From NCBI RefSeq assembly GCF_000007005.1, contig NC_002754.1: a stretch of 64,000 nt of DNA; one strand, given 5' to 3'. The notes beneath the pieces are model-generated. The model made no database searches. It saw nothing but the letters and a program-made list of their open reading frames with translations, and was not told where the DNA came from. The position numbers were made by a program, and so were the translations under genes. Positions 1-64,000 of the stretch are shown here, in pieces (positions within the stretch are counted from its first letter, which is position 1; each line of letters opens with the position of its first letter). Origin of the DNA: Saccharolobus solfataricus P2 (GTDB taxonomy: Archaea; Thermoproteota; Thermoprotei_A; Sulfolobales; Sulfolobaceae).

Positions 1-108
1 TAGAACATATTTTTCAACTGAGTTATCGTCCCTTGATTTTAGTATCCTTACTTTAACGTATTTGCCATTATTTAGATCTATATAAACGTACTTGCCATGT
101 TTGAGCAT
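1..108 (-). CDS. Small conserved Sulfolobales protein (DUF5622-like), 5' part only; runs off the window
   Basis: Manual translation MLKHGKYVYIDLNNGKYVKVRILKSRDDNSVEKYVL, ATG at 108, GGTGA SD upstream; not in the ORF track. Family name from recall. Confidence 0.6.
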   Translation of the reverse strand, partial: MLKHGKYVYIDLNNGKYVKVRILKSRDDNSVEKYVL

Positions 109-138
109 TTCTTGTCACCAAAGTTTTAATGTTGTTTA

Positions 139-987
139 GTGTTTATATCGTTTGTGGAATATCTATTAATAGATGCTGGTGGTACATCTACTAAAGTTTT
201 CGTCCATGACGGTGAAAAAATAGTAAGGCAGTACAAATACGAACCAGCAAGTGTAGATAAAGTGGGTCCCTATAAGTCGGTTCTAAGGCTAAGTAATATA
301 GTCTCAATATTCAATAAGAAATTTGATAGAATTGCAATATCTTTAGCCGGGATCGACAGCGAGGTTATGGCAAAAGAGGTAAAAGGTCAATTATATCCGC
401 GCTTAAGTAAATATGCAGATAAGGTAATTATAGAACACGACGCTCATGTTGTACTTATGTCTAATGCAGATAAGGGATGTATAACTATTGCAGGGACTGG
501 TAGTATAGTATATGGTTTTGATGGAAGTCAAAGGATAATAAAGGGCGATAGAGGATGGCTAGTTGGCGATATATGTTCCGGATTCTGGCTAGGTAGAGAG
601 TTTTTACATGAGTTATTAAGAGAGTTTCAAGGGCTCTCCAATGATAGAAGTTTAACTCAATTCTCTACTTTCAAAACTGAAGAGGACTTAGTGAGATTCC
701 TTTATAAAAACTCTTGTAATCCAGCTAAAATAGCCCAATTTTCAGTTAATTTGTTAAACGCTATAAGGCAAAATAACATAAAGGCAATTAGAATTTTGAA
801 CAACTGCATGTCAGAATTCTCTACTTTAGTGCAAATGGTATGTAAAGCTGTAAACTCTAATGTGGTATACTATTTTGGTGGAATGTATGAATCGCCAGTT
901 TATGTATCCTTTTTCAAGAGAGAACTAGAGAAGAAGGGAATAAAAAGCGTTAAAAGTAGAAGTGTAATAAACGGTTTGCTTAGGCTT

Positions 988-999
<12 letters not shown>
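139..999 (+). CDS. BadF/BadG/BcrA/BcrD-type ATPase / N-acetylglucosamine kinase-like sugar kinase
   Basis: IDAGGTSTK phosphate-1 motif, EHDAHVV, IAGTGS and GDRGWLVGD motifs of the ASKHA BadF family. Confidence 0.8.
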
Positions 1000-1584
<585 letters not shown>

Positions 1585-1633
1585 AAAAGATCACCTTAAA
1601 AACTTTTTGATTCTGCATTTATAAATCCCTCTT

Positions 1634-2389
1634 TTAAATAAGTACGTTTTTAATTAAGCCTAATTCTGGGAACTCCATGATGCCTTCTCCCTCAATTATA
1701 ATATAAGGTTTCGCTTTTTCTAATATGGTATGTTCTTTTATCAAATTACTCATGTAGTTTGAATGTATTAATGATATGTCATTCCCTGCTTGATATATTC
1801 CAATTGCAGGCAATACTATAACTTGAGAGTTTTCCCTTTCTTTTATTGGAATTGATAGAAAGCATTGCAATTTCCTAGAGAAACCCAACTTATCTCTTAT
1901 GGATATTCTCGGATGTTCATGACCTATAATGTAAGTCGTATTATTTCTCGGTTCCACTACTTTATGTCCATGAGTTATGAGGATTTCTCCAAGATCTAAC
2001 TCATCAACTAATTTTACATTATCAAATCTTTCCGTAACTAAAGATATGTAGTTATCATGATTTCCTCTCACTATCGTAACTTCCACTCCGTTATCCTTTA
2101 AATATTTCAATATTTCATTTAATTCCTCTTTTTCTTGTCGAGTAAGTTTTTCAAAGGTATGTTTGAAATCTCCGTTTACTATTAGTTTTTTAGTATTAAA
2201 TACTGAGAGTACTCTATTTGTTATAGTAAAAAATCTTTTTTTCTGTATTCTAGGAATATATATACCTTTTCTAGACATCTCTTCTTCATAACCTATATGT
2301 ACGTCAGATAGGACTACACTATTAGCTTGTTTTACGTAAAGTGCTGGTAAGTCCTCAGCAATTAAGATTCCTTTAGCGAGTTCAAGCAT
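1634..2389 (-). CDS. Calcineurin-like metallophosphoesterase (archaeal MJ0037-like)
   Basis: DVHIG, NGDFKH, GNHD and GHEHP metal-binding motifs. Confidence 0.85.
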
Positions 2390-2431
2390 TTAAATAAGAT
2401 AATATTAAACACTATTTTATACATTTTTTCT

Positions 2432-3205
2432 GTGAGCATCTTAAGTCTAGTAGGTCTTGGAATCTCTAAGAAATTCATAACTGATAGTGCTATAGAGACA
2501 CTAAGTAATTCTGATATTATAATTTTTGATAGATATACATCTAGATCTTGTGATATAAATGTGGACGTATTAAGGAGATTGGTAAAGGGAGAGAGAGAAT
2601 TCATTGAAGCGGATAGGAGTTTATTAGAAAATAACTCAAAGGCTATCATAGACTATTTAGACAAGGGTTATAATGTAAGTATAGCCAGTATTGGAGATGC
2701 ATTAATAGCCACAACCCATGTTTCGCTACTTATAGAGGCTAAACATCGAGGACATGAGGTAAAAGTGATTCCAGGGATTTCAGTACATTGCTATCTTATA
2801 TCAAAGTCTCTATTATCTTCCTATAAATTTGGTAAGTCAGTTACAGTTACATTTCCTTATAACGATTTCATAGATCCTACTCCCTATAATGTGATTAAGG
2901 ATAACAAAGAAAGAGGTCTTCATACCATATTATATCTGGATTTGAAAAACGAGAAAGCAATGACTGCTAACGAAGCACTTCAGATCTTATTACGACTTGA
3001 AGAGAGGCATAAGAAAAGTGTTCTTTCAAAATCTGATATTATAATAGTTGGTGCTAGATTAGGGTGTGATGACGAGAGAATTATTGCACTTAAAGTAGAA
3101 GAAGCTACTTCATTCGACTTCGGAAATACACCACATATTATTATAATTCCTGGTAACCTTCATTATATGGAGGCTGATGCTATAAAATGGATATTGAGGA
3201 GTTAA
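2432..3205 (+). CDS. dph5: Diphthine synthase
   Basis: [30 protein letters not shown] and EADAIK motifs of the Dph5 methyltransferase. Confidence 0.92.
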
Positions 3206-3867
3206 AGAAAAGGATAGAAAAGTACATTAAAGGAATGGATGAACGATTAAAGGACACTAGTAGTGCCAACAATAAGGTAGTAGAATTGGCTAGATTATAT
3301 ACTGAGGACGCTAAATACTATTTAGAGAAAGGCGATTACATAACCGCATTAGTTGATGTTGTTTACGCTGAAGGTTTATTGGATGCAAAGGAGATTTATG
3401 AGAACAGTGACCCTAAATCTAATGTATCAAAAAAGGTATTTGTTGCAGGTACCTTTGATATATTGCATCCAGGGCATATAGAATTCTTGAAAGAGGCGTC
3501 AAAGTATGGAAGAGTTTACGTAACTGTCGCGAGGGACTCTAATTCAGAGAGAATTAAGGGGAGAAAGCCGATTAACGATGAGCAAACTAGGCTAGAAATT
3601 ATTAAGAGTATAAGATATGTTTTTGATGCAATATTAGGTGATCAAGAGGATTTTCTAAAAAGTGTGGAAAGAATAAATCCGGATATCATTTTCCTAGGGC
3701 CAGATCAGAAAGTTGACGAGGCCAAGCTTCTTGAGGAATTGAAAAAACGAGGCTTAAGTCCTCAAATAATCAGATTAAATGAGAGAATAAGGAAATGGTC
3801 TCACTCAAGCACAACAGATATAATAAATGAAATTAAAAAGAGGTATTGTAACTTAGAACAACGTTAA
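3187..3867 (+). CDS. ribL: DUF357 domain fused to FAD synthetase (cytidylyltransferase-like)
   Basis: N-terminal [15 protein letters not shown]...YAEGLLDA (DUF357); C-terminal [15 protein letters not shown] and LGPDQ. Confidence 0.8.
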
Positions 3868-4523
3868 ACATAAACTTCTATTGTTACCTCATCGCCGTCT
3901 TTTAAATTCAATTTTTCTCTCAGATGGAATGGAGAGATTATCTCTATTACGCTCTTTGGATGTGTAGTTCTTAAAGGAATAACTACTGCGGCTGGTGTTA
4001 ATTTATTAATTGCGGCTGGATATAATTTAACTGCACCTAATACTCTATCCTTTTGTTTATATTCAGGGACCATTAGAGAAGGTGATGAATCTAAGAGTAA
4101 TCTGTTTTCTAGGGATGCTTTATCGTATATTACAATATTTAGAGTACCTGGAAACGGATCAAACCCCATTATTTTATTTATTTGGCTTTTGTAGTACTCC
4201 ATTGATAGAAATATTTTACCTTCTCCAAGTCCAGATACAATATTCCCCTTTATTTCAATACTATGAAGCGACAATATGGCATCTTTTAAGCTACTTAAAC
4301 ATGAACTCAAAAATCTTTCTCCTTCTTCTGTCAATCTTATAATCTCTCCTTCTTTAGATATTATTCTAACTATTAACTTATCATCTTCCAATTCCTTTAG
4401 TTTGCGTGATATTGACTGCTGTGAGAAATTAAGTAACTTAGCTAGCTCTGATTGTGTTACGTACGATTTGCCCCTTGAGTAGGCTATTATTTTAGCTAAT
4501 ATACAAGCGTTTGACTCATCTTT
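3864..4523 (-). CDS. ribK: CTP-dependent riboflavin kinase with N-terminal winged-HTH (RbkR-type); start codon unresolved
   Basis: [17 protein letters not shown] and [11 protein letters not shown] kinase motifs. The frame stays open upstream of the ORF-track TTG (4391) and reads [24 protein letters not shown] up to the TGA of taw1. Confidence 0.85.
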
Positions 4524-5621
4524 TCAAGTTGATCCCTCTGTACAACCTTGTTCTGCTTCCTTATATTCTCCACTCATATCGTCCTCCATATCAATGGTAG
4601 ACCAATTCCATTTTTCATTCCACGCATTCCCAATCTTAATCGGCTTATCCAATTTACTTAATAGAACTATTCTACTGGGCACGTGTTCTGATAAGATTTT
4701 ATATCCAGTATATTGTCCTAAGATTTTAGCAAATTCTCTAATCTCTTTATGTTTTGGCATAGCGTCTCTACTTAATCTATAGGTCGATGGTCCCACGTGC
4801 ATGTAAGCTTTAATCTCTATATATGTAGGCATGGCAATTTCCATTAACTTCGCAAATTCTTTTGCATCTTGTTCACTCATATTGTACCCCTTTATCATTG
4901 TAAATCTTATTACCGTTGGAGAACTAAAACTAGGTAAGATCTCTAGGGTCTTCATAACTAGTTGCCAAGAATTAGCTACTACTGGTCTGTTAATCATCTT
5001 ATGTTTTATCTCATTCGGAGCTTGTAGAGATACAAATAACTGAGTAGGCTCTTCTTCTAAGCTTGCCAATATGTCTGGCCTTACGCCACTTGTTACAAGA
5101 AAGGTTGTCATACCTCTTTTGTGATACTCCTTGATGAGATCACCCAGTTTTTCATAAAGTGTGGGTTCTCCAGTTAAACTTATTGCGACATGTGCGGGTT
5201 TCATCGCATCTTTTACTTTTTGAATACTAACATCATTTCTTCCTAAATATCCAGAAACGGCCTTCCTATGTTCTTCTATACTCCTTTCGACAATATATTC
5301 TGGATCATCATATGCGGGCATTTTCGTATCGTCCCACTCTAGTCCAACATCCTCTGGTTCTAATCTCCAACAATGTACGCATCTAAACCAGCACCAAGCC
5401 GCAGTTGGAGTCATCTGTACACATCTATGGCTCTCAATTCCATAGAATTTTCCCTTATAACAAGATCTGTTGGCTACAAGGGCAGAATGAGTCCAATGAC
5501 ACTTCTTATATGCACTATGAGTTCCAATGATATGGTACTTTTCTTTTTGTAACTCCTTGAATATCTCACTTACTGTATCGATCCTTAAATTACTTTGCAT
5601 ATTGTACATTCTATCGCACAT
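4524..5621 (-). CDS. taw1: 4-demethylwyosine synthase (radical SAM, TYW1/Taw1)
   Basis: [39 protein letters not shown] and EIKAYMHVG motifs. Confidence 0.92.
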
Positions 5622-5636
5622 AGGATTAAAAAATTA

Positions 5637-7073
5637 TTAGATCTTAACTGATGCGGTTAAATTGTACAATTTTGTTATATTTCTCTCTATAAAGGATGAT
5701 ATGTTAATTAAATAAATATCTGACAAATATTTACCCATTAACTGTAATCCTATTGGAAGGTCACTGTAAAATCCTACCGGCATTGATAGTGCTGGTATTG
5801 CAGCTAAGTTAGCTATCACGGTATTTAGATCCATTGCGTACATTCTAACCGGATCATTAATTACCTCACCTATCTTAGGCGGTAGTATAGGCATTGTAGG
5901 AGAGAGCAAAATATCATACTTTTTGAATAATTCGTCCAAGTTCTTCTTGATTAAATTTCTAACCTTTAATGCCTTGAGGTAAAATTCCTCATAATATCCA
6001 GCACTTAAGATAAAACTGCCAAGAAGAATCCTCCTCTTTACCTCCATACCAAACGCTTCTCCTCTATTTTTAGCATAAACTTCACGCCAATTCCCTTCCA
6101 TATACTTACTGTATCCATACCTAACTCCATCATATCTTGCCAAATTAGAGCTTGCTTCAGACATTGCAATTATGTAATATGCTGGTAGTGCGTATTCCGC
6201 ATTACCTAGTTTAGTATCTTCAATTAAAGCCCCTTCGCTAGATAGTTTATTTACAACATCTTTTATCACACCGGATACTGGTTTTTCCGACATTTCTAAA
6301 ATGTCACTAAGAACACCTATCCTAACGTTTTTTACGCTTCGTTCCTTTAACTCAAAATTTAGATTTAAGTTAATTGTAGTAGCGTCCCTCTCATCTGGTC
6401 CAGCAATTATTGAGAAAAGCAATCCTAAGTCTTCGGCATTTCTAGCCATTGGTCCTATTTGTTCTAAACTATTTGCGTAAGCTACTAGACCAAATCTACT
6501 CACTGTACCATAAGACGGCTTTAAACCAAAAATGGCATTATATGCTGCAGGTGCTCTTATGGAACCTCCAGTGTCACTACCTAACGCCAATTCGACATAA
6601 CCAGCCGCTAGAGCTGCTCCGCTGCCTCCAGATGATCCCCCAGGAGTTCTTTCTAAGTCCCAAGGATTTCTAGTAGGACCGAAATAACTAGTTTCTGTAG
6701 TTGAACCCATAGCGAATTCGTCCATGTTGGTTTTTCCAATGATTACTGCCCCTTCCTTCTTTAATTTTTCTATCACTGTAGCATCGTATGGAGGTATGTA
6801 ATCTTCTAACATCTTTGACGCACAAGTAGTTCTAATTCCCTCAGTCGAGATGTTATCCTTAATTGCAATTAGGACTCCTGCTAATTTACCCCCTTTGTTA
6901 ATGCTTTCTTTTACTTCCTTTAATACCTCTTCCTTACTTCTGATAGTTATAAACGCATTAATATATTTGTCATATTTGCCTATTTTCTCATACGTTCTCT
7001 CGATGTACTCTTCAGCTTCTAAGTTCTTATTTCTCAAATCGTTGACTAAGTCTACTATCATAATTCTATTCAC
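5637..7073 (-). CDS. gatA: Asp/Glu-tRNA amidotransferase subunit A
   Basis: Amidase signature [29 protein letters not shown]. Confidence 0.95.
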
Positions 7074-7359
7074 CGTAAGTTCTAGGTCCTACTATATACC
7101 CATCTTCCTTTCTTTTCACATTTTTAAGAGCATTTTCCCTGTCTAATGGATCCCTTGGAACATCTTTCCTTAGTCTTCCTTGAGGAAGAGGATGAAATAG
7201 TGGTTCTACATTACTTAAATCAAGCTCGTTGATCTTTTCAAAGAATTTTATGATATTAGCTAGATCCTTTTCCAATATTTTTTCTTCTTCACCGCTTAAT
7301 TGAATTAAGGATAAGTTTTCCAAGTGTTTAATTAAATTCTCATTGACCTCTATTTTCAT
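7066..7359 (-). CDS. gatC: Asp/Glu-tRNA amidotransferase subunit C
   Basis: 97 aa with LRKD...ALKN...YIVGPR pattern; overlaps the gatA start. Confidence 0.9.
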
Positions 7360-7472
7360 TAATAACAGTTTTAGAGAACTAGTTTATATTTTCATTCAGC
7401 AAAAAACCTGTCCTAAGTTAAATCTAATGTTCACGATACATTTTAAACTACCTTTTTCCTATCATAATATTT

Positions 7473-7844
7473 GTGAAGATAGAGGACTTAATCACAAATT
7501 TACCTTGGATGGGATTAGAAGAGGCTTTACATTATGGTTTCTCTGAAGCAGAGGCTCTAGGTAAGAACTTTCTAGGTATAACTTTAGATAATGGAGATGG
7601 TCTGATTTTATATATAAATCCGTTTTTAAATGATATATATAAATTACTTTTAATGAGTAAGTCTAGATATAATTTACCTTCGATAGGTGTTTTCTCAAAT
7701 TTTAATGGTGACAAATACTTTATTTATGATGTAGAGGATATCTCGGAACTTATAAATACTCTAGGTTCTAATTTAAAGGTTATATATGTTGAAGTGATTA
7801 AAAATGTCCTCGAGGACTTTCTATATCAAACAATGGTTAGATGA
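7473..7844 (+). CDS. Hypothetical protein upstream of xpb
   Basis: 123-aa ORF with typical codon usage, overlapping the xpb start. Confidence 0.6.
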
Positions 7845-9459
7845 GGATGACTTCAAGAGGTTACTATTATTCTCGAGATATTTAGGAAGAGATAGTAGTG
7901 GATCTCAGTTTATGATAGATTTGGAAAGAGCTAAAAGAAATGGAGTAAAACCGAATGAGATAGTAGAAATCTTAGAGGATTATGACGTGCGTCTTTCTCA
8001 AGAAGATATTGCAACATTAAGGGAGAAACTCCTTGATTGTTCCTTTGATATAGAGGCTGGTAAAATAATCATGAAACCATATACTTATCTTGCTGACGTT
8101 CTAGAGAAAATTAATGGTAAAAATGAGAATTCAGAGCACAGATTCAAAATCAGATATGATAAACAAAATAGAAGATTTATAGTGCGTCCAATGGATTATT
8201 TTAATCTATTGCAAAAATTGAGAGAAAATGGATTAGAGGTCAAGGAATTAAACCTTTCATTCAAGGAGTTTGAATTCGAATTTAATGGGCAATTAAGGGA
8301 ATATCAAAGAGAAGCTATAGAAAATTGGATTAAGAATGGAAACAAGGGGGTTATAGCACTACCGACAGGCGCTGGAAAGACAGTAGTTGGAATAAAAGGT
8401 ATAGATATAATCAGAAAGCCCACTCTCATTGTAACCTTTACCAAAGAGCAGATGTTACAATGGAAAGAAGCTATACTAAAGTTTACCTCAAAAAGACCTG
8501 ACATTGGTTTATATTACTCAGAAGAAAAGAGAATAAGACCAATAACCATAACTACCTATCATACAGCATATAGACATCTTCCACAACTATTTGATAAATT
8601 TTACCTGCTAATAGTTGATGAAGTTCATCACCTACCTGCAGATAAGTTTAAATTAATAGCAGAAGGTTTAATAGCTCCTTATAGGATGGGTCTTTCAGCG
8701 ACTCCTCATAGAGAAGATAATAAACACAATGAGTTATTTAGCCTAATAGGGGGAATAATATATTATAAGTCAGTTACCGAACTAGCCAAGTTAGGTTATC
8801 TCGCCTCCTATGAGATAATTCAGAAAAAAGTAAGGCTAACCTTAGAAGAGAGGAAGCGATACAATGAGCTATTGAATAGGTTTAAGGCATTATCTAAGGG
8901 CAGGAAGGTAAGTGAATTGATAGAGTTAGTAAAAAAAGGTGATGAAAGTGCTATTGAAGCCATGAGAGTTTATAATGAAATGAGAAAAATAGTGAACTTC
9001 GCTTCAGAGAAAATGAAGGCTTTAGACGAAATACTTAAGTCTGAAAAGGGAAAGATTCTCATATTTACACAGTATATTGATCAAGCTGAAGAAATTGCTA
9101 AGAGATACAATTCTTTACTTTTAACCGGCAAGATGTCTAAAGAGGAAAGGAAGAGAGTTTTAGTGACGTTTAAAACTATGAATGCAGGGGTTCTTGTTTT
9201 AACCACTGTTGGAGATGAGGGAATAGACATTCCGGATGCTAATGTAGGGATTATTGTGACTGGGACCAGTTCTAGAAGGCAATTTATTCAAAGATTAGGT
9301 AGGATTATGAGACCCTATAATGGCAAGCAAGCAAAACTTTATGAAATAGTTGTTAGTGGTACTCCAGAGGAATATCAAGCAAAAAAGAGAAAAGAAACTG
9401 ATATTCTCTCATTTGAGGGTATGTCTTATTCATCCTCCGAAAATATCGACAGAGATTAA
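7804..9459 (+). CDS. xpb1: XPB/Rad25 SF2 DNA helicase (XPB1 type)
   Basis: [34 protein letters not shown] and QRLGR motifs. Confidence 0.9.
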
Positions 9460-9474
9460 AATAAACCTAACCCT

Positions 9475-9990
9475 TTAGATCGATAATGTTGAGGTAATAT
9501 AGTAAAATATGGAATATCCGAATAATCTTACTAGAACATCTCTATTATCTAAAAAGCAGAGTCCAACATTTACTCTGCCTTTATCTATGCTTACTATTGG
9601 TTGGTCATTTACTTTCAATAGCGGTACACCTTTAATACCTTTACTTATATATCCCTTTATTTTGCGTCCAACAGCTTGTTTAAAAGTGAACGCTGTAAGA
9701 AGGGTAGGTTCTAATATTTCTATCTCTCCTTCAATATAGTTTTCACACTTAAGGAAAGCAGTGTTATGAAAAACTTCTCGAGTTAGTATTATACCTTCTA
9801 TCCAGCTCAACTTTTTAATCTCGTGTGTGCACTGGTCGCTAACTAATGAGAGTGGAGGGAAAGTAACTATTTTTCCATTTACGTTCAAAGTAGCTGGATA
9901 TACTAATATTATGTCTCCTTCTTTTATTTCCCTTGCTTCATTAGGTCTGCATATTTTACTGCTAACGTCTACGTAAGGCATATTAAGCAA
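9475..9990 (-). CDS. Hypothetical protein
   Basis: 171-aa ORF filling the gap; no recognised motif. Confidence 0.6.
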   Translation of the reverse strand: MLNMPYVDVSSKICRPNEAREIKEGDIILVYPATLNVNGKIVTFPPLSLVSDQCTHEIKKLSWIEGIILTREVFHNTAFLKCENYIEGEIEILEPTLLTAFTFKQAVGRKIKGYISKGIKGVPLLKVNDQPIVSIDKGRVNVGLCFLDNRDVLVRLFGYSIFYYITSTLSI

Positions 9991-10017
9991 TATTAAGAGG
10001 TATACTATAAATAAAAA

Positions 10018-10073
10018 TTAAAGATGTATGCACTTGTAAGGGCTGAGCAGTTGATGAATAACCAGGCTGATGA
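10018..10073 (+). ncRNA. Box C/D guide sRNA candidate (guides match tRNA-Val-type anticodon loop and D-loop)
   Basis: Variant C box AAGATGT 10021-27, D' CTGA 10043-46, C' TTGATGA 10051-57, D CTGA 10067-70; spacing typical of archaeal ~55-nt sRNAs. Confidence 0.7.
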
Positions 10074-10354
10074 ATATGAGATGGCTTAAAAAGAGGGAGG
10101 TAATAATATATTTCCTTCTTTTCAAGAAATTTAGATATGAGAAATTTAATATAGGTGATGCTTTTTCTGTTTTAATGCCCTATTTTTCTAAAAAAGTTGC
10201 AAGTAATAGTATAAATTATATGACTAAAATAGGTTTAGTAACTAAACTGAGTAATGTTGAGTATAGGCTTAATCCCTTTGATGATTTTGTTCTTTCCTTC
10301 TTGGCAAAACCTTATTTGGAAAGAAGAACTACTCTTCGTCGTAGAATTCAATAG
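10070..10354 (+). CDS. Small hypothetical protein, possible winged-helix
   Basis: 94-aa ORF; its first ATG overlaps the sRNA D box, second ATG at 10076. Confidence 0.55.
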   Translation: MNMRWLKKREVIIYFLLFKKFRYEKFNIGDAFSVLMPYFSKKVASNSINYMTKIGLVTKLSNVEYRLNPFDDFVLSFLAKPYLERRTTLRRRIQ

Positions 10355-10649
10355 TTATCTTTACTTTAACCTCTTTCTTGCTTAATGGTGGTATTTTGTC
10401 TCCAAAATCTACTCCCACGCTTATTGGATTTCCCATAGAATCTGTAAATTTTACATCAGCAACATAGTGGAGTTCTTGTCTTTGATTCATCATGTTCATC
10501 AACTCAGAGTATATTCTGGAGAGAGCCATTTGTAACGCTAATGGACTGGAGAAATCTTCTGGCTTTAATTGTATAGCTTTAAAATTGCCCATCATTTCCC
10601 CTATTTTCGCTTTCCCCTCAAATTCAACTTTAACTGTAGGCTGACTCAT
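10329..10649 (-). CDS. Hypothetical protein
   Basis: 106-aa ORF downstream of alba1, co-oriented. Confidence 0.65.
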   Translation of the reverse strand: MSQPTVKVEFEGKAKIGEMMGNFKAIQLKPEDFSSPLALQMALSRIYSELMNMMNQRQELHYVADVKFTDSMGNPISVGVDFGDKIPPLSKKEVKVKITIEFYDEE

Positions 10650-10730
10650 TTAAATCGCAAGAATATTTTATGTTAAGCTCCCTATTAAAAGTAGCGCATA
10701 ATAAAAGAAAAGTCCAAAAAACTCAGACAC

Positions 10731-11024
10731 TTACTTTTTCCTTATGGCAATCTCTATTGTTGAAACTCTCGATTGCCTTCCGTCTTGGCTCGTTACTACT
10801 TGGCTCCCTACTCTAATTTCTTTAATCTCTATCTTGTCTGGTAAGAATCTGTTCCTTACTATTTCTACAGTATCTACGGCTTTGCTAATAGCTCTTCCTC
10901 TAGCTTTGATTACTATTTCGCTTACTCCTTGGTTTAATAGAGTTAATGCTGCTAAAACATAGTTCATTACTGGTTTCTTTCCTATTAAGACTACATTACT
11001 TGGAGTTGGGGTTCCGCTGCTCAT
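10731..11024 (-). CDS. alba1: Chromatin protein Alba1 (Sso10b)
   Basis: [26 protein letters not shown] and [11 protein letters not shown] 11024 is preferred over GTG 11033 because a GGTGG SD precedes it. Confidence 0.97.
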
Positions 11025-11143
11025 CTTTTCCACCTTTTTGGTCTCAAATAGACATTCATATAAAGCTAAAAAAGTTAACCGAATAGAGTAACACTTCGAT
11101 AACTCTTTTAAAAGATCTTACCATCATAAAGTTTTTTCTAGCT

Positions 11144-14100
11144 ATGATTAATGTAATGTATAAAAATTCCTGCCCTAACTGTGGTGGGGACATTTCTGGT
11201 GACAGATTGCTGAATGGTCTGCCATGTGAGGCTTGTTTACCTTATATTAACGGAATAGATGATGTAGACCATATTTCAAAGGTAAAAACGTTATACAATA
11301 TTTTACTTAATAACGATAAAATTAAAAATTATTGGAATTTATATTATAACATCACTACATTTGAAACTGTCTTTAAATATTTTAGAGATAAAACTGGATA
11401 TGAACCTTGGTCTCTCCAGAAACTATGGTTAAGAAGGCTTGCGAGTAATCAGAGTTTCACTATGTCAGCTCCAACTGGATTGGGGAAGACAACCACATTG
11501 ATGACCTATTCTGTCTTTATTGGCCAAGATGTAGTATATATCGTTCCCACAAAGTCCTTAATGGAACAAGTATGTAAAAGATTAGAGAAATTAGGTGCTC
11601 AAGTATCTTGTGGTAAAATTGATCAAAAGAAAGTAAGCGTAATAACAATAAGTTACCTAAATAAGAACGCGGACTCGATAGTAAGCCTTAAGCCAAACTT
11701 TGTCGTAATAGATGATGCAGATGCCGTAATAAAGAGCGGTAAAACAACTGATAGACTTGTTAGCTTATTGGGGATTCCGAAGGACGTTTATGAGAGTGCG
11801 ATTCAACTAATTAGGCTAAGGAATAAATACTATTTCTCTAACGAATACACGGAAGAAGTTAAAGAAAAAATTAGAGAATTGGAGCTTAAGATAGCAGAAT
11901 TTAAGGATAAAATTTCACAGCTAGTTATAGCTAGTGCTACAATACGACCTAAAGGCATTAAGCAAAAAGCTTTAAGGTTATTAACAGGTTTTGAACCTTC
12001 TTCTATTCAGTTATATGCTAGGAATATAATTGATGCTTATACTGAAAATCTAGATCTTTCAATAGTCAAGGAATTAGGAAGTGGTGGGTTAATTCTAGTT
12101 TCGAAAGAATATGGTAGGTCCAAATTAAATGAAATAAAGAAATACGTTGAGGACTTAGGTTTTAACGCTAAATTAGCAATAAGTGGAAGGAAATTCCTCG
12201 ACGATTTCTCTCAAGGTAAAGTAGATATTCTAGTAGGTTCTGCGTCTTATTATGGTGTTGCCGTTAGAGGAATTGATGAACCTAAAAGATTAAAATACGT
12301 CATATATTATGGAGTACCTAAAATAAGAGCTAAGCTTTTTGACGCTTTATCTAATCCATTTACATTACTCAGAGTAGGTAAATTAATTGGAATCGATTTT
12401 TCAAAGTTACAGAATAAGATTTTAATTCTGAATCCTTCTGAAGTTCAATTATTGAAGTTTTCCATAATAAAAGGAGAAAGTATAAACTACCATAAGTTAG
12501 AACAATTGAGGCAAGAATTGCTATATTATATGTCATTAGTTAAAGATAAGTTGAAGGAGAAAGTCGAGGATACTTTAATTTCAGATAGTTTTGTAATTAC
12601 CAAGCAAAATGGAAATTATTATATCGTCTATCCCGATATGATAACATATTTGCAAGGCTCTGGGAGGGCAAGCAGACTTTACAATGGTGGATTGACTCTT
12701 GGATTTTCAATAATTCTAGTAGATGATAGACACATCTTTGAAATATTGGAGAAGAAAATGCAAAAATTGTTTCCTAACACTACCTTTACTTCATTATCTA
12801 ATACAAATTTATCTGAAATAAAAATTAAACTGGAAGACTCTAGAAAAGAAGAAGGGAATAGGGTCCATTTTAACATATCAACTGGTTTACTTATAGTAGA
12901 GTCTCCAACAAAAGCAAAGACTATAGCTAAAATGTTTAGCAGACCCTCGGTTAGGATAAGAAATAAAGTACCAGTATACGAAACCATTATAGTAGATGGT
13001 AATCAAATATACGTGTTAGATATAGTAGCTTCAAAAGGCCATATCGTGGATCTAACCTTAGAAGATATAGGATATTATGGGATAAAAGTAGAAGATGATG
13101 GAACTATAAAGCCATATTACGACTTAATAAAGAAATGCCTCGACTGTAATAAGATATTTTCTAGTGCTTCAGATAAATGTCCATACTGTGGTTCTGCAAA
13201 TCTTCAATCAGCTCAAACTACCATTAACTTACTCAGGGAGTTAGCGTTATCAGTAGATAAAGTGTTTATAGCTTCTGACCCAGATACTGAAGGGGAGAAG
13301 ATAGCATATGATCTGGCTTCATTCTTGTCTCCATATAATTCCAACGTGTATAGAGTAGTATATCACGAAATTACTAAGAAGGCAATATTAGAGGCATTGA
13401 GGAATCCCAAAAAGATTAATACAAATCTAGTAATGAGTCAGATAGTTAGAAGGATAGAAGATAGATGGATTGGCTTCACGTTAAGTAACTTACTAAAAAC
13501 GAAGTTTAATGGACATAATCATGGTGCGGGTAGGGTACAAACTCCAGTTTTAGGTTGGATAGTGAATAAAACGATAAAGTATAAGAGTGCAATGGGTCAC
13601 GTGGTTTATATTGACATCGCGGGATACTCCATTAAAAAATATTTTAGTGAAAAAAGGAAGGTGGAAGAGTATATAAATAACTTACAAGTAGCTAGAATTG
13701 AAAAAATCTCTGAAGAGAAAATACTATTATCTCCATTACCTCCCTTTACTACAGACACCTTACTTATTGAGGCTAACATGAAATATAAACTACCAGCTAA
13801 TCTTGTAATGAAGATTGCTCAAGATCTATTTGAGGCTGGCCTAATAACATATCATAGAACTGATAGTACTCATATTTCCTCTGTAGGTATAGAAATAGCA
13901 AAGGAGTATCTTCAAAAGCAAGCGCTCATTAAAGAGTTTGTTCCTAGATCATGGGAATCATCGGAGGAAGGTGCTCATGAGGCAATAAGACCAACTAGAG
14001 CTATAGACGTTAACGAGTTAATTCAAGAAATAGAGGAGAATCCTTATAAGTATTCGATAAGGTTTAGTAAATTACACTTATTAATTTACGACTTAATATT

Positions 14101-14644
14101 CAAGCGATTTATAGCTAGTCAGATGTCCCATGCAGTTGGTACAAAAAGTAGGTATTTGATAAAGTTAGGCAAGGACGATAATGTCGATGTAGAATTGTTA
14201 AGTAATGCTGAAGGCGGATTTATTAAGGTATATCCAGTTAAGGTGTATAATTTACCTGTAGGTGAGATTCAACCTAAAGTTAATATTACTAAGGGGTCAA
14301 GTGAACAATTGCTAAGTTACTCTGATGTGATATCATTAATGAAATCTAAGGGAATTGGAAGGCCTAGTACATATGCAAAAACTATAGAAAATCTAATGAA
14401 GCATGGATATATAGTTAGCAGTAAAAGAAAGTCATATCTAATAGCAACAAACAGAGGTATCTCAGTATATCAATTTCTAAGCTCCAAATTCTACGATCTA
14501 GTTTCCGAAAGTACCACATCTAGATTAATGACAAAATTGGACGACATTGCACTAAGCAAGTTGAATGCTTCTACAGTGTTATTAGAAATATTCAGCGAGA
14601 TATCTACCTTAGTAAACCCTCTTAAGTCTGAGCAAAATGTATGA
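11144..14644 (+). CDS. rgy: Reverse gyrase (TopR2 type, 1166 aa)
   Basis: N-terminal CPNCGG Zn finger, SF2-like [13 protein letters not shown], topoisomerase [29 protein letters not shown] (catalytic Tyr) and GIGRPSTYA. Confidence 0.96.
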
Positions 14645-14878
14645 TATACGCCTTCTATCTCTAACTTCACTTCCAGTCTGCACATTTACCAATTGTACGC
14701 CATCTCCTAATCTGTCCTTTAATGAATTGTAGACGTCTACTGCTTTAGAAATTTCCCTACCTGTTCCTTTTAATATTACTTCGTCTATTCCTTGATTAAA
14801 CAGAACAATTACATCTAAAACGTGATCTTCTACATTTTTTGTTTTTCTAACTACTATCTCATTCAATTTTTCTGTCAT
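14609..14878 (-). CDS. alba2: Chromatin protein Alba2 (Sso10b2)
   Basis: Alba fold, [18 protein letters not shown]. Confidence 0.92.
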
Positions 14879-14922
14879 CTTCTCTCACGAGTCATAAGTG
14901 GATATGCAAAAATAAATCTAAT

Positions 14923-14975
14923 GTTCAGTAACACGGGCCCTTATCATCAATCAAACTGAAGGGCGTCATCACCAA
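14923..14975 (-). ncRNA. Box C/D guide sRNA
   Basis: Minus strand reads GTGATGA-cgcccttcagt-TTGA-TTGATGA-taagggcccgtgtta-CTGA (C 14972-66, D' 14954-51, C' 14950-44, D 14928-25). Confidence 0.88.
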
Positions 14976-14989
14976 TAAGAAAGTTATTT

Positions 14990-17791
14990 TTAAGAGTATT
15001 TTAAACTTTGTAGATAAGCAATAGCATTGAGCAATAAGTATACTATAATGTCTTTACCTACATGATAATACTTTTGTAGAAATTGATAGGAAGTATCTAT
15101 AGCTTCCCTAACCTTAGCCTCCTCTATATTATTGAATGGAATCTTCCTTAAGATCTCTTCTGGGTTATTAATTAAATCGTATGGTTTCAACAAGATTTCT
15201 ACTTGATTATCTCCTGACTTAAGGTCGACTGCAAAGATCTCATTATTATTTAATGGCGAGAAGGAGGAATAGTATTCTTCAGATTTAACAATGTCAATAA
15301 AATCTTCGTACAAGCACCATCTAGTTTCCCTACTATCAACATCTATAAATGATGTTACTTTATATTTATTATTATTTCTTCTAAGCTGTTTTAACTTATT
15401 TTCAAGACTTTTAGCTGAGATTCCTAAAATCTCCGATAGCTCATTAACTGTATACGCACCACCTTTTAGCGCTTGATATATTGTTAAATTTAGATCAGAG
15501 AGCCAAGGCCTTATCTGTGCATGAGCGAATATCGCTTCTCTCAACGACCCTGCGTTCTCAGTATACACTATTTTTATTTTACCTTCCCTAACTCTTCTGA
15601 TAAATTCTAGAGTTTTCTTTATGGTAAAGTATCTTTTTATGGTCTGTCTTAGCGCTTCTTTTATCAAGAATTTATCCTCTTTTGTGTTAATTTTTGATAT
15701 TTTACCAAAACTTGGTTGGATCTCCTTAAGTGTCGCTATGTATAGAGGTGATCTTAATATAGATCTTAATATAATTTTTATGATTTTTCTATCATTCATA
15801 TTGATAATGTCTTTGAATAAATCTACTGGAGTGCCCTTTATCGAAAAACCATATATTGAACTTCTACTAGAAGCGTTTAACGTATACTTTTTAGTAACTA
15901 AATAAAGTAATATATGAGATAAAGTATTTGAAATCCTCTCATCAATAACTACAGTGTAAAGCCATTCATCTTCCTTGTTTTCTACCAGTATAACATCTCT
16001 AGAGGGTATTTTCAGTCCTAACTTTCTATAGTTCTCGAATATCTTGATTATGCTTTCCTTTGAGTTTTTGTCCATAATCTCATTCATTGTAAGATAATAT
16101 TCATTGAAATTTTCCATAATCTTTCTAATATAATTCACTATTAGTGGAGATTTGGACATATTTTCTCCTTTCCATATAGGTATCTCACCTTCACCTTCAT
16201 TTGCTGGAGTAACATCTATCGTATTTTTATGCATATTTATACGTAATACTTTCCAGAACTTTCCGCTTATTCTTATTATATCATTTGCTCTCACATGCTT
16301 ATATACGTAAACTGCATCTATCTCACCTACGGTTATACCATTATGTTTTAAGGAAAAGGTTTCGTCGTTGTTGATCAATGAGAAGAATTCTGAGAAGTCC
16401 TTTCCCCAGCTGTTTTTAGCATCTCTATTAAATCTCCATATCTTAAAGAACCCTTGACCTAGTTTCAAGTAGTTTTCCTCTATTTTTATTATATTATTCT
16501 TGACCAAGTAATTAACTAAATCTAATAGTTTTGATAATTCTAGATTCCTATAAATATAGGTACCCCGAATTATATTAAAAATCTCTTCTATACTCATCTT
16601 CTGATTTTGCAGTATCATGCCTACTATTTCTCTAGCAACAACATCTAATCCATCATCTATGAAAGGTTTTTCCATTTTACCATCTTTCGCTGAGAGATAC
16701 AGCGCTAAAGACTCTAATACGTCGAAATCATAGAAGCAGATTATTTCTCCCTTAGGAACTCCATGAACTATATGTCCACTTCTACCTAATCTCTGTAAAA
16801 ATGAGGATACTGAAGTTGGCGGTCTTAGCATTATTACTTTCTTTATATCTCCTACGTGAATTCCTAGTTCTAGTGTCTTAGTGCATACTACTGCCTTCGC
16901 ATTACCATTTCTTAATTCTCCTTCAGCTAAGTTCTTAAGATCTCTAGAAACTGACGAATGATGCACGTAGATTTCTTTATTCCCTAATTTTTCTAACTCT
17001 TCATGAAGTCTTTCTGTGGAAAACCTAGAATTTGTAAAGACTAGTGTTGGTTTTTCTATTAGTTGATTTATTTTTTCTGCTGCACTCTTCCATAAAGCAA
17101 AACTATTATCATTACCAAGTTTATTTATTTTTATTTCAAAATTCCTCGTATCATTTAATCTTATTATTTTCATCTTTCTTTCGGAAGATCCGAAGAGGAA
17201 TTGAGCTACTTTGTCCTCATCACTCACTGTAGCTGATAATCCAATTCGTTGAAAATCGTAACCAATAAAGTATTTTAATCTTTCAAGTAATATTGATAAC
17301 TGAGTTCCTCGCTTCGAGTTTATTAATTCGTGAATCTCGTCAACTACGACCCATTTGACATTTTTATAATGTTCCCTAAATCTACTTGCCCAGTCTAGAT
17401 CTATTTCTAATCCCTCTGGCGTAGTGACAATTATATGGGGTATTCTCTTTAATCTTAAGTTCTTTTCCTTTTGAGGAACTTCTCCGTGTTTTCTATTTAC
17501 TAAAAAACCTAGTCTGGAGGCCCACCAGTCTATCCTATAAAGAAGGTCATTAATTAGTGCTTTCAAGGGCGTAATATAAATTACAGTGACAGGTTTAACG
17601 TCTTCTTTCAACATTCTATTTAAGATCGGAAGCAACGCAGCTTCAGTCTTTCCATAACCAGTAGGTGCAATGACTAGCGTATTGTAACCATTACTTATTG
17701 GTTCAAACGACATTTCTTGTACTCTAGTTAACTTCATCCAATTTTTTTCCTCTATCAGCTTTCTTAATCGCTGGTCAAGATGATCTAGCAT
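14990..17791 (-). CDS. lhr: Lhr-like DEAD/DEAH SF2 helicase with C-terminal HTH
   Basis: APTGYGKTEAA, TTPE, DEIH, GLSAT, HHSS, TKTLELGI and QRLGRSGH motifs. Confidence 0.9.
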   Translation of the reverse strand: MLDHLDQRLRKLIEEKNWMKLTRVQEMSFEPISNGYNTLVIAPTGYGKTEAALLPILNRMLKEDVKPVTVIYITPLKALINDLLYRIDWWASRLGFLVNRKHGEVPQKEKNLRLKRIPHIIVTTPEGLEIDLDWASRFREHYKNVKWVVVDEIHELINSKRGTQLSILLERLKYFIGYDFQRIGLSATVSDEDKVAQFLFGSSERKMKIIRLNDTRNFEIKINKLGNDNSFALWKSAAEKINQLIEKPTLVFTNSRFSTERLHEELEKLGNKEIYVHHSSVSRDLKNLAEGELRNGNAKAVVCTKTLELGIHVGDIKKVIMLRPPTSVSSFLQRLGRSGHIVHGVPKGEIICFYDFDVLESLALYLSAKDGKMEKPFIDDGLDVVAREIVGMILQNQKMSIEEIFNIIRGTYIYRNLELSKLLDLVNYLVKNNIIKIEENYLKLGQGFFKIWRFNRDAKNSWGKDFSEFFSLINNDETFSLKHNGITVGEIDAVYVYKHVRANDIIRISGKFWKVLRINMHKNTIDVTPANEGEGEIPIWKGENMSKSPLIVNYIRKIMENFNEYYLTMNEIMDKNSKESIIKIFENYRKLGLKIPSRDVILVENKEDEWLYTVVIDERISNTLSHILLYLVTKKYTLNASSRSSIYGFSIKGTPVDLFKDIINMNDRKIIKIILRSILRSPLYIATLKEIQPSFGKISKINTKEDKFLIKEALRQTIKRYFTIKKTLEFIRRVREGKIKIVYTENAGSLREAIFAHAQIRPWLSDLNLTIYQALKGGAYTVNELSEILGISAKSLENKLKQLRRNNNKYKVTSFIDVDSRETRWCLYEDFIDIVKSEEYYSSFSPLNNNEIFAVDLKSGDNQVEILLKPYDLINNPEEILRKIPFNNIEEAKVREAIDTSYQFLQKYYHVGKDIIVYLLLNAIAYLQSLKYS

Positions 17792-17865
17792 TAATTATCA
17801 CGCCAAATTTACTGAATAGCACCATTTACCGTTATTTTTAAAAATATAAAATCAACGTTCAATCT

Positions 17866-18105
17866 ATGTCTCAGAAATATACTTGTAATGTATGTGGTAG
17901 ATCTTTTCCAGAGGGTCAAGGAATAATAATTGAAATTAGTAGTAATAAACTATACTTTCACAGTAAAAGTTGTGCGTATAAGTTCCTTAAAGAGATAATT
18001 ATGGAAGCCGATACGGACTGCATTAATTCTTCATTAAAGAAGGTAAAGAAGAAATACGATGAGATATTAGAACATTTAAGTGAAAAAGCTGAAAAGAAAA
18101 TTTAA
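17866..18105 (+). CDS. Small L24e-like / TRASH-type metal-binding protein
   Basis: CNVCG...GQG...YFHSKSC pattern; directly upstream of rtcB. Confidence 0.65.
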   Translation: MSQKYTCNVCGRSFPEGQGIIIEISSNKLYFHSKSCAYKFLKEIIMEADTDCINSSLKKVKKKYDEILEHLSEKAEKKI

Positions 18106-18179
18106 AGTTTTTGAAATAAATACTCCGCCAATAGGTATAGTTTTATTTAGGCTAAGTAATATCTGTATTTGATTGAAAA

Positions 18180-20563
<2,384 letters not shown>

Positions 20564-20591
20564 ATATTGTAATATATAGGGTGTAACATTC

Positions 20592-22184
20592 ATGTCTGCT
20601 AAAGAAAAGTTTGCAAGCTTATCCCCAGCAGAATTCTTTAAAAGGAATCCGGAGCTTGCCGGATTCCCTAATCCAGCTAGGGCTCTTTATCAAACTGTTA
20701 GAGAATTAATAGAAAACTCGTTGGACGCAACTGATGTTCATGGGATACTGCCTAATATTAAGATTACGATTGACTTAATTGATGAATCTAGGCAAATATA
20801 TAAAGTTAATGTAGTTGATAATGGAATAGGCATCCCCCCACAAGAGGTTCCCAATGCGTTTGGTAGAGTATTATACAGTTCAAAATACGTGAATAGGCAA
20901 ACTAGGGGTATGTATGGTCTGGGTGTAAAAGCTGCTGTTCTCTATAGTCAAATGCATCAAGATAAGCCTATAGAAATAGAGACTTCACCAGTAAATTCTA
21001 AAAGATTATATACTTTTAAATTGAAAATTGATATAAATAAGAACGAGCCAATAATTGTAGAAAGGGGATCTGTTGAAAACAATACAGGTTTTCATGGGAC
21101 GTCAGTAGCAATATCTATACCGGGGGACTGGCCCAAAGCTAAATCAAGAATTTATGAATATATCAAAAGGACTTACATTATTACCCCATATGCAGAATTT
21201 ATCTTTAAGGACCCTGAAGGAAATGTAACATATTATCCGAGACTAACAAATAAGATTCCTAAGCCACCACAAGAGGTTAAGCCTCATCCTTATGGAGTAG
21301 ATAGAGAAGAAATCAAAATAATGATAAATAATCTAAAGAGAGATTATACTATAAAGGAATTTTTAATGAGTGAATTCCAAAGTATAGGAGATACTACTGC
21401 AGATAAGATTTTAGAATTAGTTGGATTAAGGCCCAATAAGAAGGTTAAGAATTTAACAGAAGAGGAAATCACTAGGCTAGTTGAGACTTTTAAGAAATAT
21501 GAGGATTTTAGATCTCCTTCAGCAGACTCACTTTCTGTAATAGGGGAAGATTTGATTGAATTAGGTTTAAAAAAGATCTTTAATCCGGATTTTACAGCAT
21601 CCATAACCAGGAAACCTAAGGCTTATCAAGGACACCCATTTATAGTGGAAGCCGGTATCGCATTCGGTGGTAGCATACCCGTTGGGGAAGAGCCCATAGT
21701 TTTAAGATACGCTAATAAGATTCCGTTAATTTATGACGAGAAATCGGATGTCATATGGAAGGTTGTTGAAGAGTTAGATTGGAAAAGGTATGGTATTGAG
21801 TCAGATCAGTATCAAATGGTAGTGATGGTTCATCTGTGCAGTACTAAGATACCTTATAAGAGTGCTGGTAAGGAAAGCATCGCTGAAGTAGAAGATATAG
21901 AGAAGGAAATAAAGAACGCGCTGATGGAGGTTGCAAGAAAACTGAAATTGTATTTAAGTGAGAAGAGAAAGGAGCAAGAGGCTAAGAAGAAATTACTCGC
22001 ATATTTAAAATATGTACCAGAAGTCAGTAGGTCTTTGGCAATCTTTTTAGCATCGGGTAATAAAGAGTTAGTGCCAAAATATCAAGGTGAGATTGTGGAA
22101 GGTTTATTTAAACTTATTTCTAAGAAATTAGATTTGATTAATATTGAAGAGTATAGAAAGGTATATAAGGTGGATAGTGAATGA
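20592..22184 (+). CDS. top6B: DNA topoisomerase VI subunit B
   Basis: GHKL motifs ELIENSLDA, DNGIG, RGMYGLG and HGT; YANKIPL. Confidence 0.97.
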   Translation: MSAKEKFASLSPAEFFKRNPELAGFPNPARALYQTVRELIENSLDATDVHGILPNIKITIDLIDESRQIYKVNVVDNGIGIPPQEVPNAFGRVLYSSKYVNRQTRGMYGLGVKAAVLYSQMHQDKPIEIETSPVNSKRLYTFKLKIDINKNEPIIVERGSVENNTGFHGTSVAISIPGDWPKAKSRIYEYIKRTYIITPYAEFIFKDPEGNVTYYPRLTNKIPKPPQEVKPHPYGVDREEIKIMINNLKRDYTIKEFLMSEFQSIGDTTADKILELVGLRPNKKVKNLTEEEITRLVETFKKYEDFRSPSADSLSVIGEDLIELGLKKIFNPDFTASITRKPKAYQGHPFIVEAGIAFGGSIPVGEEPIVLRYANKIPLIYDEKSDVIWKVVEELDWKRYGIESDQYQMVVMVHLCSTKIPYKSAGKESIAEVEDIEKEIKNALMEVARKLKLYLSEKRKEQEAKKKLLAYLKYVPEVSRSLAIFLASGNKELVPKYQGEIVEGLFKLISKKLDLINIEEYRKVYKVDSE

Positions 22185-23350
22185 GTTCTGAATTTATATC
22201 AAAGGTTGATAAAGAAGCGAGAAGGAAAGCTGCTAGTATATTGCGCGATAAGTTCCTTAATTTAGTTGAACAACTTAAGAAAGGCGAACCATTAGTAATG
22301 GAAATCCCAATGAGAACTTTATCTAATGCGATCTATGATGAAAAGAGAAAGCTACTACTCTTGGGAGAAAAGAAACTTAAAAGGAATTTTCTAGATATGA
22401 ACGAAGCAAAACGATTTATGCAGACCGTATTGATGGCATCAATAATTTATGACGCGCTAGTTAGCGATGAGTACCCAACTATACGTGATCTTTACTACAG
22501 AGGAAAGCACTCACTTTTGTTAAAGTCAATTGATGGCAATAAGATAGTGTCTGAAGAGAATACATGGGATGAACAAAAGGAGTCAGATAGTGTTATAGTT
22601 GATATCGAAGTATTTACGTCTCTCCTTAGAGAAGAAATGCTGATTCTCAGTAAGGAAAAGGGTAAAGTAGTAGGTAATTTAAGGATAAGGAGCGGAAATG
22701 ATACAATAGATCTGAGTAAAACTGGTCATGGAGCCTACGCGATTGAACCTACTCCCGATTTGATAGATTTCATTGATGTTGATGCAGAATTTGTACTAGT
22801 AGTGGAGAAAGATGCAGTATTCCAACAGTTGCATAGAGCTGGTTTTTGGAAACAGTATAAGTCCATTTTAATAACTAGTGCGGGTCAACCAGATAGGGCA
22901 ACTAGGAGATTTGTCAGAAGACTTAATGAGGAGCTAAAATTGCCAGTTTATATCTTAACTGATGCTGATCCCTATGGATGGTATATATTCAGCGTATTCA
23001 GAATAGGCTCAATATCTTTATCTTACGAGAGTGAGAGGCTAGCTACTCCAGACGCCAAATTTTTGGGCGTATCAATGAGTGATATCTTCGGTAATTCCAG
23101 AAAGAAACCCTATTTAAGTGAAGCCGAGAGAAAGAATTATATAATTAAGGCCAAAGAGGCAGATATAAAGAGAGCTGAGGAAATTAAAAACTATGAGTGG
23201 TTTAAGACTAAAGCATGGGAAGAAGAGATAAACACTTTCCTACATAGGAAAGCTAAATTGGAAATAGAAGCTATGGCAAGCAAGGGTCTTAAGTTTCTCG
23301 CTTTCCAGTACATTCCAGAGAAGATAACTAATAAGGATTACATTGCCTAA
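22181..23350 (+). CDS. top6A: DNA topoisomerase VI subunit A
   Basis: TIRDLYY, VEKDAVF, DADPYG and KLEIEA motifs. Confidence 0.97.
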   Translation: MSSEFISKVDKEARRKAASILRDKFLNLVEQLKKGEPLVMEIPMRTLSNAIYDEKRKLLLLGEKKLKRNFLDMNEAKRFMQTVLMASIIYDALVSDEYPTIRDLYYRGKHSLLLKSIDGNKIVSEENTWDEQKESDSVIVDIEVFTSLLREEMLILSKEKGKVVGNLRIRSGNDTIDLSKTGHGAYAIEPTPDLIDFIDVDAEFVLVVEKDAVFQQLHRAGFWKQYKSILITSAGQPDRATRRFVRRLNEELKLPVYILTDADPYGWYIFSVFRIGSISLSYESERLATPDAKFLGVSMSDIFGNSRKKPYLSEAERKNYIIKAKEADIKRAEEIKNYEWFKTKAWEEEINTFLHRKAKLEIEAMASKGLKFLAFQYIPEKITNKDYIA

Positions 23351-23404
23351 TCAGCCGAGACAGGTTATTTCATGTGTAGTCAATTTTATGGGTTTCATCA
23401 CTCC
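23349..23404 (-). ncRNA. Box C/D guide sRNA, sR3-like (D guide complementary to CCGAGACAGGU, a 23S rRNA-type sequence)
   Basis: Minus strand reads GTGATGA-aacccataaaa-TTGA-ctacac-ATGAAAT-aacctgtctcgg-CTGA. Similarity to Sulfolobus sR3 is from recall. Confidence 0.82.
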
Positions 23405-23550
23405 TATTCATAATAACCAAGAATCTCATTAAAAGTATTCTTCTTACACACATTACAATAGATATATATGGTTCTTTGTGAACTTATATCAAAGCTGATA
23501 TTTAATACTTTTTCAGTATTACAGTTTGTACACCTTATTTTCCATGGCAT
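23404..23550 (-). CDS. 48-aa zinc-ribbon protein (below the ORF-track cutoff)
   Basis: Manual translation MPWKIRCTNCNTEKVLNISFDISSQRTIYIYCNVCKKNTFNEILGYYE, with two CxxC motifs. Confidence 0.75.
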   Translation of the reverse strand: MPWKIRCTNCNTEKVLNISFDISSQRTIYIYCNVCKKNTFNEILGYYE

Positions 23551-23583
23551 ACTTTAATATCTAGTTTTATATAAAATAAAATT

Positions 23584-23637
23584 GCTGTGAAGACCTAGCT
23601 AGGTCTGAAGAGTGATGAGGGGCCAAAGCTCGGAGCG
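23584..23637 (+). ncRNA. Box C/D guide sRNA, sR14-like (tRNA-Gln(UUG) U34 guide)
   Basis: GTGAAGA 23587-93, D' CTGA 23605-08, C' GTGATGA 23612-18, guide ggggccaaagct, variant D CGGA 23631-34. Resembles Sulfolobus sR14 as recalled. Confidence 0.85.
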
Positions 23638-23695
23638 TTTTTAATAAGAGTAAGAGTTTAAAGTTTAACACATTTTATATCATAGAGGGTTAAAG

Positions 23696-24091
23696 ATGAG
23701 CATAACGTACACGACCGTCGGTGAGCTCAAGGTAGGTAGTTATGTAGTAATAGATGGAGAGCCTTGTAGGGTTGTAGAAGTAACTAAGGCTAAAACAGGT
23801 AAGCATGGAAGTGCAAAAGCTAACGTGGTAGCTATTGGGGTTTTTAGTGGAGCAAAAAAGACACTAATGGCTCCAGTAGATCAGCAAGTTGAAGTTCCTA
23901 TTATAGAAAAGCATATCGGTCAAATAATTGCAGATATGGGTAATAAAATACAAGTAATGGATTTAGAAAGTTATGAGACCTTCGAGATCGAGAAACCAAC
24001 AGAAGATGAGCTAGCCTCCAAGATAAAACCTAATGCGGAATTAGAGTACTGGGAAATAATGGGAAGGAGAAAAATAGTTAGGGTTAAGTAA
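23696..24091 (+). CDS. eif5a: Translation factor aIF5A (hypusinated)
   Basis: KTGKHGSAK hypusine motif. Confidence 0.97.
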
Positions 24092-24093
24092 TA

Positions 24094-25437
24094 ATGTTAG
24101 AAAATATAAGAGATGCAGTAAGGAAGTTTCTTACAGGATCTACACCCTACGAGAAAGCAGTAGATGAGTTTATAAAAGATCTTCAGAAGTCTCTTATTTC
24201 ATCCGATGTGAATGTAAAGCTGGTTTTTTCCTTAACAGCAAAGATTAAAGAAAGGCTAAATAAGGAAAAACCCCCATCTGTGCTAGAAAGGAAAGAATGG
24301 TTCATTTCTATAGTTTATGATGAGCTTTCTAAATTATTTGGTGGAGATAAGGAGCCTAATGTTAATCCCACCAAGCTACCTTTTATAATAATGCTAGTTG
24401 GTGTTCAGGGAAGCGGTAAAACGACCACTGCCGGAAAATTAGCGTATTTCTACAAAAAAAGAGGTTATAAGGTAGGTTTAGTTGCAGCCGACGTTTATAG
24501 GCCTGCAGCTTACGATCAATTGTTACAGCTAGGTAATCAAATTGGTGTACAAGTATATGGAGAACCAAATAATCAGAACCCTATTGAGATAGCTAAAAAA
24601 GGAGTTGATATATTTGTAAAGAACAAAATGGATATAATCATAGTTGATACTGCAGGAAGGCATGGATATGGAGAGGAGACTAAGCTTCTAGAGGAAATGA
24701 AAGAAATGTATGATGTATTAAAGCCTGATGATGTAATCTTGGTCATAGATGCGTCCATTGGACAAAAAGCTTATGATTTAGCATCTAGATTCCATCAAGC
24801 AAGTCCAATTGGCTCTGTAATAATAACAAAGATGGATGGTACAGCAAAGGGAGGTGGGGCATTATCAGCAGTAGTTGCTACTGGAGCTACGATAAAGTTT
24901 ATAGGTACTGGAGAAAAAATAGACGAACTAGAAACATTTAATGCTAAGAGATTTGTTTCTAGAATATTAGGAATGGGAGATATAGAATCAATCTTGGAGA
25001 AAGTTAAGGGATTAGAAGAGTATGACAAAATTCAAAAGAAAATGGAAGACGTTATGGAAGGTAAAGGGAAGCTAACACTTAGAGACGTTTATGCGCAAAT
25101 CATAGCCTTGAGGAAAATGGGTCCCCTTTCTAAAGTACTGCAACATATTCCTGGTTTAGGAATTATGCTTCCTACTCCTAGTGAAGATCAATTGAAAATA
25201 GGAGAGGAAAAAATTAGGAGATGGTTAGCAGCCTTAAATTCTATGACATATAAGGAACTGGAAAATCCTAATATAATTGATAAGTCGAGAATGAGAAGAA
25301 TAGCTGAAGGATCAGGGTTAGAGGTTGAAGAAGTAAGAGAACTTTTAGAGTGGTATAATAACATGAATAGGCTTTTGAAAATGGTAAAAAGAAGGAGGGG
25401 CAATATTGATAAACTCTTCGGAGGGAAAATCGGATAA
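24094..25437 (+). CDS. srp54: Signal recognition particle 54 kDa protein
   Basis: GVQGSGKTT, DVYRPAA, DTAGR, TKMDGTAKGGG and M domain. Confidence 0.97.
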   Translation: MLENIRDAVRKFLTGSTPYEKAVDEFIKDLQKSLISSDVNVKLVFSLTAKIKERLNKEKPPSVLERKEWFISIVYDELSKLFGGDKEPNVNPTKLPFIIMLVGVQGSGKTTTAGKLAYFYKKRGYKVGLVAADVYRPAAYDQLLQLGNQIGVQVYGEPNNQNPIEIAKKGVDIFVKNKMDIIIVDTAGRHGYGEETKLLEEMKEMYDVLKPDDVILVIDASIGQKAYDLASRFHQASPIGSVIITKMDGTAKGGGALSAVVATGATIKFIGTGEKIDELETFNAKRFVSRILGMGDIESILEKVKGLEEYDKIQKKMEDVMEGKGKLTLRDVYAQIIALRKMGPLSKVLQHIPGLGIMLPTPSEDQLKIGEEKIRRWLAALNSMTYKELENPNIIDKSRMRRIAEGSGLEVEEVRELLEWYNNMNRLLKMVKRRRGNIDKLFGGKIG

Positions 25438-26518
25438 TAAAATAATTGAGAAAGCGACACAAATATTATCAAAATATCCCTTGTGTGATAGCTGTCTAGG
25501 AAGATGTTTTGCAAGATTAGGATATGGATTAGAGAATAAAGAAAGGGGTAGGGCTATCAAGATTTCGTTAATGTTAATCCTGGATGAAAAGATAAAAAAT
25601 CATGAAATAGGTGACCTTAGCTCAATTAAAAGAATAATGGAGAATCTCGGACCGATAGCTGAAAAGTGGTATAAACTCTATTTCTCTTCAGAATTTCATA
25701 GCCACCCTTGCTATTTATGCCAAAATAAAATTGAAGATATAAAGGAAGATTTCTCCGATAAGGCGTTCAAGTTGTTATCTGGATTAGGTGTTAAAAGTTA
25801 TGTACTTGGTGTTGAACTAGATGAGGAAACTAAGAAGAAGGAGAGTAAAATTATTGAAGAATTTACTCTAATGTACTACGAGAGTATAAAACACGAAATA
25901 AAAAGGGAAGTAGGTAAAACATTGTCGAAAAGAGGATATCCCCCAAATATGGACAACCCTGAAGTAGAGATAGTTTATAGGCTTTCTGATCTGCAAGTGT
26001 TTATTATATCTAAAAATATAAGAACCTTTTACGTTTATAATCGTCTAAATAGAAACCTACCTATATCCTCTTGGTTCTCTAAACAAGGAAATGAAGGACT
26101 GAATACTTTACTCCAGAGAAAGATCGTTTTCGCGTTTTCTGAACCCACAACAGTAAGGATCCTCGCAGATTACCCTATTGTTATAGAAAATGAGGGAAGG
26201 GATAAGATAGATGTAGGAGGATATTACATTTTCAAAGTGATGACTGTAGGAAAAAAGGAGTTACAAGCGATATCGGCTGCTAAACCAACTATGAGGAAAT
26301 ATAGAGTTACAGTTTATTCTACAAGTAGTCTTAGTGACGCTATAAGGGTATACGGAAATATATATGATCTCTACATAGACGCTAAATCATTTAGTGAGCT
26401 TAATGAGAAATTAAGTAAATTAAAGTCTCAATACGAAATTATAGTACTATCTGTTGATCTAATTGACGTTAAGGGGAGAATCAAAGATATAATTGAAAAT
26501 TATCTAAAATCTTTTTAG
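25406..26518 (+). CDS. Pus10-like protein (Zn/THUMP N-terminus; catalytic motif degenerate)
   Basis: PLCDSCLGRCFA...G..N.ERG, CYLC, SIKHEIKREVGK; no GREDxD motif. Confidence 0.7.
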   Translation: MINSSEGKSDNKIIEKATQILSKYPLCDSCLGRCFARLGYGLENKERGRAIKISLMLILDEKIKNHEIGDLSSIKRIMENLGPIAEKWYKLYFSSEFHSHPCYLCQNKIEDIKEDFSDKAFKLLSGLGVKSYVLGVELDEETKKKESKIIEEFTLMYYESIKHEIKREVGKTLSKRGYPPNMDNPEVEIVYRLSDLQVFIISKNIRTFYVYNRLNRNLPISSWFSKQGNEGLNTLLQRKIVFAFSEPTTVRILADYPIVIENEGRDKIDVGGYYIFKVMTVGKKELQAISAAKPTMRKYRVTVYSTSSLSDAIRVYGNIYDLYIDAKSFSELNEKLSKLKSQYEIIVLSVDLIDVKGRIKDIIENYLKSF

Positions 26519-26541
26519 TTTGGAAGAATATATGCTAGTTT

Positions 26542-27411
26542 ATGAAGATAGGTCTTATAGGCCTAGGTATAATGGGATATAGAATAGCAGCCAATCTAGC
26601 TAAGGCTAATAAACTTAATTTAGTGTATGATAGGACTCAGGAAAAAATTGAAAGTTTCGTTAAGGAATATAAGGTTAACGGTGTACAAAATACTAAAGAT
26701 CTTGTAGAATCATCAGATGTCATAATAACTATGTTGGCTGATGACTACGCAGTGAAGTCTGTGGTTGAACCATTAATACCATTGATGAAAGGCAAAATTT
26801 TAATTGATATGAGCACTATAAGTCCGACATTAAGTATTAGCTTAGCCAAGAGGATAGAAAGCAATGGCGGTACAATGTTTGATGCTCCTGTAATAGGAAC
26901 TTCAGTATTTGTTGAGCAAAAGAAATTGGTTGTATTAGTAGGCGGACCTAAGGATAAGTTTGACATAGTTAATGATATAGCTAAGGAAACAGCATCGTTA
27001 GTAGTATATATGGGCCCTAATGGTATGGGACTTTATTCCAAGCTAGTAAATAACTTGCTTTTAGCCTCTTATGTCGCAGCTATAGCTGAAGCCTATAATT
27101 TCGGAATAAGAGCTGGATTAGAGCCTCAACAAGTTGTTAATATATTAACTACATTAAGTAGTGCTAGGTCTCCAACTACTGAATTAAAAGCACCTAAATT
27201 ATTGAAAGAGGACTATTCAACTCAGTTTGCAACAAAACACATGAGGAAAGATTTAGAAATTATTATGAGGGAAGCTCAGAATTTAAAGATAATTACACCG
27301 GTTTCATCATTAGTATTAGAACTGTATAAAATGGCAGAAGCATTAGGATATTCTGAGGCCGATTTCATCTCAGTTGTAGAAGTCTTCAAGAAACTCTCAC
27401 CTAAAACCTAA
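26542..27411 (+). CDS. 3-hydroxyisobutyrate dehydrogenase family NAD(P)-dependent oxidoreductase
   Basis: GLIGLGIMG, DMSTISP, DAPVIG, KLVNN and KDL motifs. Confidence 0.88.
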   Translation: MKIGLIGLGIMGYRIAANLAKANKLNLVYDRTQEKIESFVKEYKVNGVQNTKDLVESSDVIITMLADDYAVKSVVEPLIPLMKGKILIDMSTISPTLSISLAKRIESNGGTMFDAPVIGTSVFVEQKKLVVLVGGPKDKFDIVNDIAKETASLVVYMGPNGMGLYSKLVNNLLLASYVAAIAEAYNFGIRAGLEPQQVVNILTTLSSARSPTTELKAPKLLKEDYSTQFATKHMRKDLEIIMREAQNLKIITPVSSLVLELYKMAEALGYSEADFISVVEVFKKLSPKT

Positions 27412-27435
27412 AAATCTCCTTTTTATACCTAAATT

Positions 27436-28233
27436 ATGAACATCAATATTTCTGGTAAAAGAGTCCTCGTTACAGCATCCACAGAAGGCATTGGTAGGGG
27501 GATTGCAGAGGCTTTTTTAAGAGAAGGATGCAACGTTGTAATATCTTCTAGGAATAAAGATAAAATAGAAAAAGCTATTTTAGAAATGAGAAAAATAGGA
27601 CCATCAGTATGGGGCTTTCCAGCAGATCTAACTGATTTTAAGTCTCTAGAGGAGTTAGTTGGCTACGCTTTAAAGATCATGAACGGAATCGACATTTTGG
27701 TTGTAAACTCTGGAAATCCTCCTAAAGAGCCTTCCTATTTTTTTGAGAACACTATGGAGGATTGGGAATATGCTACTAAACTGTATCTATTAAGTGCAAT
27801 AAAACTTACAAATCTAGTATATCAATACATGAAGGCTCAAAGATGGGGTAGAATATTCTTCTTATCCTCATGGACAATCAAAGAGCCTCAACGAATATTC
27901 TCGTTAGCAGATATTACAAGAGCACCATTAATTCAGATGGCAAAACTACTTAGCAAAGAATTGGGGGAATACAACGTAAACGTTAACGTAATCTTAATGG
28001 GTAGTTTTGAAACTGAAGGAGCTAAGAGATCCTTAAAAAAATATGCAGAAAAAGTTGGTCAACCATTAGATGTTATTTGGAAGAGGGAGGTAATTTCTCA
28101 AATTCCTATTGGAAGGACTGGGGACATAAAGAATGAGTTAGGTTCTCTTTTGGTATTTTTATCATCAGACTACGCAGGATATATTAATGGGACATCAATT
28201 CTAATAGATGGTGGAATGTCAAGAGCGATTTAA
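27436..28233 (+). CDS. Short-chain dehydrogenase/reductase (atypical active site)
   Basis: TASTEGIGRG, DILVVNSG, NGTSILIDGG. Confidence 0.85.
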   Translation: MNINISGKRVLVTASTEGIGRGIAEAFLREGCNVVISSRNKDKIEKAILEMRKIGPSVWGFPADLTDFKSLEELVGYALKIMNGIDILVVNSGNPPKEPSYFFENTMEDWEYATKLYLLSAIKLTNLVYQYMKAQRWGRIFFLSSWTIKEPQRIFSLADITRAPLIQMAKLLSKELGEYNVNVNVILMGSFETEGAKRSLKKYAEKVGQPLDVIWKREVISQIPIGRTGDIKNELGSLLVFLSSDYAGYINGTSILIDGGMSRAI

Positions 28234-28344
28234 GGGCTAAAATAAACCTTTAATATTACCCTTGAAGGACTTAAGGTATTATACTTCATCTAACTCATGG
28301 AAAGGTTTATAAAATTAGTCCTATAGTAGTATTATAGAGAAAAT

Positions 28345-29521
<1,177 letters not shown>

Positions 29522-29584
29522 TTCGTATGTCGAACCTTTCTTTACCGAATTCATTATATATCCTTTACCTTAATTCTCACTTGT

Positions 29585-30970
29585 ATGATAAAAGTAGGTA
29601 TTTTAGATTCGACGTTAAGAGAAGGAGAACAAACTCCTGGAGTAATATTTACTGTAGACCAAAGAGTAGAGATAGCTAAGGCTCTATCCGATTTAGGAGT
29701 ATCTATGATAGAAGCCGGTCATCCGGCTGTATCTCCAGATATTTACGAAGGGATAAAAAGAATAGTCAAATTGAAAAAAGAGGGTATTATAACATCAGAA
29801 ATTGTAGGACACAGTAGAGCCGTAAAAAGAGATATAGAAATTGCAGCAGAATTAGAGGTAGATAGGATAGCAATATTTTACGGCGTAAGTGATATACATC
29901 TAAAGGCGAAACATAAAGCAACAAGAGAAGAGGCTTTAAGGGTAATAGCTGAGACAATTAGTTACGCTAGGAGTCACGGCGTAAAAGTCAGATTTACCGC
30001 AGAAGATGGTTCAAGGACAGACTTTGACTTCTTAGTTACAGTATCGAGAACGGCTAGAGATGCAGGTGCGGATAGGGTTAGTATAGCTGATACTGTAGGC
30101 ATATTATATCCATCAAAAACCAAGGAATTATTTAGCGCGTTAATAAGGGAAGTTCCAAACTTGGAGTATGATATTCACGCTCACAATGACTTAGGTCTAG
30201 CAGTAGCAAATGCATTGGCTGCAGTAGAAGGTGGAGCTACGATTGTTCATGCAACGGTTAATGGGCTTGGAGAGAGGGTTGGTATAGTACCTTTGCAACA
30301 AATCGTAGCAGCTATTAAGTATCATTTTGGTATAGAAGTAGTTAAACTAGATAAATTACAGTACGTTTCCAGTTTAATTGAAAAGTACAGTGGAATTCCG
30401 ATGCCACCTAATTATCCCATAACTGGGGATTACGCTTTTTTGCATAAGGCAGGAGTTCATGTTGCGGGTGTGTTGAGTGATCCTAGAACATATGAATTTA
30501 TGCCTCCAGAGACGTTTGGTAGAACAAGAGATTACACTATTGATAAATATACAGGAAAGCATGCGTTAAGAGATAAATATGAAAAACTAGGTGTGAAAAT
30601 CAGTGAGGCTGAAATGGATCAGATTTTAGCTAAAATTAAGTCAAATACGACTATAAGATTTTACAGAGATGTGGATTTACTAGAGTTAGCTGAAGAAGTT
30701 ACCGGAAGAGTTTTGAAGCCAAGACCACCTGAGCAAATAGAAGCGTTAATTTCAGTTAAGTGTGATTCTAACGTTTATACCACATCAGTAACTCGTCGTT
30801 TATCAGTTATTAATGGCGTTAAAGAGGTTATGGAAATTTCAGGAGATTATGACATACTGGTCAAGGTTCAAGCTAAGGACTCTAATGAATTAAACCAGAT
30901 AATCGAAAGTATAAGAGCAACTAAAGGTGTGAGATCAACATTAACATCATTAGTCCTTAAGAAAATGTAA
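29585..30970 (+). CDS. Homocitrate synthase / isopropylmalate synthase family enzyme with C-terminal RAM (Lrp/AsnC-like) domain
   Basis: DSTLREGEQ, HAHNDLG, NGLGERVG, HKAGVH; C-terminal ISGDYDILVKV...GVRSTLTS (RAM). Confidence 0.88.
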   Translation: MIKVGILDSTLREGEQTPGVIFTVDQRVEIAKALSDLGVSMIEAGHPAVSPDIYEGIKRIVKLKKEGIITSEIVGHSRAVKRDIEIAAELEVDRIAIFYGVSDIHLKAKHKATREEALRVIAETISYARSHGVKVRFTAEDGSRTDFDFLVTVSRTARDAGADRVSIADTVGILYPSKTKELFSALIREVPNLEYDIHAHNDLGLAVANALAAVEGGATIVHATVNGLGERVGIVPLQQIVAAIKYHFGIEVVKLDKLQYVSSLIEKYSGIPMPPNYPITGDYAFLHKAGVHVAGVLSDPRTYEFMPPETFGRTRDYTIDKYTGKHALRDKYEKLGVKISEAEMDQILAKIKSNTTIRFYRDVDLLELAEEVTGRVLKPRPPEQIEALISVKCDSNVYTTSVTRRLSVINGVKEVMEISGDYDILVKVQAKDSNELNQIIESIRATKGVRSTLTSLVLKKM

Positions 30971-30980
30971 ATTCCCTTCT

Positions 30981-30993
30981 AAAACTTTTTAAG
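30981..30993 (+). promoter_or_regulatory. BRE-TATA of the tRNA-Leu gene
   Basis: AAAAC-TTTTTAAG about 26-33 nt upstream of the tRNA 5' end. Confidence 0.6.
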
Positions 30994-31018
30994 GAAAACG
31001 AGTTTATATTTAAAATGT

Positions 31019-31118
31019 GCGGGGGTGCCCGAGCTGGTCAAAGGGGGCGGACTCAAGACCCCTTAAGTGAGAGATCCGCTGGCGAAGGCCTTCGCGGGTT
31101 CAAATCCCGTCCCCCGCA
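31019..31118 (+). tRNA. tRNA-Leu(CAA) with 16-nt intron at canonical 37/38 (31058-31073); CCA not encoded
   Basis: Acceptor stem GCGGGGG/CCCCCGC, anticodon stem GCGGA/TCCGC, CAA at 31054-56, long variable arm, GGTTCAAATCC T-loop. Bulge-helix-bulge: CTCA/TGAG helix with two AGA bulges. Confidence 0.96.
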
Positions 31119-31783
31119 TCCATTTCTTCAATTCTACCTTGTTCATTAGCCAATATGATCTTATTATATAATTCCTTGCAGAAAATTCCAGTTTCTACTA
31201 TTGATGGTATATTCTTTATCATTCTGTCAAACTCGCATAGATTTTCAGTTTTAACAGAAACGTCCAAAATCACATTTCCATTATCTGAAATAATTGGCCC
31301 CATTTTACCGCTTCCCTCCCTTATTTTCACGGTAAATCCCATTTTCTCTAATTTGTATTTGACATAACTTACTCCAACGCTTATGACCTCAATTGGAATA
31401 TCAATCACTTTAGTGTCTTTTAGTTTAGTAGATTCTCCTATAAAAATTCTGTATTTAGAAAAGTATGCCAAAAGTTTTTCCCTAAGCAAGGCACCTCCTC
31501 CACCCTTTATCATAATACCGTCTTTGGTAACTATATCGAAGCTATCGACGTAAATTTCTGGTTGAATAGCGGAGAAAAGGGAAAGTACTTTAAAACCGCG
31601 CTTACTTAATTCGATTTCAGTATCGATAGAGCTCGCAACAAATAATGAGCTTTCTTTAAGATTTTCTTCACTACTTAAAACTTCTATCAATTTCTTAACA
31701 GTTTTTCCAGTACCAACGCCTATTATCTTTTTTCCTCTTAGATAGTTCAAAGTATACGTTGCTAGTAATTCCTTTGGATCCAC
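31100..31783 (-). CDS. rpiA: Ribose-5-phosphate isomerase A
   Basis: GVGTGKT, DSFD, KGGGGALLREK, SDNGNVILD, VETGIF. Confidence 0.94.
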   Translation of the reverse strand: MDPKELLATYTLNYLRGKKIIGVGTGKTVKKLIEVLSSEENLKESSLFVASSIDTEIELSKRGFKVLSLFSAIQPEIYVDSFDIVTKDGIMIKGGGGALLREKLLAYFSKYRIFIGESTKLKDTKVIDIPIEVISVGVSYVKYKLEKMGFTVKIREGSGKMGPIISDNGNVILDVSVKTENLCEFDRMIKNIPSIVETGIFCKELYNKIILANEQGRIEEMDAGDGI

Positions 31784-31817
31784 GAGTATATGGTTAGTAA
31801 AGTAAATATAAAACCTA

Positions 31818-31872
31818 ACTCAGCGTTTGCACATCCCTCTTCACCGATCTAAGCCTGGAAGCTCATCATTTA
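31818..31872 (-). ncRNA. Box C/D guide sRNA (guides match tRNA-Ala(UGC)-type anticodon loop and D-loop)
   Basis: Minus strand reads ATGATGA-gcttccaggct-TAGA-tcg-GTGAAGA-gggatgtgcaaacg-CTGA; TTAAATA lies 25 nt upstream of the C box. Confidence 0.85.
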
Positions 31873-32161
31873 TAAACAAATTATATTCAAAGGTATTTAA
31901 CCTTAGGGTGTTAAAATATGTCAAACTCAGATCATTTAGCAAATGAAAGAACCTTATTAGCGTGGATAAGGACTGGGATTGCCCTAATAGGTTTCGGTTT
32001 TGTCATAGCTAAATTCGTACTCTTTTTACATATCCTAAAGCCGACCAGTACTACTCAATCTATATCAGTAATTTACGGTGAGGTTATGATAATTTTAGGT
32101 GTAATAACGATACTTTATGGTTTATATGCTTATTTAGCTTACGAAAAGGATTTAGAGAGAG

Positions 32162-33308
32162 TAGCACTTTACGGTTTTCTCCTCCTCTTGAACAGTTTTT
32201 TGATCCCACCCACCTCGTGATAAATACTTTTTATCAATCTGGCCAACCTTTTGGCCCCGAGCACCAGACCCGTGGAGTACTTGAAGTATTGGACAACGAG
32301 GAGGGAGAGAGCCTTCAAGGCCACGAAGCCTGAGTTCCTAACCCAGGTCAAGAAGGACCCACCCTCGAGTCCCAAGGCCTTGAGCTCTCTAATCAAGACC
32401 TCGATGTCCCAACGGTTCTCCCAGGTTGTTATAATATCTTCAGCCGTGTCGTTAAGGTCGGTGGAGAAGAAATACCTCCTCCCGTAACCCTTATAATCAT
32501 CTATAACAAGTAACTTTATGGGAGTACCCAAGTACTCTACCAGGTACTCCCCTTGGGGGAACTCGCTAACGGGTACGGATCTGCCACCCTCGACGACCCG
32601 CGCGCTGGACTTGAGTTCCCCCACAGTATTCCCTTGGAGAGTCCTCGAGTTCACGTACCATGAGTCGAAGACCTTAGCTTTTACATTCAAACCTGAGAGG
32701 GAGGAGAGAAACTCCAAGAGGGCATCTATCTTGGTCTTGAACTTCACCTCCTCACCCCTACGCTTGAGCTCCTCTTCCACCTTTCGGGGTATGTAGGCAA
32801 TTATGTGGATCACGTAGATCTGGTTGTTCACCAGATCCTTGACGCCAATCACAAGGAGTTGAATCGCGGGTTCGAACCTCTTGTGTGATCTACAGTAGAA
32901 GATCTGCGCCCCGTTTCTGGAGACCGGCATGGCCCTAGCGTAGAGCTTGTGGTCGTGGGTGTCGTCCACTATGAGAAGGACAGGATGATCCCCGACTAAC
33001 TTCTTCACGACCTCGATTAGTTTGGCCTGAGCTGCTTTGTCTAAGTTATTCAACACGGTCTCGTAGTCCATCTCGGCCTCTTGAGCTATTTCGGTAGCAT
33101 TTCTTCCCACGACCGCCCCCAGGACGAGCCTCTTGGCAACGTCCTTCCTCGTTCCAGTCATGGATAGTATGACCTCGTTAACTGCCTTTTCCAATGCCTT
33201 ATAGTACTCCTCCCTCGTCAATTCTTTGGTCATACCAAAATTAAAGGTTCTAATTTTAAAAAGTTTTTATGGGCCTCTTGAACTGCCAGGATTTTCCGAT
33301 AAATGCTA
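32162..33308 (-). mobile_element. Insertion sequence, ISC1217-type, 1147 bp
   Basis: Imperfect 13-bp terminal IRs (TAGCACTTTACGG / CCGATAAATGCTA, 10 of 13), 6-bp DR AGAGAG at 32156-61 and 33309-14, elevated GC, single transposase. The name rests on recalled size, IR and DR lengths. Confidence 0.92.
32169..33233 (-). CDS. DDE transposase (354 aa)
   Basis: [16 protein letters not shown] and [15 protein letters not shown] triad. Confidence 0.93.
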
Positions 33309-33385
33309 AGAGAGGTTCTATAAGACCAAAAAAGACTGAGAATACGATCTTTTCTGTTATAATTATAGCATTTGCAATAATTTTA

Positions 33386-34744
33386 TCATTTCTTTTGTTG
33401 TTCTAGTGTCTTAACTATAACGAAGTTAGTCTTCCCCGCTTCTTGTTTAGGATCCCCTCCTACTATAACGATTTTTTTAAATTTTAAGTCCTTTATTTTT
33501 TCCTGCATTAGCTTGGCTGAGACGTCTATTATCTCGTCTATGGACTGCATCTTTTTGTTTATACTAATGGGTATTACACCATAACAAAGCTTAAACTTTT
33601 TAGCTAGTCTAGGATCAGGAGAGACTCCTATTATGTTACGTTCAGGTCTCAGTCTCGATACGCGCAATATTGAATTACCTGATCTACTATACACTACTAT
33701 TACATCTGCCTTAGATACTTTACTTGCATTTACAGCAGCTAGAGCTATCGCATCACTCTCACTATTTAGTGGTCCGATTGGTCTATGTTTTACACTCTTT
33801 TCTACATTACTTATGATATTATGAAGAGTTCTTACGCTTTCAACTGGATAATTGCCTATGGCTGTTTCATCGCTTAACATTATAGAGTCCACTCCCTGCA
33901 TAATCGAGTTAGAAATATCTATAATCTCAGCTCTGGTAGGTATAGGGCTGTTTATCATCGAAGTTAATACTTGAGTTGCTAAAATGACGGGTTTGCCAAA
34001 TACTCTTGAAGTCCTTACTATTCTCCTTTGAATTAAAGGCAGATTTTCTAAGCCAGTCTCAACCCCCAAATCGCCTCTGGCTACCATTATTCCATCCGAT
34101 TCATTAACGATATTGGTTAAGTTCTTTAATGCCTCACTTTTTTCTATCTTCGCGATAACCCAAGCTTCATCACCTACAAATTCCTTTACCTTCTTTACAT
34201 CATTCTCACTTATTACAAAAGAGAGTCCTATATAATCTGCTCCCAGATCTAAAGCTCTTTTTAAAAGTTTTAAATCGTTGTCCGTTATCCCAGATTTTAG
34301 ATTGACATTAGGAATATTTATTCCTTTTCTCGATAATAAAATTCCACCCTCTATTACGGTTCCCTCTACTCTATCCTTAGCTTTTGACTTAACCCTCACA
34401 CGTATTGTTCCGTCTGCAATTAAGATATCCGAGTTTTCTTTTACAGCCGAATAAAATAACTCATCATCAACTGGAATTCCATCTTTTTGAGAGAAAACTA
34501 TCTTATCTCCTTTCTTCACCTCTATTGGTTCTTTGAGTTCTCCTAGTCTCAACTTAGGCCCTGGCAAATCTACTATAATACTAGATTCCGGTGCATATGT
34601 TCTAATAAGATCAAAATACTTCCTATGAGATGTTTCGTCTCCATGTGCAAAATTTATTCTAAAAACATCAACGTATTCTGCCAGTTCTTTTACTTTTTCC
34701 TCTGAGGAAGGACCTAAAGTAGCAACTATTTTAGTCTTTCTCAT
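33386..34744 (-). CDS. pyk: Pyruvate kinase
   Basis: TKIVATLGP, FRINFAHG, DLPGPK, AKIE, MVARGDLG, ATQ, MLSDETA. Confidence 0.97.
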   Translation of the reverse strand: MRKTKIVATLGPSSEEKVKELAEYVDVFRINFAHGDETSHRKYFDLIRTYAPESSIIVDLPGPKLRLGELKEPIEVKKGDKIVFSQKDGIPVDDELFYSAVKENSDILIADGTIRVRVKSKAKDRVEGTVIEGGILLSRKGINIPNVNLKSGITDNDLKLLKRALDLGADYIGLSFVISENDVKKVKEFVGDEAWVIAKIEKSEALKNLTNIVNESDGIMVARGDLGVETGLENLPLIQRRIVRTSRVFGKPVILATQVLTSMINSPIPTRAEIIDISNSIMQGVDSIMLSDETAIGNYPVESVRTLHNIISNVEKSVKHRPIGPLNSESDAIALAAVNASKVSKADVIVVYSRSGNSILRVSRLRPERNIIGVSPDPRLAKKFKLCYGVIPISINKKMQSIDEIIDVSAKLMQEKIKDLKFKKIVIVGGDPKQEAGKTNFVIVKTLEQQKK

Positions 34745-35259
34745 TACATAATCTTACTAGCTATTTCTTTAATGTTTTCGCATGCCTCTTTTACTCCATT
34801 TTCGCATGCCTTCCTTAGGACTTCATTACTTTCTCTAACTGCATTTAGTTTCTTATATGCCGTTCCTATCTTTAATAAGAATTCTGGATTAATTTTTTCA
34901 TTTTTCAAATCATTGTATAGCTTGTCTAATGAATCCTTTTTATTTGCCTTAACTATGACGTCTAGCGCCAGATCAACGTATTCACTCATCTTATTCATTA
35001 ACGCATAACAGTAAACTACTCTCTTTATATTGGCACAAGGGGATATATCAAATATTTTTCCTATGGAATCTAGGGTCTTTACGACTGCATCGCAATTTGC
35101 TGTATCTATTATATTGCATATAATCCAATTCGACTCTTTGATGTTTTCTGGTGATATAGTCTTAGAGAGTAATTCAATTCCTTGTTCGACGAAACCATCT
35201 AATATTAGCCTTTTGGCTTCAATTAATTTTCTTCTTAGTTCTTGGCTCTCGCTCATCAA
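34744..35259 (-). CDS. Conserved helical-repeat protein (DUF1955-like)
   Basis: ILDGFVEQG, NWIICNIID and ACENG.KEAC pattern; family name from recall. Confidence 0.7.
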   Translation of the reverse strand: MMSESQELRRKLIEAKRLILDGFVEQGIELLSKTISPENIKESNWIICNIIDTANCDAVVKTLDSIGKIFDISPCANIKRVVYCYALMNKMSEYVDLALDVIVKANKKDSLDKLYNDLKNEKINPEFLLKIGTAYKKLNAVRESNEVLRKACENGVKEACENIKEIASKIM

Positions 35260-35378
35260 TAATACTCTACGTATTAATAGTTTAAATTATTTCTTTAGAT
35301 CACTTCTTTTAGATTACATTAAAATTACATGGGAGTTTTTCTTTATCTCAAACATTATTGATTTAGCACATTCAGTAG

Positions 35379-36476
35379 TTATTCGTGATAGTACCGTGAA
35401 ATATAACCAAGATCTTTCGCTTTACCTAGGGCTAAATCAGTAGCATATCTCCCCATAGCTGGTCCATAACTCCATCCTAATCTGCATGCTCCTGTAACTA
35501 ATACTAAATTATTTCTCTTCCCTATTACTGGAAAACCGTCTGGTGAGCATGGTCTAAAACCCATGTTTAAATCGATTATGTATTGGATATCAACTAGCTC
35601 TTCTGCTTTTTTTAGAAAATCTTCTGCTCTTTTAGAGTCAATGGAAAAGTCTGCATCGAACCCTCCGGTTATCTTTATATGGTCACTTAACGGTGAGATA
35701 GCTAGACCATAATCAACAATAACCGCTGCACGATTTAACTTACTAACACCTTTGACTCTATATCCATAACCCTTGAACGCAGTTAGTGGGATTTTTAGGA
35801 TTCTAGACCAAATCCCAGCTGCTACTACTACTAAATCGTATTTTTCCCCATCTATATATCCCTCATCAGATACTTTGATAACCTCTTCATTTTTAACCTT
35901 TATATTGCTGACAATTTCTCTTGAAATTCTATCAATAAATTTTTCGGTAGAGATTCTACTTAGCTCTGGAAAGAATAATCCACCCGCAAAACCCTTGATC
36001 TCCTCAATTTCAAACTTAGGATTAAATGGGCTTTTCTTCTCATCCTCTATTCCACTTTCAAACTCTTTAGAATTGTAATATAGTTCAAGAAGACCGTCTT
36101 CGTGATAATCGAAATCATTCTTTTCCTCAGCAATTCTCTTATATTCTGATAAGGAAAACTTAGCCATCTCCCTCATTGTATCCCAAGCTTCTCCCGGAGG
36201 GTCCTTTTCCAGATTCTTAATAAGCTCTACTAACCAGAGTTTATCAACTTCCTTTATATCCGTACTTCCATTCATTTTATATTTTAACATCTTTTTAATC
36301 ATGCTAAGGGTATTTATTTTATCAAACCTATAAGGCTCTATTAAGCCTGCAGCGTGTATGGAACCAGCTCCTAGGAAGCCTTTTTCATATATTATAATGT
36401 CTTTTATCCCTTCCTTAGCTAGGTAGTAAGCAGTAAATAAACCTACTATCCCTCCTCCTACAATCCCAACTTTCAA
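35379..36476 (-). CDS. FAD-dependent oxidoreductase, D-amino acid dehydrogenase/DAO family
   Basis: VGGGIVG, GFRPCSPDG.P.IG, G...G...GPA.G. Confidence 0.85.
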   Translation of the reverse strand: MKVGIVGGGIVGLFTAYYLAKEGIKDIIIYEKGFLGAGSIHAAGLIEPYRFDKINTLSMIKKMLKYKMNGSTDIKEVDKLWLVELIKNLEKDPPGEAWDTMREMAKFSLSEYKRIAEEKNDFDYHEDGLLELYYNSKEFESGIEDEKKSPFNPKFEIEEIKGFAGGLFFPELSRISTEKFIDRISREIVSNIKVKNEEVIKVSDEGYIDGEKYDLVVVAAGIWSRILKIPLTAFKGYGYRVKGVSKLNRAAVIVDYGLAISPLSDHIKITGGFDADFSIDSKRAEDFLKKAEELVDIQYIIDLNMGFRPCSPDGFPVIGKRNNLVLVTGACRLGWSYGPAMGRYATDLALGKAKDLGYISRYYHE

Positions 36477-37159
36477 GTTAACTCTTTAATTAATTTCTCA
36501 GCAACTTTTTTAACTTTACTTTGTTGCATAGTTAGTTCTTCTAAATATCTAATATTCGCCTTTAACTCGTCTAAACTGATGAAATTTTCCTTAACTAGCA
36601 TAAAAGCTATCCTCCAAGCCAGTATTCTAACGTTGGCTTTTTTACTTTTTAGAAATTCTGAAAACCTATCCTTATCTGAGGAGTCAAATATCCCTTCATG
36701 TACTAATTTAACAAACAGTCTCCAAGCTTTTTTCCTAATAGTGGGATAAATACTTCTTAATAATCTCCAGTAGGCGTATCTCGTGCTTCTGATATGTTCT
36801 TTTGGAACTATCTCTAGTTGGATTAACTTTAGCACATTACTCCAAGCAGACCATTTTATCTTGTCTGATTGTGCTGTCAATGCTCTCTCAATCCCCTTTG
36901 TCTGTAAGATCTTATACACATGTAAGTGTTTCCAAGCATCGTCTCTAACTCCTTGCAATCTATGCCACAATAGTGATCTTAAATAATTCCTATACTGTTC
37001 TAGTTCATTAACATTCCCAGTCTCAATTAAGAAATCTATAGCTTTCCATCCAACTTCTCTTTCTAATCCATCTTTACTTTTTAGCAAGTTGAGTAAACTT
37101 CTTATATTCCTTATCAGATATTTGACGTCCTTTCTTTCCAATGCGTTCTTTATATTCAT
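36473..37159 (-). CDS. HEAT/ARM-like helical repeat hypothetical protein
   Basis: Repeated L.S....VR..AW units. Confidence 0.6.
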   Translation of the reverse strand: MNIKNALERKDVKYLIRNIRSLLNLLKSKDGLEREVGWKAIDFLIETGNVNELEQYRNYLRSLLWHRLQGVRDDAWKHLHVYKILQTKGIERALTAQSDKIKWSAWSNVLKLIQLEIVPKEHIRSTRYAYWRLLRSIYPTIRKKAWRLFVKLVHEGIFDSSDKDRFSEFLKSKKANVRILAWRIAFMLVKENFISLDELKANIRYLEELTMQQSKVKKVAEKLIKELT

Positions 37160-37168
37160 GATATCTCC

Positions 37169-38869
37169 TCAAAAAGAGGCTAAAGCCCTATATTTAGCCA
37201 TATCGAGAGTCTTTCTATAACACTCAGTTAAGGAGTTTATCACTGCATCCCATCTAAATCTACTCTTAACCCTAGTTATTGCATTTTCACGTACCTTATC
37301 CCAGTATCTCGTATCATCTACTTTAACCTCACTCGCCTTATATAACAAATCGCTTTTATTTAGCTCAGAAGCCTCTGACAAATATAATGCAATCCTTATG
37401 GCTCTAGCTAATTCGTCTATACTTTCAGGCTTAATTAAGAGACCTGTGGCATTATTCTTATCCTCCCTAATGTCAACGACTGTTTCTCTTAAACCCCCTA
37501 CGCTATAGGCAATTACTGGCAACCCCATAGCCATAGCCTCAATTGAATTTATGCCAAATGGTTCCCATCTAGATGGAATGACGAAGACTGAAGATACGTA
37601 GTGAAACAATTTATATAAATCTAAATCCATTCTACCCACTATTAACCTAATATTATCCTTAATTTCTGAAGCCCTCTCTATAATATCCCAAAGTAAGTTG
37701 TAATCCCCAGACGGTAGCCCAAAAATTAAGAGCCTAGCATTATTTATCTCATTCACAACTGTTTTCATAGCCCTTAAAAGTAAATCTACACCTTTTTGAT
37801 ATACTAATCTCCCAGTGAATAGAACAAGGGGTCCTTCCCCTAAATCGTCGTAAGTCCAATCATCTCTTAATCCTAGTCTATTTCTATTATTCCATAGCAT
37901 ATTGCCGGTAGTGTAATCCTCTGGAATAACCCTTAGGGAGTGCAGAGATGAAAGTAGCCTTCTCCTTAACTCCCTTCTGTCCTTAGTTCCATACATTGTA
38001 ACAGCCTTATTTTGGATCTCTTCCACATCCCAATCCGTACCATTATACGTTACACATGATTTATTGGCTACCCAATTTCCTACAAAATTAAATACGTCAA
38101 AACTTAAATAACTGTAACTTACACTACTCACCATATCAGCCTCGTAACAACCAAATTTCTCAATTTTTCCACCTGACAACACATCCCATACATATGAATA
38201 TTTATATAATTCATGCTTAGCTACCATCCAAATATAATGCCAACAATCCTCAATTCCAGACCAGTCTTGAGAAGCGTAGTGCCAAGGTACACCAATGTAA
38301 TTCAGTAAGTGAATAGTGTAAATAAATGGGACGATTATTCGTCTCTCTTCCAAGAGTTGTTTTATCCTAACTGCGGGAATTACGGCGTGCCAATCTTGTG
38401 CATGGATTATATCTGGAAGGTTAGATAGATTGCCTAAAGTGAACCCCTCTAATCCTCTTGTTAATAGCGAAATTTTCTCCATTGTGTTATCATAGATATT
38501 CCATGAATCTAATACCCTACCAGTGTTATAATCTAATCCTTTTACCAAAATTACCTTGAAATTATCTATTTTTCCTTCTTCAAATCCTATTTTATAATTA
38601 TAATAGTTATTATCTATACCCTTTCTTCTTCCCTCAACGATCATGTCAATATGTCTTAAACTTAAGAGAGACCTATAATATTCATTTAGATGCCTTCCAT
38701 GAGATGGCAAGAAAACCGTAATATCTACTCCCTTTTCAGCTAGATGTTTAGCTATGTTATATACAGCATTTCCTAATCCTCCAACACTTGCTATCTTTTG
38801 CAATTCAAATGTTATCATCCACACTTTTTTAATGTCCTCAGGTAACCACAATGATTCAATCCTTTTCAT
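37169..38869 (-). CDS. glgA: Glycogen synthase (GT4/GT5)
   Basis: KIASVGGLG, HAQDWH, GRLVYQKG, PSRWEPFG, GGLRETV. Confidence 0.92.
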   Translation of the reverse strand: MKRIESLWLPEDIKKVWMITFELQKIASVGGLGNAVYNIAKHLAEKGVDITVFLPSHGRHLNEYYRSLLSLRHIDMIVEGRRKGIDNNYYNYKIGFEEGKIDNFKVILVKGLDYNTGRVLDSWNIYDNTMEKISLLTRGLEGFTLGNLSNLPDIIHAQDWHAVIPAVRIKQLLEERRIIVPFIYTIHLLNYIGVPWHYASQDWSGIEDCWHYIWMVAKHELYKYSYVWDVLSGGKIEKFGCYEADMVSSVSYSYLSFDVFNFVGNWVANKSCVTYNGTDWDVEEIQNKAVTMYGTKDRRELRRRLLSSLHSLRVIPEDYTTGNMLWNNRNRLGLRDDWTYDDLGEGPLVLFTGRLVYQKGVDLLLRAMKTVVNEINNARLLIFGLPSGDYNLLWDIIERASEIKDNIRLIVGRMDLDLYKLFHYVSSVFVIPSRWEPFGINSIEAMAMGLPVIAYSVGGLRETVVDIREDKNNATGLLIKPESIDELARAIRIALYLSEASELNKSDLLYKASEVKVDDTRYWDKVRENAITRVKSRFRWDAVINSLTECYRKTLDMAKYRALASF

Positions 38870-40199
38870 TTCCTAACCACAGCCTTAAGTTTTTCAAATG
38901 AGTTTTAAACCTTTCATCTCTCATTACAATTTCCATGAACTCTTTTTCATTCCAAGCTATCGACGCTCTCTTATCTCCTAATATGAATATATAAGGCTCA
39001 TTCTTAATATTTAATTTACTTATTTCTTCATGTATAAATGTCGATATTGCATAAAATTCATTTATAAACGCATCTATAGGGGATCCAAAGGCGTTAAAAT
39101 AGGAATGTACTTCAGCTGGACTCCCATGCCCTAAATAAAGATAATAGTAATTATCGCTTGTAGTAAAATATCTCCAGACCCTTAAATACTCATTACCCAA
39201 TTCCCTTGAGGGCATCTCAGCCCTTCTAACCGCATCATCGTAAGCCCATTGCATTATATTTCCCAACCAACTTTTCTCATCTTTTTCTATATCAGCCCAC
39301 GAGGTAGTATGAGCAATTTCTATTTCATCATAGACGTCATTGTAAACTTCCTTTGGCATCATCATTTCAACTCCTTTACTGTTAAGCTCTATTGGTAACC
39401 ATTTAAGAAATTCTAAAATTCCAGTTTGTTCTCTGTGGTGTTCTCCAAAAGTCTCGTAATCTACGAATATTAATCCTACATTTCCCTCACTTCTACTTAT
39501 CCAATCAGCATACTTGGAAGCTGTTAACGGATATTGATCCCAATTTGGATTAGAAAATCTGAAGGCTATATCATCACTTAACGTATAATTCCTAAACAAC
39601 ATTCTAATCTCATGTCCCTTCAATTTATAGACGTAATTTGGACTTCGTCCATTTAAATTTCTATTAGTTCCCTCACTTAACATCATCTTAAAGCCCATTT
39701 TTTCAACTTCTTCTACAATATCCTTTTTAGTAATTAATTCAGTATTTTCAAAAGTGGTAGGATATTGTCCAAAATAAGACTTTATCGTATCCTTATGCAT
39801 CTTAACTTGCTCTTTCCATTCACTTTTATCCTCCCAAAGGCTGGTTACAGAATGATAATAGGTTTGCGCTAGAAATTCAACTTTATGTGTATATGCCAAT
39901 TGTTGAAATAATTCTATTACCTCTCTTCCCCATCTCTCCGCTTGCTCTAAGAAAGTCCCTGAAATTGAAAAGAAGTATTTAACGTTATTTCCTTCTTCTT
40001 CGGCTCTTTCAATAGAGCTTAGTATTATGTTTGTTGCAGGGATGTAGCAGTTCTTCTTTATTCTCTCAAATATCTCTTTATTTCTCTCAGTATCGAAAAA
40101 TCTATCCTCTAGCTTTTGTCTAAATCGCGGGTTCCAGAAGAAATCTCTTCTAATCCTGAATGGTTGGTGAACTTCAAATCCTACTATTACTCTTTTCAT
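38856..40199 (-). CDS. amyA: GH57 alpha-amylase
   Basis: HQP, ENTEL, VDYETFGEH, SWAD and TSDNYY GH57 motifs. Confidence 0.9.
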   Translation of the reverse strand: MKRVIVGFEVHQPFRIRRDFFWNPRFRQKLEDRFFDTERNKEIFERIKKNCYIPATNIILSSIERAEEEGNNVKYFFSISGTFLEQAERWGREVIELFQQLAYTHKVEFLAQTYYHSVTSLWEDKSEWKEQVKMHKDTIKSYFGQYPTTFENTELITKKDIVEEVEKMGFKMMLSEGTNRNLNGRSPNYVYKLKGHEIRMLFRNYTLSDDIAFRFSNPNWDQYPLTASKYADWISRSEGNVGLIFVDYETFGEHHREQTGILEFLKWLPIELNSKGVEMMMPKEVYNDVYDEIEIAHTTSWADIEKDEKSWLGNIMQWAYDDAVRRAEMPSRELGNEYLRVWRYFTTSDNYYYLYLGHGSPAEVHSYFNAFGSPIDAFINEFYAISTFIHEEISKLNIKNEPYIFILGDKRASIAWNEKEFMEIVMRDERFKTHLKNLRLWLGNEKD

Positions 40200-40233
40200 A
40201 TCTTTTTATAAGTTACACATTCATAAATATTAT

Positions 40234-41502
40234 TTGATGACAAAGTGGGATATATCAGATGTAAAAGTTATAATTCCCATAGGGGGTGAGGCTACTAGAC
40301 TAAGACCCTTAACAATAGAAACATCTAAAGCAGCTGTTAGATTACTTAATAGACCGCTTATTGAATATACAATTTTAGAGTTAGCTAAACAAGGTATTAA
40401 GGAATTTATCTTTGGTGTAAAAGGGTATGTAAATTATAGGTCTTTGTTTGACTTATTCAAGGAGGGTATTGGTTTTTCGGCAAGATACAAGATTAAGCCA
40501 AGAGTTCACTTTAAGTATCAACCGAGAGTAGATAGTATAGGTAACGCTGACTCTGTAAGAATAAATATTGAATATTATGACATTAATGAACCAATTGTAG
40601 TAGTGCAAGGCGATAATATATTCAAATTAGATATAACGAAAGCATTGGAATTTCATGAATCCAAAAGTTCGCTTATGACCATAGTGCTAAAGAAGTATGA
40701 AGGAGACTTAAGCGAATTTGGCGTAGCTGATACCACTGGAGATTTAGCAATAAGAAAATTTGTTGAGAAGCCAAAAAGAAGAGAGGACGCACCATCAGAT
40801 TTAATAAATACTGGGATTTACATCTTGTCCCCTGAAATAAGAAAGATATTCAAGAGTAATGACGTGAAGGAAATGTACAAAATGGGCAAAATGGATTTTG
40901 GAAAGGATATAATTCCATACTTGATAAATAAAGGTTATCCAGTTTACGGATATCCCATGAAGGAAATATGGTTTGATATAGGTACTCCAGAGCGTTATTT
41001 GGACGCAATGGTTACGCTACTGCACACATTGTCAGATTCTGAAATAGGTGGAATAAGAATAGATCCTAATAGACGTATATTTGTACAAGGAACAAGCCCA
41101 GACTCAAGGAAGAGAAGAAGAGAGATACAGAGAAAATTCAAGAAAGGACTCATAAAGATTGAGGGCGATGCACTTATCGGTAGGCATTGTCAAATAGGTG
41201 ACGATACATATATAGAGGAGTCTAATATAGACAATTTTACAATGATTGGGAAGGGTGTAAAGATAGTAAGAAGTGCAATTATGGATAGAGGCTATATTGG
41301 AGATAATGTGCATATTGAAAATTCGATAATAGCTAGGCACGTCGAGATAAGGTCAAATAATGAGAAGCCAGTTAGAATAATAAATAGTGTAATTGCTGAC
41401 GATGTAATAGTAGGAGAAGGTACCGAGATTATAAATTCCAGAATTTACCCACACAAGTTTATAAATGCCGGGAGTAGAATTCATGATACAATATTGACAT
41501 GA
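40234..41502 (+). CDS. NDP-sugar pyrophosphorylase (glucose-1-P nucleotidyltransferase, GlgC-like) with C-terminal beta-helix
   Basis: [27 protein letters not shown] and hexapeptide repeats; located in the glycogen cluster. Confidence 0.85.
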
Positions 41503-41515
41503 AAGGCATTTCACC

Positions 41516-43384
<1,869 letters not shown>

Positions 43385-43391
43385 CCCTTGA

Positions 43392-45234
43392 ATGATCCCC
43401 TTAGACCAGTGTGAGGAGGAGTGGCTTTTACCAACTAGGACTGGAGGATATGCATCATCTACAATATGCGGAATAAACGCTAGAACTTATCATGGATATC
43501 TAATAGTACCACTAAACCAACCACATCATAGATTTCTAATACTTTCCAAGTTTGAGGATTTCTTACTTATTAACGGCGATACATACTCGATGTCTACTAA
43601 TTATTATCCCGGCTCCTACTATCCAGATGGTTATAAATATTTAATTAAAGTTGAAAAAAACAGTAATAGCAAAATAACTTGGCATTATGACTTTGGTTAT
43701 TCGCAAGTGGAAAAAACTCTAAGAGTTCATAAAGGCTATAATGCAATAACAATCACCTATATTGCAACTAGGGGTAAATTCAAATTATGTCCCTTCATTA
43801 CCTTTAGAAGCCATCATCTAGCTAAGAAATTACAGAATGAGTTCTTTACATACGAGATTTATCCTCCAAATACAATTTACATATTATATGAGGGGAAGAG
43901 GATTTTGAACTTTGAGATTCATGATAAGTATGAGCTTTTTAATTCTGGTTATTGGTACTATAACTTTATTTATAAATTAGATCAAGAATTAGGAAACAAC
44001 TACATAGAAGATTTATATAATCCTTTCTGCATTGTCTCAACCTCAAATAAGATCTCGGTTACGGTATATTATGATCAACGTCCAAAGGATCTAAGCGTTG
44101 AAGAAAATGAACATTATGACATTTTAAAACTTCTTTCGGCTGCAGGGAAAGACTTTGTAGTTAAAGGGAAAGATGGTTGGGCAATCATAGCAGGATATCA
44201 TTGGTTTGACGAATGGGGTAGAGATACTTTCATATCTTTGGAGGGACTTTTGCTTGTTGACAAGCAGTATGATATTGCTAAAGAGATAATTCTCAAGTAT
44301 TTAAATCTAGAAAAAAGGGGTATGCTACCGAACAATTTCATAAGCTATAATGGAGAACCAGTATACAGAGGTGTCGATATTTCGCTCTGGGCTATAAATG
44401 CAATTTACAAAACTTATATTTACTCACGAGATAAGAACTTCATCAGAAAGGTAGTAGATAAGGTTCTAGACATAATAGACTGGTATTCCAAGGGAAATGG
44501 GGTAATCTATAACGTTGATAACCTAATTTTCCATAAAGGAGCCCCTAGAACCTGGATGGACGCTTCATATGATAGTAGGATAGTAACCCCCAGAGAAGGT
44601 GCTGCAGTTGAGATAAACGCATTATGGTATAACGCACTAAGAGTAACTGAATTCTTACTTAACGAACTTGGAGAAAAAGCAGAATATTTATCTGAAAAAG
44701 CAGAAAGTGTAAAGAAGTCGTTTGCAGAAAAATTCATTTCACAGGATGGTCTTTACGATTATATAAACTGGGATAACATTCCCGATAAGAGCATAAGACC
44801 TAATCAAATATTTTCCATTTCTCTACCTTTCCCAATAATAGACGATAAGAGCATAGCTTCTAAGATTTTAACACTTATTGAAAGTAAGTTGCTTAGACAA
44901 TATGGATTAAGTAGTTTAAGTAGAGAAGATCCAAACTATAAACCAGTATATAAGGGGGATAGGAGAAGTAGAGAAAGCTTACCACAATGGACCCATATGG
45001 CCTTGGTTACTAGGCGCCTATGTTGATTCTAAATTAAGACTTGAAAGCAACATAATGGAACTAAAACTTTTGTTAGAGTACTTCAATCCCCTTTTAGCTC
45101 ATGCTAGCAAAAACCAAGGATATATTCCGGAAATTTTTGATGATATACCACCATATAAGCCAAGGGGCTGTTTTGCACAAGCATGGAGTAATGCAGAGGT
45201 ATATAGGGTGCTAGTTAACTTGTCCAAACTATAG
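43392..45234 (+). pseudogene. Glycogen debranching enzyme (amylo-alpha-1,6-glucosidase), frameshifted near 44976
   Basis: [13 protein letters not shown] and TWMDA in frame 1; the +1 frame continues [11 protein letters not shown]...PEIFD...AQAWSNAE to TAG 45234. Confidence 0.88.
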
Positions 45235-45272
45235 GGATAAGTTTTTTAGGGGTAAAAGTTTAATCTATTCCT

Positions 45273-46463
45273 ATGAAAATCAGAATACTAACCTTAACTT
45301 CATTATCCCACTTTATAAACGACGGAAATAGCTGGGTCCTTCCAGTGACGTTCATATTCCTAATAACGTATCTTGGTATATCAAAATTCCTAATCGGAAT
45401 ACTATCTGGCGCATTTTTCTTCGGAATATCAGCATTAGCTTCGCCTTTAGTCTCCAAGATAGCAGACAAGTTTACCAATTATTCCAGCATAATGGGAATA
45501 GGAATATTACTATGGGGAATTGGATTAATATCATTCGGTTACTCAATACAACTCCACTTTTTGCCATTAGTATTCATTTCAGTGGCAATAGCTGGTTTTG
45601 CATCAGCATTCTATCACCCAATAGGTGCGGCTGTTCTATCAATAACATACAAGGGAAATGCTGGTATTGCATTAGGCATAAACGGGTCAATGGGTAGCCT
45701 TGGCAGGGCAATTTACCCAACATTAACCCTTTCACTATTTGCAATATTGAATAAGGATATGACCTTAGATATGTTAATAATAGGTATAATATCAATAATA
45801 GCTGCATTGCCATCAATATTCCTAAAGATTTCTATCACGAAAGAGGAGGATCATAAAACACCTTCCTCTTCCAATACCACTAGTACCAGAGGCACATTAT
45901 TTGTAGTAATCTTATTGACTATCATTGCATTACTACGAAGTATATTTGGTCAAGGAATTTCACAATTCCTTCCAACATTATTAGTAGAAAATTATGGTTA
46001 TTCTTACAACGTTAACTTAGGTGAAGCAATTACAATCGCTCTAGCAGCAGCTATAGTAGGGCAACCAATACTAGGATTCCTATCAGATAGAGTAGGGAGA
46101 AGGCTAATTTACGCTATATCGACCTTTGGTGCTGCCTTAACATTACTTTTGTTTCTAAAAATACCAAACATAGCCTTGCTATCATTATTTGGATTTTTTA
46201 ACTTCAGCGCATTCCCACTAATGCTATCAATAGTAGGAGATTTTGTACCTAGAAATTCAGCGAGTTTTGCCAATTCACTAGTTTGGGGATTAGGAGTTAC
46301 TGGTGGTGGAGTTATTGGTCCAATAGTAGTGGGAGCAGTATCCCAAGTTTCAAACTTAGTGTTCGCAAGTGAAATAGTAACCATAATGGCTTTCGTCGCA
46401 GGAGCGTTAACAGCATTAATTCCTAAACCACCAAAGAGAACCAAAGTACCATTATTTGGATAA
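45273..46463 (+). CDS. MFS transporter (FsR-like)
   Basis: About 12 TM segments, HFIND, AFYHPIG, GFLSDRVGRR. Confidence 0.9.
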   Translation: MKIRILTLTSLSHFINDGNSWVLPVTFIFLITYLGISKFLIGILSGAFFFGISALASPLVSKIADKFTNYSSIMGIGILLWGIGLISFGYSIQLHFLPLVFISVAIAGFASAFYHPIGAAVLSITYKGNAGIALGINGSMGSLGRAIYPTLTLSLFAILNKDMTLDMLIIGIISIIAALPSIFLKISITKEEDHKTPSSSNTTSTRGTLFVVILLTIIALLRSIFGQGISQFLPTLLVENYGYSYNVNLGEAITIALAAAIVGQPILGFLSDRVGRRLIYAISTFGAALTLLLFLKIPNIALLSLFGFFNFSAFPLMLSIVGDFVPRNSASFANSLVWGLGVTGGGVIGPIVVGAVSQVSNLVFASEIVTIMAFVAGALTALIPKPPKRTKVPLFG

Positions 46464-46494
46464 ATTTTTTATCCATAAATTTTATATAGTTCTC

Positions 46495-46840
46495 GTGGTT
46501 AAAAAGACGGAAAAAATTCTCGGCGGCATTATAACATTACTTATTTTAAAGACGCTTTTAGAAGAACCGAAACATGGATATGAACTTGAAAAGATAATAA
46601 GAGAGAAGTTGGATTATAAACTACCAGAAGGGTCAATATATGTTATATTAAAGAACTTAGAAAGAAGAGGATTAATAAAGCCGCAAGTTATGAAAAACGA
46701 GAGAGGACATGATATAAAGAAGTACATAATAACTGAAGAAGGAAAAAAAATTCTTCCTATCACATGAGAAACCACTAATAGCTGTAAGAAAGGTATTAGA
46801 CGAGATAATAGCGGATATCCAAAAATTAAAGATTAGATAG
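46495..46840 (+). pseudogene. PadR-family regulator with frameshift in an A8 run (46743-50)
   Basis: LLILKTL....HGYEL...GSIYVILKNLE..G...Y.ITEEG; removing one A gives the C-terminal helix FFLSHEKPLIAVRKVLDEIIADIQKLKIR*. Confidence 0.75.
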
Positions 46841-47197
46841 TAAACCCTCCACGAACTTATCCATCTTGTCTAACAACTCCTTATTTCTTATATCATACTC
46901 CTCCCCAACCTCACTTGGCTTCCTATAACCAATCTTAACAACATTGTTCTCGCTCCAGACTAGGAACCTTAACGGCAATTCGTAAGCTACATGTCTGTTG
47001 TGAAGCATCAATAATGTGCCAACACTAGGGTTTCCAAAATAAATTACGATAGTTGGCTCTAAACTAAGCCCAACCTTCCTTGCATTCTCGGAATGATCAA
47101 TAATTGCAAAAACTTCAGCTCCAGATGATTTTATCCTTTCGATTAGCGTCTTAACACATTCGTTAAACCCAAGCTTACATTCCTTAACGTTAAACAT
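46826..47197 (-). CDS. DUF302 domain protein
   Basis: FAIIDHS, IYFGNP..GT.LM, ELPLRFLVW. Confidence 0.85.
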   Translation of the reverse strand: MFNVKECKLGFNECVKTLIERIKSSGAEVFAIIDHSENARKVGLSLEPTIVIYFGNPSVGTLLMLHNRHVAYELPLRFLVWSENNVVKIGYRKPSEVGEEYDIRNKELLDKMDKFVEGLLSNL

Positions 47198-47238
47198 TAA
47201 GTTAGACTAAAACACATACTTAAAAAGTTTTTCCAAAA

Positions 47239-49564
<2,326 letters not shown>

Positions 49565-49568
49565 GAAA

Positions 49569-50504
49569 ATGACAAGAGTTGAAGAGTTACTCAGTCAAAT
49601 AAAGAACCTAAAAACTGAAAAGAATGCAATAATTTTAGGACATAATTACATGGAATACTCTGTTCAGTTAGTTTCAGACTTCACTGGAGATTCTTACGAC
49701 TTGGCAGTTAAGGCAATGAAGACAAACGCTAAGATAATATTATTTGCAGGAGTGTACTTCATGGCAGAACAAGCCTCAGCATTAAATCCAAACAAGAAAG
49801 TACTCTCCCCAGATCCTAATGCGGGTTGTACGTTATCTGATTCACTTGACGTTAAAACATTGCAAGAATATAAAGAGAAGTACCCTAATGCCCCAGTAGT
49901 GCTTTACATAAATACCAGCATTTATGCTAAGGCTTTAGCAGATTACATAGTAACATCTTCAACTGCAGTGAAAGTCGTGCAGAAACTAAACGCAGATACA
50001 ATACTATTTGGACCAGATGCTAATCTAGCTAACTACGTTCAACAAAAAGTTCCCAATAAGAAGATTATTAAAGTACCGCCAAATGGTAGATGTATAGTAC
50101 ATGCCAACTATACTAAACAACTAGTAGAACTAGCAAGGAAGAAGTACCCTAATGCTCTATTAATGGCTCATCCAGAGGCACCATTAGAAATTTTAGAAAG
50201 CGCAGATTTCGTGGGATCCACTAATCAAATGATACAATTCTCAAAAGAGAACAAAAATGAGGAGTTCATAGTTGCAACGGAAATAGGTATGATAAATGCT
50301 CTGAAGATTAAGAATCCGAGTAAGAAATTCTATCCACTCGTTACGACGGAAGCTTGTGCTTGTGCTAGGTGCCCATATATGAATATGATAAATTTGGAAA
50401 AGGTAAAGAGGTCTTTAGAGGAAGAGGTTTACGAGGTTAAGGTACCAGAGGATATTGCAGAAAGGGTTAAAAGGGCATTTGAAAATACTATGAAGTTGCT
50501 ATAA
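49569..50504 (+). CDS. nadA: Quinolinate synthase
   Basis: ILGHNY, GDSYDL, GVYFMAE, AGCTLS, YINT, TSS, CIVH, AHPE, GST, ATE, CPYM. Confidence 0.95.
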   Translation: MTRVEELLSQIKNLKTEKNAIILGHNYMEYSVQLVSDFTGDSYDLAVKAMKTNAKIILFAGVYFMAEQASALNPNKKVLSPDPNAGCTLSDSLDVKTLQEYKEKYPNAPVVLYINTSIYAKALADYIVTSSTAVKVVQKLNADTILFGPDANLANYVQQKVPNKKIIKVPPNGRCIVHANYTKQLVELARKKYPNALLMAHPEAPLEILESADFVGSTNQMIQFSKENKNEEFIVATEIGMINALKIKNPSKKFYPLVTTEACACARCPYMNMINLEKVKRSLEEEVYEVKVPEDIAERVKRAFENTMKLL

Positions 50505-50746
50505 TGATAAAAATTGATTTTATTAAATATACGGTTTTTAGCTTTCTTTTCGCTATATATTATTTAAATTTATTCCATATTTCCTATACCAAATATCTAG
50601 TTATCTTGAAAGATAATTATAGTTATATATAAAATTTAAACTCTTTAGATATCTATGGATAAATCTAATTAGAATTAAATTCTAACTTATACAACTTCAA
50701 CTTTTAAAAAAGTTTATTAGACACTACAAATTAAATATATAATACC

Positions 50747-52180
50747 ATGTCTCGCTCAGATAAATTCTCCAATAAAGAGAAAATGAGACGTGGTTTATCC
50801 ACAACCACAATAATAGGAATAGTAGTGGCAATAGTAATAATCGTAATAGGAGCCGTTGCTGCGGTAACTCTACTTAGTCATAAGCCGTCACAAGTAGTAT
50901 CTACCACTTCTCCGTCTACTTCGCAATCAGCAACGTCAACATCTCCATCACAAGTTATTACCATAACCTATTTTGACGATCTATCGCCATCTGAAGCCAA
51001 CATAACACAGAAAATAATAATTCCACAATTCGAGGCAACACATCCTAATATTAAAATTAATTATGTTGATGAAAGTGCTGACGATATAGTAAAAAGTGTT
51101 GTAGAGTTAGTAAAGAGTGGTAACGTTGGCCCAGTTATCATTGGTGAAGATAATCTTGTTATAGGAGAATTGCTCAATGGTAACTATTTAATGAACCTAA
51201 CTCCATATGTAAATCAAATCTTACAGAATGTTAGTCTAATTCCATCGATGCAATCATTAGTCCAGTATGAACAAAAAGTATATCATGGTACTTACTTCAT
51301 TCCTCTTAGAGCCAACATTCCTCTAGTCTGGTATAACGCAAGTCTCTTTAGGCAATTAGGTTTGGCTTCTCCACCAGAAAACTGGTCACAATTGCTACAG
51401 TACGCAAAGATAATTTATGATAAAACTGGCGTAAAACCCATAATGTTCCAAGGTCATGGTGGAGCAAGTACTTATACTGAGCTTTACCAGTGGATGGTCC
51501 AGGCTGGTGGAAATCCATTCTTATTTAATGATTCTGGCGATGTACTTGCATTTGAATATTTGTACAATCTCTCACAATATTTTAACCTAGAGTATATTCA
51601 TGGATATTGGGGAAGCTATAAAGGATTAATTGATGGTAGTTACTATTTGATCGATTATCAATGGCCCTATATCTATAGTGTTATGGCCAGTGAAGGTGTT
51701 AATATGAGCAATATAGGATTCTACCCTGGCCCTACCGGCCCTGTTAACGGTGATCACTTAGTAGGTGGTGATGTATTAGCAATACCTAAGGGAGCAACAC
51801 ACATTGATGCGCTAATAGAATTCGCTAAGTTCTTACTATCTCCGCAAGTTCAAAGAGAATTTATCATTTACCTCTCATGGCCAGCAGTAAATCAACAAGC
51901 TTATCAGAATCTCCCAAGTAATATAAGTTCACTATACAAAGCTGAAGAAGAAGCTTTACAGAACGCATTCTTCAGAGAACCAGTACCTTGGATAACTGTT
52001 TGGGGACAGATAGCAGATAACGTGTTTAATCAAATAATCGTAAATCATGCACCATATTCACAAATACCTCAAATATTAAGTCAAGCAAATAAGGAAATGT
52101 ACCAGTATCTCTTACAAAACTATAATGTAACGGTAGCACAAGAGTATGAGGAAGGAGTGTTTGGACCACTATACGGGTGA
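50747..52180 (+). CDS. Sugar (trehalose-type) ABC transporter substrate-binding protein with class III signal peptide
   Basis: RRG|LS prepilin-like cleavage site, hydrophobic stretch, S/T-rich linker, SBP domain. Possible alternative start ATG 50783. Confidence 0.88.
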   Translation: MSRSDKFSNKEKMRRGLSTTTIIGIVVAIVIIVIGAVAAVTLLSHKPSQVVSTTSPSTSQSATSTSPSQVITITYFDDLSPSEANITQKIIIPQFEATHPNIKINYVDESADDIVKSVVELVKSGNVGPVIIGEDNLVIGELLNGNYLMNLTPYVNQILQNVSLIPSMQSLVQYEQKVYHGTYFIPLRANIPLVWYNASLFRQLGLASPPENWSQLLQYAKIIYDKTGVKPIMFQGHGGASTYTELYQWMVQAGGNPFLFNDSGDVLAFEYLYNLSQYFNLEYIHGYWGSYKGLIDGSYYLIDYQWPYIYSVMASEGVNMSNIGFYPGPTGPVNGDHLVGGDVLAIPKGATHIDALIEFAKFLLSPQVQREFIIYLSWPAVNQQAYQNLPSNISSLYKAEEEALQNAFFREPVPWITVWGQIADNVFNQIIVNHAPYSQIPQILSQANKEMYQYLLQNYNVTVAQEYEEGVFGPLYG

Positions 52181-53004
52181 ATAAAGTGAAGTTAACCTTT
52201 TTTTTATTGGTACTTCCTGCATTGGCATACGTAATTAGTTTTGCCTTTTTTCCCACTATTGAGGCCGTTTATTTGAGTTTTCAAGATCCCCATGGGGGTT
52301 TCTCTTTATATAATTATAAAGAACTGTCCTATTTTAATTTGTCTAGTGCAATAATTAATACAATTGTAGTTACAATTGGCGCATTAGCAATACAGCTAGC
52401 TCTAGGTTTTCTAGTTGCATCAGTTCTAAGTAGAGAATTCTTTGGGAAAAGAGCTTTATCTACTATAACAATAATACCAATGGGTATTGCAACAGTTGTC
52501 GCAGCAGTAACGTTCAGCTTCGTCTTTCAAACCTCTGGAGGATACGCAAATACAATTCTTCATTCCCTCTTTGGACTTAACGTAAATTGGTATCAATCTT
52601 CCATCTCGTCATTATTGGTAGTAATGATTGCGGACAGCTGGAAAAACACACCCATTGTAGCCTTAATATTGTTGGCTGGAATGTCCTCAATACCAAAGGA
52701 GTTATATTATGCGTCTGCAATAGATGGAGCTGGGCCGATTAGGAGATTTTTCTACATAACATTACCAAACCTTAGGAGCTTCATTGGGATATCACTTATT
52801 CTAAGAGGAGTGCAGGAATTCAACATATTCGCTTTACCTTTAATACTAATCGGTGAGCATCCCCCTCTCCTCACCACTTTAATATATGATTTATATACTA
52901 CAACTTTTCCAGAAGTTGGATTAGCATTAGCTTCTGCAACGATACTTCTTGGATTTATCCTCGTATTTTCTGGCATAGTAATCAAACTCTCTGGAGGGAG
53001 ATAA
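52177..53004 (+). CDS. Sugar ABC transporter permease
   Basis: WKNTP, ELYYASAIDGA (EAA loop), ITLP. Confidence 0.92.
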   Translation: MNKVKLTFFLLVLPALAYVISFAFFPTIEAVYLSFQDPHGGFSLYNYKELSYFNLSSAIINTIVVTIGALAIQLALGFLVASVLSREFFGKRALSTITIIPMGIATVVAAVTFSFVFQTSGGYANTILHSLFGLNVNWYQSSISSLLVVMIADSWKNTPIVALILLAGMSSIPKELYYASAIDGAGPIRRFFYITLPNLRSFIGISLILRGVQEFNIFALPLILIGEHPPLLTTLIYDLYTTTFPEVGLALASATILLGFILVFSGIVIKLSGGR

Positions 53005-53005
53005 C

Positions 53006-53809
53006 ATGAGGTTGTGGGTATATTTAGGTGCAATAGTAGTAGGAATTTACTTTCTATTTCCACTTTACATTTTAGTATTACTAGCATTTAATTCCCCAAA
53101 ATATACCGTCTTAGCGAAATTCCCCTCACTATTACCGGTGTCACTAACACTAAATAATCTACTAACAGCATTACAAGGCACGGCATTTATTGATCCATTC
53201 ATAAAAAGTCTGGAGACAGCAACATTAGTGGGGATCATTACCATAGCATTGGCTATTCCAGCGGGATATGGTTTAAGTAGATTACCAAGAGCCATAGCAT
53301 ATTCCATAATTATCCTTCTATTAGTTACTAATATGATGCCAGCAATAGTAATAGGTATTCCAATAGCAGTAGATTTTCTTAAACTTCATCTTTTTGAATC
53401 CGTAGTAGGTCTAGCCTTAGCCCAAACACTAATAACACTACCATTAGCTACGTTCATCTTACAAGGCACGTTCTCGTCAATACCCATTGACCTCGAACAT
53501 CAAGCTAGAGTTGATGGTGCAAATTTATTTAATAGGTTATTTTCAGTACTCTTACCACTAGCAGCACCTGGTATAGCAGCAGCATTCCTAATATCATGGA
53601 TGTTCTCATGGGATGAGTTTACTTATGCAATCCTATTAATTCCCTATCACTCCACACTTCCAGTAACAATATACCAAGACGTTACCAGAGGAAACTTATT
53701 GGCAGGAATAGCATTTTCACTAATATTCACACTTCCCGTAATAATTTTAACTTTTGCATTACAAAAATATCTAAGAGGAGAATATCTAGCAGGGGGGATA
53801 AAAGGATGA
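53006..53809 (+). CDS. Sugar ABC transporter permease
   Basis: DLEHQARVDGA, LPLAAPGIAA, WDEF. Confidence 0.92.
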   Translation: MRLWVYLGAIVVGIYFLFPLYILVLLAFNSPKYTVLAKFPSLLPVSLTLNNLLTALQGTAFIDPFIKSLETATLVGIITIALAIPAGYGLSRLPRAIAYSIIILLLVTNMMPAIVIGIPIAVDFLKLHLFESVVGLALAQTLITLPLATFILQGTFSSIPIDLEHQARVDGANLFNRLFSVLLPLAAPGIAAAFLISWMFSWDEFTYAILLIPYHSTLPVTIYQDVTRGNLLAGIAFSLIFTLPVIILTFALQKYLRGEYLAGGIKG

Positions 53810-54780
53810 CGGTAGAACTAATAGATATTGTAAAGAAATATGGCAAAAACATTGTAATTAATGGCATAACAGAGAAGATAGAGACTGGAGAGTTCTTTGT
53901 AATACTAGGACCGAGTGGAGAAGGGAAATCAACATTATTGAAAATCTTGGCAGGAATTGAAAAATTAGATAAGGGAAAAATTATAGCGGATGGAGCAGAC
54001 ATTACAGACAAACCCCCAGAGAAGAGAAATGTTGCTATGGTATTTCAAAACTACGCACTTTACCCAAACATGTCAGTGAGAGATAATATAGCATTTCCAC
54101 TCAAGATGAGGGGAATGAAAAAAGAGGAAATAATAGAAAGAGTGGAAAAAGCTGCAAAGCTTTTAGGTATATCAGAAATATTAGATAAAAAAGTAACACA
54201 AATCAGTGGAGGGCAACAACAAAGGGTCGCACTGGCTAGGGCAATTGTAAGAAATCCAAGCTATTTCTTGTTGGATGAACCATTAAGTAATCTAGATGCT
54301 AGAGTAAGGACAACAGCTAGAGGAGAATTGAAGAGAATACAAAAGGAATTGAAAGGTACGTTCATTTATGTAACCCACGATCAAAAGGAAGCCTTAAGTC
54401 TAGCAGATAGGATTGCTATACTTCATAAAGGCAAATTCGAACAAGTCAGTGATCCAAAAACACTGTATGAATATCCAAAAACAAAATGGGTGGCGCAATT
54501 CGTAGGTGAATTCCCAATGAATTTTCTACCTGGTGAACTAATGAAAGAAAAGGCGCAGGAAATAGGGTTTAGGCCAGAATGGGTAGAAGTAGGAAAAGGC
54601 AATTTATCTTGTATGGTAGAATCAGTAGAAGCTTCAGGGGAGTCAAGATACTTAATATGTAATTTTAAAAATAATAATATAACTATCCTTTCTCAGGAAT
54701 TTTATGATGTAGGTCAAGAAGTTAGGTTTGAAATAATTAAATATAGAAAATATAATGATGGACGACTGGTACAAGAATAG
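53806..54780 (+). CDS. Sugar ABC transporter ATPase (MalK family)
   Basis: GPSGEGKST, FQNYALYP, ISGGQQQR, LLDEPLSNLD, YVTHDQ. Confidence 0.95.
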   Translation: MTVELIDIVKKYGKNIVINGITEKIETGEFFVILGPSGEGKSTLLKILAGIEKLDKGKIIADGADITDKPPEKRNVAMVFQNYALYPNMSVRDNIAFPLKMRGMKKEEIIERVEKAAKLLGISEILDKKVTQISGGQQQRVALARAIVRNPSYFLLDEPLSNLDARVRTTARGELKRIQKELKGTFIYVTHDQKEALSLADRIAILHKGKFEQVSDPKTLYEYPKTKWVAQFVGEFPMNFLPGELMKEKAQEIGFRPEWVEVGKGNLSCMVESVEASGESRYLICNFKNNNITILSQEFYDVGQEVRFEIIKYRKYNDGRLVQE

Positions 54781-54939
54781 GAAAAATTATTTTTAATGTT
54801 CCCAAAATATTTTTCTTATATGTCTATTTTCTTATTAAAACCGATATAAGCGTATACCCTTAACAATCTACCCTAAGATATAATTCATTAGCTCTCCTTA
54901 TTGCCTATTCCTTGTCAAAAACATAATCATTTTACATTG

Positions 54940-54957
54940 TTAAAGGTAGTCCTTTAA
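54940..54957. promoter_or_regulatory. Perfect inverted repeat TTAAAGG-N4-CCTTTAA overlapping the promoter of the oxidase operon
   Basis: Seen directly; a related copy lies at 60518-60541 upstream of the permease. Confidence 0.55.
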
Positions 54958-54973
54958 TATTAATTTATAAATA

Positions 54974-56209
54974 ATGTTTATGATGAAATTAGACGAACTT
55001 GAGAAAGAACTTGGTTCAAAGCTTATTATGGACAATAACGTCATAGATCACTACTCCAAATCTCCCTATTTAGTCTCTCCAGTCCTATCGAAGATGGGTA
55101 AGAGAGTGCTAGGAGTAGTAATTGCTGAAGATAGGTATGACATTGAATTCGTTGTTAAATTTTGCGATATTCATAGAATCCCCTTATTAGCTAGGGGTGC
55201 AGGAACATCTACAATAGGGCAAGTACTACCAATACATCCCTCTATTGTATTGGATATTCAGAAATTAAATAAAACTATGGAATATGACGAGAAGTATTTG
55301 AAAATTTCCCCCGGAGTAAAGGTTCTAGATGCCCTGAATTACCTTAGGAAGAGGGGAAAAGAATTACAAGTATATCCTAGTAGCTTTTACATTTCCACTT
55401 TAGGAGGATATATTGCAGGAGGAGATGTAGGGATTGGATCATACCAATATGGCTATCATTTTCATAACGGTGGAATTAGACGTGTAAAAGTAGTGGGATC
55501 TACTGGAACTTTTGAATTAACCGGAGAAAATACCTTAGCAGTAGCCCAAGCTGCTGGAACAACTGGCATTATAGTTGAGGCTGATATAGCTACTGTAGAC
55601 TATGAAGACTGGAAAGACCAACTAGTAAGATTTGATGAACTAGGTAAGTTGGTAAAATTCCTAAAAGACGTAGAGAACGAAAGAGATAAGATAAGGAGAA
55701 TCACTATAGAGGATCAAGAAGCCTTATCATTAGTTGCCAAAAATAGAGCAATTCCGGGAAAATGGAATGTAATACTTGCAAGTACAAAAAGCTTTGGAGA
55801 AGAAGTGGAGATGAAATTCTTAGACGAATTGGCTTTTGCGGCTATTTACGTTACCATGAGCAGACTAACCAATTTCTCCGAATATTTTTACGAGGTTAGA
55901 CTACTCTCTCTCGATAGTTTTCTCAAAGTAGTAAGCCAAGTTAAAAATGCTCTAGGTTCTAATGTACTAATACATGGCGATGTCATGACATTAAGAGGAG
56001 AAACCGTAATTTACACAGTGTTCATCTCTGATAGACAAAACTTCAACATAATAGATTCAATAATGACAAAGGAGGGAATACCATTTGAAATACATTCCTT
56101 AGTTGTAAATGACAGGGTAGATGAGGAATACAGATTAGAACTAATGAAAAAATACAAGCGAATAGTAGATCCTCACAATATCCTTAATCCGGGGAAGTTG
56201 AGAATATGA
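54974..56209 (+). CDS. FAD-linked oxidase (GlcD/VAO-type)
   Basis: RGAGTSTIGQ, STLGGYIAGG, DPHNILNPGK. Confidence 0.85.
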   Translation: MFMMKLDELEKELGSKLIMDNNVIDHYSKSPYLVSPVLSKMGKRVLGVVIAEDRYDIEFVVKFCDIHRIPLLARGAGTSTIGQVLPIHPSIVLDIQKLNKTMEYDEKYLKISPGVKVLDALNYLRKRGKELQVYPSSFYISTLGGYIAGGDVGIGSYQYGYHFHNGGIRRVKVVGSTGTFELTGENTLAVAQAAGTTGIIVEADIATVDYEDWKDQLVRFDELGKLVKFLKDVENERDKIRRITIEDQEALSLVAKNRAIPGKWNVILASTKSFGEEVEMKFLDELAFAAIYVTMSRLTNFSEYFYEVRLLSLDSFLKVVSQVKNALGSNVLIHGDVMTLRGETVIYTVFISDRQNFNIIDSIMTKEGIPFEIHSLVVNDRVDEEYRLELMKKYKRIVDPHNILNPGKLRI

Positions 56210-57093
56210 TATTAAAAACACTATTAGAAGTTATAGACATCCTAGAATCTAAAGATCCATTACAAAAGATAAGGGAAAGGCTAGAAAGTAAAGTCAAATA
56301 TGAAGAAATAAAAGCTGGAGAAGTAACCTTTATAAAAGCACTTTATGAAGGTGTAGGAAATAACAAAGTAGAGATCCTTGGAAGATTAGGAGCAATACAG
56401 ATGGTCGGAGTAAATAAAGGTTTAGTCTCTGACGCTGACGGGGCGATTATAAGTCTAGCGGTTCTCCTAGAGCTTCTTAATCTAAGAGATAAAGGGATAG
56501 AGCTCAATCTCGATGTATTATTCGTAACTAATCTATCCATTAAGGCTAAACTAATTCCCCATAAACCATTCGACTTTATGGTTCCACTGGTAGGATTAGA
56601 CGAAGCACTTAAAGTTGAAGTTGAACCCTCAGCATCACTCGTCATATCAATCGATTCAACTAAAGGAAATAGAATAGTTAAATTCGACGACTTCGCAATA
56701 ACTCATGTAGTTAAAGACGGCTATATTTTAAAACTCCATGATAACGTAATCGACATTTATAATAAAATAACTGGGCACGAAATTTACATGGTTCCCTTGA
56801 CAACTGGCGATCTAACTCCTCTAGATTATAATGTATCTCACATCAGTACTCTTATCTCACCGTGGTTATATACAGATTCTCCAGTGATTGGAATAGCTAC
56901 AGTCTCCAAACAAGTTATACCAGGATATGAAACTGGTGTATTAAACATTGAAATGTTAGAACATGCATCAAGATTTTGCATTGAACTCCTTAAATATATA
57001 GAAAATGGAGGGAAAGTGTATGAAGAGAAAGAATTAGAAGAATTAGAGAATAGATTAGGAAAATCAAGCTTGTTAAAAGCTAAAAGAAGGTAA
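56206..57093 (+). CDS. DUF1177 family protein
   Basis: GRLGAI, VSDADGA, PHKPFDFM, SIDSTKGNR, SHISTL. Confidence 0.75.
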   Translation: MILKTLLEVIDILESKDPLQKIRERLESKVKYEEIKAGEVTFIKALYEGVGNNKVEILGRLGAIQMVGVNKGLVSDADGAIISLAVLLELLNLRDKGIELNLDVLFVTNLSIKAKLIPHKPFDFMVPLVGLDEALKVEVEPSASLVISIDSTKGNRIVKFDDFAITHVVKDGYILKLHDNVIDIYNKITGHEIYMVPLTTGDLTPLDYNVSHISTLISPWLYTDSPVIGIATVSKQVIPGYETGVLNIEMLEHASRFCIELLKYIENGGKVYEEKELEELENRLGKSSLLKAKRR

Positions 57094-57101
57094 TCATTGA
57101 A

Positions 57102-58232
57102 ATGTTATATCCAGTAAAACTACTGAAAGACCTAGTACAAATCAAAACAGCAAATCCACCTGGGTCAGAATACGAGAGCATTTCGTTTTATCTGAAAGAC
57201 CTATTTAACGATTTAGGTTTTCAAATACAACTAATCGAAATACCAGAGGAATATATGGATAAATACTACATTTACTCTCCATCACACAAAGGAAACAAAA
57301 GAATAATAGTAATTGCCAAGAATAGTCCCAACCCTATACTCCACTTCAACTTCCATTATGACGTCGTTCCACCAGGAGATGGTTGGTTAACAAACCCTTT
57401 CGAACTCAAGGTAGTCGATAATAAGGCGTACGGAAGAGGAACTTCAGATATGAAAGGTTCAATTGTGAGTTTATATTTAGCCCTATCTAGATTTAATGAT
57501 TTACCAATCGAGATAGTGTTTGTCCCAGACGAGGAAAGTGGAGGTATAGGGACTAAATACTTGACAGAGGAAATTCGTATCGCTCCTAGTACTGCTATAT
57601 TTGGTGAACCTAGTTTTCCTAACGTGTATATAGGGCATTTGGGTATAGTGAGGGGTATAATAAAAATATTTGGTAAACAAGCTCACGCAAGCAACCCAAA
57701 AGATGGCATTAATGCCTTTCTGCTAGCTTCTAAACTAGCACTAAAACTACAAGAAAAATTAGGAAATGAAATAGTTAACCTTGGGGGATATACGCTTAAT
57801 CCCACTAATAATGATGGAATAGTACCGGGTTTCTTTGCCTTTAGCTATTATAGAGCTATTCCTCCCCATGATAATAGAACCCCAGAATTTGACAAGAATG
57901 TAATTGACACTACAGCTAGAGAAGTAGGAATAGAGTATAATTTTGAGATTAAATCTTTCATTTCAGGCTCAGTTTCTAATCCAGATTCCAGTGTAGCTAA
58001 AGCGTTTAAGTTTTGTATCACTTCAACTCTTAACGTAGTACCTAAAGAACTAATAAGTAATATAAGATATGACGCAGTCTTCTATAAAAATCTCGATTCG
58101 ATAAACTTTGGCCCAGGAAGTTTAGATCAAGCTCATGTACCTAATGAGTATGTTGAATTAGATAACATAGAGAAAACTATTGTGATTTATGAATGCGTGA
58201 TGAAAAGGATTTATTTTAATAATTATCGATAA
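57102..58232 (+). CDS. M20/DapE-ArgE family metallo-amidohydrolase
   Basis: HYDVVP, GRGTSDMKG, DEESGG, GEP, HAS, FGPG...AH..NE. Confidence 0.9.
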   Translation: MLYPVKLLKDLVQIKTANPPGSEYESISFYLKDLFNDLGFQIQLIEIPEEYMDKYYIYSPSHKGNKRIIVIAKNSPNPILHFNFHYDVVPPGDGWLTNPFELKVVDNKAYGRGTSDMKGSIVSLYLALSRFNDLPIEIVFVPDEESGGIGTKYLTEEIRIAPSTAIFGEPSFPNVYIGHLGIVRGIIKIFGKQAHASNPKDGINAFLLASKLALKLQEKLGNEIVNLGGYTLNPTNNDGIVPGFFAFSYYRAIPPHDNRTPEFDKNVIDTTAREVGIEYNFEIKSFISGSVSNPDSSVAKAFKFCITSTLNVVPKELISNIRYDAVFYKNLDSINFGPGSLDQAHVPNEYVELDNIEKTIVIYECVMKRIYFNNYR

Positions 58233-58329
58233 AAACCCTTAACTTTCTTAAAAATCTTCCAATTATTTCAGTAGTGTCTATCTTTTAATATGAAAAATTT
58301 TTGATGTTTTAGTTTGAAAAATTTATTAA

Positions 58330-58959
58330 GTGAGAAAACAACTCTCTATTGGAATGAAGAATCTTTATAAAATTAACTTTTCAATATCACACCAAGGTTG
58401 CTGGACCAGCAAAATAAAAGATAGTGTTGTTACCTTAAATGTATCAAAATATAATAATAAGAAAGTCAGAGTCACAATAGCTTCTCCAAAATTAATAGTA
58501 ACTGACCTAAAAAGGTCAGAAAACGTTTACGAAATTCTAAAGTATAGAAAGGTAAAAGGGGGTTATATAATTGACTTCCTTGAAGATCTGAGTACTACAA
58601 TTTCAGGATATATACTCTCGAGCAGTAATATATTAGAATATAGAAATGTCGTAAGGGAAGGAATAGAAAAGTGGGAAGTAACAACTTTAGCCAAATCTTT
58701 AGTAGGCAAATTATCAGAAAGATTTCCCATAGATAGCATTGTAGTTAAAGAAATAAAGTTTTCAGATATGTTCTATAATGGTTTGACAGAAAAGGAGATA
58801 CTAGTCCTAAAAACCGCAATAACTATGGGATATTTCAATTATCCAAGGCAAATAAAAGCTAAGGAAATTGCTGAAAAATTAGGTATCTCCAAGCAAGATT
58901 TCCTTTATCATCTGCGAAAATCAATAGAGAAAATAATTTTCTCATCAGTTATAGAATAG
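58330..58959 (+). CDS. HTH_10 (bacterio-opsin activator-type) transcriptional regulator
   Basis: C-terminal LTEKE...L..A...GYFNYPR......IAEKLGISK....HLRK. Confidence 0.85.
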   Translation: MRKQLSIGMKNLYKINFSISHQGCWTSKIKDSVVTLNVSKYNNKKVRVTIASPKLIVTDLKRSENVYEILKYRKVKGGYIIDFLEDLSTTISGYILSSSNILEYRNVVREGIEKWEVTTLAKSLVGKLSERFPIDSIVVKEIKFSDMFYNGLTEKEILVLKTAITMGYFNYPRQIKAKEIAEKLGISKQDFLYHLRKSIEKIIFSSVIE

Positions 58960-59034
58960 TAATTCATGCATATTAAATTACTAAAAATTTAAGTGATTAA
59001 AAAGGTTTAAAAATAATATAAGACTCCTTTATAT

Positions 59035-60441
59035 TCAAAGACTATAATCACCGAACTTCTTAATTCTGTCTGGAAATCTGCTCTTTATCACATAATATGT
59101 AATTATGTGAATCAAAAGAATAGCCCAAGCTGCATAAACTGCTATATTTAATGGGAAAGCTGGCGCAGGGTAAGTACCAAAATATATTACAGCAATATAT
59201 AATAGTATTGAAATTATCGGTATCACTACGTGTTTCGCTATGTTAGCCGTACGCATTTTAACCTTACGTACAATTAACCCTAAGGCAGCAAATAAATGAC
59301 CTAAGGCGACGTAGAATGAGCCAAATGTTATTAAAAATATACTAGCCTCTAACGGACCTAGAATGTAACCACTTATAAGGCTAAGAGCACCTGTAACAAT
59401 ACCAGTAAGTATTATTGCATTACCCGGCACACCGTATTTATTAACTTTTGAAAAGACTTTAGGATATAATACACCATCCCTAGCCATACCGAATATCATT
59501 CTACTCCCACTAGTAGCAAACGCTAATGCAGAAGAGTTAAACATAAACGCTACAAGTATTATTAACATATATACAATAGCGGGATTGAAATACTTACTAT
59601 AAATCACTATCATTGGGTCTGGAAGATTAGCATAATTAAACATATTATTTATTCCATAAACTATCGTCTGCGCATAAGAATTCAATATCAATCCAACTCC
59701 AAGTATTCCAAACGTTAAGAGAAGTGCCTTTGGCAAAGTACTTTTTGGAACCTTAGCTTCTTCCGCTACTCCTATTGGAGTTGTGGCACCACCAAAAGTA
59801 GTAACACCAAAAATCATTGCCGTAAGTACCAGCGCCCAATTGTTGTTAACCGGAACAGCCGTAAACGGTAAAATACTATTCTTTGCTCCAGCAATTAAAA
59901 CGATCGAAGTTATAATTAGAAAACCTATTGAAATCAATCCTATTACGAGATTTAACAGACCTCCAGGCTTCACTCCAAGCCACATTATTGTTGTAATCTC
60001 AATTGTAACTATAATCACTATTGCTGCCCATAACCAAGGCATTGAAGAAGCAATACTGGGAGAGATCAAGTAGATGAAAGACGCAATTCCTAATATTCCA
60101 AATCCAGCTGTTCCAGCAACAAGATATTGATAAATATAACCATATCCTACAGTAAAGGAAGCCAAACTACTGCCTAATCCCTTCTTTATCATAGCAACAT
60201 AGCCATATGAAGCTGCAATCTCCTTGCTCCACTCATAAATAACAATAAGTGTAGTAGCATAGATCAAGTACGAAAGTATCACAGTGAGTGGCATAGCTCC
60301 TCCTACCAATCCAGCAAGGCCCACAAAATAGAGTGTGGCAACAGCTATTGGGGCATTAGCTGCAATTCCATAACTTGCAACAAGCCAAGTACCAAGGACA
60401 CCTTTTCTCAATTCACTTACATTCTTTTTTTCTTCATCCAT
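59035..60441 (-). CDS. APC-family amino acid/amine permease
   Basis: About 12 TM segments, AEEAK.PK..LP, SR..FGMARDG..PK.F..VNKYGVP. Confidence 0.9.
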   Translation of the reverse strand: MDEEKKNVSELRKGVLGTWLVASYGIAANAPIAVATLYFVGLAGLVGGAMPLTVILSYLIYATTLIVIYEWSKEIAASYGYVAMIKKGLGSSLASFTVGYGYIYQYLVAGTAGFGILGIASFIYLISPSIASSMPWLWAAIVIIVTIEITTIMWLGVKPGGLLNLVIGLISIGFLIITSIVLIAGAKNSILPFTAVPVNNNWALVLTAMIFGVTTFGGATTPIGVAEEAKVPKSTLPKALLLTFGILGVGLILNSYAQTIVYGINNMFNYANLPDPMIVIYSKYFNPAIVYMLIILVAFMFNSSALAFATSGSRMIFGMARDGVLYPKVFSKVNKYGVPGNAIILTGIVTGALSLISGYILGPLEASIFLITFGSFYVALGHLFAALGLIVRKVKMRTANIAKHVVIPIISILLYIAVIYFGTYPAPAFPLNIAVYAAWAILLIHIITYYVIKSRFPDRIKKFGDYSL

Positions 60442-61129
60442 ATCCCAAATACAATTTTTTAAATATTTCTACTTTTCTATCAACAGTTGTTCATTAGATT
60501 TTAACTTTATGAGTTAAACAATGTTAAAGGAGGACTTTTTAAATCCAATACCCTATTTAGTACGTTTAATAATAAGTAAGTTTTATCCTATCTCGGACCC
60601 GGAAAAATAGAGCTCAGAAATCGATGATGAAAAAACTTAAGATGTCACGTGAGATTTTCGTTAAAAATGGAAGTCAGTTTTTTATCAGATCCTAAGATTA
60701 GTATTATTAAGAGTTTTAGTGATTATCATAGAATCAAGTAGGAAGCTTCAGCCTTTTTAAGAATAGTGATAGTCAGATTTCTTGAGATAATTGCCAAATA
60801 GTAAAGAGAAAAGCTAAAGCTATCACTTAAGCAACTAACTCCTCAATAGTTAAAGAAGGAGATTATAGCTACTGTAGCAACTAAGATGATTCTTTTATAT
60901 AAGATATCATAAAGTATTTTAATGAAAATAATAAAATATCTCAGGAATTCTTTAATGATCTACTCAAGAGACTGTCCCTAATGTAAATAATTGAATATAA
61001 ATAACAAGAGAGAAATATAGTATTATGGATTATAAGGAATGAAATGCAATTATATCTTTCAGTATAACGAGAGATTAAGCTTATATTGTAGGAGAAAATA
61101 ACCAAATATAGAGAAAAACAGAATTTTCA

Positions 61130-61267
61130 ACATAGTTCACACTACCTCGATCAACTCACGCGGTACAAGTTAGTGGGCGAGTTGGCTCTCGACTGATAAA
61201 AAGAATTTATCAAGGAGGTGGAGGGATCAAAAATTTTTTAAACGGAAGGGAAACCCGTAAACTGCTA
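61130..61267 (+). mobile_element. Decayed 3' remnant of an ISC1217-related element
   Basis: gactgataaaaagaatttatcaaggaggtggagggatcaaaaa...ccgtaaactgcta aligns with the transposase C-terminus and terminal IR (12 of 13) of the element at 32162. Confidence 0.75.
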
Positions 61268-61402
61268 TTAGCTTAATAACGACACTCTCAAACATCACTG
61301 TACTAAATTCTATGAAGCTTAAATGTCCGAAAAAATTCCTAATAATTATTAAATTTAATTAGTATTTTTATTTATAAGAATTTATAAATATTTTTAAAAG
61401 GT

Positions 61403-62398
61403 TTATTCTCTCAAACGTCTAGGTAAAAGTAATGATTCCAGGTAAGAAATGTCTTTAAGTATTTTAGCAAATTTGCCTTCTACATAATTTTCCCCAAAGT
61501 CCCCAAAGAATTCATTTCTAATTCGGATTGTCGTAGCTAATCTTTTAGGCTTAAATTCTATTTCATTACCTAATATGTTCTTCATGACTACTCTTCCAGC
61601 AGCAACTGCAATATCTGCAGTCATTGGAATTTCCTTATCTTCAAATGTTACACAATCACCTGCGCCATAAACGTCATTATATTCAATTGACTTAAGATTT
61701 TTGTCTACGAGTAGTCTATGGTTTTTATTAGCATGTAAATTGCCTACTATTTGTGGTCCTTTTAAGCCTCCTGCGAAAATAGTTAATTCAGTTTTAATCT
61801 CACCATAACTTGTGACTACAGAATCTTTTTTGATTTCTATAGCTTCTACTCCTAACATTAGATTGACTCCTAACTCTCTTAATAGATCTTCAGCCTTTTT
61901 TGACGAGGCAGTGGACATAGTTGGTAGTAATCTATTTCTTCTTTGAACTAAAGTGATCTTCTTCCCCTTTATATTCCCAGCTAACTCTACACCAGTTGCA
62001 CCTCCCCCTATGATAGTTATATCCTTAACTTCATTTAATCTTCTCTTTAACTCTATAGCATCTTCTAATGTTTCTATTTTGTGCGCATACTCTTTAGCTC
62101 CTTTTAATCGTGGAAGATTTTGATGATGACCTAAGCTTACTATAAGTTTATCATAAGTTAATTCCTTACTATTATCAAGTATAACTTTCTTATTTTTAAA
62201 ATCAATTTTTTGCACATTTCCAAGTATAACTTTCTTATATTTTACTATAATATCTTCCAATTTCTTCATTCCGCATATAAAATCAATTATCCATGGCGTT
62301 AAAAGAAAATAGTCCTTTCTGTCGACTACTAAGGAATTTTCTTTATTTTGATTATAAGCTGAAACTCCTGCGAATCCTCCACCTAAGATAAGTATCAT
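61403..62398 (-). CDS. Type II NADH dehydrogenase-like FAD/NAD(P) oxidoreductase
   Basis: LGGGFAG, LIVSLG, IGGGATGVELAG, YGAGD. Confidence 0.85.
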   Translation of the reverse strand: MILILGGGFAGVSAYNQNKENSLVVDRKDYFLLTPWIIDFICGMKKLEDIIVKYKKVILGNVQKIDFKNKKVILDNSKELTYDKLIVSLGHHQNLPRLKGAKEYAHKIETLEDAIELKRRLNEVKDITIIGGGATGVELAGNIKGKKITLVQRRNRLLPTMSTASSKKAEDLLRELGVNLMLGVEAIEIKKDSVVTSYGEIKTELTIFAGGLKGPQIVGNLHANKNHRLLVDKNLKSIEYNDVYGAGDCVTFEDKEIPMTADIAVAAGRVVMKNILGNEIEFKPKRLATTIRIRNEFFGDFGENYVEGKFAKILKDISYLESLLLPRRLRE

Positions 62399-64000
62399 TT
62401 AAATACCCTCTAATTTCTCTCTAAATATTGAAAGAACGTATTCTCCAGCTTGCTTAAAAGTTAGTTTAGGTGGCATTGGTCTCTCATTTGGATCTACTAT
62501 TGCATCTAAAAGTGCCTGTCCTTTAGTGTTTAGAAAATCTTCTATTATTTCCTCAGCCTCTTTTGGCTCTTCTAATCTAAATCCTTTAAATCCAATAGAT
62601 TCAGCTATCTTTGTGAAATCTGGGTTATATAAATCGACTCCCCATTCTGGGTACCCCATTACTTCTTGTTCAAATTTTATCATTCCTAATTTAGAATTAT
62701 TATAAACGATTATTTTAACTGGAAGATCATATTTCTTAGCAGTTATCATTTCCATCATAGTCATAGTAAAACCTCCATCTCCTACAAAAGAAATAACTTG
62801 TCTTTTATTTTCTACAGCAAAAGAAGCTCCTACACTTCCTGGGACTCCAATGCCCATTGAACCTAGCCAAGCAGAAAATATAAAGGTTTGCTCTCCTGAA
62901 GCTCTAAAGTGTCTAGCAGTCCACATAGTTACATTTCCAGTATCAGTAACTATTACTGCGTCTTTCTTGCACTTCTGGGAAACTATATAAGCTACTCTCT
63001 GAGGTTTCATTGGTTTATCTAAACTATTCTCCTGCTTACTTATAGAATCTAGCCAATCTTCCTTCTTTCCTTTTAACTCTTCATAGTATTTATCTGATTT
63101 CTCTTCGATATCTATATTTAGGAACTCAGCAACTGGAATCGGATAAGAGAGATTAACATCTAACCTCTTACCTATATTAGAATTATCTATATCAACCTGT
63201 ATCACTTTGGCACTCTTATTTAGAAAATTAACGTAAGGAAATGATGCGCCTAACATTATTAATAAATCAGCCTTATCCATCGCCTCTATGGAAGGCTTAG
63301 TTCCTAAAAGACCTATTCCGCCCATAACTTTAGGATCTAAATCTGGTAAAATCCCCTTACCATTTAATGTATATATTATTGGTGCTCCTATTTTTTCAGC
63401 AAACCTATTTATCTCTTTACCTAGGCCTCTAGTCCCTCCTCCAATTAGTAAAACTGGTTTCTCACTTTCTTTGATTAATTCCTTAGCTCTAGAAAAATCT
63501 ATCGAATATTTAACTTTACCTACTTCAGTATTCTTGCTACCCTTATATTCTGAGGACTTTCTGAGAATATCTACTGGTAAATTTATGTGAGCTACTCCCC
63601 TTTTGGAAATAGCCTCTCTTATAGCCCTCCTTATTATATATTCCGCGTTTTCTGGGTTAATTAAAATTTGATTATATACTGCCACATCATCAAATAACTT
63701 AGTTAGGTTAACTTCTTGAAAATAATCGTGACCTATCATATCTGACTCTACTTGTCCAGTTAGCGCTATTACTGGAGCATGATCCATTTTTGCATCGTAT
63801 AATCCATTTAATAAATGGATTGATCCAGGACCAGAAGTACCCATACATGCTGAAGGCTTACCAGTTATTTTCGCTTCGACCGAGGCAGCTAAAGCTGCAC
63901 CTTCTTCATGTCTTACTTGTACGTATTTTACTTTAGATTTTCTTATCGCGTCAACTAAAGGGTCAATGGAATCTCCAGGAATTCCATATATTCTTTGAAT
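62399..64000 (-). CDS. ThDP-dependent pyruvate oxidase/dehydrogenase (PoxB-like); 5' end outside the window
   Basis: The frame extends to the window edge (IYGIPGDSID...VRHEEGAA); GTSGPG..HLLNGLYDA, GSMG, GDGGF...NN. Confidence 0.9.
   Translation of the reverse strand: MQRIYGIPGDSIDPLVDAIRKSKVKYVQVRHEEGAALAASVEAKITGKPSACMGTSGPGSIHLLNGLYDAKMDHAPVIALTGQVESDMIGHDYFQEVNLTKLFDDVAVYNQILINPENAEYIIRRAIREAISKRGVAHINLPVDILRKSSEYKGSKNTEVGKVKYSIDFSRAKELIKESEKPVLLIGGGTRGLGKEINRFAEKIGAPIIYTLNGKGILPDLDPKVMGGIGLLGTKPSIEAMDKADLLIMLGASFPYVNFLNKSAKVIQVDIDNSNIGKRLDVNLSYPIPVAEFLNIDIEEKSDKYYEELKGKKEDWLDSISKQENSLDKPMKPQRVAYIVSQKCKKDAVIVTDTGNVTMWTARHFRASGEQTFIFSAWLGSMGIGVPGSVGASFAVENKRQVISFVGDGGFTMTMMEMITAKKYDLPVKIIVYNNSKLGMIKFEQEVMGYPEWGVDLYNPDFTKIAESIGFKGFRLEEPKEAEEIIEDFLNTKGQALLDAIVDPNERPMPPKLTFKQAGEYVLSIFREKLEGI

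Follow-up and report, generated by a model that had tools for sequence, protein, structure and literature searches.

The stretch of Saccharolobus solfataricus P2 DNA analysed here (64,000 nucleotides, referred to as the window) contains a short element, lying between two divergent protein-coding genes, that a first-pass annotation had described as a dual-guide C/D box sRNA at positions 10018-10073. The + strand at 10016-10078 reads AAUUAAAGAUGUAUGCACUUGUAAGGGCUGAGCAGUUGAUGAAUAACCAGGCUGAUGAAUAUG. This sequence includes the string AUAACCAGGCUGAUGA on the 3' side of the C' box UUGAUGA, and UAACCAGG at 10059-10066 is followed directly by CUGAUGA at 10067-10073 on the same strand. The features of the locus are as follows.

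9475-9981, - strand: divergent conserved gene of 168 amino acids (from the ORF list, its homologues and conserved synteny)
9987-9998, + strand: candidate TATA-like element AATATTAAG, an AT-rich block kept in the alignments, about 27 nt upstream of the putative 5' end of the sRNA
10016-10076, + strand: predicted mature sRNA (about 59-61 nt), its ends being those of Sac-sR124 carried over via alignment A3
10021-10027, + strand: C box variant AAGAUGU, with the GAUG core retained and five of seven positions matching RUGAUGA
10028-10042, + strand: C-D' spacer of 15 nt, in which 10033-10042 is the working D' guide CUUGUAAGGG, with A10038 as its +5 nucleotide
10043-10046, + strand: D' box CUGA, unchanged in 7/7 orthologues
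10047-10050, + strand: D'-C' linker GCAG of 4 nt, varying in both sequence and length (alignment A3)
10051-10057, + strand: C' box UUGAUGA, of which UGAUGA (10052-10057) is unchanged in 7/7 orthologues
10058-10069, + strand: D guide AUAACCAGGCUG of 12 nt, with UAAC[C/U]AGGCU conserved and G10065 as its +5 nucleotide
10070-10073, + strand: probable D box AUGA, overlapping CUGA at 10067-10070, with UGA (10071-10073) unchanged in 7/7 orthologues
10076-10354, + strand: conserved ORF of 92 amino acids starting MRWLKK, a predicted winged helix with a long C-terminal helix (orthologues, AlphaFold)

The distance from the TATA-like element to the putative 5' end agrees with the spacing between TATA element and transcription start in archaea. 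The promoter region of the 168-amino-acid gene shares a 40-bp intergenic space with that of the sRNA.

A search grammar fitted to the layout of the locus (GA[UC]G, 11-17 nt, CUGA, 2-9 nt, UGAUGA, 8-13 nt, UGA) had a single match on the two strands of the 64-kb window, against a mean of 0.007 over 300 dinucleotide shuffles, only two of which contained any match at all. With this excess and the conservation set out below, the four-box pattern of the first-pass annotation is real; its variant C box, AAGAUGU with a GAUG core, is likewise present, and a GA-containing C box is found in all seven orthologues. No Rfam family could be assigned to the 10018-10073 element at either the gathering threshold or a permissive E-value: the best score there was 19.3 bits (snoR118) against a cut-off of 44 bits, and the archaeal sR families reached 13.4 bits at most, with cut-offs of 37-50. 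Elsewhere in the same window Rfam recovered sR14, sR5 and one tRNA. Folding predictions give the sRNA less structure than shuffled sequences have (z = +1.85), which would suit accessible guides.

Two properties of the S. solfataricus element are non-canonical, namely the 15-nt C-D' spacer and the juxtaposition of G and A at C-box position 6 and D-box position 1; the latter pair is G-A in the Saccharolobus type and A-U in the S. acidocaldarius type. Spacers longer than 12 nt also occur in accepted Sulfolobus sRNAs such as Sac-sR126.

Conservation, box register and relation to Sac-sR124

Syntenic loci were located through homologues of the divergent 168-amino-acid gene, which gave a seven-way alignment of S. 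solfataricus, S. islandicus, Sulfolobus sp. E5-1-F, S. tengchongensis, S. acidocaldarius and two hot-spring contigs. The order of XPB helicase, 168-amino-acid gene, sRNA, 92-amino-acid gene, 106-amino-acid gene, Alba and reverse gyrase is kept in these seven Sulfolobaceae genomes and contigs. Invariant in the alignment are CU.GUAAGG, the D' box CUGA, the C' box UGAUGA, UAAC.AGGCU, the UGA at 10071-10073 and the ORF start ATGAG.TGG. The orthologous C boxes read AGGAUGU, AUGAUGU, AAGAUGU and AAGAUGA, with GUGAUAG in S. acidocaldarius and AUGAUAU in orthologue L238, both of which lie closer to D'; the C-D' spacer is 15 nt in Saccharolobus and in orthologue L237, 12 nt in S. acidocaldarius and 13 nt in L238.

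The syntenic copy in S. acidocaldarius is identical to the published Sac-sR124. This sRNA was represented by 5320 reads (Dennis et al., 2015; PMC4644070) and is placed in the S. acidocaldarius sRNome at complement(1131215..1131269), with a length of 55 nt (Daume et al., 2017; PMC5539422); its ends run from AAUGUAGUGAUAGG to UUGAUUA (55-56 nt). In L7Ae RIP-seq it was enriched with a log2FC of 5.35 (q = 7e-32), the normalised reads rising about 40-fold from 1123 in the control to 61308 and 42669 with tagged L7Ae. Sac-sR124 and the S. solfataricus element occupy the same genomic slot with the same strand relation and box order, directly adjoin the same downstream gene and have the guide cores GUAAGG and UAAC.AGGCU in common. 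They differ in the position of the C box, which in S. solfataricus is separated from D' by 3 nt more (a 15-nt versus a 12-nt spacer), in the D' guide (CUUGUAAGGG versus CUCGUAAGGU in Sac-sR124), in the D guide (CCAGG versus CUAGG) and in the D region, where the ambiguous CUGAUGA of S. solfataricus stands against CUGUUGA in S. acidocaldarius. As the element is conserved and its orthologue is identical to the expressed and L7Ae-bound Sac-sR124, it is, judged by alignment and synteny, the gene of a genuine dual-guide C/D box sRNA and the S. solfataricus orthologue of Sac-sR124.

The S. solfataricus sRNA was in none of the resources searched, a name in the lists of Omer 2000, Tang 2005 or Zago 2005 being possible; a paper on S. 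solfataricus circular RNAs had no entry relevant to it. The finding thus adds a S. solfataricus member to a published sRNA family without an Rfam entry. It is an ordinary member of a well-known class, and nothing here alters the current view of how C/D sRNAs work.

Comparison across species corrects one box call that appears canonical in a single sequence. The first-pass annotation had taken the CUGA at 10067-10070 as the D box; this tetranucleotide reads CUGU in S. acidocaldarius and L238 and CUAA in L237, and the only GA-containing box common to 7/7 orthologues lies 3 nt downstream, as AUGA in the Saccharolobus group and L237 and as UUGA in S. acidocaldarius and L238. Because the UGA at 10071-10073 is invariant and the CUGA is not, the comparison supports (A/U)UGA at 10070-10073 as the probable D box, which would give a canonical 12-nt C'-D spacer (10058-10069), and CUGA 10067-10070 was rejected as not conserved in the seven-way alignment. 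The published C target of the S. acidocaldarius orthologue (C834) also points to the UUGA register, as only this register puts a G at guide position +5. With the D box at 10067-10070 the spacer would have an abnormal length of 9 nt and the +5 nucleotide would fall on G19, whereas the 10070-10073 register places it on C17. In the CUGAUGA of Saccharolobus the two D-box registers overlap and are inseparable by the letters themselves, so that use of CUGA in this group is possible.

Candidate targets of the two guides

The core of the D' guide, GUAAGG, is invariant in 7/7 orthologues. U34 of tRNA-Val(UAC) had been proposed as its target, with the remark that the target tRNAs lie outside the window; in agreement with this, no tRNA-Val was found within the window, where the complement of the D' guide, CCCUUACAAG, has no other occurrence. 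A scan of a genome collection for tRNAs with CCUGGUUA, CCUUACR and a T-loop gave 102 loci, 12 of which were from Sulfolobales (Acidianus, Metallosphaera, Ca. Aramenus, HS-7 and MAGs); the tRNA-Val(UAC) of these reads ...UAGCCUGGUUAGGACG..GCCCUUAC[A/G]AGGC.... The sequence CCCUUAC[A/G]AGG occurs in the tRNA-Val(UAC) of 12 Sulfolobales genomes and of at least dozens of hot-spring contigs. A structure-neutral scan of metagenomes gave at least dozens of tRNA-Val(UAC) genes of the same type, some with introns after position 37; among the matches listed, none was assignable to Saccharolobus. There was no Saccharolobus or Sulfolobus sensu stricto among the 102 loci of the first scan, the pattern of which demanded the T-loop GTTCRAATC and the D-loop CCTGGTTA. 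Many Sulfolobales-type Val(UAC) genes have GTTCAAGTC where this pattern was stricter, and many have the T-loop GUUCAAGUC; as the pattern excluded the latter, the absence of Saccharolobus is uninformative and also lends no support.

Further sources added a single item. The structure-neutral tRNA pattern had no match in viral contigs, the Cren7-adjacent tRNA slot of one metagenomic relative was empty in the window, and a full-text literature search for tRNA, 23S or guide sequences returned nothing relevant. Searches of phage and plasmid records yielded only the att site of the S. tengchongensis plasmid pRT2, CUUACGAGGCGAAGGUCCUGGGUUCAAAUCCCAGCGGGCCCA, which adjoins an integrase and carries CUUACGAGGCGAAGG...; by its sequence, this is the 3' part of a tRNA-Val(UAC) from the S. 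tengchongensis clade. On this G37 form the D' guide of S. tengchongensis would pair over 10 bp, with one G-U.

Paired with CCCUUACAAG in Sulfolobales tRNA-Val(UAC), the D' guide CUUGUAAGGG forms 10 bp and has U34 at +5. With the A37 form of this tRNA the guides of Saccharolobus form 10 bp; that of L238 forms 10 bp shifted by one position towards G40, and that of L237 forms 9-10 bp; the S. acidocaldarius guide, GUCUCGUAAGGU, forms 11 bp with the G37 form and 6 bp with the A37 form. U34 stands at +5 for every variant of the guide, with fits of 9-11 bp. C31-C36, obligatory in any tRNA-Val(UAC), lie opposite the invariant part of the guide, and the variable guide positions lie opposite tRNA positions 30, 37 and 40, which are variable among Sulfolobales. 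Dennis et al. (2015; PMC4644070) list no rRNA target for the D' guide of Sac-sR124 ('NP'); the order of their columns was fixed from Sac-sR125, in which the D guide must target A and the D' guide G. U34 of tRNA-Val(UAC) is therefore put forward as the best candidate target of the D' guide: the part of the earlier proposal that places U34 at +5 fits the tRNAs of relatives, from which the S. solfataricus tRNA is extrapolated. If this reading is true, tRNA-Val(UAC) of S. solfataricus carries CCUUACAAG, with CCCUUACAAG across positions 30-39, and that of S. acidocaldarius carries CCUUACGAG, with CCUUACGAGG across positions 31-40. The predictions are Um34 on tRNA-Val(UAC), and G37 in the S. acidocaldarius tRNA.

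For the D guide, the comparison used a tRNA of S. solfataricus itself. tRNA-Val(GAC), at L113 8492-8566, was reached by synteny via its DUF2122 neighbour, as was that of S. tengchongensis, and the S. solfataricus tRNA contains the D-loop sequence CCUGGUUA. The D guide AUAACCAGGCUG forms 11 bp with U13-A21 of this tRNA (UAGCCUGGUUA), ten of them Watson-Crick and one G-U, with C17 at +5. The D-loop sequence to which the first-pass annotation had assigned this guide is thus found in S. solfataricus tRNA-Val(GAC), but its register has to be changed, the +5 nucleotide being C17 and not G19. The same D-arm is present in all Sulfolobales tRNA-Val(UAC) genes found, so both guides could act on one tRNA. 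Position 17 of S. acidocaldarius tRNAs is methylated, the group being 'most probably a 2'-O-methyl', and several such methylations are without an assigned guide or enzyme (Wolff et al., 2020; PMC7668247); according to the machine-read supplementary table of that paper, the position-17 methyl is present in tRNA-Val(GAC) and tRNA-Ala, with tRNA-Val(UAC) outside the set.

The earlier scheme for the D guide had omitted a published prediction for the S. acidocaldarius orthologue, the entry in Dennis et al. (2015; PMC4644070) being 'Sac sR124: 23S C834' followed by 'NP'. It is quite possible, if somewhat the less probable case, that a 23S rRNA hairpin equivalent to S. acidocaldarius C834 is the real and sole target of the D guide and that the match to the tRNA is coincidental. 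The S. acidocaldarius D guide, UUAACUAGGCUG, pairs perfectly over 10 bp with the hairpin CAGCCUAGUU of its own 23S rRNA, with C834 at +5; this match to GCAGCCUAGUUUCUAGGC is Watson-Crick throughout, whereas the pairing of this guide with S. acidocaldarius-type tRNA D-arms has to include 3-4 G-U pairs. If a variable rRNA hairpin had undergone a compensated change, this would also explain why Saccharolobus-type and S. acidocaldarius-type guides differ by C/U. The Saccharolobus D guide, however, forms only 6 bp with the S. acidocaldarius 23S rRNA, so that an rRNA target would require an A-to-G change in 23S: the S. solfataricus hairpin would read the compensating CAGCCUGGUU, and the homologue of S. 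acidocaldarius GCAGCCUAGUUUCUAGGC would read GCAGCCUGGUU.... On the tRNA D-arm, by comparison, the D guides of Saccharolobus and L237 are perfect or near-perfect, a G-to-A change in L237 turns a G-U pair into A-U, and a methylation at position 17 exists that lacks an assigned guide or enzyme. The D guide would accordingly be directed to C17 of tRNA-Val and/or to the 23S rRNA equivalent of S. acidocaldarius C834, two targets that are not mutually exclusive. On the tRNA reading, the unassigned methylation reported at position 17 of Sulfolobus tRNAs is predicted to be guided by this sRNA.

The downstream gene and the proposed working of the sRNA

The ORF that follows the sRNA is a real gene, with seven orthologues at 54-92% identity. 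Its product had no Pfam or NCBIfam match; the AlphaFold model (pLDDT 86) gave weak Foldseek matches to MarR, HxlR and Sso10a-2 proteins (best E 0.009, TM about 0.5). ATG codons at 10070 and 10076 are both in frame with this ORF, of 94 or 92 amino acids, and the coding of the 94-amino-acid product is identical in LT549890 and other S. solfataricus assemblies. In L237 the ATG of the D box runs into an in-frame stop, with 8 extra nt before the conserved ATG, and the orthologues begin MRWLKK; by this comparison ATG 10076 is the conserved start, and ATG 10070 was rejected in this role. The statement in the first-pass annotation that the next ATG shares its A with the D box consequently holds only for the non-conserved upstream codon at 10070. 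The D box is 2 nt from the conserved start codon in 6/7 orthologues. Inspection of the sequence from the sRNA to the downstream start codon revealed no AT-rich, TATA-like stretch, so co-transcription from the sRNA promoter would be the simplest reading.

Given this proximity, a cis effect of the sRNA on the downstream gene is plausible by analogy. In S. acidocaldarius, L7Ae acts as a translational repressor at K-turns of 5' leaders, including those of l7ae and saci_1468 (Daume et al., 2017; PMC5539422). Breuer et al. (2021; PMC7994747) cite Tripp et al. (2017) for sRNA genes that overlap the 5' end of an ORF, a 7% minority that lowers downstream expression, with RNP protection and trimming as the probable route of maturation. 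The stronger proposal, that the element acts mainly in cis as an L7Ae-binding K-turn leader for the winged-helix gene and has no important guide function, could draw on these precedents, on the 2-nt distance to the start codon in six of seven orthologues and on the L7Ae RIP peak at Sac-sR124, which spans 144 nt and reaches beyond the sRNA. We nevertheless consider it unlikely: both guides are conserved across genera and the linker is not, a pattern that protein binding by itself would not call for; a discrete RNA of 55-56 nt, classed with the other 61 C/D sRNAs, accumulates in S. acidocaldarius; and L237 tolerates 8 extra nt between D box and start codon. A cis effect is, moreover, compatible with guiding.

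For the D' guide, RNase P RNA was weighed as the target in place of tRNA-Val(UAC). In the RNase P RNAs of S. solfataricus and S. tengchongensis, CCCUUACAAG lies in a largely unpaired junction and offers a perfect 10-bp match, and RNase P RNA is itself a partner of L7Ae; yet the S. acidocaldarius RNase P RNA reads GCCUCAUGGGAG at that place, where the guide of this species pairs over only 3 bp. The match to RNase P RNA thus does not track the guide across genera, as the loop of tRNA-Val(UAC) does, and this target looks improbable. RNase P RNA was rejected as a conserved D' target as the site is absent in S. acidocaldarius, and the match is treated as lineage-specific or fortuitous. Least credible is the view that no RNA is made and that words resembling the boxes have come together by chance in an AT-rich promoter region. 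The two mismatches of the C box to RUGAUGA, the frequency of UGA and AUG words near gene starts and the lack of a matching Rfam family might suggest it, but it is already contradicted by the expression and L7Ae binding of the S. acidocaldarius orthologue, besides the single match observed against 0.007 expected and the conservation of the element in seven lineages, and can be regarded as extremely improbable.

We therefore return to the reading that we favour with reasonable confidence: an orthologue of Sac-sR124, co-transcribed with the 92-amino-acid gene, that guides modification of tRNA-Val(UAC) U34 together with C17 and/or 23S rRNA. Rightward transcription would start at a promoter within the 40 bp between the divergent genes and continue through the sRNA, at the 5' end of the transcript, into the winged-helix gene. 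L7Ae would bind at two places, the K-turn formed by the terminal C and D boxes (AAGAUGU with AUGA) and the internal C'/D' motif, such binding being known for the orthologue; by analogy with the family, Nop5 and fibrillarin would complete the RNP, and a protected core of about 60 nt would be trimmed from the longer transcript. The D' guide CUUGUAAGGG would then pair with C30-G39 of tRNA-Val(UAC) and lead to 2'-O-methylation of the wobble U34. The D guide AUAACCAGGCUG would set a C at +5, either C17 in the D-loop of the tRNA-Val species carrying UAGCCUGGUUA, or the 23S hairpin, or both. With only 2 nt between the D box and the conserved start codon, translation of the downstream gene should face competition from RNP assembly or 3' trimming. 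A more far-reaching version, which we hold to be doubtful, would make sR124 a two-site modifier of tRNA-Val (Um34 and the so far unassigned Cm17) whose terminal K-turn, 2 nt from the start codon, ties sRNP assembly to the output of a conserved Sso10a-like winged-helix protein encoded beside Alba; if the two-site reading were true, Cm17 might perhaps also be placed on other tRNAs carrying AGCCUGG.

Comparison with known guide RNAs and leader K-turns

A close parallel is a Sulfolobus dual-guide sRNA that targets U34 and G18 of tRNA-Gln(UUG), both methylations having been observed in S. acidocaldarius (Ziesche et al., 2004, as cited in PMC7668247). The likeness is that of a single sRNA with one guide for the wobble base and another for the D-loop of one tRNA; here the tRNA is that for Val, the positions are U34 and C17, both methylations are predicted, and the D guide has a competing rRNA target. 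Wobble guides are also known from Pyrobaculum, where sR45 targets C34 of tRNA-Val, sR27 U34 of tRNA-Gln and sR46 U34 of tRNA-Thr (Lui et al., 2018; PMC6009581). In these the guide likewise lies over the anticodon loop with position 34 at +5, and each has a single tRNA target; they belong to another archaeal order and are likened to the present sRNA by layout alone, and the tRNA-Val isoacceptor is CAC for sR45 and UAC here.

With regard to the downstream gene, the K-turns in the l7ae, saci_1468 and nop5 leaders (PMC5539422) are similar in that an L7Ae-bound K-turn adjoins a start codon. Those are single K-turns that lack guides and give rise to no stable sRNA, whereas the element described here is a complete four-box guide RNA. 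It is an example of the C/D sRNAs that overlap the 5' end of an ORF, which, in the account of them cited above, have the downstream start codon in or just after the D box and are matured from a longer transcript. Set against that 7% class as so described, the S. solfataricus case has nothing distinctive and is conserved across genera; its arrangement of sRNA and ORF start is of a known, uncommon type.

Complementarity of the D' guide to RNase P RNA

A perfect 10-nt complement to the D' guide of the C/D box sRNA sR124, the putative target of which is U34 of tRNA-Val(UAC), was found in a second RNA. The RNase P RNA junction that precedes P10/11 contains CCCUUACAAG in both S. solfataricus and S. 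tengchongensis; the sequence is absent from the RNase P RNA of S. acidocaldarius (L114 10951-11258). The RNase P RNAs carrying it are:
L113 11025-11328: RNase P RNA, S. solfataricus P2
L115 10957-11264: RNase P RNA, S. tengchongensis

Anticodons and probable mobile-element traces at tRNA-Val loci

A conserved tRNA-Val slot adjoins the DUF2122 gene. This holds tRNA-Val(GAC) in S. solfataricus (L113 8492-8566) and S. tengchongensis (L115 14394-14468), and Val(UAC) in Acidianus, Metallosphaera, Aramenus and several metagenome contigs (loci compared: these two and L074, L086, L023, L103, L198 and L229, from other Sulfolobales genomes and metagenome contigs). Similarly, Val(UAC) in contig L164 occupies the slot of S. 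acidocaldarius Val(CAC) (L114 13597-13673). Orthologous tRNA-Val loci appear to undergo anticodon switching. Metagenome contig L178 has tRNA-Val(UAC) between TFS and Cren7; no tRNA was found upstream of the Cren7 gene of the window:
28345-28527, + strand: Cren7 gene

The 3' end of S. solfataricus tRNA-Val(GAC) is adjoined by an integrase fragment of the SSV1 ORF D-335 type (L113 8462-8761), which suggests the remnant of an integrated element. The S. tengchongensis plasmid pRT2 (NZ_CP146017.1; L239 1501-1545) carries the last 42 nt of a tRNA-Val(UAC) gene, starting at C32 and including the 3' end, immediately upstream of a site-specific integrase; this segment is a likely attP.

Proposed divergent promoter region and downstream gene

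The starts of sR124 and of the divergent conserved 168-aa gene appear to lie only ~37 bp apart (window 9981-10020), and the AT-rich TATA-like block of each appears to be closer to the start of the other. Judged from this spacing only, the interval therefore appears to be a compact bidirectional promoter region. Downstream of the sRNA is a conserved gene that is clustered with chromatin and topology genes, beside Alba and reverse gyrase:
10076-10354, + strand: conserved 92-aa gene
10731-11033, - strand: Alba
11144-14644, + strand: reverse gyrase

The 92-aa protein is predicted to form a winged helix and to have a long helix at its C-terminus; it matched no Pfam or NCBIfam family and its likeness to Sso10a-2 is weak.

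Other RNA genes in the window

Rfam matches identified three further RNA genes:
14924-14975, - strand: sR5
23583-23636, + strand: sR14
31019-31118, + strand: tRNA with an intron and a long variable arm (44.6 bits)

The tRNA, which ARAGORN failed to detect, has the anticodon CAA (Leu) when read by eye. The sR5 match is similar to Sac-sR123. The rRNA operon that comes next in S. acidocaldarius is absent from the 64-kb window; the order of sR124, the sR123-like sRNA and sR14, and their spacings (~4.9 and 13.6 kb), are as in S. acidocaldarius.
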